A program made the translations under genes and the position numbers. Source: an uncultured archaeon (lineage in GTDB: Archaea > Asgardarchaeota > Lokiarchaeia > Sigyniarchaeales > SOKP01). From it: 33,198 nucleotides of DNA. The notes under the pieces are model-generated. The model was given only the letters and a program-made list of their open reading frames with translations, had not been told where the DNA came from and made no database searches. The DNA lies in contig CAZWEM010000036.1 in NCBI GenBank assembly GCA_964632315.1, positions 1 to 33,198 on the forward strand, written 5' to 3'. This document shows positions 1 through 33,198 of this stretch, in pieces (positions within the stretch are counted from its first letter, which is position 1; each line of letters begins with the position of its first letter).

Positions 1-2
1 TT

Positions 3-509
3 TCATTTCACAGCCTCCAGTCCCTGCTTACGTGCGAGTTCGATCGATCGGAAGACTTCCGGGTCGCCTTTCACATCGGGGTGATGAATTTTCGACAGCT
101 TCCGGAACTGCCGCTCAATGTCTTCAGCCGTTTCGGGCATGCTGGTGAAGCCCAGCATGATGGCCCAGTTGGGGAGTGATGTAGGCTCCGGAAGTGATTT
201 CATCCCGCTGACCCACACTGAAAGGTCGTATACTCCTCTCGAAATTACCCTTGTGAGGTCCTCGAGGGCGAGTACCAAAATGATGAAACACTGTGTTCCT
301 CGGGTCACATTCGTGAACATGGTAGCCGCTTTCTCAGCACTATGCTCGAACCGGAAATACCCTCCCTTGTACCAGAAGGAAATGAAGGCGTCCTTTCGCC
401 CCCAGTCGTACTCCACCTTCGTGACGCCAAGCTTCTCGACAATGCGCTTCAGTTTCTTCTCGTACACGCTTGCATCTTGGCTAATTTTCAGTGTTGACCT
501 TTTGCCCAT
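3..509 (-). CDS. J-domain (DnaJ-type) protein with uncharacterised N-terminal domain
   Basis: C-terminal ...LGF...EDIERQFRKLSKIHHPDVKGDPEVF carries the HPD motif and J-domain helices. SD AAGGAG lies upstream of the ATG. Confidence 0.85.
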   Translation of the reverse strand: MGKRSTLKISQDASVYEKKLKRIVEKLGVTKVEYDWGRKDAFISFWYKGGYFRFEHSAEKAATMFTNVTRGTQCFIILVLALEDLTRVISRGVYDLSVWVSGMKSLPEPTSLPNWAIMLGFTSMPETAEDIERQFRKLSKIHHPDVKGDPEVFRSIELARKQGLEAVK

Positions 510-571
510 TGCTTTCTCCTTCCAACAGTGCTACACTCTTAGTACACACCGTCTTGTTCGTCATTCTCCTT

Positions 572-606
572 GGCCCTGGGTAGTTCGTCACTCAGGGCCT
601 CTTTTA
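572..606 (+). terminator. Possible intrinsic terminator hairpin, U-tract on the + strand
   Basis: GGCCCTGGGT-loop-ACTCAGGGCC followed by TCTTTTA, in the gap between two minus-strand genes. Confidence 0.45.
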
Positions 607-852
607 TAACCCAAGCTCTTCTACCTTCTCAGTGACGTAAAGCCCGCGGTGGATCCTCGCATCGTACTGTACGTATCCTTTCTCCTCGAGGGAAAGGACA
701 CGAGCGTGGGCCCACTGATAGCTGCATCCAAGCCTCTCACCCAGCTCGCGAATGCTCGGGGGGTAGGGATTGTCAGCATACCAGTCGACAAGCTCACGTA
801 GTAGGTCGAGCTCTCCCTTCGTAGGTGTTCCGTCATTCGGTGGGCGCGGCAT
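604..852 (-). CDS. LexA-like winged-helix DNA-binding protein (N-terminal domain only, 82 aa)
   Basis: TKGELDLL...YPPSIRELGERLGCS...LEEKGY...RGL matches the LexA DNA-binding domain pattern. Start moved to ATG 852, which has GAGGT upstream. There is no S24 peptidase domain. Confidence 0.8.
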   Translation of the reverse strand: MPRPPNDGTPTKGELDLLRELVDWYADNPYPPSIRELGERLGCSYQWAHARVLSLEEKGYVQYDARIHRGLYVTEKVEELGL

Positions 853-1114
853 TGCTCGGAACCTCGTCACATACCGTATCCGGCTGCTGCGGTTTGCCGC
901 CGTCTGTTTCCGCCTCCGCCCTAACGAGAGCCGCATACAGCGCTTCGAGTCGTCGAATCTCCACCCGGGATACGCGAATCGGTCCGAACGGTACCATGTC
1001 GGCAAACGAGTCGCACAGGTCGAGCTGCAAGTCGTTGAGCTCAGACTCAGCTCGGTCGATACAGTACTGTGCCTTCTTCTTCAGATCCTCAATACGTGCC
1101 TTATCAACAATCAT
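833..1114 (-). CDS. Hypothetical protein (93 aa)
   Basis: Overlaps both neighbours in operon fashion; GGAGG SD upstream. Confidence 0.6.
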   Translation of the reverse strand: MIVDKARIEDLKKKAQYCIDRAESELNDLQLDLCDSFADMVPFGPIRVSRVEIRRLEALYAALVRAEAETDGGKPQQPDTVCDEVPSNAAPTE

Positions 1115-1416
1115 TCATCCACCTCCACTATGGCTTCAATGTCCTCCTCCTTCACGAGGAGGTAGTAGTTACGCTTCCGCTCCTTGTCTGTTTCGTCGGC
1201 GAACAGAGGTCTCCCGCGGTAGTTCGCGAACACCACAATCTTTCCGTCGAGCTCCGAGTTTCCTCCTTCCCCGACCCTGACTACCCGGCCGGTTTGCTCC
1301 CGCTCACGCGCGACCTCTGGAACGTACAGCGGACCGCTATATGACTTTGTGCGTGCTACCAGCAACAGTAGCTCCCCTCGCAGTGGCGTCACATTTGCCA
1401 CGTCACGATGCTTCAT
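1111..1416 (-). CDS. groES: GroES/Cpn10-like co-chaperonin
   Basis: PLRGELLL...GPLYVPEVARE...GRVVRVGEG...VVFANYRG...YLLVKEEDIEAIVE follows the Cpn10 motif order and length. Confidence 0.85.
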   Translation of the reverse strand: MKHRDVANVTPLRGELLLLVARTKSYSGPLYVPEVAREREQTGRVVRVGEGGNSELDGKIVVFANYRGRPLFADETDKERKRNYYLLVKEEDIEAIVEVDE

Positions 1417-1625
1417 GTTGACTCCTCCACCTGCTGGTCGCGCACCACTGTCTCAACTCGCAACACTGATTCCTGTCGTGCGCCGTCACGGTACGTGAAG
1501 AACCGCAACTCTGCCCCATCCAGGTAGCGCCGCATCATCTTTCTGTCTGCTTCGTCTGCCGGCCGAAATTCGATAGCAAAGCATTCTTGTCCATCCTCCT
1601 CAAATGTCGTAAATCTCGCATCCAT
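1413..1625 (-). CDS. Hypothetical protein (70 aa), first gene of the leftward operon
   Basis: ATG 1625 is preceded by GGAGGT and lies just downstream of the leftward promoter. Its stop overlaps the GroES start. Confidence 0.65.
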   Translation of the reverse strand: MDARFTTFEEDGQECFAIEFRPADEADRKMMRRYLDGAELRFFTYRDGARQESVLRVETVVRDQQVEEST

Positions 1626-1650
1626 GACGTACCTCCAAATACGTGTAAAT

Positions 1651-1679
1651 AGTGTATCATTAATACAGACAAATGTCAA
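1651..1679 (-). promoter_or_regulatory. Leftward sigma70-type promoter
   Basis: Minus strand reads TTGACA (1679-1674), 17 nt, TACACT (1656-1651), with an extended -10 TGn. Confidence 0.8.
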
Positions 1680-1708
1680 TAGTTATTGCACTTTCTCGTC
1701 ACTTTCCG

Positions 1709-1736
1709 TTGACAAGCCTCCAAAATCGTGTACATT
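1709..1736 (+). promoter_or_regulatory. Rightward sigma70-type promoter for the packaging/structural operon
   Basis: TTGACA (1709-1714), 16 nt, TACATT (1731-1736). Confidence 0.65.
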
Positions 1737-1742
1737 GGAGAT

Positions 1743-2135
1743 ATGAGCGATTACGTTCCTCCTGAAGATCGTGTATTGAGCGGGCCTGATGGAGATGTTG
1801 ATCTTCATGACCAAGCACTCATCATTATCCGCAACTTGATGTTCTCAAGCGAGGAAAAAGCGAAACGTGCCGGCCTTGATTCCTACATGACCTACCTGCA
1901 ACGAGTGGGCGATGCCGCCAAACCAGCAGAGCCACCGTGGTCGCCGGAGTACATTGGGAAAGCCATGGCTGAGTTTTGTAGGTTTTTTGGAGAAGGAGGA
2001 CTCATTGACCGAAACGAGGATGGATATGCTCTTAGACCGCTTGAACCAGACATTGCGGGAGAATTCGAAGTCACCGACAACGACGAAGACGAGCGAGTCG
2101 ATGTCAAGGAACTCTTCACAAGAGAGAGCGAGTGA
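1743..2135 (+). CDS. Putative terminase small subunit (positional call)
   Basis: ~130 aa acidic protein immediately upstream of, and overlapping, the large terminase. No diagnostic motif. Confidence 0.45.
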   Translation: MSDYVPPEDRVLSGPDGDVDLHDQALIIIRNLMFSSEEKAKRAGLDSYMTYLQRVGDAAKPAEPPWSPEYIGKAMAEFCRFFGEGGLIDRNEDGYALRPLEPDIAGEFEVTDNDEDERVDVKELFTRESE

Positions 2136-3946
2136 TGGCGGAAGCAACGTCCAGTACATCCCCCGAGAAGGATTTGTCGATATGGGTTGAGCCCCAGCGG
2201 CACATTGACGACTCCTACCCGCTTCTCTCGGGAACTTGGGTCACTCCGCGCAACGCCCATCTCAAGCGCCCACATCTTGTCATAACGCCACATCCCGATG
2301 CACCCCTGTTCACCCGCGACTCTAATCCTCGTCTTATTGTGCAGCAGCTGATCGATGAGGTTAGGGGTGGAAACTTTCCTACGAACGAGAAGATGCGGGC
2401 TTACCTGCGCCAAGCTGCCCTCGTCAACATGTTCTTCCATGCGAATGTCGTAGCAGGTTTCAACGGACCGTACCGTAACATGACTGATCATCTCCACCTC
2501 GACATGTGCAACTTCTACCAAACACAGTCGCGAATGCTCGGCCGAAAATATGCGGTATTCGAACCGCGATTTCACGGGAAAAGCACCGTGTTCGTGCATC
2601 ACTCTACTGAGTGGGACATCTCGCGAGGGGATGTGGAAAGCATAGGTATCTGTAGCGCAATATCCAACCGGGCCGAGGAATTCCTCGACTTCGTGAAAGA
2701 TGTGTTTGAGAAGAACCCGTTCTTTGCGTGGTTGTTTCCGGAAGTTCGAAAGCCGTCTCTCCGTGAGGGAAAGTGGAATGCTACCGAGATCGAAGTGAAC
2801 GGTGTGCGAGTTATTACCTTTGCCATCGGAGGTAGTGTCCAGGGTATCCACGTAGCCTCTCTAAAGATCGACGATCCCGTAGGCGAGGAACAGTTGAACG
2901 CAGATAGGCAAGCGAACGCGGATATGTACCGGATCCGAAACTGGATAAAGTCTAATCAGCGCACCTTGGTGAAGGATTGGGACCGCTCAACGGTGCTCTA
3001 CGTTGGCACCCGTTACGGGACAGACGACCCGGGCGAGGACATTTGCCAGAACATCGCTAAAAGGTATGGATGCTGGGATGACCTGCCGTACGGAGAGCGT
3101 GATGATGGAGAATGGCACGTATACTACCGCATGGTGGCTGAGCGCGACCGCATCGTGTATCCCGAGAAGGTGAGTAAGAAGAAGCTTATGCAGCTCCTTC
3201 GCGAAGACTGGTGGACTGGTGCCACCCAGTTCTTCAACTCTCCGCACCTCGCAGGAAGTAACGAGCTCGCAGGATATAGACTCGAGCCATGTTACCTCGA
3301 CACAGATGATGAAGGGAACTTTGTGTTGTCGTGGACTGACCTCACTTCAGGTCATCCCGAGACACGGGAATGCTATCTTGCCGATTGCGACATAATTGTC
3401 GCGACAGACCCTGCAGGAACAGAGAAGCGCATCAGTTCGAAGACAAGCCGCACTGCGGTTGTTGTCTATGTGCGCACCTACCACGATACCCGCCACATCA
3501 TCAACCTTCGTGTAGGGTATATGAAAACGACGAAGATGATGGACCACATGTTTTCGTTTTTCGGAACGTATTCGCCTCGCAAAAGCGTGCTCGAGACGCA
3601 GGGACCATTCAGGCTGTTGCGGGGTCTTATGGACGATGAGCAAGCGAAGAGAGAGAAATGGATCCACCTCGCTCCGCAGTCGGCTGTTGGTGATAAGGAT
3701 GCCAACATACGAACTACCCTTCAGCCACTGTTTGAGAAAGGACTCATCTATTGCGTCCCTACGGCAATAGACAATGTTATGCAGGAAGTGCGCATGTTTC
3801 CGAACAGTCGGAAGAAGGACATACTGGATGCGATAACTCTCGCGGAAAAGGCAAGTGTATGTCCGGAGTCCCCGGAGGTTATCGAAGAAGAGGAAGAGCG
3901 CGAGGAAATGATGGCTCTTGGACGTAATAGGGTTACTGGCTATTAA
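2135..3946 (+). CDS. terL: Terminase large subunit
   Basis: Walker A PRFHGKST, Walker B LKIDDP, coupling motif VGTRY, and RNase H-like nuclease acidic motifs ATDPA and KDILDA. Confidence 0.93.
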   Translation: MAEATSSTSPEKDLSIWVEPQRHIDDSYPLLSGTWVTPRNAHLKRPHLVITPHPDAPLFTRDSNPRLIVQQLIDEVRGGNFPTNEKMRAYLRQAALVNMFFHANVVAGFNGPYRNMTDHLHLDMCNFYQTQSRMLGRKYAVFEPRFHGKSTVFVHHSTEWDISRGDVESIGICSAISNRAEEFLDFVKDVFEKNPFFAWLFPEVRKPSLREGKWNATEIEVNGVRVITFAIGGSVQGIHVASLKIDDPVGEEQLNADRQANADMYRIRNWIKSNQRTLVKDWDRSTVLYVGTRYGTDDPGEDICQNIAKRYGCWDDLPYGERDDGEWHVYYRMVAERDRIVYPEKVSKKKLMQLLREDWWTGATQFFNSPHLAGSNELAGYRLEPCYLDTDDEGNFVLSWTDLTSGHPETRECYLADCDIIVATDPAGTEKRISSKTSRTAVVVYVRTYHDTRHIINLRVGYMKTTKMMDHMFSFFGTYSPRKSVLETQGPFRLLRGLMDDEQAKREKWIHLAPQSAVGDKDANIRTTLQPLFEKGLIYCVPTAIDNVMQEVRMFPNSRKKDILDAITLAEKASVCPESPEVIEEEEEREEMMALGRNRVTGY

Positions 3947-3961
3947 TGGAGGAACCGATAA

Positions 3962-6103
3962 ATGAGTGATCTGTCAAATATTCCTGAATTCCCCGTGCCA
4001 GGAGGCGCAGGACAGGCTGCAGCAGCCGAAAGTGGAACCAACCCTGCGCAGGACTTCGTCACAATCCCTGCCGATACCATTTTCGCGAGCGAAGAGATAA
4101 AGCAGCGCTTCATCTCCTACCTCGTCAACGAGACGGCAGCGATCAAGGACTACATGGAATCGCAGAAGTTCTACCAGAACTGGAACACATGGCGCCGGCA
4201 GCGTACTGCACGTCCCGAGAACGAGACGAAAAACACACCCTGGCCCGGTGCTTCGAATGTCTCTGTCCCGCTGGCAGCAACAAACACGAATGGGATCGTT
4301 GCGCATCTGAAGAAAGCGTTCAAGCTGCGAAAGCCGCTATTCTCTGCGGAAAGCAATGACGAACCGCACAAAAAACACGCGGTTGTCGCAGGAAAATTCA
4401 TCTCGCGGTTGGCCGAGAGCCCATTCCACGTCAATATCCGGAAGAAGAACAATCGTATATTCTACGATACGGTTTCTCTCGGTACGCAATTCGTTGATGT
4501 ACCGTGGGTAGTTGAGCATCAGTACTTCAAACGAGTTGACGCCAACAACGTTGCGCAGGTCGTGTCAAAGACGCTGTATGACGGTCCGGACATCATTCCC
4601 TACCGCCTCGAGGATGTTCTGGTTTCTCCAAACTATTTTGACATCCAACAGGCACCCCTTGTTGCTTTTGCGCGCACCTACACCGGGAGCGAGTTGAAAA
4701 ACCTCGTCTACAGTGGATACTTCGAGCAGCCGCAAGGTGACACACCTCTTGAGGGCGCCGAACAGACTGAAATGGATCCCAACAGGGAAGCCGAGAAGAG
4801 GCGTCTGGGCTCCGAGCCAGACTTCACGATCGAGGAGGAGAAATCCTATCTCATCTACAAGTGCTACACCGAGTTCGATGCTGATGACAGTGGCTTGTCG
4901 GTTCCTCTCATCGCCTTCATCGAGCCCACGAACGAAATTCTGTTTCGTGTTGAATACAACGAGATTGGGCGAAAGCCCATAGGGCGCGTTCCGTACCTCG
5001 ACCTTCCGGAAGAGCTGTATGCATTGGGTGTCGGCTGGATGGATGAGCTGCTGCAGGAGGAAATCGACACCCTGCATAACATGCGTGTTAACGGCATCCA
5101 CATCTCATCGCTGCAGATGTACGTTACTCGTCGGGGTAGCGGCATCGGGCCGAACGAGACGTGGAAACCGATGAAGAACATCCAGGTAGATGACACGGCC
5201 AGTGACTTCAAGGTCGTCACATTTCCGGACGTCAGTGGACCAACAGAACGTGGTGAGATGATCGTTAGGCAGCTTGCGGATCGCTTTACCGGCGCAAGTG
5301 AGGCTCAGATGGGGTTGCCGGACAGCACTGCAAAAAGCGGCACCTCTCCAACGCTACAGATGTTTCTCTCACAGCAGGGAAATGTCATTCTCAACTCTCT
5401 TATCGACAACGTTGAGCAAGGCTACGGCGAGTTCGGGACGCTTCTGCTGATGCAGTGTGTCGCGAATGGAGATAGGGCGAAGCAGAATCTCCTTGGGCTC
5501 GTGGACCAAGCCGATCAAGCGCTATTGAGCGAGATCTTCGACATGAATGTCGAGGATATCCCCTCATTGTTCCATTTCCGGGTGAAGCTCACCGACGTCG
5601 ACAAGACTGAGGACGCGAAGAGACAGCAAATTATGATCAAGCAGCAGCTGTTCTCGATGTACGAGCAGGCACTTCTGCAGGACCTTTCGGTAATGGCCTC
5701 TTCGCAAGCCTCGCCCCAGATGAAGGAATTTGCAGCTCAGATGTATGGGAGTCGCACCAAGATGATGGAGGAGACGCTTACCATGCTCGGTGAAGCAAAC
5801 GCCGAGGAGCTCCTCCCCTACGTGCAAGACACGTTGTTCATGCTCGATATGATAAAGCAGCAGAAAGCAATCGCACTCGCACAAATGGAAGCGAGTCAGG
5901 GAGGAGGATCGAATGGCAATAACGCGGGAATCGCTGCCGGAGGACCAGCCATTGGCGGTACTGCACCGGGTGGCGGACCAAACGGGAATAGCCCCGAACA
6001 AGGTGGAAGCCCTTCTGGACCTAATGGAGCACCCGGGATGGGCGGTGGTACTGGAGCTGCGCCAGCAGGTCTTGCGACAGGCTCAGGGCCAGCTGGAGGT
6101 TAA
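3962..6103 (+). CDS. Portal protein
   Basis: 713 aa, directly after terL. Has an N-terminal PWPGASN motif, a helical core and a Gln/Met- then Gly/Pro-rich tail, typical of podovirus portals. Confidence 0.85.
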   Translation: MSDLSNIPEFPVPGGAGQAAAAESGTNPAQDFVTIPADTIFASEEIKQRFISYLVNETAAIKDYMESQKFYQNWNTWRRQRTARPENETKNTPWPGASNVSVPLAATNTNGIVAHLKKAFKLRKPLFSAESNDEPHKKHAVVAGKFISRLAESPFHVNIRKKNNRIFYDTVSLGTQFVDVPWVVEHQYFKRVDANNVAQVVSKTLYDGPDIIPYRLEDVLVSPNYFDIQQAPLVAFARTYTGSELKNLVYSGYFEQPQGDTPLEGAEQTEMDPNREAEKRRLGSEPDFTIEEEKSYLIYKCYTEFDADDSGLSVPLIAFIEPTNEILFRVEYNEIGRKPIGRVPYLDLPEELYALGVGWMDELLQEEIDTLHNMRVNGIHISSLQMYVTRRGSGIGPNETWKPMKNIQVDDTASDFKVVTFPDVSGPTERGEMIVRQLADRFTGASEAQMGLPDSTAKSGTSPTLQMFLSQQGNVILNSLIDNVEQGYGEFGTLLLMQCVANGDRAKQNLLGLVDQADQALLSEIFDMNVEDIPSLFHFRVKLTDVDKTEDAKRQQIMIKQQLFSMYEQALLQDLSVMASSQASPQMKEFAAQMYGSRTKMMEETLTMLGEANAEELLPYVQDTLFMLDMIKQQKAIALAQMEASQGGGSNGNNAGIAAGGPAIGGTAPGGGPNGNSPEQGGSPSGPNGAPGMGGGTGAAPAGLATGSGPAGG

Positions 6104-6227
6104 TCACGATCACGGGTTCCTTCGGGAAAACCAAGGGCGAGTAGCAGCGCTCAAACAACTATTCGAGACATTAATAGGTGGCGTAAAACGTACTTATGAG
6201 GAGGCACAGGATGAAGGGCATGAATAG
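5913..6227 (+). CDS. Small phage head-module protein overlapping the portal 3' end
   Basis: Strong SD GGAGGAGG before ATG 5913. The helical sequence (HPGW...QGRVAAL) is of the type often found between portal and scaffold. Its stop overlaps the scaffold start. Confidence 0.7.
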   Translation: MAITRESLPEDQPLAVLHRVADQTGIAPNKVEALLDLMEHPGWAVVLELRQQVLRQAQGQLEVNHDHGFLRENQGRVAALKQLFETLIGGVKRTYEEAQDEGHE

Positions 6228-7197
6228 CATCGAGGAATTCCGGAAACAACTGGAACTCATCCATTTGCAGTGGCACGCCAAAGTGCAGGCCGCGAAAGTG
6301 GAGGAAGACGAGGATGAGGACGAGGAGGAAACCGCCGAGGAGGAAGAGGACACCACAACTGACGACTCCGATCGCCCTGGAGAGGATGAGCATGAGCTGG
6401 ATGAGGATGACGCGGGGGTAGAGTTCGTCGAGGATGACGACCTCACCAACGAGGAGCCGGACGAGGAAACAACGCAGCTCAATGATACCCTTGCGCGCCT
6501 TGCCGGAAAGATCGGCGAAGGAAATAAGCAGGACCAGACTGCTGAGATCCTTCGGGAAGGTTTTGCGAATCTCGAGAAAATCGTCGCAAGACGTGATACC
6601 TCTCCACAAGGCCAGCAAGTTGCCGGCGAGAAGGTAGAGTCGCTCGAGGATTTCCAGAAGCGCATCAGCGAGAAGTATTTCGACGACCCTGTGAAGGCCG
6701 CGCAGGAGATCGCCGACTACCAGATCAGAGCGCAGATGCTTCCGGTTCTCCAGCAGATTGTTGGTGGCTTTACGAAGGTCAGCGCCTCTACCTCCAAGGC
6801 GAATGCGAAAAACGATCCCGTCTATGCGACGGTTATGGAGAAGTGGGGGGACGACGTAGAAGAGCAGGTTGCTCAGCTCACGAAGAACAATCCGCTTGCC
6901 TCTGACACCTATGAGCAGGCTTGCGCGAAGGTTGCTCAATCGCATTTCAGCGAGCTGGTCCAGCTTGAGGTCGAGAAGGCCGTGAAGAAAGCTGGAAAGC
7001 CGGCCACGCCAGCGAAGGGTGGGCAGCCGAAAGGTGCTGCCGGAAGGGGGACGCCGAAGGGTGGTACTTCGACTGAGAAGGTTTCAAAGTCCTCGCCGCA
7101 GTATCGCCAGGTGGCGAAGTTCGCGATAGACAAGGGCGTCACTGAGAAGGAGGCGTACCGCTTCCTGAAAGAAAACAACATGCTGGTGAAGAAGTAG
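6211..7197 (+). CDS. Capsid scaffolding protein
   Basis: Very acidic N-terminal tract, helical middle and basic C-terminus, located between portal and capsid. SD GAGGAGG favours ATG 6211. Confidence 0.7.
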   Translation: MKGMNSIEEFRKQLELIHLQWHAKVQAAKVEEDEDEDEEETAEEEEDTTTDDSDRPGEDEHELDEDDAGVEFVEDDDLTNEEPDEETTQLNDTLARLAGKIGEGNKQDQTAEILREGFANLEKIVARRDTSPQGQQVAGEKVESLEDFQKRISEKYFDDPVKAAQEIADYQIRAQMLPVLQQIVGGFTKVSASTSKANAKNDPVYATVMEKWGDDVEEQVAQLTKNNPLASDTYEQACAKVAQSHFSELVQLEVEKAVKKAGKPATPAKGGQPKGAAGRGTPKGGTSTEKVSKSSPQYRQVAKFAIDKGVTEKEAYRFLKENNMLVKK

Positions 7198-7206
7198 GAG
7201 GAAACG

Positions 7207-7908
7207 ATGGCCGAAAGCACAGGTTCGCGAGTGAGTAGAGAGACTGGAACTACCACGAAGAAGTACAAGAACGAAAAGGTTCGAGTTTCTATTGACAATA
7301 CCTTCATGGAGGTATTAGAGTATGATAAAGAGGGTGCCATTCTTGTGTTCGAGCACACGAGTGGCAGATTCCTCGAGCTGGAACAGGATCAGGTCTCCCA
7401 GCTCTCAGAGATGAACCGTGTTCGGTATCGTACCATCGCGGAAATCGTCGAAGAGGAAAGCGAAGAAGACCCGATTCTCGTGCAGGTCGCTTCGATGATT
7501 GAGGCGGGTAGCAACAATGGGAACGCCACATCGCGTTTGCATGTTGAAGGCCTTCCGAAGGGCGTAGACCATTACTGGCAGCGACCGGATCGACTTGGAG
7601 AGTCGTACAAAGAGGGGTGGGTCCTTTGCCAGATTGATGGCGTTAAGACGCTGAACAATCAGTCAGGAAAGGGAATTCACCGGATCGGCAAACGCGGCGA
7701 GGAGGAACTGGTTCTTCTCGTACGCTCCAAGGAAGAGACACGAAAGTTCAAGCAGCGGAGGATCGATACCTACCGAGAGCGCTCTCGAGGCATCACCCGC
7801 GGTGGTGCTAAGGAAGTCGAAACGGCCGGTTTCGCCTCTGTAACGGATCAGACAAAGGTGGGTCGAGGTGAGAAGTTTGAGCCTATTCCGCGAGAAGAGG
7901 CGGAATGA
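7207..7908 (+). CDS. Hypothetical head-module protein
   Basis: 233 aa ORF with SD AGGAGG, between scaffold and capsid genes. Confidence 0.7.
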   Translation: MAESTGSRVSRETGTTTKKYKNEKVRVSIDNTFMEVLEYDKEGAILVFEHTSGRFLELEQDQVSQLSEMNRVRYRTIAEIVEEESEEDPILVQVASMIEAGSNNGNATSRLHVEGLPKGVDHYWQRPDRLGESYKEGWVLCQIDGVKTLNNQSGKGIHRIGKRGEEELVLLVRSKEETRKFKQRRIDTYRERSRGITRGGAKEVETAGFASVTDQTKVGRGEKFEPIPREEAE

Positions 7909-7919
7909 GGGGGTAATTC

Positions 7920-8351
7920 ATGGGAGACTTTAAGGTCGTCAAAACCCGTTCGGGTATGGGCGATCCGGAAATGATCCCTTGGGTCGCCGGAGGCACGTTT
8001 GAGGAAGGGGACTCCCTCATTCTCTCCAGCGGCGAGGTGATCAAGTCGACCGACGACGCGGCTACGGTATTTGCAATCGCGAAGAGCGCGGGAGCAGACG
8101 GTGAGGTCGCGAATATCGTGCTTCTCACACCCGATGTGGTCGTGGAAGGGGTTGACATTTCGGGTACTGCGGCGGTTGCCGGAGACACGGTCGGAATCAA
8201 TCTGACCGACGACGTTCTCACCTTCGAGAACGATGGGACGAACCAGCACGGTGTCGTCATCAAGGTAGTCGACGCAACGGCAAAGATCATTCAGGTGATC
8301 TTCCCGGTCGCGCTTACCGGCATAACACTCGCTGGCTTGGCACCGGCGTAA
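7920..8351 (+). CDS. Putative capsid decoration/cement protein
   Basis: 143 aa, Gly/Ala/Val/Thr-rich and beta-type, immediately before the major capsid gene. Confidence 0.6.
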   Translation: MGDFKVVKTRSGMGDPEMIPWVAGGTFEEGDSLILSSGEVIKSTDDAATVFAIAKSAGADGEVANIVLLTPDVVVEGVDISGTAAVAGDTVGINLTDDVLTFENDGTNQHGVVIKVVDATAKIIQVIFPVALTGITLAGLAPA

Positions 8352-8363
8352 GGAGGTTGAGGA

Positions 8364-9311
8364 ATGGCACTTGTAACGACATCCACGCTCCCCAATCAAT
8401 ATGACAAAACGATCGACAAGATGATCATGGACGCCTACATGAAGATTGCGAGTGAGTACCCGCAGTTCTTCCAGGCATCTCCTGCGCCGAAAGGCAAAAC
8501 GTACAAGGAGTCCACGATCACCGGCCTCGGCAACATGCGGGAGCTCGGCGAAGGCGAAGGTGTCGACTTCGATCAGCCGGCAGAAGGCGATACGGTCGAG
8601 CGGTCGTACACCAAGTTCGGTCTGGGGTTCCAGATCGTCGAAGAGGCTGAGCAGGACGACATCCAGGGGAAGCTCCCTCGTGTAGCAGGCACCCTCGGGC
8701 GCTCGGCCGCACATAGGATCGACCTGTCCGCGTTTCAGATCCTCAACCTTGGCGATACGGTCGCTTCGGTAGCCGGTCGCGACGGGCTGGCGCTGTTCGC
8801 CGACAATCACGTCACGCTGAAAAGCGGTGACACCATCGACAACAAGGGAACTGCGGCACTGAGTGAGACTGCACTTCAGGCAGCCTTCGAGTATTTCAAC
8901 ACGCTGCTCACCCACGAAGGTTTCCCGGCTCAGCTTACCCTTTCGAAGGTGCTCGCAAGTGAGCCCAACCGCTGGATGCTCAACCGTCTGGCGAAGCAGC
9001 AGGGTGCGATCTCCACCTCGGGGGCAGCCCCCGACATGAGCGGCAACGACATGACGACCAACCCCGCGAATGGGTACGTCAATGCGTGGTCCGCGCATAT
9101 CCTTCGCTACCTCGGAGCCACTTTCGGTGGGGCCGCGGATGCGTGGTTTGCCCTCTCGCAGATGGCCGACCTGCGCCTGTTCTGGAAGTGGAAACCGCGG
9201 ACCGAAGCGGCGAGCGACTTCCGGACCGGCAACCGGCTGTACAAGCTCACCCTGCGCTTTCAGGCATTCTCGAACGACTACGAGACCATGTACGGCTCCT
9301 TTCCTACTTAG
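8364..9311 (+). CDS. Major capsid protein (HK97 fold, Mu gpT-like)
   Basis: 315 aa with motifs GLGNMRELGEG, YTKFGLGFQI, DGLALFADNH and AWF. Strong SD upstream and a terminator downstream. Confidence 0.85.
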   Translation: MALVTTSTLPNQYDKTIDKMIMDAYMKIASEYPQFFQASPAPKGKTYKESTITGLGNMRELGEGEGVDFDQPAEGDTVERSYTKFGLGFQIVEEAEQDDIQGKLPRVAGTLGRSAAHRIDLSAFQILNLGDTVASVAGRDGLALFADNHVTLKSGDTIDNKGTAALSETALQAAFEYFNTLLTHEGFPAQLTLSKVLASEPNRWMLNRLAKQQGAISTSGAAPDMSGNDMTTNPANGYVNAWSAHILRYLGATFGGAADAWFALSQMADLRLFWKWKPRTEAASDFRTGNRLYKLTLRFQAFSNDYETMYGSFPT

Positions 9312-9336
9312 GCCAAGGGACCGTAGGGCATATCGG

Positions 9337-9373
9337 GGGAGAGGAGATGGGGGTCTTCTCTCCCTTTTTCTTT
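9337..9373 (+). terminator. Rho-independent terminator after the capsid gene
   Basis: GGGAGAGGAGA-loop-TCTTCTCTCCC followed by TTTTTCTTT. Confidence 0.8.
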
Positions 9374-9384
9374 AGGAGGTGAGA

Positions 9385-9621
9385 ATGGCTGAGCAACACG
9401 TCACCGTTGGAACTGGTACGCATAGTGACGGCTCCACGTACGACATTCTCGAAGCACAATACGCGACCACCCGCCGTGGGTTCCACGGACCGTGGTTCGT
9501 CTGCCCTATTAACGGGAACACGCTCCCGAAATCGGAAGGTGTGAAGATAAAGGGCGTCTATTACTCTCCGCAGGCGGCTCAAGATATCTTGGCCTCTGAG
9601 GCGAAAAAGAAGAAGGGGTAA
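9385..9621 (+). CDS. Hypothetical protein
   Basis: AGGAGGT SD upstream; abuts the next gene. Confidence 0.65.
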   Translation: MAEQHVTVGTGTHSDGSTYDILEAQYATTRRGFHGPWFVCPINGNTLPKSEGVKIKGVYYSPQAAQDILASEAKKKKG

Positions 9622-9622
9622 T

Positions 9623-9868
9623 ATGGCATTTTCAAATCTGAATACGCTTGTCTGGAAGGGTGCTGCAGGTTCTGCGGCAACGGCTACTACGGGTACGGTT
9701 GTAATTGACCGTATCGATGCCGACGGTGCGGTCACTGTAACCGATGGCGCGGACAAGGCCATTGCCACCTTTACCGCAGCAGGATCTCGGGAATACAAAG
9801 ACGGCCTTCTTGTTCGCGGGCTGAAGCGGGACGACGGCGCCGGCAACGTAGAGATTACCATCCGGTAA
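9623..9868 (+). CDS. Hypothetical small virion protein
   Basis: 81 aa, Ala/Thr/Gly-rich beta-type ORF in the structural operon. Confidence 0.65.
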   Translation: MAFSNLNTLVWKGAAGSAATATTGTVVIDRIDADGAVTVTDGADKAIATFTAAGSREYKDGLLVRGLKRDDGAGNVEITIR

Positions 9869-9878
9869 GGGGGAGTCT

Positions 9879-10772
9879 ATGGACACCCTCGGAGAACTGG
9901 TAAAAGAACTCTACGACACTCTCGGCACACCCGAGGAGTACGATCCTTACGAAGACGATGGGGTAACACTCGACACTGGTAGTGAAGAATGGGCTACACT
10001 CGTTCGGGGGCTCAATTCCGCAGTTCGGGCACTTCTTACCTGGAAAGACCCCATTCGAGGTTGGCAGTTTCGCTTCAAATCATGCTACGAACAGCGTTAC
10101 GTGCAGGCTGTTGTGCTATCAGGTACAGCGCAGGCCGGCGGCACTACGCACACACTTCAACTTGATGCTTCCCACACTGGCGGAGCGGCCAACGGTTATC
10201 GGGACTGGGTTGTGGACGTTGGAGACGGGACATACCGAACTGTTGTTGCCTCAGATGCGGCTTCAGTGACAGTTGGAAAGGCTTTCACAGCGGCTCCCGA
10301 TGCGACGACTACTTACTCGCTCTACCAACGCTACATCTTAATCACAATCGACAGACAATTCGTCGACGTCCTGAAAGTGTTCGATATGGAGGCCGATCAG
10401 GAGCTAAATATGGCTCCGAGAGGTACAACCTATCGTTCGCCCTATACGCTTGGGGCTCCTTCGGAATGGCTGCGCCGCGCGGACAAGATATTCTTCGACA
10501 CAGTTCCGTCCGATGAACGGTGGCTCGAACTCGAGTGCTACATTCTCCCCGCAGCTATGGCCGCTGAGGACGATGTACCACCTGTTCCTCCGCAATTTCG
10601 GTGGGGGCTCGTACTATGGGCACAGGCGTGGGGGTTCTCGCACACGCAGGAGCCCGCTGATATGAAAGCTGCTCAGCAACGGTTCGTCGATTTCATGCGC
10701 TCAACGCAAGGAGAGCTCGATATCGACCAGTCGAGGAACGCTGATCTCGGCGGTGTCGTGGAGGTAGGCTGA
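9879..10772 (+). CDS. Head-tail adaptor / tail tubular protein A-like
   Basis: N-terminal TLGELVKEL helices and C-terminal DDVPPVPPQFRWGLVLWA, typical of podovirus adaptors. Position after the capsid gene. Confidence 0.7.
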   Translation: MDTLGELVKELYDTLGTPEEYDPYEDDGVTLDTGSEEWATLVRGLNSAVRALLTWKDPIRGWQFRFKSCYEQRYVQAVVLSGTAQAGGTTHTLQLDASHTGGAANGYRDWVVDVGDGTYRTVVASDAASVTVGKAFTAAPDATTTYSLYQRYILITIDRQFVDVLKVFDMEADQELNMAPRGTTYRSPYTLGAPSEWLRRADKIFFDTVPSDERWLELECYILPAAMAAEDDVPPVPPQFRWGLVLWAQAWGFSHTQEPADMKAAQQRFVDFMRSTQGELDIDQSRNADLGGVVEVG

Positions 10773-11626
10773 TGGGTACTTGGAATAACTCCTACGAGGC
10801 GTCCCCTTCTGGAAGCAACACTTTTGGTCAGGTCGACGATATTTTTCGGGATCTGAAGACAACGACTCGAACCATTCTTGCGCACGAGCATGACTTCGAT
10901 CTTGCCGATACAGGCAATCAGGGCGCACACCTTGCCGGCAGCGCGAAAGCGTACTATGGCGGAAATGCTCCGACAGATCGCCCTGGAGGATGGAAGGCGC
11001 TCGATGCCGAAGACGCCGGAAGGTCATGGCATGACACGGAAGGCGATGGCGTCCTGAAAGTGTACAGCGGTAGTGCGTGGATTCTCGCTCAGGTACTACC
11101 GGTCGGAACGGTGTTGATGTTCGACGGCTCGTTCACCAACAACGTCACCATGCCCGGTTGGTACATCTGTGATGGCAACAACGGCACCCCTAACCTCGTA
11201 GCCAAGTTCATTCGTGGGGCCGCAACGAGCGGTGATACAGGCGGCGCTGATAGTGTGACGATGACTGCCAACATGCTTGTTGCGCATTCGCATGCACTCT
11301 CGGAGGCAAACGCCGGGCTCACTCTGGATAATGCAGGCAGTCACTATCACCTTTTGGCGTACAACCACAATGAAGACTCTACGGTAGCGCCAACCAGCTC
11401 AAACTACCTCGCAATCATCTACCAGCCAGGCCTTATTGGGGGCCCGGGCGCTTATTTTCCGCCCGGAGTAGCTTCACCGCCTAATGCCGGAAGATCTTCC
11501 ACCACGCCGGATCACACGCATACTTTAACTGTCGATGGCGCAACCGATGCCAGCGCTGATGCGACAGAGGACATCCCGACCGTTCCCAGCTACTACGCAG
11601 TCGTGTTCATCAAAAGGATGAGCTAA
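10772..11626 (+). CDS. Tail fibre protein with tail-collar-like domain
   Basis: PVGTVLMF...PGWYICDGNNGTPNL..KFIRG collar motif, HxH motifs, and C-terminal PSYYAVVFIKR. Confidence 0.8.
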   Translation: MGTWNNSYEASPSGSNTFGQVDDIFRDLKTTTRTILAHEHDFDLADTGNQGAHLAGSAKAYYGGNAPTDRPGGWKALDAEDAGRSWHDTEGDGVLKVYSGSAWILAQVLPVGTVLMFDGSFTNNVTMPGWYICDGNNGTPNLVAKFIRGAATSGDTGGADSVTMTANMLVAHSHALSEANAGLTLDNAGSHYHLLAYNHNEDSTVAPTSSNYLAIIYQPGLIGGPGAYFPPGVASPPNAGRSSTTPDHTHTLTVDGATDASADATEDIPTVPSYYAVVFIKRMS

Positions 11627-13518
11627 TGGCCGTAGAGGGGAACAACGGCCTTAATTCAACCAATCGCCCCGGTTCGATGGATGTGAAGGGGATGGAGCGC
11701 GAGCTCTTTCCCTTCGATGCCTTTGAGTACGAGGCCGACCAAGATAGCAACAACTACCTTATCACGCTCAAAGATCCTTGGACGCTGGATGGAGGGAAGC
11801 TGGCGCCGAATAGTGTCACCGCTGACGCTATATCGACAGACACCCTAACAGCGCTGTTTGCTTCTCTGAACAACCTCTCTGTAACCGACGAGGGGATAAT
11901 AGGCTACAACTCCGCAAGTCCCGGCTTGGCCACAGTAGGAGATACTCGTGTCATTCTCTCCAGCGACAAGATAGAGTTTCAGAAATGTACCGAGATCTAC
12001 TACGTCGGAGCACCGGCAAACCATGCTGAATGGACTACCATCACGCAGATTGATGGAAAGTTCGCAGATGGGAATGTCGCATCCTACATAAAGACCTCGA
12101 TAATCGCACCAATGAAGGCGGACATCACTAACTATTTCGGTACCCCCCTTCCGCCCGAGGGTGATGTGTGGGAGTTCGAAGACGCGAACTTTACCTCCGA
12201 AAATGGCGCGGATATGCGTGTCGTCTCCGCTACGTACGAATTTACTACAGACCCGAGTGAGGTTATCTATCGCACCACCTCTCTGAAGGCTACCGACCCG
12301 TCGTTGAATTACTTCATCATCGACCACTTCCTCAGCGACTTCAGCGAACCGTTCACGATTGGATTCACTGTACGTGTAGAAGGCACGGCAGAGCTTTTGG
12401 GAGATCGGCAGCTCGTCGTTTTTAACGCCCACAAGACCGACTTTGTTGGGGCTGAAGTTGACTATGACTACACTGCCGGAGAAATAAAAGTTGTTGCGCG
12501 CACAACTTCCGAAACTTCCGAGCCTGCAGGTGGTCCTTCGAGTTTCGCAGACGGAGACACAATAGCGGTCACGATCCGGCACGATCCAGCCAACAAGACA
12601 CTTTTTGTCACTGCAGGATATAACGAGACAGTGTTCCTCTACACAGGGACTCTCGGAGCTGACACAGACATACCTCTCACTCTCGTTGTGGCCAAAGGGC
12701 AAATTATCGACAACGTGTTCATTGTTCCTGGCGTTCTTATGGACTCGTCCGATCTCTTTCACATCGGGACCGATCATGTTGTTTGGGATGCTTTCTTCTC
12801 AGATCAAGACATAGCGCTCATTCCCGGCCCTGGAGGAAAGGTACGAGTTAAGGGCGGCTTCGAAGTTGACGGGACTCCATACGACACCGATTGGCACTAT
12901 GTAGGTGATACTGGTGAGCCCGCGTTTCTGAATGGTTGGACGAATTACGGGGGAAGTGGGGGAAGCGCGAAGTTTCGTAAAGACGCAGCAGGAAATGTGT
13001 TCATATCAGGATTGATTAAATCAGGAACGGTCACATTGACTGCGTTTACTTTGCCAGATGGATATAGACCTTCTGAACTTGTAATATTTGCAGTTCAATC
13101 AAATGGCAGTCTTGGAAGAATGGATATAGATTCTGTTGGTAATGTTCTTGTTGTGAGTGGCAGCAATTCATACTTTTCGCTTGAATGTTCTTTCAATGTC
13201 GGCGGCGGCTTCCCAGCGACCGGTCCGACTGGACCACAAGGACCAGATGGCGCAACTGGTGCAACAGGGCCGCAAGGTGCAACAGGTGTTTCAGTTGTCG
13301 CCGGTTCTTACGATCCAGGAACCACATACAACACCGGTGATTATTGTCTGTACAGCGGAAGAACGTATCAATCACTTGACGACAGCAACACAGGTAACAC
13401 ACCTGATTCATCTCCTACTTATTGGGAACAGAAAAACTATCCTTTCACGTTTTCGGAATCTGAACCAACAAGTGGTGACGGCGTTGACGGTGACATTTGG
13501 TTTGTGCTGGAGTCGTGA
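11626..13518 (+). CDS. Multidomain tail fibre / receptor-binding protein
   Basis: Beta-sandwich-like middle region, a fibre tip-like module (FRKDAAGNVFISG...FTLPDGYRP), a short collagen repeat and a small carbohydrate-binding-like module (YDPGTTYNTGD...YW). Confidence 0.75.
   Translation: MAVEGNNGLNSTNRPGSMDVKGMERELFPFDAFEYEADQDSNNYLITLKDPWTLDGGKLAPNSVTADAISTDTLTALFASLNNLSVTDEGIIGYNSASPGLATVGDTRVILSSDKIEFQKCTEIYYVGAPANHAEWTTITQIDGKFADGNVASYIKTSIIAPMKADITNYFGTPLPPEGDVWEFEDANFTSENGADMRVVSATYEFTTDPSEVIYRTTSLKATDPSLNYFIIDHFLSDFSEPFTIGFTVRVEGTAELLGDRQLVVFNAHKTDFVGAEVDYDYTAGEIKVVARTTSETSEPAGGPSSFADGDTIAVTIRHDPANKTLFVTAGYNETVFLYTGTLGADTDIPLTLVVAKGQIIDNVFIVPGVLMDSSDLFHIGTDHVVWDAFFSDQDIALIPGPGGKVRVKGGFEVDGTPYDTDWHYVGDTGEPAFLNGWTNYGGSGGSAKFRKDAAGNVFISGLIKSGTVTLTAFTLPDGYRPSELVIFAVQSNGSLGRMDIDSVGNVLVVSGSNSYFSLECSFNVGGGFPATGPTGPQGPDGATGATGPQGATGVSVVAGSYDPGTTYNTGDYCLYSGRTYQSLDDSNTGNTPDSSPTYWEQKNYPFTFSESEPTSGDGVDGDIWFVLES
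13222..13290 (+). repeat. Collagen-like Gly-X-Y repeat in the tail fibre
   Basis: GPTGPQGPDGATGATGPQGATG. Confidence 0.85.
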
Positions 13519-14681
13519 TGTCAGGACAAGTTAACGTTGCTGGAACATGGAAAAACATCAAAGGAATCATGGTCAAACGTGGTGGCGTTTGGATGTCTGT
13601 CAAGACTCTCTATCAACGTGCAGGTGGTCAATGGGGGGTCTACTACCGGCAGATCATCATCCCACAAAACATCATTGGATTCGATACTCTTGCTGATTCG
13701 CTTTCACAACCCACATCGTGGAAGTTCTGCGATGGAACTGATGGTGCCCCAGACCTACGTTCACTGTATCCAAGGGGGAGCACCAATCAGGGGTCAGTCA
13801 TAACTCCCGCTCCACATTCACCCCCGAACGCGGACATCGTGTCGAGCGCATTCAGTCATTCATATGCGAACTATTACAGGCAGATCGGATCGGGCAATTT
13901 AATCAAGGGTTCGCATACTCACACCTTCCGTCATCAATCGATGAGCGCGAACTCAAGTGCTCCGGCTTACCTGTCCCTACCGGGATTCGTCCTCAACAAG
14001 AAGATGCGAGAGGGTGTCCTGCTATTTTACCGGGGCACTTCCTCACCCACCGGGCAATGGATGGTTCCTACTGGTTACGATGATCTGTTTGTTCGTGGCT
14101 CAGCCAATGCCAATGATGCTATCGCCACGGAAACAACTGGAGCACACACTCACTCAGGATCAGGAGCATATGTACGGATCAATGCAAATCTCATAAGCGT
14201 ACAGCTTGCAAGCAGCCAAAACTATCAGCCAGCGCTGACAAACCACAGCCATGGATGGACACCTCCATCGGCAACAGGTACGGCTACACCTCGGCATGTC
14301 CAGCTACTGCCAATTGTATCTGCTGTAAACCTACCAAAAATCGAGTCCGGGACAGTCGCCTTTTTTTCAGGTGTCGCAGTTCCAACCGGTTGGCAGCTGT
14401 GTGACGGTAATAACGGCTCTCCAGACTACACTGACCTTTTCATCAAACTCAACGCTACCTTGGGTTGGGTATCTGACTCTGCAATGGGCGCAGATGTGCA
14501 CACAGATAGCTGTCCATCATCCGGATCGACCAGTAACCGAAGTAATTCAGTAGTGAATGCATATGGGTCAGCCTTACAGGACTACTCCAACCACAGCCAT
14601 ACAGTCTACGCGCATGATCACGGTTCCACCAACAGCAGTATCCCTTCAAATATACCGCTGTTGATTTGCATGAAAGTCTAA
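13518..14681 (+). CDS. Tail fibre protein with three collar-like repeats
   Basis: Motifs WKFCDGTDGAPDL, PTGQW...DLFVRG and PTGWQLCDGNNGSPD, with multiple HxH motifs. ATG overlaps the upstream TGA. Confidence 0.75.
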   Translation: MSGQVNVAGTWKNIKGIMVKRGGVWMSVKTLYQRAGGQWGVYYRQIIIPQNIIGFDTLADSLSQPTSWKFCDGTDGAPDLRSLYPRGSTNQGSVITPAPHSPPNADIVSSAFSHSYANYYRQIGSGNLIKGSHTHTFRHQSMSANSSAPAYLSLPGFVLNKKMREGVLLFYRGTSSPTGQWMVPTGYDDLFVRGSANANDAIATETTGAHTHSGSGAYVRINANLISVQLASSQNYQPALTNHSHGWTPPSATGTATPRHVQLLPIVSAVNLPKIESGTVAFFSGVAVPTGWQLCDGNNGSPDYTDLFIKLNATLGWVSDSAMGADVHTDSCPSSGSTSNRSNSVVNAYGSALQDYSNHSHTVYAHDHGSTNSSIPSNIPLLICMKV

Positions 14682-14702
14682 TGAGAATATGGAGGTAAGA
14701 TT

Positions 14703-14981
14703 ATGATTAGGAAATTTAGAATCGACGGTTCCGTTGTAAGCAACGAGTACGAGACAATCGATGTTCAAGAGGCTAACAAGACGATCAACGCCGGGACGAT
14801 GGGAGAACTCGACTACTCGGTGAAGAATGCCATGGATACCGGTGATGTCCACAAGGTCGAAATCCTTGTTGATGACCAGCCTGTCCAAACCTTCGCCAAA
14901 GTCTTGTGGATGGGTTGCTCGCACCAGTACTACCGAGACTACATGGGCACAAGCATCACACTGCAGATCGTGGCTGAGTAG
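14703..14981 (+). CDS. Hypothetical protein (possible fibre assembly factor)
   Basis: GGAGGT SD; follows the fibre genes. Confidence 0.6.
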   Translation: MIRKFRIDGSVVSNEYETIDVQEANKTINAGTMGELDYSVKNAMDTGDVHKVEILVDDQPVQTFAKVLWMGCSHQYYRDYMGTSITLQIVAE

Positions 14982-15062
14982 GGTATAATGGACGAGAAAG
15001 GGACACGATGGCAGCGAAAGTGAAGCAGCTACAGGATCTGATTAGCTAAAGGAGGGGTCATA

Positions 15063-15329
15063 ATGAGCGATGATCAGAAGAAAACAGCCGCGATTATTAC
15101 AGCAATCGTCGTTCCCATTGCGCTTTTCCTGGCCTCGACTGCGTGGGCTATAAGGAATTCCGACATCTCGGGTCTCCATGAGACAGACTACGACCAAGAG
15201 GTTCGGATACGTAAGATTGAGCAGCAGGTATCGGGGCTGTTGCCTACCCTGCAGGCTGTGCAAAAGAACCAAGAAGCGATTTTGGGCAAAATCGACCTGC
15301 TTCAGCAGAAAGTTCTTGGAGGGAAATAG
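15063..15329 (+). CDS. Single-TM coiled-coil membrane protein (lysis cluster)
   Basis: N-terminal hydrophobic helix followed by a heptad-rich tail. SD AAGGAGG. Confidence 0.65.
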   Translation: MSDDQKKTAAIITAIVVPIALFLASTAWAIRNSDISGLHETDYDQEVRIRKIEQQVSGLLPTLQAVQKNQEAILGKIDLLQQKVLGGK

Positions 15330-15652
15330 TGAAAGGAAACAAGACGATCGGCCAGCTGCTCATTGACTGCATCGAGGCTGTGTTCGCGCTTGTTGGTGTC
15401 GTAATTGGGCAGCTTGGAGTTATCGTAGTAGCTGACGGAGGAGCAGTAATGACCCTCATCAACATAGTAGGCGCTTGGTGGGTTTCTTGGATGGTCGCAT
15501 GGCTTACTATAGGCCGCGGAGGGGACCTCGAGGGGAAGCGCAAGAACTGGAAGCGCAGAGCGGCTTTCGCGGGGTTGGTTGGGTTTTCGGGGCTCGTTGT
15601 GGTGGCTGCCATACCACAAATTGCCGCGCGCTTCGTAGGAGGGCTTTTCTGA
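15329..15652 (+). CDS. Multi-pass membrane protein, holin candidate
   Basis: About three hydrophobic segments with a basic loop KRKNWKRR; 107 aa. Confidence 0.55.
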   Translation: MKGNKTIGQLLIDCIEAVFALVGVVIGQLGVIVVADGGAVMTLINIVGAWWVSWMVAWLTIGRGGDLEGKRKNWKRRAAFAGLVGFSGLVVVAAIPQIAARFVGGLF

Positions 15653-15653
15653 A

Positions 15654-16226
15654 ATGGACGCGCTAAAAGATCTCGTTCCACAAAATGCACTCTACCTCCC
15701 CGACGCTTTTCGGAAAGGCGGCTGCCGCGCGCGCTCATTGATGGCGATGGCTGAATTCACGCTTCTCCGCGCCATGACGAAGCTCCAGATCCAGCTTGCT
15801 GTTGCCACAGCCCTGCGCTACCCGAGTGTGTTGCGGATCGATACCTCAAGCGGAGAGCCTGAAACCGCGGCCGGCGCCGACGAGCACAAGCTTACCTACT
15901 ACGCCTTTCAGCTCATGGGCGGGTACAATCGCTACTGCCTCCAAGCGGGTGCGCTGAAAGACGGCACATTCTATGACTGGCAGGGAAACATTATCCCAAA
16001 AGACCAGATCGTGTTCTCCGTCCTTGGTTGGGAAACGGACTTCCTTGCAGGGCATTGGACACTTGGAGATAATGAAGCGAATGAACTTTGGGATCCTTGG
16101 AGTGAAGAGGTTGGGCTTGACCCGTGGGATAGCACAGGAACGAAGCCCTATCACATCAACAAGAAGCGCGTGGTGAAGGCATACGCGTACAAAATATTCT
16201 GGGGGAAGCCCCCGGAACTGGCATAG
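15654..16226 (+). CDS. Putative papain-like (C39/DUF261-like) cysteine peptidase, candidate endolysin
   Basis: PQ...GGCRARSL ... GHWTL ... WDPW gives Gln-Cys-His-Asp in papain-fold order. Flanked by membrane-protein genes. Confidence 0.5.
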   Translation: MDALKDLVPQNALYLPDAFRKGGCRARSLMAMAEFTLLRAMTKLQIQLAVATALRYPSVLRIDTSSGEPETAAGADEHKLTYYAFQLMGGYNRYCLQAGALKDGTFYDWQGNIIPKDQIVFSVLGWETDFLAGHWTLGDNEANELWDPWSEEVGLDPWDSTGTKPYHINKKRVVKAYAYKIFWGKPPELA

Positions 16227-16234
16227 GAGGCATC

Positions 16235-16447
16235 ATGGCCAAGAAGAAGAAGAAGTCAGCTTTCAAGAAGCTGCAGGATAACGTAGCGAAAGGCTACGAG
16301 AAGAAGGGAATGAGCAAGGCCAAGGCTGAAGCTATCGGCGGTGGGGTCGCTTACAAGCAGGGTGTCAAGAAGCTCGGCAAGAAGAAGATGACTCAGAAGG
16401 CCGCTGCCGGCCGAAAAGCCGCTTCGAAGAGGAGGAAGAAGAAGTGA
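16235..16447 (+). CDS. Small, highly basic Lys-rich protein
   Basis: 24 Lys and 3 Arg in 70 aa; AGGAGG SD. Confidence 0.75.
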   Translation: MAKKKKKSAFKKLQDNVAKGYEKKGMSKAKAEAIGGGVAYKQGVKKLGKKKMTQKAAAGRKAASKRRKKK

Positions 16448-16863
16448 GTGACGCTCCCTCGGTAAAGGTTCGCCAGGCGAGTGCCTGGGTTGTGTGGGGT
16501 TTCATGCTTGCCTACGTGGCGATGCTCATCCTTGAACTGTTTGTCCAGTTTCCCCTCCCGATTGACGGCAGCACCTATGCGTTGTTCATGGTCGTCGGAG
16601 GATACGTGGGGATCGACCAAGTCGCATCGTATGTGAAATCGAAAACGCTCCCTCCGGGCTACAAGTACACCGGGAGCTACGCAAAGCTACGGAACATGGT
16701 CGTTGGAATGATGGCAATCACACTGTTGGCAATCGTTGTCCAGGCGCTCCTTCCACAACGACCGCTTCCGGTAGATAATGTGATGTTGGCCGCGGGGCTT
16801 ATTGCGGGTTTGTTCGTCGGCGGCAATAAAGCAAACAACGCAGCCGAAGCTCAGACGAAGTAG
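16444..16863 (+). CDS. Four-TM membrane protein, holin candidate
   Basis: Two similar TM-PLP(I/V)D-TM halves; start overlaps the upstream stop. Confidence 0.65.
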   Translation: MSDAPSVKVRQASAWVVWGFMLAYVAMLILELFVQFPLPIDGSTYALFMVVGGYVGIDQVASYVKSKTLPPGYKYTGSYAKLRNMVVGMMAITLLAIVVQALLPQRPLPVDNVMLAAGLIAGLFVGGNKANNAAEAQTK

Positions 16864-16872
16864 GAGATAGTT

Positions 16873-18717
16873 ATGAGCGATCAGCGGACTGTCGGCCCTT
16901 ACAACCCTTCTATACCCGAGAACGTGCCGGTTCGTCCGGTGAATGTGGGGATGGTCCGCGATCGCTCGACAGAGGAGTTGCCGACTGGAGCTCATCTCAT
17001 CATCGATGGATACCTCTGCGACCCCTCGGGGCTGAAGAAAGCCGGTGCCTTCGACCTATTGGGGGCGCTCTCGGCAGTACCGGCAATAGATCGTCCGTTG
17101 CAGGACCTTGTTTCTTTCTGGCAGCCGGACGGTGATCGGCTCACACTTCTCATCGGAAGAAAATTTCTGTGGCTGGTAGACTACGTTACCGGACTGTCGC
17201 GAGTAGCTGGCTTCGACTACACTCCGGCAACGCAATGCACCCTCGACGGCACTGCGCACACCTTTACTGACGCGGCAGAAACTTTCACCTCAAAGACACT
17301 CTACCCGGGAGACGTTGTGATCCTCGATCCGAGCGGAACACCTGAGTATCACGAGATCACCGCGCTAACCGATACGGAAGGTACATTTGTCGATGATACA
17401 GCTCTCGCCGACGGAGATTACGATTACACGATTGTGCGGTCCTTCCACAACGATGTCGCCCAGTACCGCGTCACGTATGACTTCGTCGATCAGAAGATTC
17501 TTTTCGCCGATCGGTCGCCGTACCGGGGACTACTCGCTTACGATGGTACAAACTTTGGGCTCCTGAACGATACGCCCACTGTGGATGTGACCGAGATCAA
17601 CACGCTGCTCGTTTATGACGACAGAGTGTGGATTTTCGGGATGACGGAGGACAATGTCCGCTATCCCTATCGCGTTCGCTGGACGACAAAAAGTGACCGC
17701 ACGGACTTCCCCGTTGCGCAGTATAGCGATTTGCCGTACACCGATTCAGAACCTCTCCGCGCAAAAGATGCTGGGTCACTCATAATCATCTACTGCGGCA
17801 AGAAGATCTTCTACGGCCGGCCGACGAATATCGTAGGGCAGCCTTTCTACTTTGTCCCGATGGATACCGGGGACAACGGTCTGGTGGGCCAGAAGGCACT
17901 CTGCTCATACCTTGATGGCCACTTTTTCATCGGGCAGGACGACATCTATTTCTTCTCCGCGGCGCAGGGCACTCCACAGCGTATAGGCTCGGCGGTTGCT
18001 GATGTGATGCTTGCGAACAAGAAGACTCTCGAGACAGCCTACGCTGTACCCGATCCCACACATTCCCAGGTGGTATTCGGAATTCCTGGTGCCACGGGAC
18101 AAATTGAAACATTGTGGTTCTACAACTACAAGACAAAGGGCTGGTCATTTAAGCATACGGCTGCCACATTTGTCTCCTCAATTCCGATTGCAACACGCAT
18201 CACCTTCGACAATATCGACACGGTGTTCGCATCTGATCCAACCTTCGATGGGAGTTTCGCCGATCGTACGATCGATAGTGCGCGCACTTCCGTTTCTGCA
18301 GCAAACGTTCATATTGGCTCAGAAGGGCTCATTTACCGATACAACCCCGATGCTGACACAGATGCGCAGTTTGGTGTTGAGGCAGTCGAGGTAATGAGCG
18401 GAGACATGGATTTCGGCTACCCAGATTATATGAAGACGGTGAGCCGCCTGAAGGTTAAGATAAGTCGTCGTCTGAACGAAGATGAGGATTTGCGCTTTCA
18501 GCTCTATCTGTCGTATAATAGAGGTAGGACATGGAAGCGGACAAAACGAGATATTAGAATTTCTGCGGGAACGGATGAGGGAAAGATGACGTTCAAGGCA
18601 ACCGGGTCGCTTTTCCGATACCGGCTGCGATCGGTCAACCAGATCCGAACCTACACAATCGATATGATCGGACTACGCGTTCGCATACGCGGCGTCGAGT
18701 CGGCGCACCCGGCATAG
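16873..18717 (+). CDS. Tail nozzle / DNA stabilisation protein (P22 gp10 / T7 gp12-like)
   Basis: 614 aa beta-rich propeller-like protein (RVRWT...YNYKTKGWS...SGDMDFG...SYNRGRTW) directly before the ejection proteins. Confidence 0.75.
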   Translation: MSDQRTVGPYNPSIPENVPVRPVNVGMVRDRSTEELPTGAHLIIDGYLCDPSGLKKAGAFDLLGALSAVPAIDRPLQDLVSFWQPDGDRLTLLIGRKFLWLVDYVTGLSRVAGFDYTPATQCTLDGTAHTFTDAAETFTSKTLYPGDVVILDPSGTPEYHEITALTDTEGTFVDDTALADGDYDYTIVRSFHNDVAQYRVTYDFVDQKILFADRSPYRGLLAYDGTNFGLLNDTPTVDVTEINTLLVYDDRVWIFGMTEDNVRYPYRVRWTTKSDRTDFPVAQYSDLPYTDSEPLRAKDAGSLIIIYCGKKIFYGRPTNIVGQPFYFVPMDTGDNGLVGQKALCSYLDGHFFIGQDDIYFFSAAQGTPQRIGSAVADVMLANKKTLETAYAVPDPTHSQVVFGIPGATGQIETLWFYNYKTKGWSFKHTAATFVSSIPIATRITFDNIDTVFASDPTFDGSFADRTIDSARTSVSAANVHIGSEGLIYRYNPDADTDAQFGVEAVEVMSGDMDFGYPDYMKTVSRLKVKISRRLNEDEDLRFQLYLSYNRGRTWKRTKRDIRISAGTDEGKMTFKATGSLFRYRLRSVNQIRTYTIDMIGLRVRIRGVESAHPA

Positions 18718-18726
18718 GAGGTTAGA

Positions 18727-19605
18727 ATGGGACTTTTCGACGCGATCGGTGGATTGCTCGGAATCGGTAGTGGAGCGGACCCGTACATAAAGACCGGAAG
18801 CGCCTCTGATGTGGTGAACACCAATCCGTTTACCGATGCCTTTCTCAAATCTCTGCAGGGGCAGGCCGGCCAGACGCAGGGCGATCTCAACAACATCCTA
18901 TTTGGCAACGGTGGTGTCATCGACACGTCAAACCTTGCGAAAACTCTACTTGGGTCGAACGCGAATGCGGCCACAAACGTGGGGTATGACCCGAACGCGG
19001 CTATCAACGAATTCCTTTCTCGCACACCGCAGCTGCAGGACATAGCACGAGGCTCCGTCTCCCCGTTCACAGCAGACCAGCAGCTTCGCGATCTACAAAC
19101 CCAGATCGGGCAGGCTGTGAGCGACCAATTCTCGGGCAACCCACAGTCTGGTGCATTTGTCGGCGCTATGACCCAAGCACAAGCTCAGCCGTTGCTCAAC
19201 CTTTCCCTCAACCGGATGCAGGCCGAAAACACTGCAACACAGAACATGTTTGGCCAGGTTGGGAACAACCTCAACACCAACTACAACCTCGTTCCCAGCG
19301 TGTTGCTGCAGGGGTTGGGTCTCGCAAACCAGTCCGCAAGTGGAATTAACGACACGGCTGGGACGCAACTGAATGCCGGCAACATTCTCGCATCGCTTCT
19401 CGGGCAGAATCTCCAGCAGCAGGGTCAGATTGCGGCGCCGAACTGGTGGCAGCCGACCTACCTCAACAATCCCGACTACGTGAGTGCCGGAAACATCCTG
19501 AATCTCGGCGGGCAGCTTGCGGGAGCTGGAATATCGGGAGCTGCACAAAGTAGCACAAATGCGCTCCTTGATCAGATTCTCGGTAGGCTCCCGAAGACCG
19601 CATAA
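18727..19605 (+). CDS. Putative ejection (internal virion) protein
   Basis: N-terminus MGLFDAIGGLLG; Gln/Asn/Gly/Ala-rich and nearly uncharged; position after the nozzle. Confidence 0.65.
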   Translation: MGLFDAIGGLLGIGSGADPYIKTGSASDVVNTNPFTDAFLKSLQGQAGQTQGDLNNILFGNGGVIDTSNLAKTLLGSNANAATNVGYDPNAAINEFLSRTPQLQDIARGSVSPFTADQQLRDLQTQIGQAVSDQFSGNPQSGAFVGAMTQAQAQPLLNLSLNRMQAENTATQNMFGQVGNNLNTNYNLVPSVLLQGLGLANQSASGINDTAGTQLNAGNILASLLGQNLQQQGQIAAPNWWQPTYLNNPDYVSAGNILNLGGQLAGAGISGAAQSSTNALLDQILGRLPKTA

Positions 19606-19614
19606 GGAGAAAAT

Positions 19615-20829
19615 ATGGCCATCGAAAGCGCCAGCTACGGCGGCGGAATGCAGCCGACCAATATCGATCTCGGTACTCTCGTACAGGCGATTCAGTTCAA
19701 CCAGCAGGTACAGCAGCGCAATCGCGAGCTACAGGACGTTCGGACGAAAGAAACCGGCGACGCAATCGTGAAAAACGCCGGCGTACAGGGGCTGTTCCTC
19801 GCGGATCCGAAGCTGGCCGAGAACTGGGCAAAGCTTACAGGAGTCGATCTCAAGCCATTCACCAGCGGTGCTGTATACGACCAAAATGGTGGTCTCGATC
19901 GCCAGGCTACCTTTAGGCAATGGGCTGAGGATCCGAATACGCTGTGGGCGCAGGACCAGCGCGCATGGGTCGCCAACAACCTTGGGCCGCTTTTCGCCTC
20001 TGCGCCATCCGAGTCGCCTTCTTCTCCTTCTGTGCCCGCAACGGCGGGGGCCCCCACACCTCCCCCAACCGATACCCAAGGGCAAAAGCAGGTAGCACCT
20101 GTTCCGGGAGCGGCAAGTGATTATGCTCGCTCGCAAGGGGGCGCCCAAGCAGCGCCTGCCGGCGGAAAGGTCGTTGGACCGCCACCTGTCACTATGCCTG
20201 ACTGGAAAACTACCCCTGAAGGCCAGCAGCTTTTTACCTCCTTGAAGCAGAACCTTCAGAGAGAGATTGACAGTGGAACAACTCCTGCAGATCTCTATAA
20301 GAAGTATGCCGACGGTAGGACATTCTCGAATGAGGATGTTGGGCAAGCGCTCAAGGATTTGGCAGCGGAACCTGCAAACATGCAACGGCGTACTCTTCTT
20401 GAGAAGGCTGCCGAGCTCTCCGGGGCTCAGCCGACTGTTCAGGAAGCGCAGGATACACTGAAGCAGAAGATGGTCCAATTCGATCAAGCCTCGCGCACTT
20501 TCCAACCCGATCATGTCGGCGCGCAAAATCCGAATGACGTGTGGAGAGGGATTAACGGGTGGATGCAGTCACGGATGGCTCAGGATGGCGTTTCGGCTGC
20601 TGACCAGAACCTGGTAATGAACGCATCCATGATCACTTCCGGGCAGAAACCTACTCCCGAGCAGACCCAGCGCCTCGATAAGATCGCGCAAGATGTTTTC
20701 GGGTTCGACAACTTTCAACAGCTCGCCGCAGCGCGACAGAATGCCGGCTACATGCAGGGCGGAAACCTGGGCGAGGGTGGTCGAAAGGTACAGGATCCTT
20801 CGGCGATATCACCCGATGTGCTCGACTAG
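19615..20829 (+). CDS. Putative ejection protein, N-terminal part (ends at an in-frame TAG)
   Basis: AAGGAG SD; Gln/Ala/Pro-rich. The reading frame stays open after the TAG to 21975. Confidence 0.65.
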   Translation: MAIESASYGGGMQPTNIDLGTLVQAIQFNQQVQQRNRELQDVRTKETGDAIVKNAGVQGLFLADPKLAENWAKLTGVDLKPFTSGAVYDQNGGLDRQATFRQWAEDPNTLWAQDQRAWVANNLGPLFASAPSESPSSPSVPATAGAPTPPPTDTQGQKQVAPVPGAASDYARSQGGAQAAPAGGKVVGPPPVTMPDWKTTPEGQQLFTSLKQNLQREIDSGTTPADLYKKYADGRTFSNEDVGQALKDLAAEPANMQRRTLLEKAAELSGAQPTVQEAQDTLKQKMVQFDQASRTFQPDHVGAQNPNDVWRGINGWMQSRMAQDGVSAADQNLVMNASMITSGQKPTPEQTQRLDKIAQDVFGFDNFQQLAAARQNAGYMQGGNLGEGGRKVQDPSAISPDVLD

Positions 20830-20838
20830 ACCTGGAAA

Positions 20839-21975
20839 GTGGGAACGGCAAAGACTTCGGTTGAGCAAGGTGCTACACCTACATCGACTCAGTTTCGCGA
20901 TCTCCCGCCGCAAGTACAGCAGGCTGTGCAGACCGCAGGAGGAATAGAGAAAGTCGTGCCTCAAGGCGGAAGCGCGGGATTGGACGAGGCTGCGGGGAAA
21001 GCTCTCGATGCCATCGACAATCCGAGGGGTGGTGCAAGCGACTATGCGCGCAAGTTCAATGCAGCGGCTGTTGGGCAGGCAACCAAGAAAGTCAACGCGC
21101 AGCTGATCCCTGCCGTGAAACAGACCGTTGCGAATGTTGGGCGTGCGGAGTCGAAGCAGGGCGACAGCAGCCCGATGAAAGCCTACTCCCTCGAGTATCG
21201 CGACCATGTTCTCAAGATGCTGCAGGAGGATCCAGCGCGGGCAGACCTGCTGCTGCCAGGAATAAGTGGGCAGGTAGGCACTCTTGCGAAGGACCGCGCG
21301 GCTACACGCTATCAGAACGCACTTGCCGACAACCTGTTTCAGCAGGCGCGAAAGCTCGGGAAGGAACTCGATAACGGTATAATCGACAAGCAGCTTGCAT
21401 TGGACAGCCGAAAGCTCGATTTCCAGCTTCAGCAGCTGTCTTCGCAGGAGCGAATGGCTAAGTTGGCAGACGCTCTCACGCTCATCAAGATAAAGGCTGA
21501 CCTCCTAAAACTGACTGCTTCGGGGAAGGGGGGAAACACCGCGAAGTACCTAAGCAACGGTGAGTACCTCTTCCAACATCCGCCTGCCGGAGGCTGGCCG
21601 GAGGGAAGTGCACAGAAGAAGGCAGTCGATGCCTACCTCGGTGCTGTCACCAATGGTGAAAAGAGTCTCGCCGACCTCGGCCAGGAGCTCGGACCCCTTC
21701 TTAACTTCATAAACGAGCGTTGGGCCGGGGCTACCGGTGGGCAATCCTTGAACGAACGGGCAAAGGCTTCACAAAGTGTATTTGAGAAAGGTAAGGAAAT
21801 GGGAGGCGCATCCGCCACACCCGATCAGCAGTTTCAGGCCTTTCAAGACCAGATCAATAGCATCCTCCAAAGCCTCTCAGTCGGTGGGGCAGCGCCTGCG
21901 CAGACAGTTCCTCAAACTCCTCCTGCTGCGCCCTCCACTCCGAGTGATCTCTACGATCGTGCGGGTGTTCAATGA
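20839..21975 (+). CDS. Putative ejection protein, C-terminal part (same frame as 19615..20829)
   Basis: 378 open codons of similar composition. No well-spaced SD before GTG 20839. The stop overlaps the next ATG. Confidence 0.6.
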   Translation: MGTAKTSVEQGATPTSTQFRDLPPQVQQAVQTAGGIEKVVPQGGSAGLDEAAGKALDAIDNPRGGASDYARKFNAAAVGQATKKVNAQLIPAVKQTVANVGRAESKQGDSSPMKAYSLEYRDHVLKMLQEDPARADLLLPGISGQVGTLAKDRAATRYQNALADNLFQQARKLGKELDNGIIDKQLALDSRKLDFQLQQLSSQERMAKLADALTLIKIKADLLKLTASGKGGNTAKYLSNGEYLFQHPPAGGWPEGSAQKKAVDAYLGAVTNGEKSLADLGQELGPLLNFINERWAGATGGQSLNERAKASQSVFEKGKEMGGASATPDQQFQAFQDQINSILQSLSVGGAAPAQTVPQTPPAAPSTPSDLYDRAGVQ

Positions 21976-24900
21976 GCGACATCTATACGCTTCCTGGGCA
22001 ATTTCCGGTCGGCGGCTCCTCTCAGCCTTCCCAAACCCCTGCCATAGGGCCTCCTCCTGCTCCTTCCGCGCCACAGGGAGGGGCCGCCGATTTCAATAAC
22101 ATCCTCAACGACCCACAGTTTCAGGCAATGTCGTATCAGGACCAACTGAGGGTCCGAGAGCAGTGGTTCAAAGAGTACGCGGTTGGCGACCCGCAGTTCC
22201 AAGGTATGTCCAAGCAAGAGCAGGACGCGTTCTCGAAGAAATTCCTCCTCGCTGCTCCCGCATTTTCCGGCCCAAAGAGCCAGACAACCGATCAGCTGAT
22301 GCAACTTGCTGAGACTCTCAAAAGTGGCGCAGCCTCGAGCGATGACAAGTCGAATGCGCTGCTTGCCCTTTACAACCAGAGTACCTACTCCAACATGGGC
22401 ATTGCCCGCACCATCATGAAGACAGCGGTGAATATCGGACATGCGCTTGGTGTGTCGAAGGGTGTCGACATTCCTGATACCGGTCCACAAGAGAAGAAGG
22501 CTACCGACTACCTTGCGACAATCGCTTCACAGGATCCTGAGCTGCAGCCGAAGGTCGGGTACGCGATAGGTGGCGGCTCCATCACTGGATTCGTCACTGA
22601 CTTTCTCGCCGGGCGCACTGCGTTGTCTGCCGTACAGACTCTTTTCACCGGCACAGCTCTCGCTAAGCAGGCGATACGGGCTGAAGCGCTTCCCACGCGC
22701 ATCTCTACCGCGGCGAGTCTCGGGAAAAGTGCGAAGGTGGTGAAGCTGAGCGACAGGCTTGCTGCTCTACAGGAGACGCTTGGATCATCCGCAACATCTC
22801 CTACAGGAGCGTTTGCTTCAGGGATGTTCCCGAGAAAGTTCGCAGCCGCCACGCAAGCGGCGTCGAAAGCGTCCCGGTGGCTTTACGAGACGGCTATCCC
22901 AAACGTAGTTGAAAGCACGCGTGATGCAGCGATACTAACAACCCACGATTTCATGAAGGACCACTTCACCAATCAAGAGCTCCAGTCCCTCCCAGCGTGG
23001 GGCAAGATCGTGAAAACGACCCAGCTCATGGGGGAGAACTTTCTTGGCGACATGGTAGCGATGGGCATTTTTTCGGTTGTCGGTGGAATGGGTAAGGCAC
23101 TCAGTAAGGTGCTGACAACAGGCTATGCGAGAGCCTCTCGGAGGGTGATCGACGATTCCACACAGAGAGCCTTCCGAGACTACCTGCTTGAAGGTAGGGC
23201 ATTGCCGGCTGAAACCCTGAAGGACCTCTCACCAGAGGCCCAATCTGCCTTGAAGCGTGCTCGAGCGAAAACGATCCTCGCCACAAAGATTCCCGACCTT
23301 ACCCATGAGGAACTGTCGCAGGTTGTGGCCAAAAAGAACGGCTACGATCTGTCAAAGGAAGATGGTAAATGGGTCGTGAGGGTAGACTTTCAGGAAAACA
23401 ATATTCTCGGAAAGTATGCGACTGTCGACAATGCGACACAGGCTGCCTTCAAGCATCAGCAAGCGGCGATCGATCATGGCATTGCCTCGAGTGAGGATCT
23501 TTTCTCGAATGCTGCGGCCTCCGGAAAGCTGCGAATGAGCGAGATAGTGAAGGCGCAGGCTGGTGAGGTGAATCTCGGTGGCGACTCGTGGGTGAAGTTC
23601 CTTACCCCCCATCCACAAACCGGCGAGCTCAGTCCCAATGCGGTGCGTGGTGTCACTCAATCATTTATGCGCGCTTCCGGCATGTCCCCCCAGACCGCGG
23701 CTCGGTTTAAGGTGAAGGTGGTGGACGATTACTTCTCGAAGACACCTGCCGAGCTTCCGGCGAACACTATCGCAATTCCGCGAACTATCGTTACTCCCTC
23801 GCAGGAGGAGCGCTTCATAAAGAAGTTCTTCAGCGACCTTAAGGCGAATGCCGGCAAATTCAATGTGTCCCGAGCCGGCGGCGCTCGGGCTGCGAAGGAC
23901 TTCCTCGAAGGATTTCCAGTCAAGAAGCAGGAGGCGACGCTCAGCCCGCTATGGGTGAAGTACAATCTTGCTGAGATAGCACCTGGAGCCAAGCTTGTGC
24001 AGGACGGGCCGGGCTGGAAGGTAACTGGGCTTCCTTCAGGAGAGGTACAGTTTCCCGACCTGACGGCGCTTGGTGACTGGATCCATTCGGCGGTCTACAC
24101 TCCCACCGAAGACAGTCTACGTCTCGCGCTCAAAATAGATCATGGCATCGAGCTTCGCGCAGACAATGGCCGTCTGTTCCTCAAGAGGCAAGGGCAGGTA
24201 CTGCGTTCGGGTACAGGTTATGAGTCGGCAGCCGACGTCATTGCCGCAAATCCTGATCTCGCTCCCAAACTCCCTGTAGACAAGATGCCAGAGCTGATGC
24301 TCATCGATCCGTCCGGAGCAGTCCAGATTCAAGGAAGAGTCATAAGTGGACCTGCAAGCGAGCTGGCGGCATTCGCCGGAAAGTATCGACGCTACTCGAC
24401 CTTCAAGATGTCGAAGCAGGTAAAGGAATTCGAGGATGGGACGAAGCTCTCGTACTCCCCCGAGACGCGCTTCTTCACCTTGGAGTCTCCGGGGCTCAAT
24501 TACGTGAAGTCCTTCGAGAACTACAAGGATGCTGTAAAGTGGGTTCAATCGCAGTCTGATCAATATGAGTACCTGACTGCGGTGGCCGCCGAAAAGGGTG
24601 CCGAGGTACAGCAGGTAGCCGGTCGTTTTCTTATTCGCCATATGGATAGCCCCAAGGGTCCACTCACCGCAAACAATCTGAAGGAGCTGAACGACGTGAT
24701 CGCGAAACTCCCGACGAATGAATTTGCGGCGCGTGAACTCTCGGGGTTGGCTGACGCTGTCGTTGGCAGTATTCAGAGACAACTTCCTCGGGAACTTCAA
24801 TCCTCGCCTACGGGAGTACAGTCGGTCTTTTCGGAGGCCGACTTCTCCCGTCTTTTTGACGAGGTGCGCAAGAAGGGGAAACAGGTGAATGCCGGCGGAA

Positions 24901-26819
24901 GACTGTACCGCCCGACCGATCGCATGTTTCAGAAGTTTGCTCAGGAAAGTGGAAACAACGACTACTACAACACAGTATTCAACGACGTGAACCGCGCAGT
25001 CGATGCTCAGGAAGGCCTCATGGGCACCTGGGAGGACTACATCTCAAGGCTTTTTGCGCACAGTACCAAGAAGCAGCGGAAGGTTTACGGGATGATGCTC
25101 GAGCAGCCTGAAAGTGCGTGGACTGCAAAGGCGAAAGACCTCTACCAGTACGACCTCACTCCGCGAGATAAGGAAATCGCAGGCTATATTCGCGATGTCA
25201 TGGGTCGTGATCAATCTCGAGGCCTGTTCAAGGTGTTCGGTGTTGATGGGTGGGAATTCCTCAGCTTCTACCGACCGCGAATAAAGGAGTGGTTGGCCGA
25301 AAACGCAGATGCTGTCGATCGTACCGGGATGGCCAACGGTGTGCTACGCCAGATATTCGGCAACAAGCCTGTAAAGTCGATCGAGTTTTTTGGAAAGAAC
25401 CTCCGGACGAACGATCTCATCAACTTTGCCAATCTCGAAGATGCGAAGGAAATTCTGACCTACTACGGTAGGAAGGGGTATAAGGCCATCACTGTGGGGC
25501 CCGCGATGGATAAGGCTATCGAGTGGCTCAACAAGAACAGCGGCCAGATTTCAGGTTCTGCACTCGATCATGCCATAACCTACCTCAGTGATGTTGGTGG
25601 TATGAACACCAACTACGCTACCCGTGCTCTCGACGAGGCAACCATTAAGGTGAGTGGCGATTTCCTCGAAGCTCTCAAGAAGAACAAGGTACTCTCGAAG
25701 CTCACCTCTGAGGACAAGAAGGCATGGCGCGACTTTATCGGAAAGCTGCAGGGGCTCACCGTTGGTTCGACGATGGCCTTCAAAGTGTACAATGTTGTTC
25801 GGAACGCTCAGCAGATCTGGACTACCCTCGCCTGGCGTGTTGGATTCGACACGACGATGGAGGCGCTGAAGCGTGTCAACGCACATGGAGACGAGATTGC
25901 ATTCAGGATGCGGCAAGCCGGTCGACTGAAATCAGATGCTCCGATATTCGGGCTCGCTGAGCGCGGGTCGTTGAATCGGTTCAACCGCATCGGTATGAAA
26001 GGCTACCTGAACGCCGACGATCTTGACCGTATGGTGGTCGATCAGGCAGCCGAGATCCTCATAAAGGATGCAGGGAAGCGGCTCGAGAAAGGCATTATCA
26101 ACGAAGAGCAGTTTCTCAAGATGAGTGGGCTCTCGCGAATGGATCCGCAGATACAGGCAACCGTCGTGAAGCGCTTGAAGGGTGAAGGGCTGGAGGCGGC
26201 ATACGACGAGTACAGTCGAACGCTGGTTCGGGAGACGATGTTTCCCTATCGCGAGGGGTCGAATCCGCTGCTGTTCCGTGGTGTGTGGGGCAGGATGTTT
26301 GGAATGTTCGGGCACTACCCTGTGTACTACCTTGAGAATCTTCGAAGAGGGTTCGCGAATCTCTCGACCGCGGAGAAGCTTGTAACCGGTGTCCGACTTG
26401 CTGCAACTACCGCGGCTCTTACTACGACCTTCGGCAAGGTGTTCGGAATTCGTCCCACTGACTTCACACTGCAGGGCCAGATGCTCATCAATGGTGGGCC
26501 ATACTATCAGTTCGTGAACGAGCTTTTGGACAGAATGAGCGGCTACAACGCTTACCAGCGACCGGCTCTCACGCCTGCGGATAAGCAGAAGCGACTGGCT
26601 GCGAACGTGAGGTGGGCTGCAGGCCAGATCACTCAGATGTTCGTTCCAGGATCCAACATCCTACGACATGCGATGCTTGGGCTTGAAGCTATCGACAAGG
26701 GACGTGAGTATGAGGGAGTGTTGCGACTGCTGTCTATTCCCGTGGATCCTTCGCTGGGCGATCCGAAAGCAGGGAATATCGAAAACATACTCGTCGGCCG
26801 TCTTTTAAACTTGCGATGA
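21972..26819 (+). CDS. Large internal virion / DNA ejection protein (1615 aa)
   Basis: Last and largest gene of the structural operon. Ala-rich and helical, with a C-terminal GRMFGMFGHYP motif and hydrophobic segments, as in podovirus ejectosome proteins. Confidence 0.7.
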   Translation: MSDIYTLPGQFPVGGSSQPSQTPAIGPPPAPSAPQGGAADFNNILNDPQFQAMSYQDQLRVREQWFKEYAVGDPQFQGMSKQEQDAFSKKFLLAAPAFSGPKSQTTDQLMQLAETLKSGAASSDDKSNALLALYNQSTYSNMGIARTIMKTAVNIGHALGVSKGVDIPDTGPQEKKATDYLATIASQDPELQPKVGYAIGGGSITGFVTDFLAGRTALSAVQTLFTGTALAKQAIRAEALPTRISTAASLGKSAKVVKLSDRLAALQETLGSSATSPTGAFASGMFPRKFAAATQAASKASRWLYETAIPNVVESTRDAAILTTHDFMKDHFTNQELQSLPAWGKIVKTTQLMGENFLGDMVAMGIFSVVGGMGKALSKVLTTGYARASRRVIDDSTQRAFRDYLLEGRALPAETLKDLSPEAQSALKRARAKTILATKIPDLTHEELSQVVAKKNGYDLSKEDGKWVVRVDFQENNILGKYATVDNATQAAFKHQQAAIDHGIASSEDLFSNAAASGKLRMSEIVKAQAGEVNLGGDSWVKFLTPHPQTGELSPNAVRGVTQSFMRASGMSPQTAARFKVKVVDDYFSKTPAELPANTIAIPRTIVTPSQEERFIKKFFSDLKANAGKFNVSRAGGARAAKDFLEGFPVKKQEATLSPLWVKYNLAEIAPGAKLVQDGPGWKVTGLPSGEVQFPDLTALGDWIHSAVYTPTEDSLRLALKIDHGIELRADNGRLFLKRQGQVLRSGTGYESAADVIAANPDLAPKLPVDKMPELMLIDPSGAVQIQGRVISGPASELAAFAGKYRRYSTFKMSKQVKEFEDGTKLSYSPETRFFTLESPGLNYVKSFENYKDAVKWVQSQSDQYEYLTAVAAEKGAEVQQVAGRFLIRHMDSPKGPLTANNLKELNDVIAKLPTNEFAARELSGLADAVVGSIQRQLPRELQSSPTGVQSVFSEADFSRLFDEVRKKGKQVNAGGRLYRPTDRMFQKFAQESGNNDYYNTVFNDVNRAVDAQEGLMGTWEDYISRLFAHSTKKQRKVYGMMLEQPESAWTAKAKDLYQYDLTPRDKEIAGYIRDVMGRDQSRGLFKVFGVDGWEFLSFYRPRIKEWLAENADAVDRTGMANGVLRQIFGNKPVKSIEFFGKNLRTNDLINFANLEDAKEILTYYGRKGYKAITVGPAMDKAIEWLNKNSGQISGSALDHAITYLSDVGGMNTNYATRALDEATIKVSGDFLEALKKNKVLSKLTSEDKKAWRDFIGKLQGLTVGSTMAFKVYNVVRNAQQIWTTLAWRVGFDTTMEALKRVNAHGDEIAFRMRQAGRLKSDAPIFGLAERGSLNRFNRIGMKGYLNADDLDRMVVDQAAEILIKDAGKRLEKGIINEEQFLKMSGLSRMDPQIQATVVKRLKGEGLEAAYDEYSRTLVRETMFPYREGSNPLLFRGVWGRMFGMFGHYPVYYLENLRRGFANLSTAEKLVTGVRLAATTAALTTTFGKVFGIRPTDFTLQGQMLINGGPYYQFVNELLDRMSGYNAYQRPALTPADKQKRLAANVRWAAGQITQMFVPGSNILRHAMLGLEAIDKGREYEGVLRLLSIPVDPSLGDPKAGNIENILVGRLLNLR

Positions 26820-27285
26820 ACGTAACGTGGGTGTCCTCCGGCTTCATTGCCGGAAGGCGCCACACATCGATTGCAGCAGTTGGGATCTTTCGTCCTTTCA
26901 CATCAACGACGTACCGGCGCCGGGCGAACAGCTTAGTGACCTGCTTCTCCACATCGAAACGATAGTCGCGCCGCATCCGCCAGAGAAACGATTTGACGTA
27001 ATTGTAGGGCATCCCGCTCTCGCGAGCTACCTCGGAGGCCTTCGCACGCATAGGGTCAACAGTGGGATTAGCTTTGAGCCAGCGCTTGAGCGTGTAGTAT
27101 CCTTCCCCTGGCGGCCGGCCGCGATGCGTATAGGTGCGAAGGACACGCTGGATAGTACGCTTGCTTACCTTGAGGCGCTTAGCTGTTTTGGCGATACTGT
27201 TGCCGAGCTGGACGTAGAGGGCAAGAACGTCCTCCTCGCTGAGCTGCGCAACGTCTATCGCTTTCGGTCGACCGCTTTCAGTCAT
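26734..27285 (-). CDS. Helix-turn-helix DNA-binding protein
   Basis: GRPK...LGNSIAKTAKRLKVSKRTIQRVL HTH, plus a second HTH-like segment ASEVARESGMPYNYVKSFL. Confidence 0.7.
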   Translation of the reverse strand: MTESGRPKAIDVAQLSEEDVLALYVQLGNSIAKTAKRLKVSKRTIQRVLRTYTHRGRPPGEGYYTLKRWLKANPTVDPMRAKASEVARESGMPYNYVKSFLWRMRRDYRFDVEKQVTKLFARRRYVVDVKGRKIPTAAIDVWRLPAMKPEDTHVTFIASLKDGRRVCFRYSLLSDRPAKDPRE

Positions 27286-28678
27286 CTTCTCCACTCGCCC
27301 AAACGTATGTTTGAAGGCCGTCCTTCTTCACCTTGTCTGTAAGTTCGCCATCATCCGACAATATCGCAACATCGCCAGTCTCCACCAATTGGTGTAGATG
27401 ATGTCGAAGTTCGTCCGCGCTACAATATCGACTGACTTTGCGGGTAAGTTCGCGTTGTGTAATTGGAGTATGTCGCTCAATGATGTTGCTAATGTTCTTT
27501 CGGGCTTTCGCCTCCGGACCCAGCCTAACACCATCAGTCGCTTCAGATCCGTTTCGGTAGGCGACGTCAAGGATCTTTTTCGCACTGAACAGGTCGTCAA
27601 GCGAGATCTCATTGCCAACTTCGTATCGCTGTATCCGGAGCAGCGTGGCGACCTTGAGTAGATTGATGTCTTTGCGGGCGACTTCATTCTGTTCCTCCTC
27701 GCTCATCGAGCGCTTTTTCGTCCAGTGCCCCTCATACCACTTTCGGTAAAACTCATCTGCTTGGGGAGTGAAGTGATATTCTCCTCGTGCATATCGCGAG
27801 ATCCACCACAACCTCTCAGCAAGATCGTCGAGTGTTGGTAGCCCGTCTTGGACTGAAGGCCGCGGAAAGCATCTCGTTGATTGCCTACAGTACACGATGT
27901 TGAGCCGGCTTACAAACCCTCCACCAGAAGCGTCTTCGGGGAAGGAGTTTTTGAAGTTGTCCGGAGTCGCCGCACTGAGGATAGTCATGTAGATGTTGCG
28001 AAGCTTCTCATGTCCGTCGCCCTTCGTGTACACCTCATCAGCGTCCAGTCCGTCGTAGAAGGAAGTTAGGGCGCCAATGAGTGTGTTGTTGTACTTCGCC
28101 TTATTGACGAGCTTCACCAACTCGTTGAGGAAAAACGACACTTGGCTACCGCGGTCCACCTCTACGAGTGTTCCGTCACTGCGAGTTGTGGTCTGCGCTT
28201 GGGGTTTCAGCCACGCACTCAGTCCTTCAGCTGTTATTTTTCCGCGGAAAACATTGAGATACTCACGAACCCTCTCGGGATTATCTGGTTCGAAATCGAT
28301 GAACCGCTGGGCTATTTTGTCCACGACGTTTATGGCTGCCGTTTTCTTCATCCCAGGTTGCCCAACGAGGACGGTGAACAGGTTGAGCCACAACGGATCC
28401 GGATACCACGGACCGTGCCACGCCATCCTGCGAACAACGGCGCTTAGTAGATTGAGCCCAGACCAGATAACGTACTCAGTTGTCGTTTCCATAAGTCGGG
28501 TTGCCAGTATGAGATCTGTGATGAAGCCTCTCTGAGGGACGAGTGCGTCTCCAGGCTCCGGCTTCCACAAGTGCGAAATAGGTCTTTCGTCGAAAGGTTT
28601 CGGAGGGTTGTCTGCGGTGAATTTCGATTGCCGGAGGGGCCGCGGCTTCCCTGTGTTGAAGTCTATCCAGTTTGCCAT
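27278..28678 (-). CDS. DUF3987-like P-loop ATPase, putative replicative helicase
   Basis: NLFTVLVGQPGMKKT (Walker A-like), TAEGL, FFLNEL (Walker B position), GGGFVSR (Arg finger) and a C-terminal winged helix. Adjacent to the polymerase. Confidence 0.7.
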   Translation of the reverse strand: MANWIDFNTGKPRPLRQSKFTADNPPKPFDERPISHLWKPEPGDALVPQRGFITDLILATRLMETTTEYVIWSGLNLLSAVVRRMAWHGPWYPDPLWLNLFTVLVGQPGMKKTAAINVVDKIAQRFIDFEPDNPERVREYLNVFRGKITAEGLSAWLKPQAQTTTRSDGTLVEVDRGSQVSFFLNELVKLVNKAKYNNTLIGALTSFYDGLDADEVYTKGDGHEKLRNIYMTILSAATPDNFKNSFPEDASGGGFVSRLNIVYCRQSTRCFPRPSVQDGLPTLDDLAERLWWISRYARGEYHFTPQADEFYRKWYEGHWTKKRSMSEEEQNEVARKDINLLKVATLLRIQRYEVGNEISLDDLFSAKKILDVAYRNGSEATDGVRLGPEAKARKNISNIIERHTPITQRELTRKVSRYCSADELRHHLHQLVETGDVAILSDDGELTDKVKKDGLQTYVWASGEDD

Positions 28679-31416
28679 TATGCCGCATCCCGCTCAAACG
28701 CCTTCAAGTCACCCCAGCTTCCACCAACTTCAACGTCAACCGGGAACTTCACGATCCTTCCGCGGAAGTCGACCTGTGCTGCCATCACCTCATTCACAAG
28801 GTTGATCAGCTCCTCCACCTCGTTCTCCCATGCCTCAAATATGAGTTGGTCATGAATCTGTATCTGGAACACAGAGCGCATCTCCCGTTCTCTCATGATG
28901 TCGTGGAGACGAATCGTTGCCATGTTGATAACGTGAGCGGCTGCTGACTGAGCGGGAAAGTTGAGTGCTTGCCGAACAATACCATTTTTGTCGCCATAGA
29001 AGGTGCGTGTCCGCTTGAAGGCACTGGTGTACTTCCTATAGCGAATGCGACCTCTGTACTGCTCAGGGATATCTTCCTGTCGGATGCCGGGTTTGTTGAT
29101 GTTGTCCTCGACCAGCTGGCGCCACAATGCGTAGGTAGGGTTAGCCTCGAAGTAGCGACGGGTCGCGCGCTGGAAGTCGGCGAAGGACAAGCGAATGTCA
29201 GGCACTTCAGTTATGACTTTCTCGTAAATACCGCGCTCAGTTCCCCCATAATTGAACAGGCCGAACTGTACCGTTTTTGCCGCCCGACGCATCGTGTCCC
29301 ACTTCTTGTCGTCCTTGTCGATTTGGAAAAGGTCGCGGGTGTTGATATCGTGTTGGTTAAGCCCCTCCTCGAATATGCGGATGAGGTTCGGCTCCATCGT
29401 CTCATAGGCCATGGTTCCGACCTCGAGGTTGATGTAGTCGGCACTGATGAACAGGCGGCCAGGCGGCGCAATGAACGACTTTCGCGCGTCTTTTTCGCGT
29501 TTCGGCCAGTTCTGTAGATCAATATCTTTCGACGAGTAACGTCCGGTTGCCGTGCCGATCGGTGAGAGGTGGGTGTAGATACGTCCCTTCTCGTCGGTTT
29601 TGAGGCGAGTGTAAGTGGAGATGAGTTTCTCGTTTCGCGCCCATATGTCGTAGGCAGTGAGCCACTTGAAGAGTTTGTCGAGCTGAGCTTTCTCCGCCTC
29701 ATGTTCCTCGGTCGGCCGACGGTAGAGACAAAGCTGGTCATAGCGCTTTTGGGCGAAAGCTCGAAGTCGCATTCTGTTGCCTTTGTCAGTTTTCATGAGC
29801 TTCTGACCATCGGTACGCTTTCCCTTGAACCCTATCGGCTGCCACAGCGGTGTCGTATTCTCCCACACACGTACTACTGCAGAATCGTCGGCAAACGCTT
29901 GCGTGTCATCTCGTACTACCTTCGCCGAAAGTCGCTTTGCCTGACGCGCGGCAGCCGCCCCATACTTCGAATCAGGCAGACCGTAGAGGAAAAGGCGTAA
30001 GTCGGAATCGTTGGTAAGCTTGAATTCCGGCGGTAAGTTCGCGGATTCGTAGAGGAACTTTGTGGCTGTCTTCATCTCCTTCTCGAGGCGAGTACGCCAC
30101 CGCTCGTTCTCTTCCTTATCCACCAACACACCGGTGAGCATCATTTCCATCGTTGCTGGCAACAGGGGAAGTTCTTCTTCGTAGTACACACTCTCTGATC
30201 CGCTTTCACGAAGGTCTTCGAGGAGTCCTGGGAGATCCTGCAGTAGAACAACGCAGTCGCGGCAGTTGTAGGTCCGGACACGTTTATCGGGGAGGGTAAG
30301 AATACTGACATCCTTTTTCAGTACGTTTTTCCAGAACGGTGTGTCACCGTAGACAGAGGTGATGAATCCGATGTTATGAGGAAGCTCGGGGGAGATTACG
30401 TGGTGGATTAGTAGGGTGTCGTGTTCGACTGAGCGCATCGTTGCAGGATAGCTATCGTGGTAGAGAAATGGGATATCGAACAGCCCGTACTGCAGTACAA
30501 GACGTGCGCCCTGTAGCACCTCTCCTACCAATTTTCGTACCTCTACGACCTCATCATCAGGCCAGTACTTTCCCCCACCCTGCTTCAACAGCGGTATGCA
30601 GATCGCATCTTCTTTCGACCAACCGAATCCGATGCAAACGGTTGTGCCACCTTCGAGTGCGGTGGTTTCAATGTCGATTGCTATGAGGCGATCACGCTTT
30701 AGGGCAAGATCCCGAAACGCGCGGACATCTTGGAGGGTGGGGTAAATGTTGAAGCGCTCTTTGGGGCGCGTCCAACCTTCGCGCGCGATACGTTCAGCTT
30801 TCGTGAGGTCAGCATGCCACACCAGTTCACGATCTACGGTCCCCTGGCCGATAGCATCGTCATCTGTTTTGGATGTATTGACAAAGCGTGCATGAAGGAA
30901 GGCTGCAGGATGGTAGGTGGGAATGACCAGAAGGTCATATTCTTCGGAAGGATCCTCAACGATAGAGCGTGTTTTGAGTGAGAGAGCGAATACCGATCCG
31001 CGGACATCTGTGACACTTCCCTCGATACCGAGAGTATTGAAGGCGTTCGCGCCGAGTGCCACAACAACGCGCAGGTGCTTCTCTGCGACAAGCCACTCCA
31101 GCTCCTCCCAGAATCCGTTCATCTCGTGCTGGAGGGCTTCGATCGCTTCCTTCGAGTTGAACTTGTTTTCAGGCGGCCGGCGCGTTAGGACGTTCGTGAC
31201 CCAACACTTTGGGCGATAGATCCCGCACATTGCAAGGCCCTTGTCGAGCTTCTCCCCTGCCCTACCTACGAATGGGTCCCCAGTAGCGTCTTCATCCGCC
31301 CCAGGTGCCTCTCCTATGAATGCAAGTGCCACATCGCCGGCGGGCCCGGTCCCCCACACGGCGCGCTTACTTTCCAGAGCGTAACCGGGTTTTATCAGCT
31401 TTCGGATGTAACGCAT
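28678..31416 (-). CDS. Family A DNA polymerase with N-terminal uracil-DNA glycosylase-like domain and 3'-5' exonuclease
   Basis: UDG motifs GEAPG..ED..G.PFVG.AG, TNV...RPP and TYHPAA. Exonuclease motifs DIETT, FD and YNCRD. Polymerase motifs TGRYSS, ADY..LE, RRAAK...FG and QIHD. Confidence 0.93.
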   Translation of the reverse strand: MRYIRKLIKPGYALESKRAVWGTGPAGDVALAFIGEAPGADEDATGDPFVGRAGEKLDKGLAMCGIYRPKCWVTNVLTRRPPENKFNSKEAIEALQHEMNGFWEELEWLVAEKHLRVVVALGANAFNTLGIEGSVTDVRGSVFALSLKTRSIVEDPSEEYDLLVIPTYHPAAFLHARFVNTSKTDDDAIGQGTVDRELVWHADLTKAERIAREGWTRPKERFNIYPTLQDVRAFRDLALKRDRLIAIDIETTALEGGTTVCIGFGWSKEDAICIPLLKQGGGKYWPDDEVVEVRKLVGEVLQGARLVLQYGLFDIPFLYHDSYPATMRSVEHDTLLIHHVISPELPHNIGFITSVYGDTPFWKNVLKKDVSILTLPDKRVRTYNCRDCVVLLQDLPGLLEDLRESGSESVYYEEELPLLPATMEMMLTGVLVDKEENERWRTRLEKEMKTATKFLYESANLPPEFKLTNDSDLRLFLYGLPDSKYGAAAARQAKRLSAKVVRDDTQAFADDSAVVRVWENTTPLWQPIGFKGKRTDGQKLMKTDKGNRMRLRAFAQKRYDQLCLYRRPTEEHEAEKAQLDKLFKWLTAYDIWARNEKLISTYTRLKTDEKGRIYTHLSPIGTATGRYSSKDIDLQNWPKREKDARKSFIAPPGRLFISADYINLEVGTMAYETMEPNLIRIFEEGLNQHDINTRDLFQIDKDDKKWDTMRRAAKTVQFGLFNYGGTERGIYEKVITEVPDIRLSFADFQRATRRYFEANPTYALWRQLVEDNINKPGIRQEDIPEQYRGRIRYRKYTSAFKRTRTFYGDKNGIVRQALNFPAQSAAAHVINMATIRLHDIMREREMRSVFQIQIHDQLIFEAWENEVEELINLVNEVMAAQVDFRGRIVKFPVDVEVGGSWGDLKAFERDAA

Positions 31417-31427
31417 GTGGCACTCCT

Positions 31428-31793
31428 TTATTGGATAATCGATATTGCTGTCATTACGAGAAACGCAACTGTGGTCACGACAGCGGCTGTCTTGAATAGA
31501 TCGCGCTGACGCTGCGCTTTGTCGAGATCCTCGGTCACCTGTTTGATCAGGTTGTCTTTTGCGGGAATGACCGTAGAGCGCAGGTAGGAGAGATCTTTCG
31601 CGTTCTGGTCAGCTTTCTCGGCAGCGGCACGGTTCAACGCGAACACGGGATACTCGCTTATTTTCGAGATGTCGGCTGGTGAGTTCAGGACAGTAACAGT
31701 AGGCGTGTCAGTCGGGCCTGTCTTGTTGTCCACCGCCCAGATTGTGCTCGAGATCAGAAGCAAGCTCACTATCAGACATATTACCCGTCGCAT
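31428..31793 (-). CDS. Exported protein with signal peptide, coiled coil and C-terminal hydrophobic anchor (spanin-like)
   Basis: MRRVICLIVSLLLISSTIWA signal; C-terminal AAVVTTVAFLVMTAISIIQ; AGGAGGT SD. Confidence 0.6.
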   Translation of the reverse strand: MRRVICLIVSLLLISSTIWAVDNKTGPTDTPTVTVLNSPADISKISEYPVFALNRAAAEKADQNAKDLSYLRSTVIPAKDNLIKQVTEDLDKAQRQRDLFKTAAVVTTVAFLVMTAISIIQ

Positions 31794-31959
31794 CCTTTAC
31801 CTCCTGTTCGTGTTCTGCTGTCGCCTTATTGATGGCGTCGTTCTTGTCTCGCGCCACCTGCCCGTCACTTCTTCCGGCTTGTCTTCGGTTTCGCAGCTCG
31901 AGCACCACCACGAGGACTATCAGTCCTCCCACTATCACCAACAGTACCGCTGTGCTCAT
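31708..31959 (-). CDS. N-terminally anchored membrane protein (i-spanin/Rz-like)
   Basis: One N-terminal TM followed by a helical charged tail. AAGGAGGT SD. Overlaps the next gene by 86 nt. Confidence 0.6.
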   Translation of the reverse strand: MSTAVLLVIVGGLIVLVVVLELRNRRQAGRSDGQVARDKNDAINKATAEHEQEVKDATGNMSDSELASDLEHNLGGGQQDRPD

Positions 31960-32527
31960 CCTTCACCTCCTTTTCCTCGTAGAGTGTGCGACGATAGGCC
32001 TCACGCGAGGTCGTAGCGATCGCCCACGGGTAACGTGCTCTTGCGAGCCACGCCAGTCCGTCGTTCGGATCGAGCTCTGGACCGAACTCGACATACAGCT
32101 TCATCTGCTGGGAGGCGAGAATTGTGGGCTCGTCCTCGGTGCCGTCCTCGAGCACAAGATGGAGTTCGTTTACCGCAGTTCCCGCATAACGTCTTGCGAG
32201 TACTCGGTAGATGACCCAGTTTGCGATGTTCAAGGCTTCCGATGTTGGATTACCTTGCCAGTAGAGGTACGTGACACACTGCGGGTAGGTAGCACGCAGG
32301 GCCCCTACAAGTACCCGGAGTTCTGTCACAGGCACGAGTTCAAACCCCTCAAGGAGAAAGTGCCACTTCGCTCCGAGAAGCGCGAGGCGTGTCCGATCTA
32401 TGAAAGGTTTCAGGTCATCTGCTGTGGCTATCGGTTTCCCGCCTGCCTGTACACGGATCGCACAGACTAAGCTTCCAGTATTGAAGCCTGTTCGGATATT
32501 CTCGACTGTTATGCTTTTGATTTTCAC
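31865..32527 (-). CDS. Degenerate QueE/NrdG-like protein lacking the radical-SAM cysteine motif
   Basis: GTG 32527 with GGAGG SD. Motif order resembles QueE (see findings). No CxxxCxxC. Confidence 0.5.
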   Translation of the reverse strand: MKIKSITVENIRTGFNTGSLVCAIRVQAGGKPIATADDLKPFIDRTRLALLGAKWHFLLEGFELVPVTELRVLVGALRATYPQCVTYLYWQGNPTSEALNIANWVIYRVLARRYAGTAVNELHLVLEDGTEDEPTILASQQMKLYVEFGPELDPNDGLAWLARARYPWAIATTSREAYRRTLYEEKEVKDEHSGTVGDSGRTDSPRGGARAAKPKTSRKK

Positions 32528-32537
32528 TATTGCCTCC

Positions 32538-32568
32538 AAACAAAAGGCGGCCCCGTTAGGAGGCCGCC
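32538..32568 (-). terminator. Rho-independent terminator after the SSB-like gene
   Basis: Minus strand reads GGCGGCC-loop-GGCCGCC followed by TTTTGTTT. Confidence 0.8.
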
Positions 32569-32597
32569 CTTGTCCAAGTAAGGGTGGCTGCAGGCCG

Positions 32598-33020
32598 TCA
32601 GCTGGCAGTGGGTGCGGGGACGTACTTTGCGACGCGATGCCGCGCCTCGCCCTCGAACGGCTCCTGCTTCGTGCGAAAGTACACGACTTTCCCGTCCAGC
32701 TCGTCGTCGTCGAACCCACTGTCGTCGAACGGAATTTCGGCCGCGGTGAGGAACTGGTTCAGGCGAACCCGCGCCATCTTTCCACCATCCTTGTGGGTCT
32801 TCTGCGGCAGCACGAGCTGATCGAAGACTCTCCGCCCCTGCGGGTCGGCACCGTTCTCCTGCACCGGACCTTCGATGACTTCGATGTCCAATGACAGCAT
32901 CGGGTCATTCGTCTTGGTCTTGGTCCACTCGTGCTTCAGGATGCTTCCCGCATACAGAGCAACGTCCAGTGGGGGATCGGGCAGGCCATCAGTCTCGAGA
33001 TTGGAAACATCTACGCGCAT
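32598..33020 (-). CDS. DUF669-like OB-fold single-stranded DNA-binding protein
   Basis: Y..I...EWTKTK...PMLSLDIEVIEG...GRRVFDQL...RLNQFL.A...L.GK pattern. ATG 33020 with AAGGAGG SD. Confidence 0.7.
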   Translation of the reverse strand: MRVDVSNLETDGLPDPPLDVALYAGSILKHEWTKTKTNDPMLSLDIEVIEGPVQENGADPQGRRVFDQLVLPQKTHKDGGKMARVRLNQFLTAAEIPFDDSGFDDDELDGKVVYFRTKQEPFEGEARHRVAKYVPAPTAS

Positions 33021-33096
33021 ATGCGCCTCCTTGTGCTCCCGGAGGAGCGATTGGTATAGCCTCAACGCGAGGCTACGGTGGGGCTTACTGCCCCGA

Positions 33097-33136
33097 CACA
33101 GGTGGGGGGAATCGAACCCCCCTAACCGCTACCTGT
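33097..33136 (-). ncRNA. Minimal tRNA-like element (acceptor stem + D-loop mimic + T-arm, no anticodon arm)
   Basis: Minus strand reads ACAGGT-AGCGGTTA-GGGGGG-TTCGATT-CCCCCC-ACCTGT-G. Confidence 0.6.
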
Positions 33137-33198
33137 TAGTGAGTAATGGGAATGTGAGCGAGATCGTAGAGAGCGAGTGTGACGTTGCGAGTCATCCT

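Follow-up and report, generated by a model that had tools for sequence, protein, structure and literature searches.

A 40-nt tRNA-like minihelix in the leader of a phage replication operon, tentatively read as a signal for host tRNA-processing enzymes

The stack of acceptor and T arms, together with the T-loop, is what RNase P, RNase Z and the CCA-adding enzyme read in a tRNA, and elements that retain this part outside of genuine tRNAs have been described in several settings. One case is that of the plant mitochondrial t-elements, which direct RNase P and RNase Z cuts at the ends of mRNAs, the cut sites having been experimentally mapped (Forner et al. 2007, PMC1920247), and for which the T-arm motif GGTTCRANYCC serves as a means of finding further examples (PMC1920247). 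RNase P also cuts substrates that are not tRNAs, including the phage M3 and C4 RNAs and operon mRNAs (PMC11143913). A full-text search of the literature retrieved no paper on tRNA-like punctuation of phage operons, and the RNA families treated in a 2026 preprint on tRNA mimics in bacteria are different ones. Here we describe a 40-nt element, E1, which judged by its sequence and homologies is a tRNA-derived mimic of the top half of a tRNA, and which occupies a position in front of phage replication genes where a genuine tRNA or larger non-decoding tRNA-like structures (67-100 nt) are found in related phages.

The minihelix and the contig that carries it

C36, a contig of 47,922 bp that was binned with an archaeal MAG, begins with the window, i.e., the whole stretch of DNA that was analysed (33,198 bases). 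The contig encodes a SU10-type portal, a phage capsid protein, a GroES-like Cpn10 and a LexA-type DNA-binding domain, along with a DUF3987 primase/helicase-like protein, a UDG-PolA fusion, a Sak4-like AAA_24 protein and a PD-(D/E)XK nuclease. Its genes have strong Shine-Dalgarno sites and its GC content is 54%, versus an average of 33% for the assembly. Owing to this gene content, the strong Shine-Dalgarno sites and the GC mismatch, C36 looks like a tailed bacteriophage mis-binned into an archaeal MAG and not like an archaeal virus. A split or intron-bearing archaeal tRNA was dropped as a candidate identity for the element on the basis of the GroES-like gene, the LexA-type domain, the SU10-type portal and the 54% versus 33% GC.

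E1 is intergenic, between a Tad2-like gene and a DUF669 gene, and lies 76 nt upstream of the start codon of the latter. The sequence-only reading, made from the letters and open reading frames of the window, had placed it before the replication genes, and it does sit in the 5' leader of the first of these, i.e., DUF669. The genes concerned are:

C36 33302-33811 (L003:3302-3811, L003 being the rest of the contig), minus strand: Tad2-like gene (Thoeris anti-defence 2; Pfam E=5.5e-23), upstream of E1 and outside the window
32598..33020, minus strand: DUF669-family gene, 140 aa (the 'SSB' of the sequence-only reading), at the head of a co-oriented run toward the polymerase
28678-31416, minus strand: UDG-PolA gene, to which the co-oriented run that starts at DUF669 leads

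The DUF669 protein is a putative SSB by a borderline Pfam match, a PDB profile search gave a non-significant match to PrgE (E=0.15), and neither a word search nor an IMG/VR back-translation found a close relative of it.

The element itself is 40 nt long (33097-33136, minus strand) and consists of two perfect 6-bp stems and a canonical T-loop, exactly as first described, with the following parts:

33131..33136, minus strand: 5' strand of the acceptor-like stem, ACAGGT (sequence and folding)
33123..33130, minus strand: linker, an 8-nt bulge in the place of tRNA nucleotides 8-48
33117..33122, minus strand: 5' strand of the T stem, a run of six G (sequence)
33110..33116, minus strand: T-loop, TTCGATT, corresponding to T54-T55-C56-R57-A58
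33104..33109, minus strand: 3' strand of the T stem, a run of six C (sequence)
33098..33103, minus strand: 3' strand of the acceptor-like stem, ACCTGT, which runs on from the T stem without a break
33097, minus strand: discriminator-like unpaired G, with no CCA after it (sequence)

The bulge is located where the D and anticodon arms of a tRNA would exit the helix, and the T arm as a whole fits GGTTCRANYCC. The comparison with the top half of a tRNA holds on these points: the 3' strand is continuous over about 12 bp (6+6 bp), the 7-nt T-loop is closed by a G53-C61 pair, and there is no decoding arm. A discriminator G is present, after which the DNA encodes no CCA; a CCA on the RNA would be one added afterwards. 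Folded alone, the 40-mer forms a bulged 12-bp helix of -19.0 kcal/mol that makes up 81% of the ensemble; within 184 nt of context the T stem has p=0.94 and the outer stem p=0.32, owing to competing pairings. In stability the fold stands out only a little (z=-2.3; three shuffles out of 200 are equally good). One alternative hairpin, first pointed to by a partial Rfam alignment to tRNA-Sec, overlaps the 5' stem of E1 and is mutually exclusive with it:

33122..33139, minus strand: alternative hairpin CTAAC / 8-nt loop / GTTAG, in which 33139-33135 pairs with 33126-33122

At -13.8 versus -19.4 kcal/mol for the E1 fold it is 5.6 kcal/mol worse, and its pair probability is below 0.01.

As had been anticipated, tRNA scanners pass over the element. 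ARAGORN called no tRNA or tmRNA gene, whether in the window or on the remainder of the contig (L003), and Rfam gave no tRNA match in the window, the best being a partial one to tRNA-Sec (17.9 bits, E=0.89), so that E1 does not classify as a canonical tRNA (RF00005). Nor did mascRNA-menRNA (RF01684), tmRNA or other Rfam tRNA mimics reach the gathering score in the window. An intrinsic terminator was rejected as the identity of E1 because a U tract is absent, and the region 32500-33198, including the 33137-33198 stretch upstream of E1, shows no sigma-70-like promoter or intrinsic terminator. Two 100-base stretches of C36, at 33199-33298 next to the window and at 39203-39302, read as N, and the first of them may hold a promoter or terminator that governs the transcription of E1. 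Between E1 and the DUF669 start codon the leader continues as follows:

33080..33094, minus strand: first leader hairpin, 5 bp with a 5-nt loop, starting 3 nt past the discriminator
33056..33076, minus strand: second leader hairpin, 8 bp with a 5-nt loop (folding)
33035..33048, minus strand: third leader hairpin, 5 bp with a 4-nt loop (folding)
33026..33032, minus strand: Shine-Dalgarno sequence AAGGAGG, 5 nt upstream of the ATG at 33020

The E1 leader is a series of four hairpins, with z=-4.0 over 136 nt.

A paralogue on the contig and the DUF669 slot in related phages

Scanning C36 for T-arm-like hairpins revealed only one other perfect case (44962-44978, on the same strand as E1), and this belongs to a larger element:

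C36 44954-45020 (L003:14954-15020), minus strand: E2, a 67-nt compact cloverleaf (folding, z=-4.2), outside the window

In E2 the acceptor stem is of 8 bp, the D-like arm is of 4 bp and has GG in its loop, and the anticodon-like arm is of 8 bp and has 6 nt in its loop (6-8 nt as an 'anticodon' loop); a T arm completes the fold, and a variable region is absent. Its 3' end lies 4 nt before the GAGGAGG Shine-Dalgarno sequence and ATG of a 62-codon gene, and it is preceded by ca. 500 nt without a sizeable ORF. The sole Rfam match of E2 is to the mascRNA model (RF01684), at 23.2 bits and below the gathering score of 42.5.

The two elements are identical at 26 of the 34 positions of a common core, which begins at CTAAC and ends on the 3' side of the T stem, including a 9-mer and a 6-mer that are found nowhere else on C36. 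Upstream of CTAAC the likeness of the flanks is not significant (86 of 500 shuffles were equal), i.e., the homology starts exactly at CTAAC. The T stems differ at two pairs, both compensatory, and the acceptor stems are unrelated in sequence and each perfectly paired. What corresponds to the 5' stem and linker of E1 is the 5' strand, loop and 3' strand of the anticodon-like arm of E2: ACAGGT equals the end of the 5' strand of that arm plus the start of its loop, and the 3' strand of E1 is complementary, at all six positions, to nucleotides that in the homologous E2 arm are located in the loop. The alternative hairpin of E1 (33122..33139) is likewise the homologue of that arm. This pattern of homology argues against two further proposals of the sequence-only reading, namely that E1 arose from a tRNA by a clean deletion and that its linker is a D-loop. 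The 5' stem of E1 reuses an anticodon-like arm, and the linker, whose E2 counterpart belongs to that same arm and which a natural variant alters (see below), is not a D-loop by descent. By sequence, E1 is a partial copy of an E2-type element, comprising its anticodon-like arm and T arm, and the acceptor stem looks as if it had been re-made after the loss of its original 5' strand.

For a comparison beyond C36 we fetched 90 related loci, whose polymerases are at most 44% identical to that of C36, and located the DUF669 homologues in them. Four of these loci carry a tRNA-like element directly 5' of DUF669 and on its strand, as E1 is in C36:

L004 slot, 8581-8651, plus strand: a genuine tRNA-Met(CAU) (Rfam 61.8 bits)
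L090 slot, DUF669 strand: a 67-nt compact cloverleaf like E2, non-tRNA (Rfam best 26.5 bits, tRNA-Sec)
L016 slot, DUF669 strand: a 95-nt four-way element, non-decoding (scan and folding)
L012 slot, DUF669 strand: a 100-nt four-way element, non-decoding (scan and folding)

All five elements, E1 included, have a 7-bp acceptor stem (in E1, 6 bp and an A-C mismatch) and a 5-bp T stem, in which 52-62 and 53-61 are G-C pairs. In each of them the loop reads TTCRANT, the discriminator is a purine and CCA is not encoded. The insert between the 5' strand of the acceptor and the T stem measures 8, 35, 39, 63 or 68 nt, so that, compared by sequence, only the acceptor/T-arm helix is kept across the slot while the middle varies between 8 and 68 nt. 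The tRNA-Met of L004 has, like E1 and E2, A1-U72 as its first pair, lacks an encoded CCA and has a terminator-like hairpin immediately 5' of it; it also shares with E1 an 8-nt stretch just 5' of CTAAC.

An acceptor-plus-T-arm scanner gave 13 matches in the 1.16 Mb of related loci, with ten shuffles averaging 3.2 (range 0-6). Five of the 13 lie at most 250 nt upstream of DUF669 on the same strand, where ca. 0.005 would be expected over 13 loci (calculated by applying the shuffle rate to 250 nt in each locus). In E1, E2 and the elements of L012, L016, L089 and L090, 82 of 84 acceptor/T pairs hold, a count that is partly circular since the elements were chosen by a scan that requires pairing; the pairs were counted by a script, and a MAFFT alignment gave no structural register for the tRNA-like elements. 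It is the E2 paralogue, the scanner excess and the clustering in the slot, not thermodynamics alone, that mark E1 as more than a chance hairpin.

The element is dispensable, given that ca. 8 of 13 relatives have nothing tRNA-like in the slot. Two or three hairpins precede the DUF669 start in relatives with or without a tRNA-like element, and the discriminator is followed, after 2-3 nt, by a stable hairpin in C36, L004 and L090. The slot of L006, L010 and L097 holds a sigma-70-like promoter and, behind it, a hairpin, which would be an equivalent route to a hairpin-capped 5' end, and L007/L091, L009 and L020 have hairpins alone. No ribozyme takes the place of the element in this clade, as Rfam matched nothing at gathering score either in the window or in the nine relatives searched.

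A second minimal top-half form was found in L089 (5527-5572, plus strand). Its 46 nt combine a 6-bp stem and a T-T mismatch with a 14-nt linker and the T-loop of E1. It is otherwise unrelated to E1 in sequence, and precedes a different small module gene, ca. 450 nt upstream of the polymerase. L089 is an AT-rich relative. In its sisters L093 and L094 the aligned place holds a larger or weaker version, an outer stem and a 3'-proximal T arm with several G-U pairs. Further T-arm-like hairpins were seen in L016 (ca. 2183-2256, plus strand), with a 5-bp acceptor-like stem and an end 3 nt before a Shine-Dalgarno sequence just past the DUF669 gene, and in L090 (ca. 112-135, plus strand), with the loop TGCAAGT, just upstream of the slot element.

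Contigs with the same phage DNA are present in at least four salt-marsh metagenome runs, and contigs of four runs cover E1; the sequencing runs listed with the phage are DNA metagenomes throughout. Two are identical to the window and two (X1 and X4) carry a variant haplotype, with T>C at 33124 in the linker and one G fewer in the G-run. The first change falls in the unpaired linker of the E1 fold and would break one pair of the alternative hairpin; the second shortens the T stem from 6 bp to the canonical 5 bp and leaves a C unpaired at the junction, giving a helix of 6 bp, one mismatch and 5 bp, while the outer stem and the T-loop are unaltered. The perfect pairing on which the sequence-only reading relied is thus true of the reference (6+6 bp) but is not a fixed form in the population. 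One SNP and one 1-nt deletion in a 43-nt element is about the rate of the flanks; no extra constraint on E1 is visible in the population variation, by which constraint is neither demonstrated nor ruled out. Positions 33124, 33117 and 33160 and ca. 27 others are variable within 31800-33198, where at least two to three haplotypes exist, ca. 1-2% apart. A pattern scan of metagenomes returned the same phage only, with E2 unchanged, in an independent assembly (L088, JGI contig Ga0315542_1013504) that is 99.7% identical over 3.2 kb and extends ca. 700 bases past the end of C36. No match to 32000-33198 was obtained by blastn against 50,697 phage records, and exact pattern scans of IMG/VR found neither E1 nor a second pattern that fits E2 alone.

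A candidate cis signal and competing explanations

The acceptor/T stack is kept across unrelated elements, a real tRNA can occupy the same slot and a hairpin follows the discriminator; owing to these observations we favor, tentatively and at somewhat short of an even chance, the reading that E1 acts in cis as a signal to the RNase P and RNase Z of the host, in the leader of the DUF669-PolA replication operon. The proposal builds on the structure of E1, its tRNA ancestry, its paralogue, the recurrence in the slot and the retention of the acceptor/T helix alone, and would add to these transcription through E1, two cleavages and an effect on the mRNA. E1 would have descended from a compact non-decoding cloverleaf such as E2 or the L090 element, and would have been reduced to the sole part recognised by the enzymes that process tRNA ends. 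Presumably transcribed within the leader of the DUF669-PolA operon, it would be cut by host RNase P between 33137 and 33136 and, after the discriminator G33097, by RNase Z or another 3' tRNase. The two cuts together would separate the replication message from upstream transcripts and give it a defined end, a 5' monophosphate that precedes a GC hairpin by two nucleotides, and this hairpin-capped end may protect the message from 5'-end-dependent decay. The excised minihelix of ca. 40 nt would be a by-product. Against such a signal stand the missing encoded CCA and the modest probability of the outer stem in its longer context; E. coli-type RNase P prefers CCA. The dispensability of the element among relatives and a population variation on a par with the flanks, with its deletion in the T stem, count against it as well.

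More broadly, and with a little more reserve, we postulate that phages of the UDG-PolA/DUF669 kind keep a punctuation mark in front of their replication genes, which would lead in a series from a true tRNA through a 67-nt cloverleaf to a 40-nt minihelix, selection acting only on the part read by RNase P and RNase Z. No member would be smaller than E1, whose acceptor stem would have been rebuilt from anticodon-arm nucleotides, and bacterial viruses would have in such marks their equivalent of the tRNA punctuation and t-elements of mitochondria.

The main rival, unlikely in our estimate but to be taken seriously, is that E1 is a functionless relic of a former phage tRNA or tRNA-like gene that lost its 5' third and has not yet decayed, in which case the locus would be an instance of ordinary tRNA gene decay. 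An intact tRNA-Met in the L004 slot that has 8 nt in common with E1, the empty slot of most relatives, the weakened, G-U-bearing stems of L093 and L094, a haplotype with a shortened T stem and a polymorphism that is not below that of the flanks would all agree with it. Neutral decay, however, should strike the acceptor and T stems as it does the D and anticodon arms, whereas nearly all pairs of the former hold (with the circularity mentioned above) and in E1, E2, L012, L016, L089 and L090 the decoding parts are either missing or have 8-68 nt of unrelated sequence in their place. The full complementarity of the 3' strand of E1 to E2 loop nucleotides, as in a re-made stem, and the compensatory differences between the T stems of E1 and E2 likewise speak against decay. 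The claim of the sequence-only reading that E1 is a mimic and not a decayed tRNA is supported to the extent that the comparative data favor a maintained acceptor/T-arm helix over plain decay, though not by way of the clean deletion on which it leaned. Descent from a host gene instead, as an attP remnant copied from the 3' end of a host tRNA, is highly improbable. It is true that the T arm and the 3' acceptor strand are the part that integrases commonly duplicate, but no tyrosine or large serine recombinase or integrase was mapped on the 48-kb contig, no second copy of E1 occurs in the assembly, a paralogue exists within the genome and related elements are found in phages of unrelated sequence. 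Moreover, the 3' 20-mer of E1 has one exact match among 185,579 prokaryotic species genomes (one per species), about the chance expectation, and this lies inside a 383-aa protein-coding ORF and not in a tRNA gene. The comparison with host tRNA 3' ends that had been suggested as a check on E1, made here across these species genomes, lends no support to an integration relic.

Two other explanations grant E1 a function of a different kind. It could be a leader structure that works independently of tRNA enzymes, e.g., a 5' stabiliser or an operator for a phage protein, as in the autoregulation of an SSB-like gene, of which T4 gene 32 is an example. We regard this as rather improbable: the row of four hairpins with its low z-score, and the two or three hairpins that relatives have before DUF669 regardless of a tRNA-like element, would be expected of it, but it leaves unexplained the T-loop consensus, the G53-C61 pair and the 7+5 bp stacking in five sequence-unrelated phages, as well as the occupation of the slot by a genuine tRNA. 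Alternatively, the excised and perhaps CCA-tailed minihelix could act in trans as a decoy or sponge for a defence system or an enzyme that reads acceptor ends or the tRNA elbow. With a Tad2-like gene, of an anti-Thoeris sponge family, immediately upstream, the neighbourhood may hold counter-defence functions, and the phage keeps two such elements. However, an RNA that lacks an anticodon arm cannot decoy anticodon nucleases, nothing ties E1 to any defence system, and the placement of the elements, always just 5' of a ribosome-binding site or a leader hairpin, is better suited to a role in cis, which makes a trans-acting RNA improbable.

E1 beside known tRNA-like elements

If the cuts proposed for the cis signal do occur, these phages would use host tRNA-maturation enzymes to divide and stabilise their messages, a mode that is documented for mitochondria, and many 'orphan' T-arm hairpins and odd pseudo-tRNAs of phage genomes that tRNA scanners skip could be accounted for in the same manner. 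A single conserved slot that spans a working tRNA and a 40-nt minihelix would also be a natural substrate series for the minimal in vivo needs of RNase P and RNase Z.

A close comparison within the phages is the tRNA-Met of L004, which resembles E1 in slot, strand, first pair, absence of an encoded CCA and the leader hairpins that follow, and differs from it in being a full cloverleaf with a CAU anticodon, whereas E1 has neither D arm nor anticodon arm and is non-decoding. Phage-encoded precedents for a helix of this length exist in phi80 M3 and the P1/P7 C4 antisense RNA, which like pre-4.5S RNA contain a coaxial helix of ca. 12 bp recognised by RNase P (PMC11143913). These RNAs are end products themselves, several of them with a 3' CCA-like tail, whereas E1 is without CCA and lies in an mRNA leader. 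Among eukaryotes, mascRNA and the MEN-beta element (RF01684) are tRNA-like folds within a longer transcript, from which they are excised by RNase P and RNase Z; they belong to nuclear lncRNAs, and of the two C36 elements E2 scores below the gathering threshold of their model and E1 does not match it. Armless mitochondrial tRNAs and the tRNA-like domain of tmRNA show a comparable reduction of tRNA architecture that keeps the acceptor end; these are aminoacylated and act in translation, unlike E1, which has no anticodon, tag reading frame or CCA.

A close likeness is also that to the mitochondrial t-elements (PMC1920247). Both are non-decoding tRNA-like folds with an acceptor-like stem and a T arm that fits GGTTCRANYCC in a non-canonical fold beside an mRNA coding region, and both are interchangeable with real tRNAs at the same gene boundary, in our case through the tRNA-Met of L004 and the non-decoding elements of L012, L016 and L090. 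The t-elements are organellar and their cut sites are mapped, whereas E1 is viral, is known from its sequence and, at 40 nt, is smaller than the t-elements described. What this locus adds to them is a full series at one slot, together with an acceptor stem that appears to have been rebuilt from the nucleotides of a former anticodon arm.
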